This document shows positions 1-64,000 of a stretch of 64,000 bases of DNA, piece by piece. Source of the stretch: Rhodosorus marinus CCMP1338 (taxonomy: Eukaryota; Plantae; Rhodophyta). The notes under the pieces were generated by a model, which searched no databases, was not told the DNA's origin, and saw only the letters and a program-made list of their open reading frames with translations. How positions within the stretch are numbered: the first letter of the stretch is position 1; each line of letters starts with the position of its first letter. Made by a program: the position numbers and the translations under genes. The stretch lies in contig JAMWBK010000012.1 of assembly GCA_029953675.1 (NCBI GenBank), positions 868,001 to 932,000 of the forward strand. The letters run 5' to 3'.

Positions 1-869
1 TATGATCTACTTCAATCGCTTAGGTTACTGCTCGTTGCGGGCGTTCCTCCGGACCGGCAGAACAGTACTGGAGCTCAACCCGATTGAGGATGAATACCTG
101 CTCGCCGAGAATACGCTTTGCTGGAAGGAGCTTCGGGAGCCCAAGCTCAGGGTCTGGCTAGGGAATTTGTCGGCCTCGCGACGAATAAGCTAATTCGCGA
201 TTCAAACGCGTTGTTCCCGCACGTACTGTGTACGAGTGATACCCCGGAAAGCGCTTCGTTTCCATAGGGGTTTTGCTCGCCATAGTCATATCAACCTGCC
301 TGGAGACCAGCAGCTTTCCAAGGCGACGGACTTGCCGCAGCTCCCGACTTTGGCAAGCTCATTCCCGGACGGTCGCTGAAGAAGCCTGGTGGCTTCAGTC
401 TTCAGCTGCAGGTGCCGTTGAGAGAAGATTGTCAGCTTCTGAGCAAACAGTAAGAATCTCTGAAGCTTCCTGTGACCTGAAGAACGAAGCGGCTGCCTTG
501 CTGACATGACTAAATGTCCCAAAATGTTGCATTGGGCTCTGCCAAACTTGTTTTGTTCATATGTACACCCTAATCCTATCCAAAACAAAACCGAAGACCT
601 CCACGAATCCAGAACGAGAGACTGAGAGCTGTTTTCTTTCTCTCCATGGCTGCGAAAAGTACAATCTCCTATCTACGAGCTCGCTCTGCCATCCTCGGGC
701 GGGCTGTCTGCTTCTCTGCGTCTAGTGGACAAGCGCGACATACCATGAAACCCGCTTCATCTCTGTCTTTCGGACAAGTTCAATTCGCGCTTCCCACAGT
801 CTCGAGCTTCCGATTGCGAGCCGGGGCTTCTTCTCTCAGTCGATAGGTCGGGTCAACTGGGCTGGTGTC

Positions 870-2925
870 TCAAGCTCTATAGTAGATCTGAAGTGAATTG
901 AGGTACGACGCTCTGAACCCTCCGAAGAGGATAAGAGGTAGGTGTGGGTGGAACAGGCAGCTGGGCTCCGTCCCCGGGAACAAGTTCAGCATCCGGTGCG
1001 CTCGAAGACGGAAAAGCAGTCTGCTGCTATCCGCAGAGGAGAAATCATGAAATCTGTTCATGGTCCTCATTCGTGGTGGCGTTGTCTGAATCTCCGATCC
1101 GTCCAGCGTGGGCAACACCGTAATGTCATAGTTAAAGACGCTCCTGGCAAGGAAACACACGAGCTTCAGTCATCATCGCCCAAGTGGGGTTGACGGCTTA
1201 TCCAGGGTCTCTCTTACCGGTCTAAATAGGGACTCCAGTTCCTCTTCTGCGCCTTGGCCGGGAGACTGCGAAGCAGGCTGTCCTCTCTGTACACGGCCGT
1301 TTTGAAACTTACAATCCATGGTACAGCGTCCGCACAGCCAGAGCTCGCGCGTTCAAAGATTTCGGGATCTCTCTGCGAATGTGAGGAACAGAAATGGAGC
1401 TCACCAGGTTAACGACAATCACCGTGAGAGTCCGAAGCTTGTGAACACGTACTTTGTAGATGCGAAGTAGTTCGGGTGATGCGAATTTGAAGACCGCGAG
1501 GGGTGCGCTCTTGGATATAGAATACACGAGGAAGAAACCCTGCGGGTTCAACATTATGGGTCCGAAGAGAAGCAAAACGGTGAAGTCATCCAGTAATTGG
1601 ATCTATTGGAAATTGGAGCAAGCCCGTTGAGAGAGCACGTGGGGAAGATGGAAAGCAGCTTCGGCTCCGTCGGGACGGCACGTACGCTCATGATTCGCCA
1701 GTGACTTCGAGTTTCAATCGTCTGCAGAATCTTGCTCACGCTCTCTCCTTCACGCATCTGCCCTCGAAAAGTCGCCACCAGCGCCTGCTGCATAAGGACG
1801 GATAGAGAACTCGGCGGCCTAGCCTCCTCCGGTGGCCGCTCCGCTGTTTCTTCTCCTCCTTCGCCGCCGCCGGATGTCGTTTGCTGGCTGCCACTCTGCC
1901 GGACTGGATCTACCGGGGATTCTCGTCGCCGATCCCGGTGCAACGCTGAGTCAAGGCTGAAGTTCGATGCCTCCTGCTCTTGCGCTCGAAACTTCTCCTC
2001 CCTCAGCCTCACTTGCTCAATCTCAAAGTTATCCTCGTACCCGCGTGCCAGTCCGAACGTCTTCACGCTTTCCAGACTCCCGTTGTCCTCTCTTACGTCA
2101 AGGATGTGAACCACCTGTCAATAGCAACAGCGGAAGAGCTACGCTCAATCAAAGCGTCCAGTACGAAGCTCCGGGCGAAGCTGGAGTAGAAGTGGAATGC
2201 ATCTCAGGCTCATTGGTGCTCCGTGGCCTGGATTTAACATGTTGAATAGGTCGGTTCCTCTCGGAACTGAGTGGCGAAAAGCAGGAGGGGCAAGGCGGAC
2301 TTTTTGGGAGATCTGGCAATCGTACCTGGATGGTTACTGAGAGGACGGCGATTCGATTGTCCAGCATGTGCACGATTGGATCTGTTCTCTCGAACTCTGG
2401 TAGTGGGAATCTGTCGACGACAGTTGCGGTTGAAAAGTCAACTGAACAGACATGGACGTCGTCAAGGAGCTCCTCCCGAGCGGTAAGAAAGATCCCGAAC
2501 CGGCCGGATTCTGTACAAAGGCAGTGGTCGAGTATTTTTGATCCCTCCGGTGCGAGGCTGATTCGCTTTTCTACTGGAAAGAAGGACCTAAAACCCAAGC
2601 GGCCGGGTGAGTCCTGGGGTGTGGTAAGGTACACCTCCTCAGAGGTTTTCTCGACGTCGTAGATGAGGAGATCGGTCCGACTTGACCCTACCGCGATGAG
2701 AAATCGACCGTCCGGGGTAAACCTCTGCACGTCGAACATCACCGGGAAATCCTGCAAGCCTGTCGCGCACCGATTGGGAACAATGTCCTGGTACACAAAC
2801 CGCTGAAACCTAACCTCATCCGCACTGCTTGACTTGGAATCCTCCCGACGAAATAACCGCCACAACAATCCTCGCTCAGAGCCATCCCGTCCTCCAGATT
2901 GCAACTCTACCACCAGACTCTCCAT
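870..2925 (-). CDS. DET1: DET1 (de-etiolated 1)-like protein, multi-exon
   Basis: Exons spliced by eye (e.g. intron 2325-2115 joining TIQ|VVHILDV) give DET1-like motifs: RFTPDGRFLIAVGSSRTDLLIYDV (cf. KFSPDGRYFIAFS), WRIMS|IQLLDD, FFLVYS, and C-terminal SVFNYD...FSSADSSRLLFRL...LFHPHLPL. Confidence 0.8.
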
Positions 2926-3035
2926 CCACGACTACAACCAACGCACCCAGTTCAAACCCCCCATAACAAGTAAAAAACTACTCAAGTCCTTCTTCTTCGT
3001 AGCCAAACCCAGTCTCTCAAAACATGCTCGTCTCC

Positions 3036-3435
3036 TCTTCGTCAAATCATCGGATCTAATCCAACCTTTCCCTCCTCATCAAACTTCATCAATCGTCCTT
3101 TTCCTCCACCACTTCCTCAATATCTTTAACCTCACTCAACAACTTCCTCTAGATGTTAAGCTGAAAATCTCTTTCTTATCCTCTTACGGTGTTTCTTCTT
3201 TCTTTCTTCAGCGTAATCCTCGCCAACCGAAATCTTCGTCAAATCATCGGATCTAATCCAACGTTTCGCTCCTCATCAAACTGTCATCAATCGTCCTTTA
3301 CCTCCACGACTTCCTCAAGATCTTTAACCTCCCTCAACCACTTCCTCTAGATGTTAATCTAAAAATCTCTTTCTTATCCTCCTACTGTGTTTCTTCTTTC
3401 TTTCTTTAGCGTAACCCTCGCCAACCGAAATCTTC
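3036..3435. repeat. Two-copy tandem duplication, period about 197 bp
   Basis: TCTTCGTCAAATCATCGGATCTAATCC starts at 3036 and again at 3233; similarity continues to ...CCAACCGAAATCTTC with scattered substitutions. Confidence 0.9.
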
Positions 3436-3589
3436 CCCTCCCCCTCCCCATCCAAAGCTCTTCGCATCACCTTCCCCAAACTGTTTTCTTCATCCACAAG
3501 CACGAGATCTAATCTGAAAATTTTCGAGTTTCCTTTATCGGTTTAGCTCCTTATTAGGGTTTCTAAAGGAAAAACGCGGAGAAGGGAGG

Positions 3590-3960
3590 GAGAATGGTTA
3601 TGGAATGGAGCTGACTTGATCATGGGTTTTCTTATCAAGCAAACTGTGCAGAGCACAGTCATCAGAAATCAACCCCCGCTGCCCCCCGCTCAAGTTCTCT
3701 AGCGCACGTTGGGATTTTCGAGTGTAAAAAGCAGAGAAGCGATGGAGAATGGTTGTGGAATGGAGCCGACTTGATCATGGGTTTTCTTATCAAGCAACTG
3801 TGCAGAGCACAGTTTTCTCAGTGAAAACCCGTCCTGAACACCGTTTTTTCTTATCAGAAAACTGTGTAGAGCACTGTTTTCTAATTGAAAACCGACTTGA
3901 GGACAGTTTGCTGTGTGCAGCACGGTTTCTTATTAGAAAGCCATCTTGGAGACAGCTACT
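3590..3960. repeat. Diverged direct repeats (GAGAATGGTT...TTTTCTTATCA...ACTGTGCAGAGCAC)
   Basis: A unit of about 70 bp occurs at about 3590 and 3746, with further partial TTTTCTTATCAG...CTGTG copies to about 3990. Confidence 0.75.
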
Positions 3961-4088
3961 TATCAGAATCTGTGCAGAACACGGTTTCTCATCTGAAATA
4001 CACCCACCGTTACCCCCTCAGGTCGTATCTACACAACTAGTTCCTTTTAGACTAGAGAAGAGGAGGAAGCTCTAAACGTCGTTTTGAG

Positions 4089-4191
4089 TTTTAGATTTGA
4101 GCACCACAGAGAGAGAGAGAGAGAGAGGGAGCTAGAGAATTTTAGATTTGAGCACCACAGAGAGAGAGAGAGAGAGAGGGAGCTAGAGAAA
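4089..4191. repeat. 51-bp tandem repeat containing an (AG)n microsatellite
   Basis: TTTTAGATTTGAGCACCACAG(AG)nGGAGCTAGAGAA occurs twice in direct succession. Confidence 0.9.
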
Positions 4192-4206
4192 TTTTGATTC
4201 AGTAAG

Positions 4207-5034
4207 ATGGAAGAACTGGAGCCAGCGATGGATGCGATGGTACTCGGCGAGTTTGAGAAGGCGGTCGAGCTTTCGCGCGAGGTGGCTTCCCCCGGAGGGT
4301 ATTCTGTATCGTTGGAGCTTCAGGGTTTGCACGAGCTGGGTCGAGATTCTGAAGCGCTGGAGTTGGTTCAGAGTTCTTTGGATCTCGTTAAGAGCTCCGA
4401 TACTTTTGCAAAAGTCTCGTGAGCCCGAATTGCCTTCCCCCGTGCACTGTCGAGGTTGACTGGATTCCTAAGCGTAAAAGCTTCTACCCCTTCTTCCAGG
4501 ATCAGTTTCTGCGTACATCAAGGGGACTATGAGCTCGCTGAGGAGGTCTTTACCTCATGGCTAGGTCAGCAAGATCTCTCTGGACGAAACAGCGTGTCAA
4601 CTGCCACCAGAGACATCATCATGGTCTACCTTGACAAGGTCGTTCGCTGTCAGCACGGACCGGAGGGCGTGAAGAAGTTCGCTGAACAAAGACTAGATCC
4701 TGAGCTCCGAGATCAGCTCCTCTCCGAGCTCATCGAGGAGCCTCGAGAAGACCCGTCCCCATCCCATCCGGAGGAAACAGACGAACAAGCTTCACGAGGA
4801 GCCTTGACGAACACGAGGAAGACAAGAATCGAACAGCTAAGGCTCACTATCTGGTCGAGAATCCAGTCCCTTGTTAAGGAAAGAGGCCCAACGACAGTTC
4901 TTTTCCTCGCCGTGACTCTGGTTTACCTCCTTCGAACTCGGATCTTCAGAAGACTCGCCCGGTATCTCACGAGATCAGTCCTCGATACGCTCCGAATGTC
5001 ACTGGGTCTTCACAGAAACTTTGCAAATACCTGA
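4207..5034 (+). CDS. PEX26/APEM9-like tail-anchored peroxin (2 exons, intron 4419-4499)
   Basis: The intron GTGAGC...TTCCAG joins the two ORFs in frame. LELQGLHELGR, ISFCVHQGDYELAEEVFTSWL and IIMVYLDKVV follow the spacing of PEX26 (GIQALAEMDR / [23 protein letters not shown] / FHVQRVL). A single C-terminal TM (VLFLAVTLVYLL) is followed by a basic tail. Family assignment is by eye. Confidence 0.55.
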
Positions 5035-5520
5035 GAGAGCACGACGAATTCTCCTGTCGAGACAGTCTCAAGAGCTCTACGCGCGAAGTGACGGACCAGG
5101 GAGGACGCGTGCTGGATACGTTTCCTTGCCAACCTCAGCCAGGCTAAACGGTCGTCCGAGTGAGTTTGAGACTCGATTGGAAGCGGTAGACGGATCTCCT
5201 GGTATCAAATATGACGTCATCGAACTGGGACTTTCATAAGACTGGGCAAATATCTCACGAGATCAATGCGTGATACTCCTTGACTGTCGCTGGGTCTTCA
5301 TAGCAACTTCGCGAATTCCTGGGAGAGCTCGCCAACCCTTCTGAAGAAGACAGGCTGTCAAGACTTCCAAAACCCGCGCGACCGACCCTGAGCAAGCTTG
5401 GATACGTTCATCCAAAACCTCAGCCTGACTACCTGCTCCTTTGACGCGTTTGAGACTCTCTTAAAGGGATCTCTTGGTAGAAAACCTGATGTTACAAGCT
5501 TGCATGGCATCTATAGAGTC
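4962..5520. repeat. Diverged tandem duplication of the 3' end and 3' flank of the PEX26-like gene
   Basis: ATCTCACGAGATCA...CTGGGTCTTCA...GGATACGTT...AACCTCAGC...TTTGAGACTC recurs in the same order about 285 bp downstream. Confidence 0.75.
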
Positions 5521-6799
5521 TGTTTGGTGATGTACAGCTGTCCAAGAGCGGCCCTACCCCGCGACGAGGACGTGGCCTTTCAGAAACGTGCGCACCACCA
5601 ACAAGGCAAAGTTGTGAGTGCTTCTATTAGACGTCACACTCCTCAGTGTACGTCCTGCGGTGCTCGAATTGTCCTCTGCCGGGGAGCAAGGCTGCGAGCA
5701 GCGACAAAACGTCACCTCGAGGGATGGATGCAAATTGTAAAGTTGCTACTAAGCTCTGTTTCTGTCTTTTTCGGCAAGTTTCTGCAGGCCTTACGTGTCT
5801 GAAATTGTCCGTCTACTTCGCCTCGTGGAAGTCGCCTTCAACAAGGGTATAAAGCTGTAACCTCGCGTTTATGGAAGTATATCCTAAAGATAAAATTTCC
5901 TGGCCAACAGGGTAGCCTCGCATGACAGCGAGCTAGCGAATGGCTTCTGTACGCTAAGAAGATACAGCATCGTTGAGAATCCATTGCTTTTACCCTAGAC
6001 ATATTGTAGTGCCCGAGTGCGTGTTGGACGCAAGTGATACGCAGGTACACGCCTTTGAGTCTGAATCTCTGGCACTATGAGGCGGCGTGCAACGCGGGTG
6101 TTCCGTAGGGGTACGCTTTGGGAATCGAGGTGACCGGGATTCACACATTTTTCTGTTCTCTTGTTCGTGTAGTGCTCCCGCCAGTCGCTCCGTCCTTCGC
6201 TGCTGTTGATCGAGCGAAGGCTCGACGTGCCCATCGTCCACAATGTGAGTGCAGCACTGATCGGCGCCGTCCGACCTAGATACCAACCAGCCTTAGGGGG
6301 GTTTTCCGGGACTGCCCGGACCAAGTATCGGCGTAGTTGATAGAATACTAGTTGTGAGAAGGAACTACGATGTGGGACAAGGGAAAATTGGTGCCGGAAA
6401 GGTCAATTGCGTTGGAAGTTATATTCTTCAACAAGACAGCTTAGATGTGCTCTTGGGGCAGCCTGCTCATGAACCAACGCCAAGTCTAAGGCGGATAACC
6501 GCTATCATAAACGAACATGTGAAATCGGGTTCTGGAAATGAAGTCGCCGAGAGTGACAGCATTCTGTTGCCCGGGTGCTTAGTGGGCTGAGCCAGTTTTT
6601 CCTTGAGAACCGATTCCGAAATCCTCTTCAACCCAACACAAACACCTCAACCCAGTCCAACACGACCACAGGAGAACTTCACCGTTGAGAATCGTAGCGC
6701 TGACGGTGTATTTCAAATCAAGAAAAAATCACCATTGCGCAGACGGGACTAGTCATACCTCTCGCTACCAGAGCAGGAAATCTGTAAAGTAGCTGGGAG

Positions 6800-7400
6800 G
6801 CTGATGAAGTAGTCTACGCTTGGGAGCAAATGCAACGCTTCCATAACCTTTTGGTCACCCAACGTCGCGACCAGAATTTGACACGTTGGACCGGGCAGAA
6901 CCCGAGAAGGTGCGGCAGACGACATGATTATCCATGACAATGTATCGATACAATGCATGGCATGTTGGCTATCGACTGAACGACATAAAGGGTACGAAGT
7001 GACAACACCGGGAGACCAATCTTCAATTACCAAATCGCTGTAGATCTGATGTTTCTTGAAGACCAATTTTTGCATATGTTATGCCTCGGCCCAGCCTTCA
7101 ATGCGGCGATATTGCCTCCCAAGAAGGCCGCAGATGCGACGTAGTCAGGTGCTCTCGAAGTCTGGGTGAATCTGAATAAATAAAATTCAAAAAAATAAAA
7201 AAAATGCCGGTTACCCCACATCATACGGGCGGACCAACTGGGAGAGTTGAGCTCCTTGTCAAATCTCAATACAGAGAAGCTAGTGTGTTCCTTAAGTATA
7301 TCTACCGGTATGGCCACTTCGCACTTTTTTTGGTTGAACATTTAGCTTATATGCCGGTCCATTGCCTCCGTATATCGCCATGGACAATGCTGTCGGTCCT
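6800..7400 (+). mobile_element. Decayed Ty1/Copia (GalEa-like) integrase remnant
   Basis: Frameshifted motifs in order: FGHP and CMAC (HHCC zinc finger), FNYQIAVDLMFLEDQFLHMLC...FNAA (integrase core), and PHHTGGPTGRVE. Contains stops and frameshifts. Confidence 0.6.
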
Positions 7401-10092
7401 TTCTCGGGTTCTGCCCAGTTCCTCTGTCAAATAGTCGTCGTGACATTGGGCGAACAAAATTCTCGTGGAACCATTCTATTCGCTCCTGAGTGCAGAATAC
7501 CTCATCAGTCTCCCAGCTAATGAAGAGAAAACTAACATGCCGTTCATTGTCTCCGTCTATCGCGATGGACAATCCTGCCCCCCTCCGCCGTCTCACCCAC
7601 TCGCAACAACTCTCGGTTAGCGCTAAGTCCAATCAACATCCGTAATCAGTCAGAATCCTATTGGTATCGATGAGACAGCTCTGGGACAGCTACCAAGCCC
7701 AGCTTGTTTCTAGAACGGGGTTGGTCCAACAAATCGTTGGGTAGTTCATGGCGGTGGGTACAGGGAGCACATATCCGGGTAGGATGCTTACCATGTTCAC
7801 GTTTGACTGTGGACATGAGGGCGGTGCATCCACCTCCGACTTTTTCGGGCATCTCCTAAATGTTTGACACTGGGAAAACTGTACTTCCGATGTCCTTCCT
7901 CGCATGGAGTGAGTCACTACAATGCCAAAGAGTCATGGGTTTGTAGCCTCAGCCTCTTTTTTGGAGAATTCTGAACCTGCGTTCGCCGCTGTTCTCTTCC
8001 ACGTTGATTTTGGTGTCTCCAGCAGCTCCTGTCTTTGGTCAGAGCCAAACTACATGAGACGCGTGAATGTAGATGGTGACGCCGCCCATGCAATATCAAG
8101 AAATTGTTGCAGGAGTACGTAAGGCTGTTGCCGAGTCGGCAGGTCTTCCCCAACGCGTACCAAACGCGCACCAACGGGTCAACTGGACGATGCGGCCATT
8201 CCTTTGAAGTGGTGTTGTGGAAGACAGCCGCTAAAGCGGTCCGATACTGGGCTCGATCTGTATCTCAGGTGTGTTTGAAGGATATTTATTCAAAGATAGG
8301 TCCGTGAGGAGGCTATCAAGACCAGCTGGGTCGCTACGAAGGAGGCACAAAGCCAAGCGGGAAGCATAGGTGTCGGTTTCCTGTAGCACCGGTATTTCAA
8401 TGACTGCAGTCAGTCATTTTACTCCCTTGCTCCACATGCACCAAGTTTTTAGTGAAATTCTCCCCTCAATATATTGTGTAGGGCCGTCTAGCACTTACAA
8501 CCCCCCTTTACCTTCACCTCCACAATATCATGTTGCATGTTTTTGTTCATTAAACTTAGTTTCTACCCTATTCGGCGCTCTTAGAAAAAAAATTTATAAA
8601 GGGGGGAGTAAATCAGTAGAGATATCATAGATTGAATAAACGATTGTTTGTTTGATACAAATTCGTATTAATTTAAAAAAACGATATATCGTTATTGTAC
8701 TTGACCAAGGATGATCGTAGAATACACCGAATTTGTTTTTCCAAGATATTTTATATACTCAGGGTAGATTTTATAATATTTCTATATTTTTGGAAATTAA
8801 TAACCGTTTCTAATAAGTAATATTATTTTCATTGGCTAGAATCCAACGTATGATCCCTTGATCATCTTTCTATTCGATAACATAGATTGAAATAAAGAAT
8901 AAATTCGTCGTAGTATTATTCGGTCTAATTTATTGAATAATACGAAAACAATGTGTCCAGTTTCTAGTGGACCTGATCACACCCAATTTCCAATTTCCGA
9001 ACAGGGAAAAATGTTTTGAAGATTTTATTTGATGCATTCGTCAATTTCGAGATGACCTCAATGAGGGGGTTGGGGGGTTGAATTGGGGGTAGGGTAGGAA
9101 AAGGAAAACAGCCAAACGTGGCTTGAGAATTTTCTCAACCCCTCTGCAAAGGACGCACAAATAAACCCTCAAAAACCAAAAAAAATACTACTACTTGTCC
9201 CGTGTCACTATTTTTTTGAAACTATTGTATTTACAAACTTTCTAACCCTTTAGAAAACCCCCCAAAAAACAACTTCGCAAACAAGTAGCAGGGAGTTCCC
9301 AAACTAGCTGGGGGGTAGCGATAATATCATTCCAGCCCCAGGACCATTTTGAAAAATGTGTGGAAAACAAAAATTTCACTATTCTTCACAAAAAAATAAC
9401 GAAAATTAATAACGTCCAATATTAGTGATGTGTCTTAACTTTCGTCTTTCCCACCCAAAACACTACCGAAACCGACGATGTTAAACTCCCATCCCAATTC
9501 CCACAAGAAAATTCCCTCATCCCGACAAACGCGAGGCCAAAACAGTTCTCATTTATAATCGTCACCTCCTATTTCACTTTATTGACTGATTAATATGGAA
9601 TAAATATAATAAAAAGAACTATGCAGTCTATATTACTAAGTGACATATATAACCCGTTTTAAGATCCATTCAGCATGGGATCAAACTGGGAATTGTTTTT
9701 AGATGTTTTTATAGAGTTCCCGGAAACAGACATAAAAATAGTTATCATATGTAATCGTCACCAACGGAAAAGGATAGTTGACTGAAATATTCCTATCGTG
9801 TATAATAAAAATGATTATTCAGTCTTTATTTGTTAATGACACTTATATATCGTTTTGTTTTTGGTTTTGGTTCAGCATGACGATCACTTGAGGAGTTGAA
9901 AGGGTTTGAGGAGGGAGCTGGGGGGAGGGGTGCGGGGGAGGGTTGGGAGGCGGGTAGGCATACAGAATAGTTGGATTTAGAAGTGGTGGAAGAAGCGAAG
10001 GGGGTTAGGGAGAGCTGGAATATGAGGATTTGAGCTGTGTCCATTCTGAAAAGGTAGGGTTTTAAGGGGACATTGACAGAATTTGAGACAAG

Positions 10093-11236
10093 ATGGATGA
10101 GGAGAAGGGAACGACAAGGTCTATGAAGATTTTGATGTCGGTAGCTCTGTACTGGGTGATATCAATTTCTATTGTGTTTGTCAACAAGACGCTGTTGAGT
10201 AGTCCGACGAACAACATCGATGCGCCGTCGTTTATCACGTGGTACCAGTGCGTGGTGACCGTTGCCTCGGTCTGGTTTATGGGTACCATGGGGATCGCCA
10301 ACGTACCCAAGTTTGAGCTGAAGAGAGACGTGCTTCCGAAGATCGTCCCACTTTCCTGCGTCTTCACAGGAATGATCCTCCTGAACAACCTCTGCCTCAA
10401 GTACGTGGAACTCTCGTTCTACCAGATCGCGAGATCCTTGACCATCCTCTTCAACGTCGCGTTTGACTGGATTGTTCTTGGCAACCGAACTTCCCTCAAA
10501 GCATTCGGATGCGTCCTCCTCGTCTTCTTCGGTTTCCTTCTCGGAAACAAAGAGGTAAGGACAGAAGTCCATTAAAAACTCCAAAGTTTTATATCTAACG
10601 TGCAGAATATGTTCCTTAGGAGGTGAGATGGTCAGTTCAGGGAGTTGCGTACGGAGTAAGCGCGTCTTTTTTCGTTGCTATGAATGCAATTTACGTGAAG
10701 AAGAAGTACCCTCTGGTTGACAACGACCCATGGAAGATTACCTTGTACAACAACTTTATTTCGAGCTTCCTGTTCTTCCCTATTATGTTCGGATTTGGCG
10801 AGCCCAAGATCGTCATGCAGTCTCCCAATATCTACAGGTCAGAATTCTGGGTCCTGATGACTTTCGGGGGTGCCCTGGGTGTGCTCATCTCCTTTGCTAC
10901 CGCAGCACAGATCAAATACACCAGCCCTCTCACTCATAACATCTCCGCGACTGCAAAGGTAAGCTTTCACACGCCCTCCAATGGACTCGCAGTCAACTTA
11001 ACCGCCCTGCTGGTCGAACTCGCGACAACTAGGCTGCAGCTCAGACAGTCCTGGGGCTAATGTGGTATAAAAACCCGATCACTCCTCTTGGAGGCCTGTC
11101 CGTTGGCATCGTGCTCGGTGGAAGCCTGCTGTACACGCTCATCAGGAGATCGGAGATGCAAGCGAAGGATAAAGAGGCCAAGGCCGTGGTTGAGGAGAAG
11201 CAACCCGCGATTGAGGAGAAGAAGATTGCATCATAA
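10093..11236 (+). CDS. SLC35C1: GDP-fucose transporter (SLC35C1-like), 3 exons
   Basis: VALYWVISISIVFVNKTLL, FITWYQC, NNLCLKYVELSFYQIARSL, IKYTSPLTHNISATAK|AAAQTVLG. Introns at about 10555-10619/22 and 10959-11032; stop TAA at 11234-11236. Confidence 0.9.
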
Positions 11237-12155
11237 ACTGAGACAGCCCGAGGCTGACCGTAAACCTAAGCCTTTACATCGCTATCAGAACGGCCGCGTC
11301 CACAGAAGCTCTCCCGAATGGGGACGGCCACCAAGTCAATACGGAATGGAAGCGGAAGTCACGTTGATGTTGTGAAGCGATGAGAAACGAGAAAAATAGA
11401 GAGAGAGAGAGACAAAGGGAGACAGACACACACAAAAAAAGACAGAAAGGTGGTTTCGTACAGTTCAATTAAAAGCGTTAATGACAAAAGAATAGCCGCT
11501 CAGGTTTTCGCCGCCAGCACGGAAAACGTCTGTCCTTCGGCTGAAGCCGCTCTCATTCGCCGCTGACGAATGCCCCGCGGAGACGGGACTGGGACACGCG
11601 GGAGAGGATAAGGAGACCAGTCATCCTGGAAAAAGATTCTTTCCTTGAGGTGAGCTCCTCTCATTCTTATGTGCCGATTGCAGCAGGGAGAAGGGGCTGG
11701 GATATGTCGGAGAGGACAAGTCATCGTTAAAAGAGACTACAATTCAAGGGTTACACTGGATCATCTGGCGAGATGGTCGATTAGGCACGAAGGTCATCCA
11801 GCGGGAAGACCCTTGGGAGGCCTCTTGGCTTTTAGCTAAACCTGCTCTGACCTCCATGAGCAGCACTGAGAAAGGCTGGGACATAGGGCGGGAGACCAAT
11901 GATCAGCGTGGGTTCTAGCCGTATCATACTTCGCGCCCAGCAGATGATCAAGACTCTCCTGATCGGATTAACTGAAAAGTCTGGACGTATTGCGCTAGAC
12001 TCGGGCTCTTGGGAATGAAAGTCTCTCTCAGTGGTATGCCACGGCCATCTCCACCAATTCGCTTGCTCACCCGGCAGCGTGGAGGAGAATGAGGAAGCTG
12101 ACCTATAGCCGGCACCATTTCTGGTCTGTTTTGTCGATTCTTGGGCGCCGACGTT

Positions 12156-12193
12156 TAACCCCAGACTAACGTAACCCCAGACTAACGTAACCG
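12156..12193. repeat. Tandem 16-mer TAACCCCAGACTAACG (2.4 copies)
   Basis: Read directly at 12156-12171 and 12172-12187, plus TAACCG. Confidence 0.95.
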
Positions 12194-13098
12194 TGAGCTT
12201 TATTGGGCAGTCGCCTAATGCGACGTAACACTAAGCCGATTGCTATCTAGGGAATCACTCACAACAACCCCGCTACCGGGGTCTCATGCTACGTTCAAAA
12301 GAAAAAACAGGAACCAGTGGGTTCTCCAACTGGTCCGCACGTAGAGCGCCAAGCGCAATCGCCGCGTTGCCCTGCCATAGGATCCTGTTTAACTGGGATC
12401 GTGCATCCCTCAGCTCCTCATCTCGATGCAACAAGTGTTTACAACTGTCCCGCAAAAAGTCTTGCGTCAACCTCCCGCTCCGCCCAAAGGTCTCTATCGC
12501 GATCGGGATGAACTTCTCCTCGGGCTTTTCCACACTCATCGCCTCTTTATAGTGCGCGAGCTTGTAGTTCTCCGCCAGTTTCGCTGCATACCCGTTTTCT
12601 GCACTGCCACGCCTTATGTACTTTTCCTGTAGCGGTGAAATCACCGTCACATCGATCGCGTACTTTTGAAAGGTCTTTGGATGGGTCGCCACTATATCTG
12701 GTCGCAGCTGGTAATTCTCAAAATACCTCTGCGGTTCTTGCTGTATGTCAAGAAAATTCCATCGGTTGAGCCATCTCCCTAGCTCCGTACAGAGCTCGTC
12801 GTGCCGTCTCTGCCATAGTCCCGTCGATGTTGGACAGTGTTGAAATCGTTGCACCCCATTTGGGCCATGTTTCCTACGGCAACTGGTGCACTGCTCCGTT
12901 GTCCGCAACCCCGGAATCGGCAGCCCCAGCAGTTGTCGAACATTTACCTGCAATTCCTGTGAGTCCAGCTTTCTCGGCTCTAGCAACGGTAGTTCCCGCA
13001 GCCATACCCCCGAACCCGAGCCGGCCGCCGATCGGATTCTTGCACGGTGTTCATGCGAAACGCCCTCGTTGCCGACCAAACGTTGGAACGCGCGATGG
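12194..13098 (-). mobile_element. 5'-truncated CRE-like RLE non-LTR retrotransposon (a different family from the 47-64 kb nest)
   Basis: ORF 13079-12273 has CxxC...HC zinc knuckle (CTSC/HC), RRHD, RPD, D(VTV), K and IETFG motifs. AATAAA lies 5 nt before the 3' junction. The element is flanked by the 22-bp direct repeat TAACCCCAGACTAACGTAACCG at 12172-12193 and 13099-13120. Confidence 0.9.
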
Positions 13099-13757
13099 TA
13101 ACCCCAGACTAACGTAACCGAATACCGGAGAGCTCAAAGCGTTTTCTCACACTGTTAAAGCCCTGCCTACATTCTAGTACACACAAGCAAAACCCGAGGC
13201 CAACGACCACGGCTCTGCTCCCGAAAGTGTACCCATTGAGCTGAAACAATCCAAACCCCTCCACGATTCCGCCACCTGTCCCAAACGACACGATTCGCCA
13301 CCGATACAACCAATAAAAACCAAAATACAATTTTCCGCAATCCAATCAACAAAGTGTAAATTAGAATATCATTTCTATCTCCTGATAAAAGAAAATCATT
13401 GGCCTAAACATTCCAAAAGAAGAAAAAAACTTAATAGTATATTATTGGTTATATTCGCTGACGCTTCAGTGTTCTAATTGTATCGATTGGATAAACACAG
13501 AATCTACCAGATATTTATTGAGATTTTCTTTGTAGAGGCGGATTGATAGGCATTGCTGTTTGCCGACCGAAAGTGTGAGAAGTTAAGATGGGTGGTTGGA
13601 GGTGTACAAGTAATGGAGGGGGGAGTGGGGGAAACAGGCAAGGGAAGGAGGGTAAAAAATCCACAAGGGTAGAGAGGAAGGGTTTCCTCTTACATGTTCA
13701 GAGGTGGTAAGTGGTTGGCATTTAGGAGTACGGGTCGGACTTTTCGTGTTCCAAACC

Positions 13758-15048
13758 ATGGTCGCATTTACGGGTGGGATTCGGGCTCTTCCGAAGACGA
13801 GAGCAGGTAGTATTGCGGGGCGTAGACGAGGGGTGGTTAACATGAGGTCGAGGCTTCCAAATAACACTGCGGGTGATCTCTATGTGGACTCTGCGTGTAT
13901 TGATTGCGATGTCTGTAGATGGATGTTGCCAGACGTGTTTGACCGGGATCAGGGACAGAGCGCGGTGATGCGTCAGCCGGTGGGGGATGACATGATGAGG
14001 AAGGCGTTGCAAGCTGCTGTGGCGTGTCCTGTTGGATCTATACGAACTGAAACTCCCAATCATTTGGCAAAAGCCGCCCGTGATGACTTCCCAATCCCAG
14101 TTCATGAGACTCTGGTGGATATCTACTACAACGGATTCAACTCTGAGAAATCGTTCTCCGCGAATTCTTATCTCGTCGTTGACAAGGTAAGAGCACCCAA
14201 ATCAGCACAGTTCAAATCCCTGAACTCACGCAAGAAAACGAAGTCACTGACGCCGCTGGTAAATTCTCTCTTTAGGAGCTTGGAGGTGTCATGATCGACT
14301 CTCCCAGATACAACTCCGCACTTGCGAAGAGCATTGACAAGAAATGCGGGGATCTTGGAGTGAAATACATGATCTTAACTCACAGCGATGACGTCGCCGA
14401 CCACGCGAGGTAAGAATTGAGCAGGAATAAGATCCGCAGCCCGCTTTCTCTGCTCAGCAAGCCCGTTCCGCTGCTTGTTTCCGTTGCAGATGGGCAGAAA
14501 GGTTTGGGTTGACGCGGATCATGCACAAGAACCAGATCCGTTCATTCAACGGAACTAACGACGTGGAAATGGTGTTGGAAAATGAAGGACCCTGGAAAAT
14601 CTCAGAGAACCTGAACATTCTCTTCGTCCCTGGTCATTCCAATGGTAAGAAATTCCCCCAACCCCCCCTCTTCAACGTCGTGAACAACATCACCGAAAAC
14701 CTGCTCAAGCTACCTCTCTACCCTCCAGGATGCATCGCTCTTCACGACATTCAGAACAAAACCATCTTCAGCGGAGACTTTTACGCATTCTCGGCAAGGA
14801 AAGGAACCATTTCAGGCTTCCCAGCTTACAACCACTTCTCCTGGAAAACTCAAGTCGAGAACATGACCAAAGTTACACGTATGGATCTAAAGTTTGGTAC
14901 GTCCTCCCGCACCAGTCAAGGCTCGATTCACGCTGGTTTGGTCTTGCATCTGTCAGCTATGTTCACCGAACAACCCAGCTCTACCCCTAGTCAGGAGAGA
15001 GGTCAGCTCTTACTCCTGACATGTAGAGGTTGGGATTGGAAAATCTGA
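13758..15048 (+). CDS. Plastid-targeted ferredoxin / metallo-beta-lactamase-fold fusion (cyanobacterial type); 3' end uncertain
   Basis: MVAF-type presequence; LYVDSACIDCDVCRWM...CPVGSI (4Fe-4S); LTHSDDVADH, VPGHS, IFSGD. GT-AG introns at 14187-14275, 14410-14489 and about 14645-14728. Confidence 0.8.
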
Positions 15049-15341
15049 ACTATGAGCATTTGGATTGTTATCAGTTCTGCCTGGACATGGCCGTAGGATT
15101 CACTTTGAAACGTCTGAGATGAAAGAGGCGATGTTTCAAGAATTTCTCAATACTGAGGCGAAAGTTGGTCGTTGAGGTGGTTGGCGGCGTCGTCGCCTGC
15201 CTCATTGCCGAAAGAGCAGATGAGCTTTTGGTTCTGACGCAGTTGAGTTTCTTCAGGGTGCTCCTGGCTTGTGTGTGTTTTTTTAATACAGATGAAGAGT
15301 TAAGCAAAAAGCCAATGCTGTTTTAGTTGCGGGGTTGTTGA

Positions 15342-17161
15342 TTAGATACACGCACAGAGCCTCTGTGTGAAGCGGCTTGATGCGGCGCAGTTTAGCGCTG
15401 GGCCTCCGGTGATCAAGCACTGTCCGCGGGTGAGGAGGGTGTCTGCTTCTTTGCTCACGTAAGCTGGTAGATCCTTACCCACCTCAAAGCCTGGAGAAGA
15501 ACGAGTTTTTAGGGTTATTCGTCTTCTGCATCCGCCCCAGGGTGCATTCTTGGGATTCCAATCTCACCGCATCCTCCTTCGCATGGAAAGTATTCCTTCA
15601 GCTTTGCACAGTCATTCGCGAACTCTAGCTCCGCCGAGCTGCACGTCGCCTTGTTTTTCCCACACGCAACGTTGCAGCTCTGGTTCAGATCCCCAGCTAC
15701 AAATGTTACATTCGATGCCGGAGACAGTTTCTCTTCAGGAGAAAGAAACGGGCACTTCCTCACGTCTACCAGCAAGATGTAGGTCTCACCATCCCGAAGG
15801 ATGGTCACACCTGCCAAGCATCCAGAGGTCAGAAACAAAAGCACTGGATTGGTGCCTCGCTGCCGGAGTCGTGTGTACCTTTGTATGATCCTCGAGGCTG
15901 AGGGATAATCCCAAGTCGTTTGGCGACAGTTCCATAGTACTCCTCTCTCTTGTACAACAGCGCCAGCGACTTTGACTGGGACTTGAATGGCGTACTAGCT
16001 CTGGGAAGATGGGCGACATGTCTAACCCTCTTGGCCTCCCTCACGGCCTCCGCGATCTCTCGATGATAGTACTCGTCGATGAGGTATTCCAGGTTTCCGT
16101 AGTCCACCACTGCCGACTGCTGAAGCACGATCTTGGAAAAAATCTTCTCGTATTCACTCCGCGCGACATTCGTCCCTTTCGACCAGAAGTGAAAGATCCG
16201 AGACACTTCAGGAAAGATACAGCTTCGACCTTTCATCTGTTCAGGCAGTCGAATCCAGTGATCCCATCCTGTCGAGAGATACGAGACCTTTCCTTGGTTT
16301 AGGTTCTTTGAAAAGATCGACGAGTGCAGAGAGAGTGGTGGTCTGGTACAGAACGATGATACAGGGATGGGGTGAAGCTTGCGTCTTTCTCTTCCCACAC
16401 CTGTCCTCGTCCTTTACCAGACGATAAAACTCTGCCTATCTCATCCGACTAGTAGACGGGGGTGTAATCGATGACTGACCTGAAGTAGCGACGATCGGCC
16501 ATGACTTGGATAGTTGATGTTGCCATAGGCTTCGCTTCATCATCCATCCGAGACCTGGAAAGATATCAGTTCTGCGGAGGATGGTGCTATTGGTGGCGAA
16601 TCTCGGGATACCGTTGTCGTTCCATGCGGAGATGCAGAAGAGGGTTGGGTCGGCGTCGAGGAGCCACCAGGTGGATTCAAAATAGCCGAGAACGTCGGGT
16701 GCGAAGAGGAAGTCATCTTCGAACAGGATCGCATGGGTGTACATCGTGTCATTTCCAAACGCGCGTTGAAAGACGCTTCGGTAGTGGCGTGTGATGTAGA
16801 ACCTCGAGGTGTGAGGCGCGGGGAGATGGTAGTCTTCATCATCTTTCGATCTGTTGTAGATCCACAGATCCCTCACCCACTCCCGTTTCTCCACAGCGGT
16901 CCGAATACCATCCACATCCCCTCCGCTATCTACGCTCACGTACGAGTGGAACTTTCTAAACCCTAGCACACTCTCCTCGAAGGAAGTCAGCGTCCTCTCC
17001 AACGAATCTACATTGTCGTATGCCAAGAAAACCACAACAGGCATGAACGGGACCACTTTCCTCCCAATCTCAACATCAGGCAGTCCAATCCCAATCCCAC
17101 TTCCTCCAACCATCAAAGTCCAATAGAAATTGACAAGAAAAACGATCCCAATCCTTCCCAT
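15342..17161 (-). CDS. GT13 GnT-I-like N-acetylglucosaminyltransferase with a C-terminal Cys-rich domain
   Basis: N-terminal TM; ILFEDDFLFAPD, CISAWNDNG, RRTDIFPGLGWMM, WDHWIRLPEQMKGRSCIFPEVSR; last exons QSCNVAC...CEGGCG|FEVGKDLPAYV...QRLCACI*. Confidence 0.85.
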
Positions 17162-18622
17162 CGTTTCGATCAAAAGCCTGACCTCGTCGATGCCTCAATC
17201 CCGTTCCCCGACCCACTCAATCATCATGACTGGCCCTTCTACCTGACTGCCACAAAGAGCAGTAGAGGCTTTCTAGACCGATCCAGCTGACACGCTAGCT
17301 GACCACCCCGCCAAGCCCCAGAGTCGATTCCTCAGTCCGTCGCGATCCCGTCCCATCTCATTGCTCACAAGTAGAGAGAGTTTCGATACTAACCGGGGCG
17401 GCTGACACATCAACTGATCACGAACGTGCGAGCACCTAATCCATTTCGCGGAAGAGGTCGACCTAGCCGATTCTCTGATCTCTTGACTCTGGTTGCTCTG
17501 CACGTGGAAGCGGGTTGGTGGTGCTGGTAGAATTATGCGTCTCGCCACAATGAGGTTTGTTACCCTGGTAGCCACATCAACGAACGTATGCCACCAACCT
17601 CCCGTCGCCTGTGTCAGCATCGTTTGTTCAGCTGTTCATTGAGTTGGTCGGTATCAGAGAAACTTTGTTCGGCGGCTTGAGTTTCGTAACTTGCTTTCGT
17701 GATCGAGACAACTCTCGCGCGCGAAAAAAAATCTCGCTTGAGTTTTAGAGAAAGCACGTTCTCTCTGCTTGGCATAGTCTCCTCCCTCGCCCGTGTTGTT
17801 GTCCCGAATTTACCGACGTCGTTGAACATGTTCGGGACAGGAAGTGGTGGCGGTCGCGGGCAGATCAGTTGCATCGGATTGTTATCCACCAGCCCTCAGG
17901 CAGGTGCTGCCAATCCTGAATGAGGATAGCGGTGGCTACCTTTGGGAGGATAGAGCTCGACGGGCTGCTCGCTCTCAATTCAGTGTCCGCTGGTTGAAGG
18001 AATCGCCGAGAAACCAGAGGCGGGAACTGCTACAACGGCGTTCTGGAGGGAAGCCCGTTTGGACCGCGGCAGCTGCTTCGCCTGGACTTGTCGCTTTTGC
18101 ATATGACGGAGAGTTCCCTCCTGTGACTCTCTCTTCTCCCCATGTACGGGGATGACAGGATTCGCATCCGGCGATCCTTAGGACTTGCTCGCCCTGCTCG
18201 GAAAAACGAAAAAAGGTAGGACTCGCAGGCCGGCGGTTCCCGGCCAGCTGGAATATTGTGGACACTCTTGAAAGAGGTAAGTTCCTCATTTGAATCCTGA
18301 CAAGGCCGTCTGAGGATCCAAAAACTGGATTGAAAACGCGAATATCGTTGTGGCCGGACGAGCATGCGCAGGAAAGCGTTTCAGTTCGGAGTAGTGGCGC
18401 TCCGAACGAGCCAGGGCTCTGTTGGGGTGCCTGTTTCAGCCGTTCACCTTCGCTTTGGTTGCCCTTGACCTGTTTCCAATCTTCCAGCCTGTCATGAAAT
18501 CGCTTTACAATGACCGAGGACTCGCCTACGTCTTGGTGACTTGGAGATAAGCTCTGGTGGTGGTCTTCGAATGTTTCTTTCTTGGAGAAGAGGGAAAAAA
18601 AAACTGTGCAAAAAGTGTAAAA

Positions 18623-20962
18623 CTACTGTTTGTTGACGTCCCTTCCAGCTCGGAGGATCTCATCGACCAGCAGCAGTTGAGTGGCAATGACCGAAGATAG
18701 TCCGATGAGCTGCTTCTTAACTGTGTACCCGTCGAAGACCGCGGTAGCCACCGGGTCCATCGGCTCGCCGCTGGCGAGGTCCAAGCCGACCACATTTCCC
18801 TGAAGAAACGTCGTTCCGCAAAAAGGTCTCTGTTAGGTCTGTTCTAGATCAGTCCTGATTAGCCGTGGTATGTAAGCCCAACCTTGATGTGCTCCTCCTG
18901 GAGTTTGATGATCGCATCTTGCTGATCGAATCCACAGTTTTGTGCAAGCGTCTTGGGAATGACCAGCAACGCATCACCGTACGCCAAGACACCGATCTTC
19001 GCCTTACCGGATACAGTTTTTGAGTACTCCTGTAGGTGCTTCCATGCACTGACCTCAAACGCACCAGCGCCGGGCAGAACGCGTCCATCCTCTATGGTAT
19101 TCTTCACCGCTCGAAGACCGTCCCTAATTGCGTCCCTCACCTGAACAATTGTATGTCGATTCGGACCCTAACGACGCCAAAGGCAGAGACAAGACGAGCG
19201 TGCGCCCATTCAGCTACGAAGAAATTTGACTGCGCTGCGACTGGGGCCGCAGAAAGCTGGATGAAAAAGATATTATTACCTTGAGCATGATCGTACAAGA
19301 GTACGGGTTCTCTACCTCCTCTACAAACGTAAACTTGTCGTCGCCAAGGACCTGCTCGTACACGACACCGGCAAACCTGGAAGGTCCAAAAAAGCGCAAG
19401 GGGTTAGTCGGGAAGTCCTGGGGCTAGGTCTAACTGCTCCCGCGAAGAATCAAGTCGTACCCGAGTACGTCTGGGGTAAGATGGTCAACCGAGTTGACGG
19501 CAACGCCACCGCAAGCGAGGGTAAGGCGCTCCATGTTCCTCCTCTTGGCCCTTCTCAACGCGAGAATACCCTCTCGCGCCAAAAGATCCAGCGAGTTCGG
19601 GTCGATACCCTTCTGATTCATCACAACAAAGCCCTTCCCAGAATCGTCGCAAACCTGCTTCTTCAGTGCGATGATCTTGTTCACCTTGTCATCTACCGCC
19701 TGCCTCTCAGCCTCGAGAAGTTTTTCACGCTGTTCGGCGTTGCTGTAGAAGAATCCCTTAAACACAGAAAATCGAACAGGGATTCAATACGTCTGCTCAA
19801 GACGCGTTCATCGCTGAACGAGTGAGGGGTGACGCACCGCTTGGACTTCACTCTTCTCGTATTCCAGCCCAACGTTGCAGGTCAGGATGAACGCATCGGT
19901 AACCTTCTTCGGCATATCTGGATGCCGACCTCCATGGTCTAGTACAAGACCCTTTACAAGCCTGGACTCTTTGCTAGTACGGTGCTCCATGGCCATGATT
20001 TCCACCATATGCAGGTCGAGCGGCTGGCCTTCCCTTTGGATTGTGAGCACAGCATCAGTTACCTTTTTCGAAGAAGCAGGGTTCGGGGTTATGATCAGAC
20101 CATTTCGCTCCTTCGCCGCGGGGGGCGGGAAGTTTGCCCGCGAGAACGTGGGAGAGGTTCCCCAACTGGGCAGTTTTTACAGGACACTACTTACAATCTC
20201 TGAGAGCACGGTCGCAAAATCTGAGACGACCTTGGTGGCCAGCGAGCACCTCGCGATCTCTACCAGAAGCTCACGATCGATTTTCCTGTTATAAAACGTT
20301 CGATGATGTGATCAGAATTGGTGCAAGCGGGGGACTCCTCCAAAACCAGACAGCAAAATGCCTTACCTCTCCAACGCCGTCTCGTCGATCCATCGACTAA
20401 GCTCCTCTCTAGCGAGATCGAATCCATCGGTTACAGACCTCGGATGGAGTCCTTCGACGAGGTACCTCTCCGCTTGCTTCAAAAGCTCTCCAATGATCAG
20501 CACGGTTGAGGTAGTACCATCTCCACACACGTCATCCTGTTTCAAAGCGGAACAGAACCGTTCAGTGTCCACGTCGTTTGCAGGAGACATCGTTTTCTGA
20601 GGAGGGTTCCTTGCCTGCGCCGTGGCTGTCCTAGCGATCATGGACGCGGTCGGATTTTGGATCTGCATCTCGTTTAGCAACACGTTTCCGTCCTTGGTTA
20701 TCTTGATATCCCCCGCTCCAGAAACAAGCATCTTGATCGTGCCCTTCGGTCCCAGATTACTCCGGAGAACATCCTGAAGGCCTAAAATAACAGCAAACAA
20801 CGCCGGGAGGGAGAAATACTCTGATCAGATCGACGAAAAGTCAGAGATCGCAGCTGAAACCAAAAACCCTATGCCCATACCCTTTGCGGCCGAAATCGTC
20901 GTATGTAGAGCGAGCCCACGTCGAGTCACCTCCGCACCTGGATTGATCAACTGCACGGACAT
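18623..20962 (-). CDS. CCT6: T-complex protein 1 subunit zeta (CCT6), multi-exon
   Basis: [12 protein letters not shown]..., [78 protein letters not shown]. Confidence 0.95.
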
Positions 20963-23068
20963 CCTTTCTCCCCGTCAAAATCCCCAAAAATGTACTCCCA
21001 GCACGTTTTCTTACTTCCCAAAACCCTCCTCTAAACGCAACAGCACAGAAGAATCTCTACTCCAAAAACCCCATGATTTCCAAAAACAAAAGAAAAAAAC
21101 CCGCGCGATCTGATCAAAGCAAAACAAACAGCAATCAGAAAGCTACTATACTTCTTTCTTCAACTCCCCTCCCTCCTCCTCCCTCCTCATTCCCCCTCAA
21201 AGTCTCCCACCGGAATTCATTCCCTTCTTCATATGCCCACCAAGATCGAGCGTCCCACACGTCAAGGGTGGACGTTGAACCCCTCACCGTTAAAACCGAA
21301 CAAAACTATCTATAATTGAAATGTAATATCGTAGTCAATGCATATCTACAATGAGCATATCTTTCCTTGCCAGTTGATGTCTAGATATCTCTAAATCTAA
21401 GTATTCTACCTGTTTTGCTTAAAATCTAGTCCAGTCCTTGTCGAAAATTTGTCTGCCCGGGTGTTTAGTCCTTTAGTGGAAGAAAACTTAATATACAGAA
21501 TAGGGGAGCTAGGGAACGATACCATTGTTCCTTTTTTTCAAGACAAGCGAGATCAGAGTTGTGAGAAGACTAATTATGGAATATTTAGAACTTTCTGGCT
21601 TAAGACAAAGGAACATTAGGAGGAAAATCTCTGAAAAATCAGAGATTTTGGTGAAACCTGGATCGCCAAAACCGTTTCTGGGGTTCCTGGACAAAAGATC
21701 CTCCCGTATTTTCGAATATGAATACTAATAGCCTAGGAGTTTCTTAATTTTGGTGTCAAATTTACATTATCTGTCCGGATATTTGAAGGACAGGTGTAGT
21801 GGAACCGCAACCACCTGCAATTTCGCGCACTCAACACAAAACCTACCCCAGGGCAACCCTGGACAGACTCAACAGAGCATAAGATCATTCCCAGACTACC
21901 CCAAACGCTCAGCACAACGCTTCCCTCCCCACGCCCGATATTTTTCTGAGGTATTGATAAGCGACCTCAAGCGCGGGCGGCTTCAGCATGAAGCTTGTCG
22001 GCCATGGATTCTTTTAGTCCAAACTGCGGAATGCCCTGGATCCTGAAACTACAAGAAAGCTCTTGCAACTAAAAGAACAACAACGCGCACGTGGGCCAAG
22101 CACTGTGTATCCGGACCTGGAAGAACTCCTGGAAAGCCTACTTGAACAGCCCGTAATGGGCTAGCTTTGAACTACGTTGTCATCCCTCGAGTAAAGCATC
22201 ACAATCCGTGTTGACGCAGTGTGCCCGGGCTGATACTCCCTTCTGAACCGGTCCTCCAAGAACTCCTCTCTTCACTGGAAACGTCCAGAGTATAGTTGAA
22301 AGACCATAGCGTTCGGAGTAATTCTTGTTTTGAGATCTCGACTCCCGAGCTTGCGCCGAATACAAAAGGATGAATCAGCATTTGAAAGTCCCGCCGCAAT
22401 GCAAAACCGGAAGCACTAAAAATATTCACCAAACAAAGGAAAAATCGTAAACGTGGGATTCTAAATTAAATCGGAAGGTACTAAATATAATTAGTGTTTC
22501 TGTACATATCTCTTGCAGCAACTCACCAAACTGCTGAAGCTGCTGGTTATGTGATTCGAACACCCAGTCCAGGCTCGTAAGGCCCCCGACGTCTAAGGAA
22601 TACGAAGGGCAGCACACTAGCGTTGATTGAGTATTGAGTAATTTGAGAGGCGAAACCCCAAGTTCGCAACGTCCAGAAAAATGCTTTTCTATCCGGCCCT
22701 GAGCAGCATAAACCTCCTGGGTGATTGGGTTTTGGGGAGGCTGAGGAGTGTAGTGGTTGAAAGCTCGACAAAAACAAAACTTAGATTCTTTTTAATTCAT
22801 AAAAACGATTTATCTGCTTCCTTCCCCTTCCCCCATATTCCTTGATCCGGTAGGGAGATTTGAAGAAGGTTTCCCCTCCTGGGGTCGGGCAGGATGGCAA
22901 AGTATTACAACCCGCATACTCGGAAACGGAAAGAATAAACGAGTTTGCGCCGCTGGCATCGTCGTCCGACGATTACGGCCGCGGTTCCAGCTTCGACCCC
23001 CTTCTTGGTGAGTTGCTATGTTCTCTCTAGCCAATTGTACCCTCTCATCCGGCCAGCACGTGTGACGT

Positions 23069-23880
23069 TTAAACGAGCCAGATTGTGAAGATGTCCACAA
23101 CGACGAGAGCCGCCATGATGGTGGAGACAATTCCGACCGGCAGGTAGAAAGACTTGTACTGGTCAACAATTGCATCGTAGCATCCAGTTGCAGAGTTTGT
23201 TGCTGCCGGGTTGCAACTCGGGCAGACCTCCTCCTGGTCCGGGGAGCACTCTTCGTTTCCACTGTAACATCCATCGCAATCTCCCGGCAAGAACCCGGCG
23301 CAGTTAAGATTGTCTTGGATCTCGCAGGTGACCTGGGTGAACTCTGGGTCTGTAACGCTAGCAGTCCACACGTCCCGAGCAGAGTTTTGCAGCGTCTCCC
23401 CGTCGGTGTCTGTTGCGAACAGGAGAGTAACCACAGCGATGAAGAGCAATCCTGCCAGTATGCAGATCATGACAAGAGTGTAGACAATGCCGAAGACGAC
23501 ACCGCAGCAGCCCTTGTTGAAAGCAATGAGGCCGACGATGGACGTAACCATCATCGCTGCGCCAATCACAATTCCAGTGATTGCACTGTTGAGCACCAGC
23601 CATATGAAGTTATCGCTGCTAGAGAAATCCAAATCCGGAACCAAGCCTTGGCCTTGCACCTGCAAGTAGATACTGTATCCCAACAAAGCAGCACCCAAGC
23701 ACTGCAACAAGCAAGAAAGGGCCAGTCAGACACCGAGCTACTCAACAGAACAAAAAAACCCGCTGCGATACAGCTACTTACGAACATAAGAACGCAAACT
23801 GTGCCATGGAAAAACCGAAAGCAAGGCTTGACCTTGGAGCTCTTCTCCTTCTCAACACTCTCGGCCGCGGACGAACCCAT
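23069..23880 (-). CDS. Tetraspanin-like 4-TM protein (intron 23702-23781)
   Basis: Four hydrophobic helices, a short loop between TM2 and TM3, and a large Cys-rich loop before TM4 (LNCAGF...GCYDAI). Confidence 0.7.
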
Positions 23881-26682
23881 ACTTGCTTATACCTGCCCCA
23901 ACCACAAATAGAATATCAAACAAAAAAACCTACAGACCACCACTTCAATCACAGCCAAAATATTAAACAATCCTTCTGTCTCACCAGGCCACCCTCTCAA
24001 CCCTCCCCTCCCCCCCCACACTATTCTCCGCAAACACCACCTCACTATGTATACACAACCAGACTCTAATTCATATCTCAACGGCTCGGCACGATCCCAC
24101 CACAAGAAACCCAGCAAAATAAATAACTAAACATTTTATGTTCTGTTCAATCAACGTCAGACTCAAATTGTCGTAGAAAATATACATCATGGAATAAAAT
24201 TTACAATAAAAAGGTCGTTTCTGTTGTGTTTTGTATATATTTTGTGGACCAGAGGTTGGATTCCTGTAAGCGAATGTTACGGCCGAAGGGGAGATTCCTA
24301 GAAAACGGGGAGCGGGGAAGGAGTTGCACTGTTCCTGGAGGGGGTTGGTATATTTTTCGCTCTAGAATTAACAACAATTTAGAGTTTTCTGACGTTATCT
24401 TTCAGTAAGTCAAACGTTTTGATTTTCTCCATCTCCCCCACCCCTCCCCGCCCTCTCCGCCCTCGAGTAAATCATAGGAAGTGGCCTTAGAGTGTCTCAA
24501 ATTCAGAGTGAAATTCAACTGCTGAAAAACAACCCCGCGATCACCGGAAGGTGCCATCCATACACAGTAAGAACGAATACCACTCCCCCCCTTTTAAAGT
24601 AGTGGTCGGTTGAATCAAAACAAGATATTTGATTGTTTTTAATACATCCATATTTAGTGAAGAAACTGACCCACCCCTTCCATAGGGTTAGAGCGTCAGA
24701 GTCGAAAAGAGCAGCTGAGTCAAGCCCCACAAATTCCGGTGAATTCGGATGCGCCAACAGTTCGTTGAGTCAATCACCATATAATTGTAAATTGGAATTA
24801 TCTTCCATTTAGCAATCAGTTTATGAAATTTTGACTGAGGGAAGACACCAGGAAATAACTTCCATGAATTCGCCCGAAATAATTCAAAATTTTATTGCAC
24901 AAAGAAATTTTTTGGTACTGCGTTTACCCCCCCTGAGAAGGAGTGAATATTATTGATGGGTGAATTCGTGGGGTGATTAAGTACCCCTAAAATTCTACCT
25001 GCCCAAGGAAAAAGTGCTTTTAATCGTTTCTCGCCCGATAAATAGAGAACGTACAACTTCCTCAATACCCCTCAAATTGACCGAGTACAATCTCAAGAAT
25101 TCTGTTGATGAGCTTGCTGACCCCCCCCGGTTGTCCTACCCGAACAAAAGGCCAAGCTCGTGCAATACAGTTTGACAACATACAATCAATTTTCATCAAT
25201 ATATGAAAACAATTAGGAACTTTGCCCAAGAAGAGCAATCAATTTTCGAAAATTCAATCACTACAAAAGTGTAAGCCGAACTCACGCCGTTGTGGTAGAA
25301 TTTGTGAGGTAGAGTTCTAACAGAATTTGCAAAAGGAGGACAGGCTGTTTTTTCATCGAGTTCATAGTTGGCAAGATCCAGGATAGGGGGGGGTTGCTTT
25401 GGTCTCTCTGCGATGCTAAGAGGACAAGATATATAGTTTTGTTAATAGTTTTGAAGCAATGCCCCTTGCAGGGTTGTCGGATTGTGATCACCAAGGGGGG
25501 TGGGTGGAGAGGGAGTATGGTTTCGCTGTATAATTTTTTTTTTTCGGTGTCAGCGAATTCTCCAGGAATTCTCTCCGGAAACGCAGAAAAGGGCCGCCTC
25601 CTGTTCAGTAGGTGTTTCTTTAATTTCATTTGTTTTTAGTTTTGTGGATTGTGGATGAGCTTATGGAGTGTATGTCTTGAAGTTTTGAAACATTTCGATG
25701 GTTGGCTAGTACCGCGAGCAAACGTCCCGACACTGTGACTATATAAGGAGCTTGCTTGCGGAGAGGGTCGTGGCGGCGGGGGAAGGCTTTGGCCCTGCGC
25801 TCGATAGCTTCATATACGCGGCCGACGACAGGGGAAACTGTTGTCTGTATGTTGTCTGTCAACAGCGTCATAATCATATGACGTATAGCCCACCCCCTGG
25901 CTGTGGCCTGGGTCATCCCTCCGTTGTTTTGTTTTGGAATTCAGTCAATTCGTTTGTATTTTTAAACATTCTGCCGTCCGCCGATCGAGAGCGGAATAAT
26001 TTTCCCCAAATTTAGACGATCGCTGTGCTGGAACTCGCTGACACAAGGCGCTCCATACTGCTAACCGCACTCGGTTATTCGCCTCTAGCACTGTCTGGCG
26101 GCGTGTTGGGCGGCAAAAAACGAGCCATCCACGTCCTCTGCCAAATTTTTGGGCACTCGTAACCCGGGTTTCCACTTGCAAACGTCGAACCTACTGAGTT
26201 TGGCTCGAGAACACCCCGAAATAGCAGTGGTCCTCATTCCTCAAATGTCATCAACACAGTACATACTTTAGTGCTGTTGGTCATGGACTGCCTCTGAGTT
26301 GGACCCCCGATGACCAGCTGTCGGTCTATAAACACCGTCGAAGCACTGCGATGCATCGTTTTCCCTTCTGCAGAATGACTAGTCACATCTTGGCTGGAAA
26401 CGGTCATAGATCTGTTTGAGGCTCGAACTCTAGCACTCCTATGCCGTTCCTACAACGTCGCGGCGGTCAAGCGATGGTAATTGAAACGGTACCCCGACAA
26501 GAGGGCTGAAAGGGGACACGTTCTCCTCTTAAAATATACAAATGCAATTCTCCATTCTCAGCAACAAAAGCCTCGGCTTCTCGCTTCTGTACAAAACCTC
26601 ATTTCCACTCTATTCCTGTCCTCAACCAGCGTCGCTTGCGCACCTCGCCCGTCCAACCTCCCCCTCCCTTTAGAGCAACCTC

Positions 26683-29600
26683 CTAAATCCTCTCCTGAAG
26701 CTGCTTCAGTATTGAAGGCGACGCGGTGGCTACGACCGCATCGAATCCGGCTGGATTTCTGTTCCGTATCTCGTTCAGTCCGGTTCGGCATACCTGAAGC
26801 CGTAGACCGCGTACTTAGCAACCATCTCACCCTTGGAGCAATTTCTTGTACCGAACCTTACCTCGGCAAAATTAAGGTTCGCAGCAAAGTCGTTGTCATG
26901 GATGCTCTGCAGTCGCTGCTGATAGAGCGTTGGTTTCCTCGGACTGTGCATTTCCTTGACCGGCTGCTCGTCGTGGTCAGTAAGCCCAATGAAAGTCACG
27001 AGGTGACCTGCTGGCGCCGTTTCCGGGTGCTGATCTGGTTCCTTCTCCTCGTCCAATTCCGCTAGTACTTGGACGAGAACGTTGAGCATCTGCAAGCAAG
27101 AGAGCGTTGGTCCTTGTGAGTCGTGTCCATACCGGGAAAGAACAAGCCCGGGGCCGGTCCTCACCATTGGAAGCTCTAGTAGCAGCTCCTCGTTTTCATT
27201 GTTCCTCGCCATGATCGCACATAGCGCCATTCCGGCGAGCTTTTTTCGCAGCGTGCCCCAGTGCATATCGGTCTATCAAACGGGTGATCTTCCAGTCAGG
27301 ACCCCCAACCAGCCCTAAGTAGCTCCCACGGCACTTGAAAGCGCTCACCTTGTCTATGAGGTCGCGAACAACGAACAGCATCCGCTCTCTGGCGACGGCC
27401 GGGTTGGCCTCATGTCCTCGTTGGGTTTTGATGAGCATCTCAAACGCGTCGTAGTCCTGTACGACGACTCTCGCAATGAGGTTGTCGTGGTTTTTTGAGA
27501 CCAGCGTGCTCTCCTTGTTCGCCATCATGAGGTCGACCATGGTTGAGAATACTGGCACAAGCAGCTTCGAGACCTAGCGGTCACGGGGAGGGACGGAGCT
27601 CCAGTGAGTTGGGGGTTGAGGCCACATTTAACACGTGGCCAAGGCATTAGCGTTTGGACCAACCTCCTGGGGAAAGAGCTGCAAGAGGACTTCTATTGCT
27701 TCTGATGCAGCAACCGCTCCCCGATCGCGAACGTTCCCAGTGATGGCCAGGAAGATATCCAAAACGCTCTGACCTAAGAGCACACCTCGCACGCGGTTTG
27801 ATCAGTTGCCGCCTCAGGTACCGGCACTGTTCAAATTGCGATCTTACCGTGAGTCCGCATGAACGCTGCTCCGCCGACGACCGAGTAGGCGACGATGATG
27901 TCCAAGGCAACCTTGAGGTTGTCAAAATCCCGTCGAAGAATCCCAACCAGGTTGGGAAAGAGCCTCGACATGTCCTCTACGTACTCCTCCAGCTCGTGCA
28001 GCAGGACAAGCCACAAGTCCATCGCTGTTGAAAAGAAGCACGTCTCAGAGATCCGCGTAGAACAACCCGTGTTTTGTGCGATTTGCAAACCATCTTCGGT
28101 GAGGTAAACGCCACCTCCACCCTCCGCTAGCGTTCCAAAGTAGATCACCGGATAGGATAGCTTCGCAATGTCGGGATCCTTGACGGCGTTGGGTCCCACG
28201 ACTTCGATAACCCTGGTGACAAGTAGCATCACGATTAGCGATGGTCGTCATCTCCTCTTTGATGCGGGTGGCTCCAAAATACTTTTTGAGAAGAGAAACG
28301 ATTGATGACCGAATGAGGTTTTTCGATCCAAGGTCGTCACTCCTGTAGACGGAAAGCGGGGGTTCGGCCTGGCTGAGAATCTCGCAAGGGGCGTTCCTGA
28401 AGTCTCGCCTCTTTCCGTCTTCCGCTTACCTGGATTGTTTTGTTACACCAGAATCCCACAGGATCATGAGCTCCTTGGCCATCCTTCCCAAGTGGGGTTG
28501 GATGATCTCCGGCTCAGTTTTCTCGATCAGACTGGTAGCATACTGGAGCAGCAACGAGAGCGATTCTGTCTCTTCCGTCGCTGAGCTCAGCTGAAAAATA
28601 CCGGAGATCGAGTCCAGAAAGAATGGCGCATAGTCGTTTCCATCAAAGTCTGGACGATCGAAAACAAGAACTCGTTACCTTCCTGCAGCGTCTCGAGAGA
28701 GAATCGCATCAGCGGCATACCTAGATCTTCAACAAGGGCGTTGAGTGCACCCACAGTAGTCAGCCTTATAACGAGGTCACCGCGATCCCCCAGCAACGGT
28801 ACCAGGTCGCCATAAACAATCACGCGCACATCTCTGGGGATCTGGGACACGAACTGCCCGATGAGCCACGTCGCTCGAGCCTTGGCGACTTTGCCTCTCA
28901 TGTCCTAGTCAGAGTTTTGATCCAAAGCCTTCTGAGACCGCAATCCGAACTTAAACGCCGGGAGAGTACCAACTACCTCGGAGATGGGAGCCTTCAGTTG
29001 AGGCTCAAGTTGACCTTGAAACCAAACCGCAAAGTTGAGCGTCGTCGTAAACTCGTAGCAGCCTCTGCCGATCGCTCGATAACACGCATCTCGGAGGAGC
29101 AGTTCAGAATCTGGGACGCTCTCGGTGAGTCCCAGGACGGTTCCTACAAGTAGGTCTCTGCACAGGGAACAAGAGCAACCACCTTGAGCAACATTGGGAG
29201 CGGGATGGTCTGTTAGCAAGCTCCCGATCCGCTCGTTTCGTACCGATGTCTAGACAACAGCGAGACGTACAGAGCTTCAGCTATCGGTCGTAGTTTGTCG
29301 CTATTCCAGTCCGCCGCTTCTTCATCTCGAATGAAGCCTGTGCGCGAGACGATCCAAGTGCCCAGATTGAGATCGGAAGGTTTCAAAGCGAGGTCAGCCT
29401 GATCTGATCCCGGTGGAGCTTTTCAGCTTACCTTCTGGATCATCTTCCCAGGACTGGAGCTCGCTCTCAGTAAGGACGAAGATTCTAGCGATGAGTTCCT
29501 GCGGGAAAAATAGATTCAGCAACCAGAGCAATCTCAAACGATATACTGTCCTTGGTAATTGTCCTTGGTCCAGTCCTACCTGTATGAGATTCACGCAGGT

Positions 29601-31156
29601 CTGGGTCGAGAAGAAGGATTCGACAATGCTACCAGCAGCTGTTGCTGGCGTTACTTCTGTATCGTCTCCGTTCGATCCCTACCGAGACGAAAACCCCAAG
29701 CGCGTGAGGGAGAAAAGTGGAGGCGTTTCAAGAAGATTGACGGCTTGGATTGCTTACAATGGGTCTTCGGTATGTTGGACACTGAGCGACGTTCTTAACA
29801 AAGACACAGCCAAGTGCTTCAGCTTTTTCCTGTTTGTTTGAGTGCAGGAGCGAAGGTGGAGAGCTCAGCCGTGGCCCGCCTAGTTGGTCGTATCGTTGAA
29901 GCAGGTTTCAGGTCAAACGCACCGATGAACGTCCCGGATCGTACTTCATCAGAAGTGACGTATAAACTTCCAGAAACGGCTGGAGGTATTCTCGGAACCC
30001 CGTTGGGTGTCTGTTTTGCGCCTCGATGACGCTCTTCGCAGCAAGCTTAGACAGAGCCTGGTCAATAATGTGGGCAAAAATTCAGTTAGTCCCTCCACTG
30101 ACTCCCAGCTGCCGTTTCCCGTAGGAGAGCCTTACCATCTCCTCATCAGATCCCCCTTGAGCTCCACGTAGGAAGATATCTGGGAGCTCCAGAATCCTAT
30201 TCAAGAAGGTGCTTCAGCTATAGACTGGGCGGGGAGCGCAGTTGGGAGATCCCTTCTTGCCTACCTGGTGAAGTACCTTCGAGCGAATTCGTTTCCTTCT
30301 ACACTAGGAAGCGCGTGGGCGAGGATCTGTCTGATTGATTTCATCACCAACTTTGCTGTGTGAAGTGATCGGGGCCAGTTGCTGCCTCCCGTCACGATGT
30401 CGCCGACGTTCATCTCCCAGATGGGAAGCAGGCAGCCAAGCAGCTCTGGTGCCATGGCTTCGTACATCTTACGGTCTTTTGAGAGCCGTCGCGTCGAGAA
30501 TTCCTTCAGGATAATGTGAAGCGTCTCCAGCGCGTGATCCGCGATCTTCAGATCCAGTTGTTTTTTGTTGGTGTTAGTGAGCTGGATTGCGAGTTCGGAG
30601 GTCAGAAAGAGCGCTGAGCATGAACTTCTACTTACCCTCTTCTGTTCATCGGTAGCCGTCGTACCGATAACCGTCATCAGCGTAGGTACAAGATCCTTCC
30701 ATTCTTCTGGACAGTTGAGTCTTGCGATACGTCCTATGGCAACTGAGACTTGAGTTGCCAGCTGTTCGAGAGGGAGCAGGGAGGATGAAGGTAAGGTGGA
30801 GGATTCTGTGTGAGATTTTGGTGGAGGAGTTCGTCTACCATCTGATGAGAAACTCCGACCATCCCAAGGAGGGTTTTTCGTACAAAAATTCGCTCATCTT
30901 CTGTTAAAGCGCTGTTATTTCTCTTCCTCCACGACCTCGGAACCGCATTCTTTATACAAACCACCGCCAACCACTTCACGTCAGCCCCGACCTCGCTCCC
31001 AGCACTTCCCACCTCCGCCAACGACGCATAAAACCCACTCCGAGTCTCCAGCCCAAGGATCTTCTCCTCAGCACGGGCCCTTTCATCCTCACTCCCACTC
31101 AATGCATGAACAAGCACATCGTACATAAACTCTCCACCCAATTCCCTTCCAGACAT
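26683..31156 (-). CDS. IPO11: Importin-11 (Kap120)-like importin-beta family protein, many exons
   Basis: Importin-beta N-terminus (AEEKILGLETRSGFYASL...VKWLAVVCIKNAVPRSWRKR); HEAT-type exons (LLRDACYRAIG, ARATWLIGQF, RKKLAGMALC); last exon ...ILKQLQERI*. Confidence 0.8.
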
Positions 31157-32699
31157 CTCATCCAGATTCAACCTCCCCTCCCCCACCCCTACCACCACTC
31201 TCAACAACTCACCGTTCCCCCATCGCCTAATCCACCAAAAACCCACCACTACAACAACATAAAAAGTACACAAAAAAAAACACCCTAAGCTTCACCTTCT
31301 TCACTCCTCACAGAAAGCATAACAGATCCTTCTCTACCCAAAAACTTCTTCTCACCTCATCCGTCCGTCCGCTTTGCGAAGCAAAGCGACTAACTCGATC
31401 GTCCTCACTGGCATGAAGCAGCAATAAGGAAAAAAGAGCCGTCAACGGACAAACTGAGGTTCCCACCCCGTCCTGTCCCATTTGTCCCATTTTTTTTTTG
31501 GTTTTGGGAGCGGTGGGAGTAGGGAGGGGAAGGCAGGTGTGGTGGGACAGCTAATGTTGATGGGAGTATGCTGAGGTTTTCTTTTTTTTGGATTCGCGGT
31601 GGAGCTCTTAAGAAGGAAGTGCAATAACACGACCCGCCTTCATGCTCACGGATTGTGAAAAGTCCGTGGAAGCCCCTCTCCTCCCCCGGCTGCTCGAAAC
31701 GGAGATAAGGGATATTAGTAAACCCATCGGGTTTTAGTAGAGTAGTATACGATGAGGGCGATGACTCATCTAACCGTTCGGGACTCGGCGTTGTCTCATC
31801 GGTTTGTACCGCTGATCTATGAAGATCCAAGAGAAACACGCTAACGACCATAGTATGAATCACCATGGATTACGTAACGAAAGATCTGCGTTTGTTCGAA
31901 GCAAGATCTTCCACCCAGAGAGTAGCGGGCTGAAAGCGGTCACCGGGAAGAAAAAGAGCAAGGAAGGAAAGGATGGAATACAATTAAAAAGTAGGTTTGG
32001 GTTATGATAGTGGGTTTTCATCCCTGCGAGCTGATTTGGACTACCTTTGGCATAGAGTCAGTGGGCTTCACCCCCCCGCGATCTTTGTCATTGGAGATCT
32101 TTTGGAGGGGTTATACTTTGTGCAGAGAGCTTTGTAGGAGACTTGACATTTACATTGATCAATGAGATTACATCTCCTGATTAGTTGTGGTGACTAGTAT
32201 TGGGAATGAGTGGCTGAGGGGTAGATTCAGGGTAAGGGCGGAACGAGCTGCGAGAGCGCCAAGTTCCGTTGGCAGCGAGGAGACATGGCGGGATAGGCTG
32301 CCAGACATGCCACCGGATGCATCAAGGGAGATACTCGAACCCCAAGATGCGATGGTTTTGATTGGAAATGGACTAAAGGATGAAGTAGTTTCATTTTATG
32401 ACCAAGAGGAAGCGCTGGAGTTGGAACGATAGACGGCAATTGTTTTCCGCGCAGTTCTTAGAATCCAGACGCCTAGCAGTCTACCAGCAGCCCGGATTGA
32501 AAAAGTCCAGAGAAGCTTGTTCTCCTTCTGGGGAGACTTGCTGGCATTCATCACGTAGAGACCCAAGATAAATCCATCCCGCCTAAGTGCGGCCAGGGAG
32601 AATCCGAAGAGGGTAGTGGACAATGAGGTTAACCAAGAGAGAGATATTGACTGGGGGTCGCCGCACTCCGTGCGGTCACGTCCGACAAGCTCAGTCTCC

Positions 32700-33010
32700 A
32701 GACCCAGGTTATCAAGAGTTGGTGACATTTTGAAAGATGCTCAAAGCAGAAGACGTCCACTGCGGACGACCTGATGAAGTTTGGATTGTAAAGTTTGGTA
32801 ACTTCGAGGAGCTTTGTGACAGGATTGCGTACACGGAAGAGCAACGGGCCAGCGTCTTTTCGTTTTTCCTGGGGGGCGAAGCCAAGCTGTTTTTGAAGAT
32901 GACAGAGGCGAAGCGCTTCTTGGTATTTTGCTCCATGCTCAGCGAGCTCCCTTGGGCGCTGAAGTTCGTGGGTATCTCCTCCTTGCCGGAGGTGGCCTGT
33001 GAGGACTAAG
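32700..33010 (+). mobile_element. Possible decayed LTR-retrotransposon Gag remnant
   Basis: WIVKFGNFEELCDRIAYTEEQRASVFSFFLGGEAKLF resembles the Gag capsid pattern (W..F...C......Q+......L.G+A..F). It is isolated between stops. Confidence 0.35.
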
Positions 33011-33850
33011 GCCCTCGGGGAGAGCAAGCTTCACGCGAAGACGGTCACGTGTAGGTAGACCATCATGCAGCTGAAGATGCCCTTGTGGACTGTGGACTAT
33101 GCGATCCCTTCAGTTATGCTCCTTCGAATCCGAACTGGTTTTGGTTGATGCCCCACAGTGAACAACTCCAGTCCGGGGATCTACCTCCTTGGTTCCACTT
33201 TCCTGCATGACAGGGACCGACGGGGGTCTAGTTCCATCTCTCGTAAAATTTTGCGTTATCGTACTATGACGGTTGTGGATGGGCTTGGTAGAGGAAAGCG
33301 ATGGCAATAAGTCGATTGTCATGCAAATCCTGGTACCCTCCAATCCACAAATACTCAAAACCGGCAGGAGTCCATTCGACACTTGGAAAACGGCGCGACG
33401 ACGAACGTGCATTTTGTGGGTGGAGGCGCGGTGAGGGTCTTAGAATCGTTAGCGAGTGTCTCTAGAGCGACGGACAAATTCACCTCTCCAATTTGTTCAA
33501 AATGGGCACTTCTTGAGAACAAAACTCTGTACACTTGTTGGGACGACATGACATCGCTTCCGACCTCCAGAAAGATCTCTGGTATGGAAACAGCTTAGGG
33601 CTGTGCATCAGCAGCAAGCCCTACAACTTCCAGGAGGGGTCCTAATAGCTCGTTAAGCGCATTCTACCAGTTATCCACGCTCCGAATAGTCATCAGCTGT
33701 CCGGTTTCCATCCAGATCCCGCCGATGGAGACGGACTGCGGAGACAACACTCCATCACTCGCGGGAGAGTGGAGACAGGCGCACAACCATCTAGATCTCC
33801 GTAGGCAATGGCGCTAACTGATCGTCATCTCTCACTCCGGAGGATCTGCC

Positions 33851-35627
33851 TCACTTCAAAAACTCCTCTGCGTACTTGAAATAGGCTCTCAGGCGGTTCG
33901 TTCCAAACCTATTCAGACGAGACATTCACATTCACAAAGATCTCAGGTCTTCAGAGCCGGGTTCTAGACACACCTGGTGCTTGCTCTACGTACAGGGCGT
34001 AGTCAAACTCCAGAGTGGAGGAGACGGACTGACATAGTCCCCAAAGTCCCCAATGAAGATGAGAAACCTGTACAGCAAAAAGAGGATCGGTGACGGGGTG
34101 CGTGAGCAACACTCCTTCACTCGCGAGAAACTGGATACGGCTGTGCAGCCATCTCCATCCGAGATGGAGTGAGGGTGCAGTAGCACTCCTCCAATAGCGC
34201 GGAGATTCAGGGCAAACTCTGAGAGTCTGAAGCAATACTGATAATTGAGATAGTGTTAGATCCCGTACCAGAGAGTAAAAGTTAACCTCATCGACAAGCT
34301 CAGCGACCTGATCGTCGTCAGGCTCTACACTCAGCAAGGTTCTCAGGTATGCTTGGCAGAATTGGTACCGTTGGTTTGCATTGGGATAGCTCGCTAGATG
34401 CACAATACTGTCCTCCGTCCCTCCCATCCACTCCGCGAGGTGGTTGCCAACTGCGAGATAACAACAGCTCAAGTTCAGATGTTGACGAAGGGGGCCCAAT
34501 TTTACGCTCATCTGAAGCCGTATCTACCGAGAGACGGCCCAGGACATCATCAAACATCTCCATCGGAGATGCAGGGTGTGTGCAGACAAAACCCGGCACT
34601 CTCGAAGAGGACGGATAGCAGCTCCCCGCCATCACCATCTCCTCCGGACGGTGCTGCGTGATCGATCTCGCAACAACTCGACTGTTCAGAACAGCTTTAG
34701 GATGGGGGCCAGCGCTTGTCGAGACTGGCCAAGCTGAAAAGCAGATCAATACTTACGGTCGAGTCCTCTTGGGTTGAAAGATCCATACTCAAAGTCGATG
34801 AAATGGATCTGTTGCTTGTCACTATCCCACAGGATGTTGGCGGCGAGGAGGTCGTTGTGGCAGAACACAACCTGAGAGTTGGCGTACTTTTGCGTTGCCA
34901 TTTGCTTCGCGTCTCTTAGGCTCGTCTCCAGCTGTTTCTTGTCGAAGGGAAAGGACGGTATCTCCGGGATAATCTTCAACGACTCCTTCAACCATTCGTC
35001 GAGAAGCGACCACACCGTGGGTTCGGGAACCTCGTCCTCCCCTCGCAGGTCGACGAGATGCAATCGAGCTAGTTCTTCAGCAATCCGCTCCGAGATGATC
35101 TGCTCGTGAATATCTGTGAAATTAATACAGAGGAAATCAGAGTTGAGGAGCTTCAGCCGCCGAAAGAATCCAGAGGGTGGGCTCACCAGTTCTGGTAAGC
35201 GTCCTTCCCGGAAGGAACATTTCAACACGTCCATTTCCGAAATCGACCAGAAATTCCGGAGCAACTTTAAGCTCTGATAACTTTCGATAAATACTATTCT
35301 CCGTCGCTCTATCTACACTCGCTCCGGATCCAAAAACCCTCACCGCGACTCGAGCTGGCTTAACTCCGTCGACGCTCGCCTCTGCGCTCCACATGACGTT
35401 GGTTATCCCACCGGGAAGCTGACTTATCCTGATTTCAGAGTCTTCCAGCTGCTTCCATCCTTGCAATCCTTCTCTGCAGACCTTCCTGCAGCATTCCGAA
35501 GAGCGCGAATCAATGCTTTCGGCCGACAGGCAAGCAAAACATGAAAGCAAAAAACACACCAAAAAAGGGGGGAAACTCACCTAATATCGTTGTCTTCTAC
35601 AACTGATACATCGAGGCTTTTAACCAT
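33851..35627 (-). CDS. Choline/ethanolamine kinase, multi-exon
   Basis: LPGGITN, VAVRVFG, FGNGRVEMF, Brenner motif FCHNDLLAANIL, IDFEYG, SHLHWGLWGL...FDYAL|FGTNRLRAY. Confidence 0.9.
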
Positions 35628-36424
35628 ATCTAAATCCTTATAATTGACCCCCTAAAACCACGATCGAAACTACTACCAGAACGCCAAAGCTCTGATAGCT
35701 ACTCACCCGCCCCACGACCATTGCCTCAACTTACAATCCCGAAAAGCTTTTCCATGTCACTATATCATGAAAAACAAGAGTATTTCATTTTAAATCCATC
35801 CATTTTCGATCATTTGGTATTGTAAATGTCACTATATTGTGTAAAAATAGATATTTCTAATTTTAGGGTTTGGGGTGAGCAAGGCCGAAGGCTTTGTCCA
35901 TTTCGGTCTGTTAGTTGGAAGAAGAGGTCCGTGAGGACTAGGACAGCGAAGGCGGATGAATTTCTGGCTGCCATCTCCAATGGAGAGGGTAGAAAGAACA
36001 GGATGCCAGCTGCTGCTGGAGCTGGTCCAACGCAGCATACGAAATCCGACGGGGCGGCCGAATGAACGGGTGCCGGTTCCTATGGGCAGCTTCTTTCCCT
36101 TCTCGATGTATGGAGCATGAGCATTTGTCGTTGCAGGTTGAGGTTAAGGTGCCTCTTCGACATCGGCACTACTACCTCCAGCGAAGTAAGATTATCGTTT
36201 TTCCATGATATGATCATAGAGGTTTGACATACAGATTCACTCTTTGGGGAAAAAAATGAGCGTTTCGTTTTTACATTAGAATACGGGCTTTTCTACACCT
36301 GCAGGCGTAGCTTTTGTTAAGCAAACTGCTGCTGGAGCTCCCGAGCAAGGCCAGAGAAGCTGCTTAGAAGCTTCTCTGAGCTTTCATTGGCACAGCTTCA
36401 GCTTTATTGTCCTCGTAATGTTCG

Positions 36425-37367
36425 TCACTTTTGGCCATCAGCCACTCCAACCTTTTCTTCTTCGCCAGAGGGAAGAAGCTGGAGTTCCTCATCGGCGGAC
36501 ATTTCAACGTTGGAATCTTCTTCGTTGGTTCTGTAGACCTGGGAGATGTCTTCCGGCGATGAGATCGTGACTCCTAGATCCTGAACGATGCCGTTGTTAA
36601 GGCGGTAAATCCATCCGTGAACGGAGAGCGGCTGGTTCCTTGCCCATGCTGACTGAACTATGGTTGTATGGCAGACGTTCTTCACGGACTCAATAACGTT
36701 CAGCTCGCACAGCAGGTCGAGCTTCTTCTTCTCGGACAGAGGAAACAATTTCTTGTTCAGAACGTTGAAGTGCTTGTGGTGTACATCTCGGACGTGACGA
36801 AGCCAGTTGTCAATCAGTCCGAGCTGCTGATCCTCCAGGGCGGCTGCCACACCACCACACCCATAGTGTCCACATACAATGATGTGCTGAACCTACGCTG
36901 GACCCGAAAGCGTCGGCATCAGAGACTTTTTAAGTCTTTCTGAGATATCGAGAAGCTCTCCATCTCTAATCCGACAACCTACCCCGCTTCTGAAGAGGTG
37001 GTTTCCGAGGGTTGAGTGGGTAGAAGCTCACCTTTAGCATCTGTACGGCATACTGCATGACTGAGAGGCAGTTAAAGTCTGAATGCGCGACGACGTTTGC
37101 GATATTTCGGTGGACGAAGACGGCGCCTGGTGGCAAATCGACGACCTGGTTTGCGGGGACTCTGGAATCCGAGCATCCGATCCAAAGGTACTTTGGCTGC
37201 TGCATTTTCTCCAGGTTGGAAAAAAACTCGGGGTCGGCATTGGTCATCTTCCTCGACCAGTTCGCATTGTTCTGCATCAGCTCGCTCAGAGGATGATCCA
37301 GGCGCGAGTCATTTTTCGGCCGACCAAAAAGCCGCGATCGAAATCCAAACAAACGACGAATAGGCAT
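36425..37367 (-). CDS. Beta-class carbonic anhydrase (2 exons)
   Basis: [28 protein letters not shown]|[33 protein letters not shown]; Arg-rich N-terminus. Confidence 0.95.
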
Positions 37368-37719
37368 CCAAAAAATGAGCTACCAAAACCCAAGACAACA
37401 CAGTAAAACCCACGAAACCCCACAAAATACAAACCTATCCCCTTCTCTTAAAGCAAAACCACGTCCAAACACCACCGTCTTCCCAGACAAAAACCTTTGT
37501 CCACATAAAACAGAAACAGGTGATAAAATTTTGCTGTTCAGTTCTCAAAAATTCAGCTCTCAAAGGCCTCAACGTATCCGTCTCCAAGCTCCGTTCGAAG
37601 CGGTCATTTCCCTCCTGCCCACCACCGCGTTGCTACTCTTTCCAATCCAAAACGTCATCGCCCACTTGGCAACTACTTTTTTTTTTTGCAATCGATTTTT
37701 GGTGTTATTGTATCCTAGA

Positions 37720-38400
37720 TGATTCCCATCATTTCTCATTCGATAGAAAGTGTTTCAGACTTGAGTGGTTGGAAGCGTTTAAGTGGGCTAGACGCTGTTC
37801 CCGACTAGACGATGCAGCAGTTGCGGACCTTTTTACCTGCTTTTCTACCTTTCCTAGCGTTTGTTCTGCCTCGTACACTTCGTCAGGAAAAGTTTTGCCC
37901 TCGTCTGGTGGTACTAATACTGATCCCACTGCTTTCAGACCGGAAGCTCAGGCATAGCGTTTCAGTTTCCGTGCTATCGACCGTGAACTGTTCCAGGAGC
38001 GATACCTTTAGCTTACCAACCCAGTCAACTGCTCTGCGGCAAGTCGCAATGCAAGCCCTTTCTATGGCCTGGTTTTAGCCGTATTCTAGATTATTTCTTT
38101 CAGATCTCATTCGTTGGGATGGTGTTTCAGTTTTGAGATTGGATGATGGGGAGGGCTTGTGGCTCGAAGCAGTCTCCACCTGCCTCTTGACTAGACGATG
38201 CGGGATTTCAGACCTCTACCCTGCTCTGGAAGCCAACCGCTTCCAACCATGTATCGATGGGTGTTATCTTATTCTAGATTGTTTCGACCCGATCTCATTT
38301 GTCTGAATGTGTTTCAGACTTGACGTCTGGGGGGATGGACTGCAAGCTGGAGATGGCCCTGAGGTTCCCTCTCCTTCTCGAAAAGAAAGATGCAGCATTC
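37720..38400. repeat. Three diverged direct repeats in an intergenic region
   Basis: TAGAT...TCTCATT...GTGTTTCAG(A/T)...(CTAG)ACGATGC/AGATGC recurs at about 37720, 38085 and 38272. Confidence 0.55.
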
Positions 38401-39168
38401 CAGGCCTTCCCGACCCCATGCCAGTATGGCACCATACGCCAGTAAAGTCTTCGGAAATCTTTTCCCGCGGACGCAATCCGTGACAGAGGGGGGCTCTGCG
38501 GCGGTTGAAGATCTTCGACTACAGACGCACATAGTGACAATAAGAACCTAGAATACACGTGAATCACGCGCAAACGCTCCATCGACGTCGTCACAGTCCC
38601 CCTCCTCCCCCCCCCGTTCCCAAGACTTTCTAGGACGTGCGTTTACCAATGTCCAATTTTATACCCAAGCATGTCCTACATCTCACCCGACGTTGACCCA
38701 AAATCCTAGATCTTATTTCAAATATTCAAACATAGCCTATATCAGGGGGTTAGTACTGCGTGCTAATTCCGAGCGCGGCTACACGGACGTACTATTTTTA
38801 AGATTAACATCTATTTTCTTTTATGTAATTCATATTATCATGTCCTAAAACTTAATTTCAAGGATATTTAAGTCATTTTTGTCATTGTTTTGGTTTATCG
38901 TGGTAAAAGGTGGGGTTGGAAGATTTGGTTTTGGTGTGGCTTGGGGAGGGTGCGAATGGATAGGAAAAAAAGCCAAACCATTGATTTTGATAGTGTCTGG
39001 AGGGATTTTGGGTTTCTCGGGCTGTGGCGATAGTACTTGAACGCGCTCTTATGGAGGTGTTTATGTTTGGAATTGGGTAGCAATAGCATTAGGGTGTGGT
39101 TAAGGAGGGAAGCCATTTTTGCGGGATTTTTGTGGTCTTTGCTTTTTGGTGGGTTTGGGATGGGACGG

Positions 39169-40752
39169 ATGGGATTTGTTTGTGGATTGGGTGGCGGAGG
39201 GAAGGAATGGAGGGGAAGATGTGCGAGTTCGGGGAGGCGGAGGGCGGGAGGATGGGTGAGAATGGATGCCGGAGTTGGGAACGGGGATGATGGAATGTAT
39301 GATTTGCGGCGAGCTTTTGGGGCGTTGTCAGATGAGACCAAGGTTGGTGCGGTGATTGAGGCATTGTGCAGTGAAGGCAAGGTTGCGGAGTCTGTACAGG
39401 CGTTGGAACAGGTTTATGGAACTGGAAGGGCCAAGGTTCCGAACAAGACCAAGACGGTACGTCTTGCCCACAGTCATCAGCCTTTCGAGAGCTCCACAAA
39501 CGCTTAGAGGTACGGCTCTTTGCCGTTTATGCGAACAGGTCATGATCGATGCAGCTGTGACCTCCGGTGATACCTCCAACATCAGTCTCGTCATGACAGC
39601 TCTTGCCCCCACCCTTAACGGCTATGGCGTATCCACTTGTGCCTACAAACCCGAAGCCTCAAAGATGGAGATCCCAGACCAACAGAGACAGAGCGCCGTC
39701 CTCTACGCCACGACATTTCTCAGCGTAAACATCGTCAGTATTGGTCTTGAGGTACAGCGATATCCCCGGTCAACTCATCGAGATCCCTTTCTTTATGATC
39801 TGATCGATTACTACTTACTTCCGCATAGCTCGTGGACGTGACTACGGGCGTCGATACCGATATCCCAGGCGAACTCTTCCTCCTCGAAGTGCTTTTCCTC
39901 TTCGCTGATGTGTTCCTTTGGAGACGAGATGCGATAAAGAAGGTCATGGACGGACTTCAGAGGATCTTCGAGAAGGATAATATCAGAAAATGTCGAGTCG
40001 AAGCCTCCTCCTTCGTCGCCGCTTACCTTCTTGGTGTCCCTCTTCTTTGTTATCGACCATCAAGAGAATCGGTAAGTCCTGAATCCATCCAAGCTTGCAG
40101 ATCAAGACTCGGCCTAGCGAAGCCTAGTTCACCTTCGTCCTTGTGGCTTTCCAGATGGCCCTCATCGAAGCTAAAGACAATCTCGACAAGCTCCTAGTCT
40201 GGGCGATGGCGGGTCCAGCGAGCGAAGTACAGATCGATGGAAAACTTATCGAAACAGACGAAACCGTCGCTTTGAACCTTTTGAAGTCGCTCCCAACTTC
40301 CATGAGGCGGGGTCTAGGTAAGCATGCTGACTGAGAATCGCTGGATCTATCCATTGGAGATAGAGTGATGGGAATCGCCCACTATCTCCACCCACCATCT
40401 CCACCGGAAACAGGGTGAAGGGAGTTTTCTCACCATCTCCACTGGAGATAGCGAACAGTTCTTTCCGCACAACGTCGCTACCCGCTTCAGATCTTCTTCG
40501 TCAATGTCGGGAACGTCTCTTCTCCTGTCTTCTAACCCGTCCGCTGGTTTACGAATAGGACTAACCGGAGAGGAGGAGGCGCTGAACAGAGTTCGATGGG
40601 CACTAGCAGAGGCATCGAAACTGCTTCAATTCCATTCTGGTTTACTCGCCGAGGTGGAGAGACGGATGCTTGCTGGAGCTTCTGTTGGGGAGTGCGTCCA
40701 GTTCGTTGAGCAGTTGGCAAGTGGTACTCCGCCTTCCCCCGCACGAGCCTGA
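39169..40752 (+). CDS. Plastid-targeted peptidase M41-like (VIR3/AT5G27290-type) protein with a degenerate HExxH, multi-exon
   Basis: MGFV presequence; RKCRVEASSFVAAYLLGVP at the HEAGH-F-AYLLG position; MAGPASE; RWALAEASKLL...ASVGECVQFVE C-terminus. Confidence 0.65.
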
Positions 40753-41711
40753 ACCCAGTAGCGGAAGGGTGTGAACTCTGGTCGGCTCCCCCAGAATGGA
40801 CTCCGGTCTTGACAAAGGTGTCTTGATCACTTGCGACAGATGAGGATAGGATCTTTCTCGCGTATAGGAGGAGCAGGCGGGAAGTTGGTTTTTCGGTTTT
40901 GGAATGTACAAAGACATCGATCAAGAAGAAAGACAAGGGTGTCTTTCGGAACCAAAGACTACCTGAGCCGTGTTGATGATTCGATGGACTTTGTCGATCT
41001 TAACAGCCACGCGAAGTGGCAGTGATGAATTTGTATAGGATGAGTCAGCACGCTCTCAGTGCAGAGCTAGCTAGGCTCCTTTTCGTAGCAAAAATAGAAG
41101 GTAGGTAGTTCAGTAGGTATTTTAGTATTAGGCCACTCTTCCCCCCTGTTTGCCTCGTCGTCGTTTGTGTCCGGCGACGAGGTTTGCTTTCGCGTTCGGC
41201 ACTTTTCTTTGTAAATAGACGTTTTTCATACCATGTTCACTGTCTTCGCCGCACCGGGCTGAAGTGAGTGTCGATGTAGGGCGATTCGAAACAGCTCCAT
41301 CTTGCGCCAGGCCTTTAGGCCCTTCCCATCGATACTCGTGGTATTCTTCTTCTTCTTCTTCTTGGAATTCACCCACATGCGGCACGTGCGCGAGTTAACG
41401 GTGCCTGATGACCCCTGTGCCAGTTGGGTGGGCACCTCCGAGTGTCGCCGTTAAGAAACGGAAAATCTATACCTCCCCCCCCTTGAAGGGACTGGGGAAT
41501 CAGATAGAGCTTTCCCTTCTTCTTCAAGTTGTTTCACTTTTCTAGTTTGTAAATAGAAGGCTTTTCTAGTTTAATCGCTTTTCACATCTCCTCAGTGGCC
41601 TCGTCTTCATCATCAGGGATTCACCAAGGCATGTCACGTATGGGAGTTGACGATGCCTGACGGCTAAGGGCGTGCATCGGGCGTGTATGTGTGTATGAGT
41701 GTGGATGCCGT

Positions 41712-42461
41712 TTAGATGACCATATTGTCCAAGTCATCTTCATCTTCATGCAGCTCCTTGTTCTCAAAGTTGGAGCGAATCGTTTCTCCTAGACCGTCCC
41801 ATTCGCCGCCTTGTACCGGCAGCTGCTGTAAGCTGCTGTCGTTCTGCGATAGGTTTTCGCAGGAGATTCGGAGAACATGTTCAGCGCCCAGCTGTACCGG
41901 TACTGGTCGTCTCGGAGAGTGCTTTTGTGTAAGCCTACCTCGACGATAGATTCTGCCCTGAAAACAGCACAGAGCTGTGAAGGTTTGAAGCACCCCGCTT
42001 GGATGAGAACTAGCTGCGGAACGTGGATAATCTTGTAGAGCGGATCTTCGAGGTACCGGTCGAAGCCCGTCGGTACACCGCGTGGGGTGGCCTCCGTCCA
42101 GCTCCGGGGTTTGAACAGAACTCCAGTAAATTTGGGGTTCACAGAGTTCGTGGACAAGGCGATTTTGTTGAGATACTCCTCATCTAAGACAGCACACGAC
42201 AGGCCGTATCAGAACCCCCGTTACTACCAAAGCTCTCTCTTTAAAAACCAAAATTGCGTAGCTCAACATACCGTTCAACTGGCTCGCTATTCCCTCTCGA
42301 ACCTCATCAGCGAGCTCGAATGAAGAATCCACCGGCGCCGGCGTCTCAATCGAGTTGAAAACCCGACATCGGTACGAGGCAGATCGACCGCGACAGGTCG
42401 AAGCCTGCTCACGTCCAGACTTCAACGAAGAGCTACCGACTCCAATCACAAATCCAAACAT
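41712..42461 (-). CDS. Hypothetical multi-exon protein (unassigned)
   Basis: Consecutive minus-strand ORFs with plausible splice signals and an acidic C-terminus; no family recognised. Confidence 0.25.
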
Positions 42462-42830
42462 GGTTTCACAGCTACTCTTTTACAAGAAGCAAAAGCCTGA
42501 TAAGAAAAAGTTTGTTATCCTCGACGTAAACACAACGAGAAGACCTCCCTGGAGCGCCACCCGGACAGGATCGCGGAGATATCACGATTGATTTTTACGG
42601 CTCTCCGGACGACGGGTGGAAGGGATTGTGGGTCTGGTTTTGGCTTGCAAGGAAACCACATCACTGTTGTATCTGGTTGTAAAGGATATGACCTAGAATT
42701 GGTTTTCATGGGCGAGCTCTGCGCGATTTGGGCTTGGGTTTCCTTTGGAACCCGACCGAATGGAATGCGTGTCAATTGATCGTCCGGGTGAGACAGGAAG
42801 AAGGAGGGTTTGGAGATGAGCGTCAGGTTG

Positions 42831-43140
42831 CGGTTTTCAGGCAGAAAATACCAGCTTGGTTAAAAGAAAACGGCTATCCCAAAGGAGCCTTTAAAGCACA
42901 GCAAAATAACAGCTAGAAGGCTTGCCCGCAGGCCATCGAAACCACCGCCAGCTGGGACGGAGACAAGCGATTGATATACGCCTCTCTCTCGGAACGACGA
43001 TGGACGTTCGAGGATAAGCGCCAGCTTGTAGCTTTTAGGTAGACCACACCAGATTGGTGAAAAGAAAAGCTATCCTCCCATGAAGCTTGTTAACCAAAAC
43101 GAAACAACAGCTTGAAGGCTTCCCATAATGGCATCAAATA
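42831..43140. repeat. Diverged tandem duplication, period about 188 bp
   Basis: CG(T/C)CAG(G/C)TTG...TTT(C/T)AGG...ACCAG...TTGGT(T/G)AAAAGAAAA...AACAGCT(A/T)GAAGGCTT...GCCATC/GGCATC is present twice. Confidence 0.7.
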
Positions 43141-43619
43141 CCCTAATTGATCGCTGGAGATGTCTGGATTGATGAATTGCTCTAGAAGAGCGACTGCTGG
43201 AGGTCCGAAGCGTGGGGATGAGCCTCAAGTTATGATTTTCAGGGAGGACACACCGGCTTGGCCAAAGCCGGCCAAGATCGCCTCGTGTGAAGCGACTGAA
43301 AGGCGGAAGTTTTCTGGATCTAAGCCGGGTTGTGCTTTAGGGCAACAACGAGAGTCGCTTATTCAAACCGGCAGAGTTGATTGGCCGTAAAGCGATGCGC
43401 TCCCTTGTCATGTAAAATCCTGTCCTCAGTTTGCAACAATCCTTCTGACTCAACGAAACTTCTTACTTCTTATTCAAAGTCGGATCAACAAGCACAAATG
43501 GGAAAGAAACAGGCGATTAACTTTCAGAGGATGGACGACATCATTTGCACTTTTTATAATTTTTTACACTCGTAACTTTTTTTTTGTGGTACCCCTACAA
43601 ATGGGAGTGCTGTCTGCCC

Positions 43620-44160
43620 CCCACGCCTGCACAACGTCGCGGTGGGTACCTCTGGTTCAATGCGCCGACTGAAGGAGTCTCAGTACGCTGAGGTGATGAC
43701 TCAGCCAACCTCCTGTAACTCGGGGATCGTCTCATCGGTTTGCACCACTGGTCATCGAGTCCTTTGTTGTTTTAGACAGTGCTGCTTTTCGCTGGCTCCG
43801 TGATTTTCTGCTATAATGCCCCTGGCCGTCTTGACAGCCTCCTCACGGAGCCGTCTCTGAATCTCTGGCATGCGAACGCTGACTTTTTGTCGTTGGACGC
43901 GCCGCGTCATCAGCGTCTCCCTTTCCGCTCCTCAGGATAGTAGTTAGGCTTTGAATAAATGGATGATGATTGATAGGCGGGTAGGTTCTCGTTGGCTTAA
44001 TGCTCTCTTTCGTAGCGACCCAGGGCGCCTCGATAGCCTCCTCACGGAGCTGTCCTTGAAACTCTGTCGTTCAAACGCCGCTGTCTTGCTGGACGCGCGT
44101 CATCAGCGTCTTGTTTCTAGCTTTTCAGGATAGTTAGGCTCTGAATACACTGATCATCAC
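43620..44160 (+). mobile_element. Two tandem, diverged 3' fragments of the CRE-like family A
   Basis: Both end CAGGATAG(TAG)TTAGGCT(T/C)TGAATA...GAT(GAT/CAT) and encode the RLE C-terminus (LTELSL.L...NA..LLDARHQRL). Confidence 0.85.
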
Positions 44161-45562
44161 CACAGATTCCGGTCGTAGATATGCCGCCGCGAATGCTATG
44201 CAATTGGAGAAGGAGTTCGAGAGGACAGAGGCGCTTACCAACGCCGAGTCTTTGCAGTTTGCGCGTAGCTAGTGGTTTGCCTGATTGGTTCTAAGGGTCT
44301 ACGGTTTCCTCTTGTTTTCCCGCCTCTCCACGATTGGTCGATGGTCCCAAGGCAAGTGAATAAAAATAAATTATATACGAAAAACAATTACAATTTTTAA
44401 CCAATAATATATTCACACGCGTCGTTATTTTGACTGTTCTGTTCTCCGCTATTTTCAATTATTTTTGACAACATTCCCCCACCTTCGCAGCAAACAAATG
44501 GTAAATGGCCATTTAGTTTCCATTATTCAGTTGAATGCTCACAATGCCCCCTCCCCTCCAGGGGTTAGGTAAGTCGCCACGTTAGCCAGACCATTTCCTC
44601 AATCGGGGTAATCTAGAGCCCCTTCTTTGTAATGCACACCATAACCCCCCGTTCAAAAGCTACGTTCGATTGAAGTATTTATGGGATTAAGTTACTGATT
44701 ATCGATAAATGGCATAGACAGCTTTGGGAATATGAGGGGTAGGGGATAAGAGGTTGGTACCCCCCAAAAATGGACATTATTTCACCAGGAAGGGCGCAAA
44801 AACTATATAAGCTTCATCATATAGAGACTGAAAATATAGTCTATTACAACGTAAGTATTTAATTAAAATTCTGTTAAATCATGTTTTGTGTAGAACAGAC
44901 TGAATTTTTTTGGATGACGCTTAGACGTGAAAAAGTATCAGTTGTCAATTTCCTATATGACGGATAAACTGTCCATGCGATGATAATGTTCAGTATAAGA
45001 GTTACTGAAAAGAGATTGAGTACGAAGGCTATATGCGCATAAACAGACATTTATAGCCTATAAGTGAACATATTGACTGAATATTCTGATAACTGTTAAC
45101 TTGATTATTTCGGGTGAAGGTTGTAAATATACGTCTGGCCGACGCTTAGGAATGAATGGGGTGTAGGGGATGTAAAGGTTGGTAAACCTTTGGCGGATCT
45201 GGAGAGAGAGGAATGACTTGAGCAAGATGTTTCGTATCGTTCAGGGAAAGGAAAGTTATTAAAAAGCGAATCGATCGCTGAAGACTGTTTTTGTCAAGTG
45301 GATTGATCTAGACCTCAAGCCGAAGCGTTTGGGTAGAGGTGTTGCAAAGCGAAGGAGGAGGCAGACTTGATTGATTTTGGAGAGGATCGGAGGGTTAAAT
45401 GCTTATGCGACGGTTTGGACGGGATCTTTGAAGATTTTTCTTTTATGATAGGACTGTATTTTACGCGATTTTCGGGGTTTGGCGTTTAGATTTGGCAAAT
45501 TATAGTGCTGCGGAGGGTGGCGCCGCTGTGTTCTAGTTGGGAACGGGCTCCGGTGTTTCGAA

Positions 45563-46527
45563 ATGGAGAACCGAAGGACTTTGGCCGTTTTAGGAGCGCG
45601 TGGAGTGGGTGAGTCACTTCACTCAGAGAGTAACCAGAACGTGGAGATTGTATTTCTTTCGCGCTGATCACGGAACCGCGCTTTTTCTCCATCAACCCCA
45701 CAATCCAGGAAAGTCATCGGTCGTCGAGAGATTCTGCTACAACCGTTTCTATGACAACTACAACCCGACTATTATGGTAAACGCTGCCATCTGCTACCAC
45801 GCTACCACCACACCCATCAAGGGCAGCACTGGCACGCAACCAGGCATCTGATCCGATCCAACTGCGCGCGTGTCTTCTTCCCATTCTTTCTACAGGCAAT
45901 GGAGCACGTAACTCTGAAGATTGACGGCAAACAGTATCAATGTGACATTATGGATCCAGTGAGCCATTTCATTCAGTTCACCTAGCATTTGTCTCTTTCC
46001 CGACGCTCTCGAGGTTGCCACCCTCTGGCCGGCTCAGATTTGTCCAACCCCGCGATTTTTAGCTGGCGGTCTCGTGCTTGCATCTCTACCCTACGCTTCT
46101 GACGCTTGCTAAACCTCCTCCTCAACTTGGCTGGATTCGTTGGTGTTAGGCCGGACAGGATGATTTCTCGACTCTTGGGCCGAACGTAACGATTGGAGTT
46201 CATGGATACATTCTGGTGTTCTCTGTGAGGGAGAGGGGATCATTTGAGATGCTTCCAGGCTTGAACAGTAATCTTCTGGTAGCCTTGAGTGGTCAGAAGG
46301 TACCGACGCTTCTGGTTGGGAACCAGAGCGACTGCGGTACTAATGAAAGGCAGGTGTCGGTGGAGGAGGGAAAGCAACTTGGAAAGGAATTGAAGATTAA
46401 CTATGTAGAGTGCTCGGCGAAGAGCGGAGAAGGTGTGAAGGAGGTTTTCGTCACCCTCCTCAGGGATGTGAACCGTACAATTGCTGACGAAGTCGTCGAT
46501 GAAGGATTCAAGTGCAGTATCAGCTGA
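45563..46527 (+). CDS. RHEB: Rheb-like small GTPase, 4 exons
   Basis: MENRRTLAVLGARGVG|KSS (Arg at the Ras-G12 position), YNPTI, DIMDP|AGQDD, HGYILVFSV, LVGNQSD, ECSAK, CaaX-type end CSIS. Confidence 0.85.
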
Positions 46528-47072
46528 AGCATTAGAAACGACAATTGCGCATCCCGCAGTCGTTGTTGGCCGAGAGTTTGGTCAAGGGCGTCTTGTCGTG
46601 CAGATGGGATGCGAGGCGTTGTGTTCTGCGCCAGGGAGACAAGAGAATCTTGGTCGTTTCTAGAGAAACCGGACTTCTCTCGCCGGCAGTACGATTGCGT
46701 GTGTGTACTAGAGAAAGAACGTATGGATCGGGACACCTGGCTTACCTGTTGACAACCAATTTTTTTTTTTTTTCGTAACGTAATCAGATCCACTCCGAGC
46801 ATAACTTGACTCACCCCCCAACTCCTAATAAAAGCCCAATAAGCAAGCTCGAGGAGACAATGGTAGGGTTTTCATACGAAAACGCTCCTATGCTGCTAAA
46901 ATAAGATCGGTTTCCCCCAACGTCTTGACACAGTCGGTATCTGATGATCACTACATATTCTGACGCACCTCAGTCCATGAATTGTATGGTTCAACTAGTG
47001 ACCTCCTCACCGCGCGCTGTACTTCGCCATCCGTCTTCGGTGGTTTAGTGCTATCAGAGTAATTAGCCTCTG

Positions 47073-47375
47073 TCAAATACACTTGTCTTGTACTTCGCTC
47101 AGCTGATCCGTTGTTCTCGGTATCTTGCACCCTGCAGTCGTAAATGAGGTGGCCTGGCTGGTTGCAGGATAGGCGAGCTCTTTCTTTCCTGCAGCCTCCG
47201 TAGTCGCGGCCCCAGCCGCCTTTGCAGGCGAAGAGGGTTTTATCCCGATGGCCTCCGAACTATATGGAAGACTTGCAGCGTCAGACGTGCAAAGGCTCAC
47301 GAGGCATCTAGGCTCTGACCCTACCGTCCTCAGCAAAGGTCTTGCCGCGATAAACCGCACCTTGTGGAGAGGCAT
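47073..47375 (-). CDS. Hypothetical ORF with a mitochondrial-presequence-like N-terminus
   Basis: The Arg/Leu/Ser-rich start MPLHKVRFIAARPLLRTV; no domain recognised, possibly spliced or decayed. Confidence 0.2.
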   Translation of the reverse strand: MPLHKVRFIAARPLLRTVGSEPRCLVSLCTSDAASLPYSSEAIGIKPSSPAKAAGAATTEAAGKKELAYPATSQATSFTTAGCKIPRTTDQLSEVQDKCI

Positions 47376-47669
47376 CTCTTGGGTCGCACATCGTAGCTAG
47401 GAGAGTACCGGTAGTTTTTGGTAGTTCCAGTTCCACCATTCTGTTTATTCAGAGCCAAGCTACCATGAGAAGCGAGAAACAAGCTGATGACGCATGTCCA
47501 ACAATAAAGCAGTGTTGGAACTCCACAGAGATGAAGTAGTTAGTGTTAGCTGATGAGTTGTCACACGCTGTGACTCCCCTTTCCTTCTCGTACGACACCC
47601 AACTGGGGTCGTTAGTTTTCCAGTGAACCAGAGCAGGCTCAAAGAAGCGTACATGCGGGAACGGAACAT

Positions 47670-47900
47670 CATGAATGAATTTGTTTAATCGGAGACTGGA
47701 AGAAAAAACCCCGAGGGGAAAAACGCGCGCCTACGACATCAAAGCAGGGTGCATATGCCACACCACTATACTTAAACGGGTAAACAACGACGGTAAGGGC
47801 GTTCGCGGACAATTCCCGAAGCCAACGAGAACCAACGGAATCCATAAACCCAACCCCCACAACCGAGCACCCCAAGCGCGTATCTAATATAAGAGAAGAC
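47670..47900 (-). mobile_element. 3' end of a related CRE subfamily (B)
   Basis: FMDSVGSRWLREL; ends ...CAGTCTCCGATTAAACAAATTCATTCATG, the same terminus as 59966-60320. Confidence 0.75.
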
Positions 47901-48389
47901 TTTTCAGAATTCACGTGGAGGGGAGAAGACCCAGACCAAACTTCCAGAGGGTGGAAGACATCATCCTCCGATTACTATCAGTCGATATAAATATTGAGGA
48001 AGAAGAGGTGGCGATTGAAGCTGCTGTCGGAACAGTTTGAAACAGTCAGAGTAACCAGCTTGGGTAGGAAGTATTCTCGTTCGCCAGACTACGAAGCGAT
48101 TAAAGAATACACGCGCAGATAACAAATGCTCTGAATACGCAGTCGATGATAACAAGTGCTTAACCACAACGCAATGATTGCAGCCGGCAAGGCCAAGAAA
48201 ACCAGAAACAATTGCATTAAAAAAAGGGCAACAGCCAGGGCGTCTTGATAGCCTCACGGAGCTGTCTTTGACCCTCTGGTGTTCCAACGCTGCTTTATCG
48301 TTGGACGCGCGTCATCAGCGTCTTGTCTCTAGGTTCTCAGGGTAGTTAGGCCGTGGGTAGTTAGGCTCTGAATAAACGGAGTAGTAAAA

Positions 48390-48620
48390 AAGAGCACGCC
48401 GAAATTGAATGCTGGAAAAAATGTGATTCGAAGATGCCGGAGTGCTAAAGAAACGACTAGCAAAGAAAAAAGGCGGCGCTTATAGCAGGTAATGGAAAAG
48501 TCGACAATGCAGAGGATTGGATAGTGGATTCAGCCGCGTCAAACCATATTTGCGCAGATCCCGGAATGTTTCACAGTCCTTCGAAAACAGGCGCCGGTAG
48601 CAATTACCATTATCTTTGAC
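48390..48620 (+). mobile_element. Ty1/Copia gag-protease fragment
   Basis: H.EIECW knuckle end, followed by EDWIVDSAASNHIC (Copia aspartic protease motif). Confidence 0.8.
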
Positions 48621-48939
48621 AGATCTCTGTTTTTTATTTTTCAGAGCCTAGCTACCCTGAGAAGCGAGAAACAAGACGCTGATGACGCGCGTCCAACGAT
48701 AAATCTCTTCACGTTCACTAAAAGCCTAACTACCCTGAGAAGCGAGAGACAAAGCGCTGACGACGCGCGTCTACAAACAAAGCAGCATTTGAGCGCCACG
48801 GGGTCAAAGAAAGCTCCGTGACCAGACTATCTAGACGCCCTGGGTCGTTGCGAAAGATACCTCGCAGCCAGCGAGAACCTACACACTTTCAAGCGGCAAC
48901 CCCACGCCCCAGGTCGTAAGCTTACACGAAGTTCGAGCT

Positions 48940-49965
48940 TGGGTTGGGCGCGATTGAGTTTGTTCGCGATCTTCGTGTGAGCTGCCATCTTTCTGCGGCT
49001 GTTCCTCGCCTTTCCCGGCGTTTCCGGGTCGTCCGCGAAGTGTTTTTTGGGTTGTTTTGGTCTGGGAAGGTGGTCTGGGAAGGTGGGAAGGGGGTAGGGG
49101 ATTGGTCTCATCTTGGCGTTGCTGTTTTGTTGGGCGATATTTCGGTCATCGGCGGTGCTTGTGGGGTTCACCTGGGCCACTCTTCCCCCAGCGTCCCTCT
49201 GAATTTCCGCTTCAGATGGTTTCGTCAACTGCCTCTCCGCAGTCAGTGGAGCTAGGACTCGGGAGATTCGGCACACTCGCCGAGCTACCAGGTTGCACCA
49301 AGGCTACTGCGGAAGCCTTAGTTGTCCAAATTACTCGCGCTGTTGCTGCTGCTGCTAAAGCCAACCGCCTCGCGGAGCTCGCTTCCACCCTGACTGCTTT
49401 TGCCGATGCCCAGTGCCCCGATGCCACGACGGTGGCCGCCGATGTCCCACTTGCGCGTGTCCCATCTGGGACAAACGCGGTTGCGACAGCTGTCCATGAG
49501 ACAGCTGTCCTCCCGAACCGATCTCGTCTGGGCGACTCATCTGTATCTGGTGATGATCCGTTTATTCAGAGGCTCTGGTCCCGTGCCCCCTGCCGCCGCT
49601 ACCCGCCCGGTGCGGCCTTCCTACTCCCAAGTGCTCCGTCGTGGGTCCGTCGAGGCCCGCGCGGAGGCCCTGGTACGTACATTCGATGATCCGTTTACGT
49701 ACATCCACTGCTGAGCCTGCCGTTGACTCTGTTCAACGGACCATATCTCCTCTCCGCTGGGTCTTGATGGCCAACGTGGGGCCCCAGCGCTCCTCGCGCT
49801 CCGGGGCCCGCATTCCTGTTCGCGATTTTCGTGACACGATGGCCTCGTGTCTCGGCGCGTCGCCCCGCGATTTTCTCTACGTTGCTTTTTCGGGACCCCA
49901 TGCTTGCTTCTTGGTGACAGATACTGCGCACCAAATCCTAGCTACTTTGTTGAAAACGCCTCCTT
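48940..49965 (+). mobile_element. Putative 5' UTR and N-terminal ORF of CRE family A (ATG 49216), interrupted by micro-insertions
   Basis: The segment 48940-49243 is repeated in inverted orientation at 52765-53053, directly upstream of RT. Removing the inserts at 49552 and 49683, each with one TSD copy, restores one frame: MVSSTASPQ...SVSG|PVPP...SYSQVLRRG...LVRT|STAEP... Confidence 0.65.
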
Positions 49966-50825
49966 GTCCGTTTATTCAGAGGCAAACTACCCTGAGAAGC
50001 GAGAGACAAGACGCTGATGACGCGCGTCTACAAACAAACCAGAATTGGAGCGCCACAGGGTCAAAGAAAGCTCCGTGGGCAGACTATCTAAACGCCCTGG
50101 GTCGTTGCGAAACGGAGCTCGCAGCCAGCGAGAACCTACACTATCTATTCATGAGCTTTCTTTGACCCTGTGGCGCTCCAATCCCGCTTTGTTTGTGGAC
50201 GCGCGTCATCAACGTCTTGTCTCTCGCTTCTCAGGGTAGTTAGCCTCTGAATAAACGGATCATCATCTATCAAGCCAAAACACTCAATAATGAGGGGGAC
50301 GAACCGGTATGTCACCGCCGAATCGCGAAAGGTAGGGTTTGACATCGCTGCCGCGTACTGCGAATCTTTCACTTGCGGCATGCACCGAGCTGCAGATCCT
50401 CGACGCCGAGCCGACGCAGTCTTTTTAACCACAGACTAATCGCAGTGAGTACGTTGACCTCTCCATCCCTTGTCCTCAGGCGACTAGGTACCTGCCTGCG
50501 TCGGCTCGGCGTCGAGGAGCTGCAGCTCGGTCCATGCGGCAAGTGAAAGATTCGCAGTACGCGGCAGCGATGTCAAACCCTACCTTTCGCGATTCGGCGG
50601 TGACATACCGGTTCGTCCCCCTCATTATTGAGTGCTTTGGCTTGATAGATAGTGTAGGTTCTCGCTGGTTGTGAGCTCTGTTTCGCAACGACCCAGGGCG
50701 TCTAGATAGTCTGCTCACGGAGCTTTCTTTGACCGTGTGGCGCTCCAATTCTGCTTTGTTTGTGGACGCGCGTCATCAGCGTCTTGTCTCTCGCTTCTCA
50801 GAGTAGTTAGCCTCTGAATAAACGG

Positions 50826-52790
50826 ATCATCAAGTTCGAGATCGGTAAGCGCCAACCGCGGATACGCAGGTATGACCGTGAAGAAACGGGAGCTGAGACT
50901 CCCCCCAAACCGCGCAGGCGATCCAAAGTCGATGCCGAGCACGAAGGTAAACTCAGAAGGGTGGCATACGAGTCCCGATGTATTTCCCACGACAGGGTTT
51001 TTTGGATTGCATCGGTCCGCGAAGGGGCCGGACCCGACCGGGAAACGCCCTCCTCTGGCGGTCTCGACGGCACAGCCACGGGGTCAATATCCTCGGCAGT
51101 TTCTACACCATTTCCAACACACGGTGCTGCAGCAGGGACTCCCGAACGCTGGCCACCGAGTGAGTCAAGAGCTGCCGCCCAGGAATCGCAACGAGCCCGG
51201 GTACCACTCGGCAGGGCGGTACATTGTTGAAAAGCGGCCTCCACTCCGCACCCGCAAAACCCCCCCGAGTGGGGCGAGAGTCCCGTCCAGCCGCCCAACC
51301 CGAAATCCACTCAACAAACCACTCACATGCGGATCACACTCTGTAGACCATGTATTAAGCGCATTGGCCCACGCACTCACCACAGCCGCCGGCTGGATCG
51401 CCGCGTAAGATCCCACAGCCAGCCCGCCCAACCGCACGGGCAACGCGATCTGCCGGTGAAGGACGTCCTTTTCTGCATCCCCAAAATAGATAGCTCAGCA
51501 TCCATCAGCGTGCCTAGCACGTCCCTCGCTCGTCGGTCTGCGCGGAGCGCCAGCCAAGACCCCCACTCGGAGGGTAGCTGCGGCAAAAAATAGGTCAACC
51601 TCTGGCACGCGCTGAACCGGAAGATGAGCAGAGCGGGCTGGAGGTACCCTTCTGTGAGACTGCACAGCTCAGTCAGGAGCTCATCATGATGACTAAGGAG
51701 CGCGGAGAGGCTGCGTTCAACAAATATCGGGGTGCCTACGGGGACACCGATCATCATTATCATCATCATCATCATCATCAACAGAAGGAAGCCCTCAGCG
51801 CGCCAAATATCTCGGAACCTGGATGGAACCGCGTTCGCGGTGCAGTGAGACCCCCCCCAGAAATCGCACTTGGCATGGTTGATACGCAGCCCCACCAAGG
51901 AAGCCACCTCGCCGAGAAAATCGTAGGCCGGCACCAGATCGTCGGGAGTGCCAAGAAGCGTCACATCGTCATGGAAGGCGACCGCACGGACCCGCGGGAA
52001 CCGATGTTTCAGCCGCAACAGCACCAGTTGCAATCCACAGGCGTGCAGGAACGGCCCGAAGGGATCGCCCTGCTGCACACCTGTATGAGCCGCAAAGGTG
52101 TGGCTCTCGGCACCCAAGGTGACAAATCGGGGCCCGTTCGGCGCTTCACCATATACGCGGCGTGAGAACGGAAAGCCAGAGGGGAAAAGCTGACGAACTA
52201 CCTCAAGCGCGTGTGCTCGAGACACACTGTTAAACGCATTGGCGAAATCCACAGAAAGCGTGCCCAAGGGCTCATCGCGGAGACCGTCCAGCTGCAGGAT
52301 ACGCGTCACCGTTCACAACCACCTGAATAGCCGACACCGACCTGGGTCAACCCAAAAAAACCCCTGGCCTCCCTAGTGAGCTGACTCGATAGAAAGCGGC
52401 TCGCCAGCTTCCGCAATGCTTCGCACATTCCGATTGGCCGAAGGGAAGGTGTCTGGTCTGAATGTCCAGGCTTGGGCAAGAGGACCAGTTGGGGGTGCGA
52501 CAATAGTGCCCGGGCCTCTGCGCAAAAATCGTCCCCATTGACAAGACCCTCCAGTACCCGCGCAAGGGCGTCCAGCCCTTCTTCACCCAAGCAGTGAAAA
52601 AGTTCGCCCCGGAGTCCTGAGGGACCAGGTGCACGACCTTTCGGGGCGGACCTAAGCAGAGCCTGAACCTCATCCGGCCGAACAAACAACCGACCCCTAC
52701 CGCGTGAGGAATCGACAAAAGGATCTAAGACACGCTGGAACTCAGAGTTCCAACTCACGTCGCTGGGGAGAGGCAGTTGACGAAACCATC
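50826..52790 (-). mobile_element. CRE-type reverse transcriptase and thumb region (frameshifted)
   Basis: APGPSGLRGE, LRPIGMCEALRKL, QVGVGYSGGCE, VDFANAFNSVSR, GVQQGDPFGP, AFHDD, GLRINHAKC, GVPVG, LPVRLGGL. Confidence 0.95.
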
Positions 52791-53287
52791 TGAAGCGGAA
52801 ATTCAGAGGGACGCTGGGGGAAGAGTGGCCCAGGTGAACCCCACAAGCACCGCCGATGACCGAAATATCGCCCAACAAAACAGCAACGCCAAGATGAGAC
52901 CAATCCCCTACCGGAACCACCTTCCCAGACCAAAACAATCCAAAAAACCCTTCGCAGACGACCCGGAAACGCCGGAAAAGGCGAGGAACAGCCGCAGAAA
53001 GATGGCAGCCCACACAAAGATCGCGAACAAACTCAATCGCGCCCGACCCAGCTAACAAAACCCCTCTGTGTGTTTACCTTCGTGCTCGGCGTTTACCTTG
53101 ATGATGATGATCCGTTTATTCAGAGACTAACTACCCTGAGAAGCGCGAAACAAGACGCTGACGACGCGCGTCCACAAACACGGTTTACCTTCGTGCTCGG
53201 CGTCGACTTTGGCTCGCCTGCGCGGTTTGGGGGGGAGTCTCAGCTTCCGTTTCTTCACGGTCATACCTGCGTATCCGCGGTTGGCGC

Positions 53288-53830
53288 TTACCGATCTCGA
53301 ACTTCGTGTAAGCTTACGACTTTACCTGGGCTTGCCGCAACCCCCTTGCTTGGCCTGTTGAGCGGGATTCTAGATGCGCATTGTGCGGGGCCAATGTGCC
53401 GTGGGGTGATTATGGTGCGCATCTGTTGGCGTCTTGTGCGGAGGTTCAAGGGGCCCGGACCAGACGCCATACGCGGCTGAACCGCTTGCTTTTCCGCTAC
53501 CTTCGTTCTCAATCTCTCGGTACGGACCGAGAAGTGGAGTATGAGGTCGCTCTGGCGGTGGCATCGGAAATTGCTGATGAGAGTGACGCCCCAACGGTAC
53601 AGCGGGTGGCGGATCTCGTTGTGACTGACCTCAATGCGCGTCGCAGTGAGTACATTGACCTCTCCATCCCTTGTCCTCAGGCGACCAGGTACCTGCCTTC
53701 GGCTCGGCTTCGAGGAGCTGCAGCTCGGTCCATGCGGCAAGTGAAAGATTCGCAGTACGCGGCAGCGAAGGCAAGCCCTAGCTTTCGCGATTCGACGGTG
53801 GCATACCGTGTTCGTCCCCCTCATTATTGA
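53288..53830 (+). mobile_element. RLE endonuclease-domain fragment, family A
   Basis: CGANVPWGDYGAHLLASC, RRHTRL, VADLVV, IDLSIPCP, KDSQY. Confidence 0.9.
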
Positions 53831-54109
53831 GTGCTTTGGCTTGATAGATGAAGATCCGTTTATTCAGAGGCTATCTACCCTGAGAAGCGAGAGACAAGAC
53901 GCTGATGACGCGGGTCCACAAACAAAGCCGAATTGGAGCGCCACAGGGTCAAAGGAAGCTCCGTGAGCAGACTATCTAAACGCTCTGGGTCGTTGCGAAA
54001 CAGAGCTCGCAGCCAGCGAGAACCTACACTATCTATCAAACCAAAGCACTCAACAATGAGGCGGGAGGGGGGGTGGGAGAGTTTGATGATCCGTTTATTC
54101 AGAGTTTCG

Positions 54110-55330
54110 TGGAGCGCAACCTTCGAGCGCTGCTGAGCCGCGATGAGCTCTTGAATGAGCTATGCCGCCTACCGGAGGGGCACCACCAGCCGCTCTGCTC
54201 GTTTTCAGGTTCAGTGCGTGTCAACGCCTGAACTATTTTCTGCGGCAGCTCCCTTCGACGTGGTGGGCTTGGCTAGCCCTTCGCGCTGATCAGCGTGCGA
54301 GGGACGTTTTGAGCACACTGGTGGACGCAGACCTCTCTACTCTAGGGGAGAACGAACAGACTGTCCTTCACCGCCAGCTGGCCTTGCCTGTGCTCATGGG
54401 CGGACTAGCCGTGGGGACTTATGCAATAATCCAACCGGCGGCCGTGGTGAGCTCTTGGGCAAATACTTTAACTACTTGGTCTAAGGAGAGCAATCCCGCC
54501 GTGCGTGGTTCGTTACGAGGCCTCCGTGAGGGGCAAATGCGGTCCCTCTGCCCGTGGCCACGGCAATTACTGATACGGCTGACGCACCAGGGGTGCAGCG
54601 GGTGGCGATGACCTAGTAGTGACTGATCTCAGCGCCCGTCGGAGTGAGTACGTTTACCTTTCTATTCCTTGTCCTCAGGCGACCAGATACCTACCCGCAT
54701 CTGCACGCTGCGGTGGCGCTGCGGCTCGGTCAATGCGGCAACTGAAGAAGTCCCAGTACGCCGCAGCTATGTTGGACTCTACGCTCCGCGATTCGGCCTT
54801 GTCCTATCGGTATGTTCCACTCATCATCGAGTCCTTTGGTTTAGTTGATTGTGTAGGCTCTCGCTGGCTTCGTGGGCTCTTTCGTCACAGCCCAAGTCGT
54901 CTTTATAGCCTCCTCACGGAGATGTCCTTGACCTCATGGCGTTCCAACGCGGCTTTACTGTTCGACGCGCGTCATCAGCGTCTTGTTTCTCGCTTGTCAG
55001 GGTAGTTAGGCTCTGATAAACTGATGATGAATCAGCCCCTGGTGACGCGTTGGCACGAAGAACCCAACCGTTGGCGCCGCTAACGATGCACCAAGTAGTT
55101 CAGCAAGGAGACCGACTGGGACCGGTCCTGCACGCACTAGCTCTATTTCCCGTTCTTTACCACCTGCGGCGGCAGTTCCGGGATGTCACTGTATTGGCGT
55201 TTCATGACGACATCTCGCTTGCAGCACAGGTACAGCAACTGGATTCGGCCTTACGATGGAGCCACGAACACTTGCGCAGGATTGGGGCGCAGCTGCAATT
55301 CGCATAGTGCACCATCTTGCACCATCCGGA
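54110..55330 (+). mobile_element. Older, diverged CRE subfamily fragments (thumb, RLE 3' end, RT core)
   Basis: ACQRLNYFLRQLP...LPVLMGGL; IIESFG...SRLSG*; VQQGDRLGP...LAFHDD at 55050-55307. Confidence 0.8.
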
Positions 55331-55451
55331 GGTTGTCCCAGAGCTGGACCAACAAACAAACCTCGCCAGCCTCGCGCAGTCAACTTGGGTCTCCATAGCC
55401 TAGCCACTCCTGTTTTGATGATCCGTTTATTCACACCCTCATGTTTTCGAT

Positions 55452-56440
55452 CGATCCATTTATTCAGAGGCTAACTACACTGAGAAGCGAGAGACAAGAC
55501 GCTGATGACGGGCGTCCACAACCAAAGCAGAATTGGAGCGCCACAGGGTCAAAGAAAGCTCCGTGAGCAGACTATCTAAACGCCCGGGGTCGTTGCGAAA
55601 CAGAGCTCGCAGCCAGCGAGAACCTACACTATCTATCAAGCCAAAGCACTCGATAATGAGGGGACGAACCGGTATGTCACCGCCGAATCGCGAAAGCTAG
55701 GGCTTGACATCGCTGCCGCGTACTGCGAATCTTTCACTTGCCGCATGGACCGAGCTGCAGCTCCTCGACGCCGAGCCGACGCAGGCAGGTACCTGGTCGC
55801 CTGAGGACAAGGGATGGAGAGGTCAATGTACTCACTGCGACGCGCATTGAGGTCAGTCACAACGAGATCCGCCACCCGCTGTACCGTTGGGGCGTCACTC
55901 TCATCAGCAATTTCCGATGCCCCCGCCAGAGCGACCTCATACTCCACTTCTCGGTCCGTACCGAGAGATTGAGAACGAAGGTAGCGGAAAAGCAAGCGGT
56001 TCAGCCGCGTATGGCGTCTGGTCCGGGCCCCTTGAACCTCCGCACAAGACGCCAACAGATGCGCACCATAATCACCCCACGGCACATTGGCCCCGCACAA
56101 TGCGCATCTAGAATCCCGCTCAACAGGCCAAGGGGGTTGCGGCAAGCCGAGGTAAAGTCGTAAGCTTACACGAAGTTCGAGATCGGTAAGCGCCAACCGC
56201 GGATACGCAGGTAAGACAGTGAAGAAACGCGAGCTGAGACTCCCCCCAAACCGCGCAGGCGAGCCAAAGTCGACGCCGAGCACGAAGGTAAACTCAGAAG
56301 GGTGGCATACGGGTCCCGATGTATGTCGCACGAAAGGGTTTTTTGGATTACATCGGTGCTCGAAGGGGCCGAACCCGACCGGGAAACGCCCTCCTCTGGC
56401 GGTCTCGACGGCACAGCCACGGCGTCAATACGCCGATCAC
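55452..56440 (-). mobile_element. About 1-kb 3' fragment of family A (RLE domain to tail)
   Basis: ORF 55636-56331 encodes LRVSLRLYLGLP...CALC...RH...ADL...KDSQY...RFVP; the 3' terminus is at 55452-55480. Confidence 0.9.
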
Positions 56441-56689
56441 GAAGGTTTACCTTGATGATCCGTTTATTCAGAGGCTAACCACGCTGAGAAGCGAGAGACA
56501 AGACACTCATGACGCGCGCCCACAAACAAATCAGAATTGGAGCGCCACAGTGTCAAAGAAAGCTCCGTGAGCAGACTATCTAAACGCCCTGGGTCGTTGC
56601 GAAACAGAGCTTGCAGCCAGCGAGAACCTACACTATCTATCAAGCAAAAGCATTCAACAATGAGGGGGATGAACCAGTGTGTCGCCGTA

Positions 56690-57510
56690 TTACCTTCGTG
56701 CTCGGCGTCGACTTTGGCTCGCCTGCGCGGTTTGGGGGGGAGTCTCAGCCTCCGTTTCTTCACGGTCATACCTGCGTATCCGCGGTTGGCGCTTACGACT
56801 TTACCTGGGCTCGCCGCAACCCCCTTGCTTGGCCTGTTGAGCGGGATTCTAGATGCGCATTGTGCGGGGCCAATGTGCCGTGGGGTGATTATGGTGCGCA
56901 TCTGTTGGCGTCTTGTGCGGAGGTTCAAGGGGCCCGGACCAGACGCCATACGCGGCTGAACCGCTTGCTTTTCCGCTACCTTCGTTCTCAATCTCTCGGT
57001 ACGGACCGAGAAGTGGAGTATGAGGTCGCTCTGGCGGGGGCATCGGAAATTGCTGATGAGAGTGACGCCCCAACGGTACAGCGGGTGGCGGATCTCGTTG
57101 TGACTGACCTCAATGCGCGTCGCAGTGAGTACATTGACCTCTCCATCCCTTGTCCTCAGGCGACCAGGTACCTGCCTGCGTCGGCTCGGCGTCGAGGAGC
57201 TGCAGCTCGGTCCATGCGGCAAGTGAAAGATTCGCAGTACGCGGCAGCGATGTCAAGCCCTAGCTTTCGCGATTCGGCGGTGACATACCGGTTCGTCCCC
57301 TCATTATCGAGTGCTTTGGCTAGATAGATAGTGTAGGTTCTCGCTGGCTTCGAGCTCTGTTTCGCAACGACCCCGGGCGTGTAGATAGTCTGCTCACGGA
57401 GCTTTTTTTGATCCTATGGCGCTCCAATTCTGCTTTGTTTGTGGACGCGCGTCATCAACGTCTTGTCTCTTGCTTCTCAGGGTAGTTATCCTCTGAATAA
57501 ACGGAGTACA
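56690..57510 (+). mobile_element. 3' fragment of family A (RLE domain to tail)
   Basis: ORF 56611-57327 is near-identical to the 55.6-56.3 kb copy; the terminus GAATAAACGGAG is at about 57495. Confidence 0.9.
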
Positions 57511-58075
57511 TCTATTAAGCCAAAGCAGTTAATAATAAGGGGGACGAAGCGGTATGTCACCGCCGAATCGCGAAAGCTAGGCCTTGACATCGCTGCCGCG
57601 TACTGCGAATCTTTCACTTGCCGCATGGACCGAGCTGCAGCTCCTCGAAGCCGAGGCGACGCAGGCAGGTACCTGTTCGCCTGAGGACAAGGTATGGAGA
57701 GGTCAATGTACTCACTGCGACGCGCATTGAGGTCAGTCACAACGAGATCCGCCACCCGCTGTACCGTTGGGGCGTCACTCTCATCAGCAATTTCCGATGC
57801 CACCGCCAGAGCGACCTCATACTCCACTTCTCGGTCCGTACCGAGAGATTGAGAACGAAGGTAGCGGAAAAGCAAGCGGTTCAGCCGCGTATGGCGTCTG
57901 GTCCGGGCCCCTTGAACCTCCGCACAAGACACCAACAGATGCGCACCATAATCACCCCACGGCACATTGGCCCCGCACAATGTGCATCTAGAATCCCGCT
58001 CAACAGGCCAAGCAAGGGGGTTGCGGCAAGCCGAGGTAAAGTCGTAAGCTTACACGAAGTTCGAGATCGGTGTGC
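57511..58075 (-). mobile_element. RLE-domain fragment of family A
   Basis: ORF 57486-57980 carries the same RLE motifs. Confidence 0.9.
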
Positions 58076-59318
58076 GCCAACCTCCTGTTTACCCGTAGTA
58101 TCTCTAGCGCTACATTCGGTAGTTGGAGTAAGCGGAAACAGTAAAATCCAATTGTTCCCTATAGAAGGTAGTCTTCTGCCCACTCTGGGGTCTCCTTAAC
58201 CTAGCCCCTACTGTTTTCCTTGCGTATCTTTAGCGCTACATTCATCGCGTATGCGCAAGCGATGTCAAACCCTACCTTTCGCGATTCGGCGGTGACATAC
58301 CGGTTTGTCCCCCTCATTATTGAATAATAATGAGGGGGACAAATAGAATGCTTTGGCTTGATAGATAGTGTAGGTTCTCGCTGGCCGTGAGGTGTCTTTC
58401 GCAACGACCCAGGGCGTCTAGATAGTCTGCTCACGGAACTTTCTTTGACCTTCTGGCGCTCAAATGCTGCGTGCTTTGTTTGTAGAGTCCCGTCATTAGC
58501 GTCTTGTCTCTCGCTTCTCAGGGTAGTTAGGCTGTGAATAAACGGATGATCATCATCATCAGGAAACAGTAAAACCCAGTATAGTAAAAACCAGTTGAGG
58601 ATGCGGGCTTTCTCCCTACGCTAATTGAGCAAATCGCCCGATGGGGAGGACTGAGATTGGCAACAAGAAAACGAGTCCAGCCCATCCATCGCCTTCCACT
58701 CGGCCTGGGCCCAGACCTATCCTCCGAATGAGGGTGAGTGGCCCAGCCACCTAACCCACTTATCCAGGAAATGTCACCTCGGGGGTACCCTCGACGCCCG
58801 AGCCCTCCACAAGCTTAGTTCCTCTACCGAAGCACTAGTGGGACAAATCATCGCCGTCGCAGCAGCACCACTCCGACGCCTTCGACGTGACGCTCCGGAG
58901 CGCATTAGGAGACTCGCCAAGCTCCGCGACCTGGTCTGAATAAACGGATCATCACCTGGCCCCTGGCCCAGCTACGAACTCCCCAATCGATTCCCAACCT
59001 TGGAAGCACGGTCGATTCAACAAACCCTCTCACAATAGGCTCGCCACCACGCTCTCAACTCCTCCTTCAGGTTTATTCAGAGCCTAACTACCCTGGGAAG
59101 CGAGAGACAAGACGTTAAAGCCTACCTTTCGCGATTCGGCGGTGACATACCGGTTCGTCCCCCTCATTATTGAGTGCTTTGGCTTGCTAGATAGCGTAGG
59201 TTCTCGCTGGCTGCGAGCTCTGTTTCGCAACGACCCAGGGCGTTTAGATAGTCTGCTCACGGAGCTCTTTTTGACCCTGTGGCGCTCCAATTCCTCTTTG
59301 TTTGTGGACGCGCGTCGT

Positions 59319-59886
59319 CAGCGTCTTGTCTCTCGCTTCTCAGGGTAGTTAGCCTCTGAATAAACGGATCGGATGACCCGCGTATACAAACAAATCAGCA
59401 TTTGATCTCCACAGGGTCAAAGAAAGCTCAGTGAGCAACTATCTTAACGCCCTGGGTCGTTGCGAAAGATACCCCGCAGCCAGCGAGAACCTATACTATC
59501 TCGATAGATTTATCAAGCCAAAGCATTCAATAATGAGGGGACAAACCGATATGTCACCGCCGAATCGCGAAAAGTAGGGTTTGACATCGCTGATTTCATC
59601 CACGCATCAGCGTCTTGTCTCTCGCTTCTCAGGGTAGTTAGCCTCTGAATAAACGGATCGGATGACCCGCGTATACAAACAAAGCAGCATTTGATCGCAC
59701 ACGGCCAAAGAAAGCTCAGTGAGCAACTATCTAGACGCCCTGTGTCGTTGCGAAAGATACCCCGCAGCCAGCGAGAACCTACACTATCTCGATAGATTTA
59801 TCAAGCGAAAGCATTCAATAATGACGGGACAAACCGATATGTCACCGCCGAATCGCGAAAAGTAGGGTTTGACATCGCTGATTTCA
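59319..59886. repeat. 289-bp tandem duplication of a composite (sense 3' end joined to an antisense fragment)
   Basis: CAGCGTCTTGTCTC...GAATAAACGGATCGGATGACCCGCGTATAC...GACATCGCTGATTTCA starts at 59319 and at 59608. Confidence 0.9.
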
Positions 59887-59965
59887 ACCACGTAGTGGAA
59901 AACCCCTGAATTTCCTCCAAAATATCCTTGCTGGGAAATTCGTCGGTTTTCAAGACCGCAGGCCG

Positions 59966-60320
59966 TATTGAATAAATAGTTTAATCGGAGACTGAAAGAA
60001 AAACCCCGAGGAAGAAAAAAAGACTACGTGCCGCGAAGGTCGCGCGCCTCCTATAGCAACGCAGCGTTCATGCGCCACAACAAGAAACTCAATCAAAAAT
60101 CGGCTATACAAAGATTGTAGACAGTTTGGGCGTTCACGGAATATCTCCCGAAGCCACCGAGATCCTATGGAGTCCACAACACTAAAGGCACTAGGCGGTG
60201 CGCGAGAGGGGAAGCACGAACCCCTTGGTGTAGTCACAGCCCGCGCATACTTCACTTCTTTTTGTGTGCGCATACTAGCCGCGGCGAATCCACTGCGCTC
60301 TCCCGCTGCCGGTCTTGCTA
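59966..60320 (-). mobile_element. 3' end of CRE subfamily B
   Basis: GFAAASMRTQKEVKY...VVDSIGSRWLRE parallels family A GAAARSMRQVKDSQY...IDSVGSRWLRA; terminus CAGTCTCCGATTAAACTATTTATTCA. Confidence 0.8.
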
Positions 60321-60379
60321 TTGGAGGTGCGACCTTCGCGGCGTTTAGTTTTTTTTTCCGCCCATGGCGCCCGCGGTTG

Positions 60380-61250
60380 GTTCACCTGGCAACGTTGAAA
60401 CGCCTCGCCGAGTTGGAGACATATCGGCGCACAGTATGCCACCAAAACCGCTGCCGCAACTGTTCGACTAGCGGTTTCGCCGCTACGTGCCAGAGGGTAG
60501 TATGGACGTTGTTAACCACATCCAACAGTCCTTCAGGCGGCACCCAGGTCACGGGTCGCCCATCCATGTCCTTAATTAACGCGGCCGTTACCTCGTCTTC
60601 CTTGACGTTCCCCACCTCCGTTCGTAGTAGGGACTCTTCTGACTTTTCGACGCCTGCAGGTAGGTATTCGTCTTGTCGGGATACTCCTCCAGCTGGTCGA
60701 TCGACAACAACTGAACTACGGCAGTCTCCCGTTCCGCCCGCGACAACGCGTCTGCGACCAGATTCGTCTTGCCTGGAATATGTCGTACCTCATACTCGAC
60801 GAACGCCGAGTCGAGTTTCGCGAGGAACCGCGTCACTCTTCGCGATGGCTGAGTCACTTCCTTGAAGTATGTTACAGCGGTATTATCGGTGAAGACCGCC
60901 GTCTTCAATCCCTCCAGGTAATGGGGGGATTGATGGCGCCATGTCTTGAAGCAGTCTAGTACTGCTAGCATCTCCTTCTCATGCGTGGGGTACATCAGCT
61001 CTGCCACCTTGCAATTTACGCGATGTGAAAGCCACCGGGGGTCCTCCCTGGATCAAAACCCCTCCGATCCCTTCCCCAGAGGCATCGGTTGTGACCTCAA
61101 CCGAACCCGCCACGATCAAACCGAGGTAAGGCGAGGACCGGTTCCGAGGTCACGGCAGACTTCAGTTGCCCGAAGCTCTGCAAGATCTCCTCCGTAATCT
61201 GGAAAAGTACTTCCATCCTAAGCAGTCTGGCGATAGGAGCCCATATCGTG
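60380..61250 (-). mobile_element. Ty3/Gypsy pol fragment (RT connection, RNase H, start of integrase zinc finger)
   Basis: LKSAVTSEPVLALP, VTTDASGEGIGGVLIQ..PVAFTSRKL, YPTHEKEMLAVLDCFKTWRH, VFTDN, HIPGKTNLVADALSR, RFWWHTVRRYV. Confidence 0.9.
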
Positions 61251-61404
61251 GACACGGACAGGAGGCTTAGATAGTCTGCTCACGGAGCTTTCTTTGACCC
61301 TGTGGGGCTCCAATTCTGCTTTGTTTGTGGACGCGCGTAATCAGCGTCTTGTCTCTCGCTTCTCAGGGTAGTTAGCCTCTGAATAAACGGATCGATCGAC
61401 AGGA

Positions 61405-61530
61405 AGAGTTAAACAGGTATTGGGATAAAACTGAACGACGCGACGATTGTCGCGAGGTTGAAGAAGCAGCGTTAGGTCGCTCAATCAACCACAGAAGCAG
61501 AGTACCAGGCTCTTGGAGACATGATGGTGC
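61405..61530 (+). mobile_element. Ty1/Copia RNase H fragment
   Basis: KKQR*VAQSTTEAEYQAL matches the Copia KKQ.TVA.STTEAEY.AL motif. Confidence 0.75.
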
Positions 61531-61948
61531 TTCAACGTTGGTTGGAAGACCCCCTACTCCTGCCAACGCTTTGAGGAATTGCCTTAGTACTTTTTTACTC
61601 CGTTCATTCCATTCATTCTGGTCGGGGAAAACGGCGAACTGGTCTGGTTCTTGGAAAACGTATGAGTTTGGAGGTTTGCTCGTGTGGATAGTTGTTTTTG
61701 GGGTTGCTTCAAAGGATTTCTTTAGGAATCGGGTGGTGAAGGGTTTTGGTGTCTTATTGTATGTCTTATTCTAGTGCAGCTCTGGTATTATATCGGGTTG
61801 GTAGTTTGGTGTGGACGAGCGAGGACGAGAACTTGGGGAGGGAGGTATTTTGCGAGGGTTTTGGGTAGAATAAGGAAGTTGATTATTTAGTATTCTGTTG
61901 TGATGATCCGTTCCGTTAGAGGTCTGAAGTGAAGTGATAGATTGGAAG

Positions 61949-62453
61949 ATGTCTGAATTTGCGTATTCTGGGGTGTCGAATGGGGAAGGCGGGGCTGGCG
62001 GAAGTGGAACCGGGGCGATGGCTATTGCATCTCGATTTATTCCTACTGCAGAGGGTCTGAAGGATTCTGTGCTTGGGTCGTTCTCAAAGGCACAGCCTTG
62101 GGGAGAGTTTGCGAATATCAAGCAATTTAATATTCTCCAGGCGAGCGAGGTCCCTGACAGATTGAAGGAGAACATTCCCCACTATGCCTTTCAACTACGT
62201 GATCATTTTCCTCGTCCTCAGCGTCTTTGTCGTCCTCACGAAGCCGTTGTCCCTTGTGTCTGTTGCCCTGGTTATCCTCGGGGATTACCGCCTTTTCGTC
62301 ATGGCTGGTGAAGATCCGGTGAAGCCACCTTCACCGCGGCCCACGCCCATTGGAGCTTGACACGAACGTGAAAAGGGGCGCTGTCCTGTCAGTCGGCGGC
62401 ATCTTGCTCTTCTGGATGACCGGTGCAATCACCGGTATTATGTCCTTATCGGT
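61949..62453 (+). pseudogene. PRA1: PRA1 (prenylated Rab acceptor) pseudogene, frameshifted and truncated by a CRE insertion
   Basis: AQPWGEFA...EVPDRLKENIPHYAF/NYVIIFLVLSVFVVLTKPLSL, with frameshifts from about 62190 onward; cut at TATCGGT|GATGATCCGTTTATTCAG. Confidence 0.8.
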
Positions 62454-63975
62454 GATGATCCGTTTATTCAGAGACTAACTACCCTGAGAAGCGAGAGACA
62501 AGACGCTGATGATGCGCGTCCACAAACAAAGCAGAATTGGAGCGCCACACGGTCAAAGAAAGCTCCGTGAGCAGACTATCTAAACGCCCTGGGTCGTTGC
62601 GAAACAGAGCTCCCAGCCAGCAAGAACCTACACTATCTATCAAGCCAAAGCACTCAATAGTGAGGGGGACGAACCGGTATGTCACCGCCGAATCGCGAAA
62701 GGTAGGTTTTGACATTGCTGCCGCGTACTGCGAATCTTTCACTTGCCGCATGGACCGAGCTGCAGCTCCTCGACGCCGAGTCGACGCAGGCAGGTACCTG
62801 GCTGTTCCGCTACCTTCGTTCTCAATCGCTCCGTACCGAGCGATTGAGAACGAAGGTAGCGGAACAGCAAGCGGTTGAGCCGCGTATGGCGTCTGGTCCG
62901 GGCCCCTTGAACCTCCGCACAAGACGCCAACAGATGCGCACCATAATCACCCCACGGCACATTGGCCCCGCACAATGCGCATCTAGAATCCCGCTCAACA
63001 GGCCGAGCAAGGGGGTTGCGGCAAGCCCAGGTAAAGTCGTAAGCTTACACTAAGTTCGAGATCGGTAAGCGCCAACCGCGGATACGCAGGTATGACCGTG
63101 AATAAACGCGAGGTGAGACTCCCCCCAAAACCGCGCAGGCGAGCAAAAGTCGACGCCGAGCACGAAGGTATACTCAGAAGGGTGGCATACGAGTCCCGAT
63201 GTATGTTCCACGAAAGGGTTTTTTGGATTACATCGGTGCTCGAAGGGGCCGGACCCGACCGGGAAACGCCCTCCTCTGGCGGTCTCGACGGCACAGCCAC
63301 GGCGTCAATATCCCCGGCAGTTTCTACACCATTTCCAACACACGGTGCTGCAGCAGAGACTCCCGACCGCTGGCCACCGAGGGAGTCAAGAACTGCCGCC
63401 CAGGAATCGCAACGAGCCTGGGTACGGTACTGTCGGTCTTCTGGGTGCGTCCATGCTCTGGCGAGGAAGCCCGCCAGCGAACTTGAATTTGAGTCTGGCT
63501 TAACACAGGGCTAGATCCTTTCGATACTCTAGCCTAGACTGGGTTGCGGCAACCCCAGGTACAATCGCAAGTTTACACGAAGTTCGAGATCGGTAAGCGC
63601 CAACCGCGGATACGCATGTATGACCGTGAAGAAACGCGAGCTGGGACTCCCCCCGAACCGCGCAGGCGAGCCAAAGTCGACGCCGAGCAGGAAGGTGGAC
63701 AAGGGTGGCATACGAGTCCCGATGTATGTCCCACGAAAGGGGTTTTTGGATTACATCGGTCCTCGAAGGGGCCGGACCCGACCGGGAAGGCCCTCCTCTG
63801 GCGGTCTCGACGGGACAGCTATGGCGTCAATATCCTCGGCACTTTCTACACCATTTCCAACACACGCCGCTGCAGCAAAGACTCCCGAACGTTGGCCGCC
63901 GAGAGAGTCAAGAACTGCCGCCCAGGATTCGCAACGAACCTGGGTACCACTCGGCAGGGCAGTGCATTGACCCTC
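62454..63975 (-). mobile_element. Rearranged 3' fragments of family A
   Basis: 3' terminus at 62454; RLE C-terminus IECFG...SRFSG*; internal fold-back; duplicated upstream segments at 63060-63430 and 63570-63960. Confidence 0.9.
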
Positions 63976-64000
63976 GTGTGTTTCAACGCTGCTTTATTGC

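Follow-up and report, generated by a model that had tools for sequence, protein, structure and literature searches.

Elements of the R2 group (R2, R4/Dong, NeSL, CRE, and Utopia) carry a CCHC motif and a PD-D-K endonuclease on the C-terminal side of their reverse transcriptase (RT) and insert by target-primed reverse transcription (TPRT), which R2-type proteins start by recognising their own 3' UTR RNA. In some members of the group, a short simple-repeat tail replaces poly(A), to be compared with the (ATC)n tail described below. Elements with a restriction-like endonuclease (RLE) mostly target rDNA, microsatellites, or snRNA/SL genes, a habit that is typical but not universal (PMC4640811), and both microhomology of 1-5 nt and non-templated bases have been documented at 5'-truncated R2 junctions (PMC2718515). 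For L1, "very heavily truncated" insertions with target-site duplications (TSDs) have been reported (PMC4398972), abortive retrotransposition is healed via microhomology joining with short TSDs (PMC2912911), and short TSDs accompany 5' truncation (PMC2912911, PMC4398972). Very heavy 5' truncation resolved through microhomology joining is established for LINEs (PMC2912911, PMC2718515, PMC4398972).

The present study concerns a 64,000-nt stretch of the Rhodosorus marinus genome (the window), in which an initial annotation had singled out two insertions containing only the 3' tip of a retroelement. The element of this locus resembles the R2 group in its RT with C-terminal CCHC and PD-D-K endonuclease and its probable use of TPRT, in its 5'-truncated copies with 0-5 nt of microhomology or non-templated bases at the junction (PMC2718515), and in having a target preference. 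It differs from the group in that it is not tied to one host gene, inserting instead at a loose CAC(G/T)|A motif (the bar marks the start of the TSD) that often lies on the antisense strand of its own copies, and also in its (ATC)n tail and its N-terminal region without recognisable zinc-finger or Myb motifs. Heavily 5'-truncated L1 copies and abortive L1 retrotransposition are likewise 3'-anchored and flanked by TSDs, with a first strand ended early and healing by microhomology. However, L1 has an APE endonuclease and a poly(A) tail, whereas the inserts described here keep only 13-22 nt of unique sequence plus the tail, which is below the size normally catalogued.

The retroelement and its coding domains

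The window is eukaryotic with short exons (e.g., a Ras-family exon at 46216-46527) and is gene-rich until about 43 kb; from 47 to 64 kb it forms a dense nest of copies of one retroelement family. Two coding domains of this family were located.

51377-52309, minus strand: RT ORF in copy A, matching Pfam RVT_1 at E=2.1e-8 and exceeding the curated cut-off
55639-56172, minus strand: C-terminal CCHC and restriction-like endonuclease domain (178 aa), best-preserved copy

The closest solved relatives of the RT were R2 proteins (E ~1e-6), followed by L1 ORF2p, and the database relative nearest to the element was an MMETSP transcript (P0001) with 74% identity; an exact look-up of the RT ORF matched no record, and a protein search with a 258-aa host exon gave no match. 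The RT frame runs on downstream into the 178-aa domain, where the motifs CxxC...H....C, RRH, (A/P)D-L, and VD are visible. Searching 1.8 billion representative proteins yielded 18 relatives of this domain, and a profile built from 12 relatives was run against all PDB sequences. Its matches were R2 proteins (9nl2_A, E=2.6e-7, residues 940-1020; 9nl3_A, E=2.9e-5; 9dou_A, E=4.8e-5), with the alignment falling in the R2 C-terminal endonuclease region (residues ~940-1090), and the one PDB match outside R2 proteins was non-significant (E=3.1). Pfam gave no match for the endonuclease domain or for the ORF that hosts the first two tip insertions (49216-49966). In this N-terminal region, no zinc-finger or Myb motif was recognisable, and no homologue was found in the databases searched. 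No Exo_endo_phos match, as would be given by an APE domain, was detected in the 250 aa upstream of the RT or in the 234-aa N-terminal ORF, in a window without an intact full-length copy. The RT and the C-terminal CCHC/RLE domain place the element, on the basis of pairwise and profile matches, in the R2 group as a non-LTR retrotransposon with a predicted restriction-like endonuclease. In the best-preserved copy, the stop codon of the endonuclease domain is followed by a 3' UTR of ~188 nt and then by the (ATC)n tail, and the strand that carries the tip as its 3' end is the sense strand of the RT ORF at 51377-52309.

In addition, a 268-aa ORF between host genes (12273-13079, minus strand), with CCHC/RHD/RPD/D...K endonuclease motifs and 25% identity to the element's domain, probably represents the 3' part of a second, distant R2-group element.

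Longer copies and the truncation series

All copies in the window (~21) are anchored at the tip, with variable 5' truncation and no terminal repeats, what look like inverted repeats being nested antisense copies. Measured on the 982-nt reference 3' region, their lengths are about 13, 16, 17, 19, 22, 56, 60, 72, 112, and 133 nt in the shorter half and about 172, 182, 209, 209, 234, 254, 348, 392, 816, and 982+ nt in the longer half, with a gap between 22 and 56 nt. The following longer copies are needed for comparison.

48938-50831, plus strand: element copy of 1,894 nt, host of micro-inserts 1 and 2, lying in the antisense strand of copy A
50440-50831, plus strand: reference copy, the last 392 nt of the element, ending ...GCCTCTGAATAAACGGATCATC
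53100-53182, minus strand: 72-nt 5'-truncated copy, with the 9-nt TSD GTTTACCTT at 53091-53099 and 53183-53191; target GCACG|AAGGTAAAC
50153-50264, plus strand: 5'-truncated copy of 112 nt, inserted into an antisense copy at the sequence ATCTAT (present at 50143-50148 and 50265-50270); the filler measures 4 nt

The host copy at 48938-50831 is bounded by the 9-nt TSD AAGTTCGAG (48929-48937 and 50832-50840) and breaks the antisense copy exactly at AAGTTCGAG (target ACACG|AAGTTCGAG). It comprises a 5' UTR of the copy-A type, an ORF (49216-49966), inverted 3' fragments that are nested in it, and, at 50440-50831, the 3' end. A 234-nt copy with the TSD AAGGTAA lies at a site paralogous to that of the 72-nt copy (GCACG|AAGGTAAAC). 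Thus, the TSDs of the longer copies measure 9 nt (1,894-nt copy), 9 nt (72-nt copy), 7 nt (234-nt copy), and 6 nt (112-nt copy).

The 5' UTR of the host copy (48936-49242) is 91.5% identical to that of copy A (53053-52763), and the first 15 codons (MVSSTASPQ...) are common to the host ORF and copy A (52745-52789). Copy A then jumps out-of-frame into the RT region, and from this jump the 234-aa N-terminal region seems to have been deleted there. Older sub-families, 75-80% identical, were recognised at 43819-44159, 47440-47528, 48228-48380, and 54107-55030, the last of which still encodes part of the RT. Read in the same orientation, their tail is (GAT)n or (TGA)n, not (ATC)n (e.g., ...GAATAAATGGATGATGAT at 43962 and ...GATAAACTGATGATGA at 55022). 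At 59118-59892, a tip-ended copy is joined straight to an inverted copy that starts 52 nt from the tip (979|927 junction), a fold-back-like arrangement of which a ~288-nt unit is tandemly duplicated (59318-59604 and 59607-59892, 96% identical). Two tandem copies of a ~200-nt unit (3036-3435, 93% identical) in the gene-rich part are unrelated to the retroelement.

Tip-only insertions and their target-site duplications

The two TSD-flanked inserts that the initial annotation had placed at 49546-49579 and 49674-49704 were confirmed to the base, and the sequence of which they were said to be the reverse complement is indeed the terminus of the element, the tip being common to ~15 longer copies between 47 and 64 kb. 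These inserts and the other tip-only fragments in the window are as follows.

49546-49551: left TSD copy of micro-insert 1, TCTGGT
49552-49573, minus strand: micro-insert 1, 22 nt, GATGATCCGTTTATTCAGAGGC on the forward strand, identical to the terminal 22 nt of the element (minus-strand sequence GCCTCTGAATAAACGGATCATC)
49574-49579: right TSD copy of micro-insert 1, TCTGGT; element-strand target GCACGGG|ACCAGA
49674-49682: left TSD copy of micro-insert 2, TACGTACAT
49683-49695, minus strand: micro-insert 2, 13 nt, TCGATGATCCGTT on the forward strand (AACGGATCATCGA on the minus strand), tip plus tail variant
49696-49704: right TSD copy of micro-insert 2, TACGTACAT; target AGTGG|ATGTACGTA
54078-54107 with TSDs (insert 54085-54100), minus strand: micro-insert 3, 16 nt of tip between copies of AGAGTTT; target CCACG|AAACTCT
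55411-55447 with TSDs (insert 55417-55441), minus strand: micro-insert 4, a 17-nt tip with 8 nt of filler, flanked by copies of AAAACA
58929-58959 with TSDs (insert 58935-58953), plus strand: micro-insert 5, 19 nt of tip between copies of ACCTGG; target CCGCG|ACCTGG
61902-61913, minus strand: orphan tip fragment of 12 nt without a TSD, uncertain (an 11-mer is expected ~0.03 times by chance)

Tip-only inserts thus make up about a quarter of the copies in the window. An abutting TSD was found at four of the six orphan tips (6, 9, 7, and 6 nt), while at the fifth a 6-nt TSD is accompanied by 8 nt of filler (micro-insert 4, which directly follows the tail of the 982-nt copy; target ...TCG|AAAACA). 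The 3' boundary is fixed at GGATC(ATC)n or a tail variant in all six fragments, and their start positions differ. At the 5' edge, microhomology amounts to 1 nt in insert 1, 0 nt in insert 5, and 4 nt in insert 3 (CTCT, common to the TSD end and the element); the 5' junctions overall show either 0-4 nt of microhomology or 4-8 nt of filler.

Matches to the tip do not occur at chance frequency: its 16-mer was found 17 times against 0.04 expected, far above shuffles. Furthermore, when 11-mers outside alignments of at least 40 nt (orphan 11-mers) were considered, they clustered only on the last ~15 positions of the element (4-6 sites, all within the nest), and the control with internal element positions returned only scattered single chance matches in unrelated sequence. 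An exact flanking repeat of at least 6 nt occurs at ~1% of random sites (slack of +-2 nt) and a 9-nt repeat at ~0.02%; the presence of abutting TSDs at four of six orphans is therefore far beyond chance (probability ~1e-7 for a TSD of at least 6 nt at four of six sites). Apart from the brevity of the 13-nt insert, nothing speaks for a chance resemblance to the tip, and the k-mer enrichment together with the TSD frequency contradicts it, leaving this explanation with a negligible probability.

Origin of the tip-only insertions

The micro-inserts are most probably extreme 5'-truncated copies of the R2-like non-LTR retrotransposon with its RLE. The initial annotation had read them as complete TPRT events that copied only 13-22 nt, and this is the best-supported explanation, three further TSD-flanked tip-only inserts having come to light in the window. 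Additional support comes from the exact 3' anchoring with only the 5' side varying, as in the longer 5'-truncated copies, from the TSDs of 6-9 nt and the CAC(G/T)|A motif, again as in long copies (including that of 1,894 nt), and from the encoded RT and R2-type endonuclease. The TSD size and target motif common to long copies and micro-inserts argue for the element's own TPRT, aborted early.

Under this explanation, the endonuclease would nick the bottom strand opposite G|A, and the freed 3' end, with its last base paired to an A of the AUC tail, would prime reverse transcription from the 3' end of the RNA. Synthesis would end after 13-22 nt, the top strand would be cut 6-9 nt downstream, and the short cDNA would be joined upstream via 0-4 nt of microhomology or a few non-templated bases, with fill-in creating the TSD. 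The product would be an indel of 22-28 bp that shifts the frame of its target, here another copy of the element. The events in the host copy may have been inherited from the progenitor of the 48938-50831 element and thus predate the present copy.

The anchoring and the TSDs also bear on readings that dispense with reverse transcription at the site. An identical inverted tip lies close by (e.g., 50244-50265, 700 bp off), from which templated repair or replication template switching could have copied the fragments. However, all six fragments end at the element's 3' end or tail with the other side alone varying, internal element sequence is not copied likewise, and such events make neither TSDs of 6-9 bp nor the G|A signature common to full insertions, which renders this origin highly improbable. 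Excision footprints of a DNA transposon or MITE, with the tip as its inverted ends, would also show a duplicated target around a few terminal element bases, and a 298-nt imperfect palindrome (49967-50259) does carry the tip at both ends. Nevertheless, this palindrome resolves into the 112-nt copy, flanked by its own TSD, inside an antisense copy. Moreover, footprints presuppose a cut-and-paste element whose TSDs are of one fixed length, and they usually keep both ends, neither of which holds here: an RT and an RLE are encoded, the TSDs range from 6 to 9 nt, a single end is kept, and the copies are 5'-truncated rather than two-ended, so excision is extremely unlikely to account for the inserts.

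The 5' junctions speak to another possibility, namely that longer 5'-truncated copies once occupied these sites and that a later 5' deletion, by slippage between short repeats, left only the tip. The nest is full of deletions, and the CTCT shared at micro-insert 3 would suit such slippage, but at each of five sites the deletion would have had to stop precisely where the upstream TSD ends on its inner side, and inserts 1 and 5 share only 1 and 0 nt there; this history is therefore regarded as very unlikely.

The insert lengths are the evidence on which a variant of the TPRT explanation turns, in which the same machinery would copy short 3'-terminal RNAs of 13-22 nt, either small RNAs or remnants of degraded transcripts, through to their end. 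The jump in insert length from 13-22 nt to 56 nt would suit a distinct pool of short templates, and a structural cause of stalling on a full-length template was not found, the 3' UTR folding no better than shuffles (z=0.74). Yet a fragment of 13-22 nt would be without nearly all of the ~188-nt UTR that R2-type proteins recognise, and the observed lengths (13, 16, 17, 19, and 22 nt) do not fall into a single size class, so that run-off appears unlikely, if the least remote of the alternatives. An RT stall at a 3' UTR structure was itself rejected on the fold score (z=0.74) and because sub-family variants disrupt a small stem near the tip; this small hairpin had no covariation support among the sub-families. 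Two other candidates were discarded. For insert 3, a template jump where the diverged RT copy has its 5' junction was dismissed, since a jump onto an RNA 3' end would require the tip to face the other way. Spliced-leader relics, considered for the 22-nt size, were dismissed in view of the spread in length (13 to 22 nt) and the continuation of the sequence into the 188-nt UTR.

Early-aborted TPRT, as preferred here, makes the micro-inserts a real but ordinary extreme of known 5' truncation rather than a new mechanism. What is particular to this locus is their size of 13-22 nt, their share of about a quarter of the copies, and their origin from an R2-group element without a single host gene.

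Empty sites, reading frame, and (GAT)n runs

No empty site was found, the window containing no paralogue of the host ORF region; the flanks of micro-inserts 3-6 likewise had no uninterrupted paralogue in the window. The host ORF with the inserts removed and joined had no homologue in a protein search, site 1 had no match in the metagenome scan in either its filled or its empty form, and the 20-nt tip had no match in GTDB genomes. The polarity of the events (insertion versus ancestral state) thus rests on the TSDs and the anchoring, given that no empty site was found. A diverged paralogue of the host ORF considered at 58600-59070 was rejected, with two short collinear matches only (E=0.03 and 0.12). 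Exact matches of the 20-nt tip in two metagenome contigs, L001 (434-453) and L002 (3453-3472), were attributed to chance, as the contigs are a near-identical pair, the rest of the element is missing, and a metagenome collection of that size should by chance contain a given 20-mer about once or twice.

The initial annotation had further held that removing each insert with one TSD copy restores a single ORF. A stop-free frame of 233 codons does result (ATG at 49216, to 49966), and a full-length open frame arose in 1% of shuffles. As evidence for insertion, however, the restoration is weak: removing 28 and 22 nt at random opens the frame in 17% of trials, and the test is silent on the duplications because TSDs of 6 and 9 nt are frame-neutral, and therefore the ORF argument adds little.

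The suggestion that the element seeds (GAT)n repeats as a mutagen fared similarly, with one suggestive run that, in the absence of a TSD, is a hint rather than evidence. Eight (ATC)n runs of at least 3 units are present in the window, five of which are element tails. The run in question, LLMMMMMMIMMI at 51749-51779, is a 30-nt in-frame (GAT)n tract in the copy-A RT ORF that the MMETSP homologue P0001 (74% identity) lacks; it reads on the plus strand as a tail-only insert at ACACCG|AACAG, a site that fits the motif.

Target motif and antisense nesting

Both micro-inserts and long copies have TSDs of 6-9 nt and share the loose motif CAC(G/T)|A, in which CACG is recurrent. On the element strand, the targets of the longer copies are ACACG|AAGTTCGAG, GCACG|AAGGTAAAC (twice), and ACACT|ATCTAT. 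An A begins every TSD and a G precedes it, except at the ATCTAT site (ACACT|), where overlap with the tail makes the position of the nick ambiguous. Tails are of variable length because the leading A, AT, or ATC of the TSD can pair with the AUC tail of the RNA. The element does not follow a strict single host sequence, at least eight different targets being in use.

The most unusual feature of the region is not the micro-inserts but the antisense nesting. All 10-11 nested events between 48900 and 58100, micro-inserts included, are antisense to their host copy, with strands running + - + -, and the nest junctions lie at 48937/48938, 50148/50153, 50264/50265, 50831/50832, 53099/53100, 53849/53853, 56453/56454, and 57505/57510. 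Such nesting creates long inverted repeats (e.g., 49967-50259). Three sites on the antisense strand of the element were hit repeatedly, namely ACACG|AAGTTCGAG, GCACG|AAGGTAAAC (inserts of 72 and 234 nt), and ACACT|ATCTAT, the last of which is the border between stop codon and 3' UTR and received inserts of 112, 209, and 816 nt that differ in their junction bases.

Beside the 72-nt insert, the 19-nt sequence GCCGAGCACGAAGGTAAAC (minus strand) is tandemly duplicated (53062-53099 and 53183-53201); rotating the ends by 2 nt places the start of the duplication at GTCG|A. The repeat could be a TSD without retained cDNA, i.e., a zero-length event, or an ordinary duplication.

A broader proposal is that the element homes antisense to its own transcribed copies and, jointly, that many of its attempts (about a quarter in the window) yield no more than an indel of at most 25 nt. 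Homing of this kind might arise, for example, if an R-loop formed by the element RNA exposed the sense strand to the endonuclease. This joint reading is considered unlikely; if it held, the element would be a self-inactivating frameshift mutagen and a builder of inverted-repeat nests.

Implications

The window gives a usable description of an uncharacterised R2-like element, comprising its 3' end, tail, TSD size, and target motif. If the tip-only insertions are general, many retrotransposon scars of 22-28 bp would be missed by repeat annotation and scored as ordinary small indels. Wherever R2-like elements are active, some of a genome's frameshift indels, and some of the decay that these elements undergo, would then be disguised retrotransposition.
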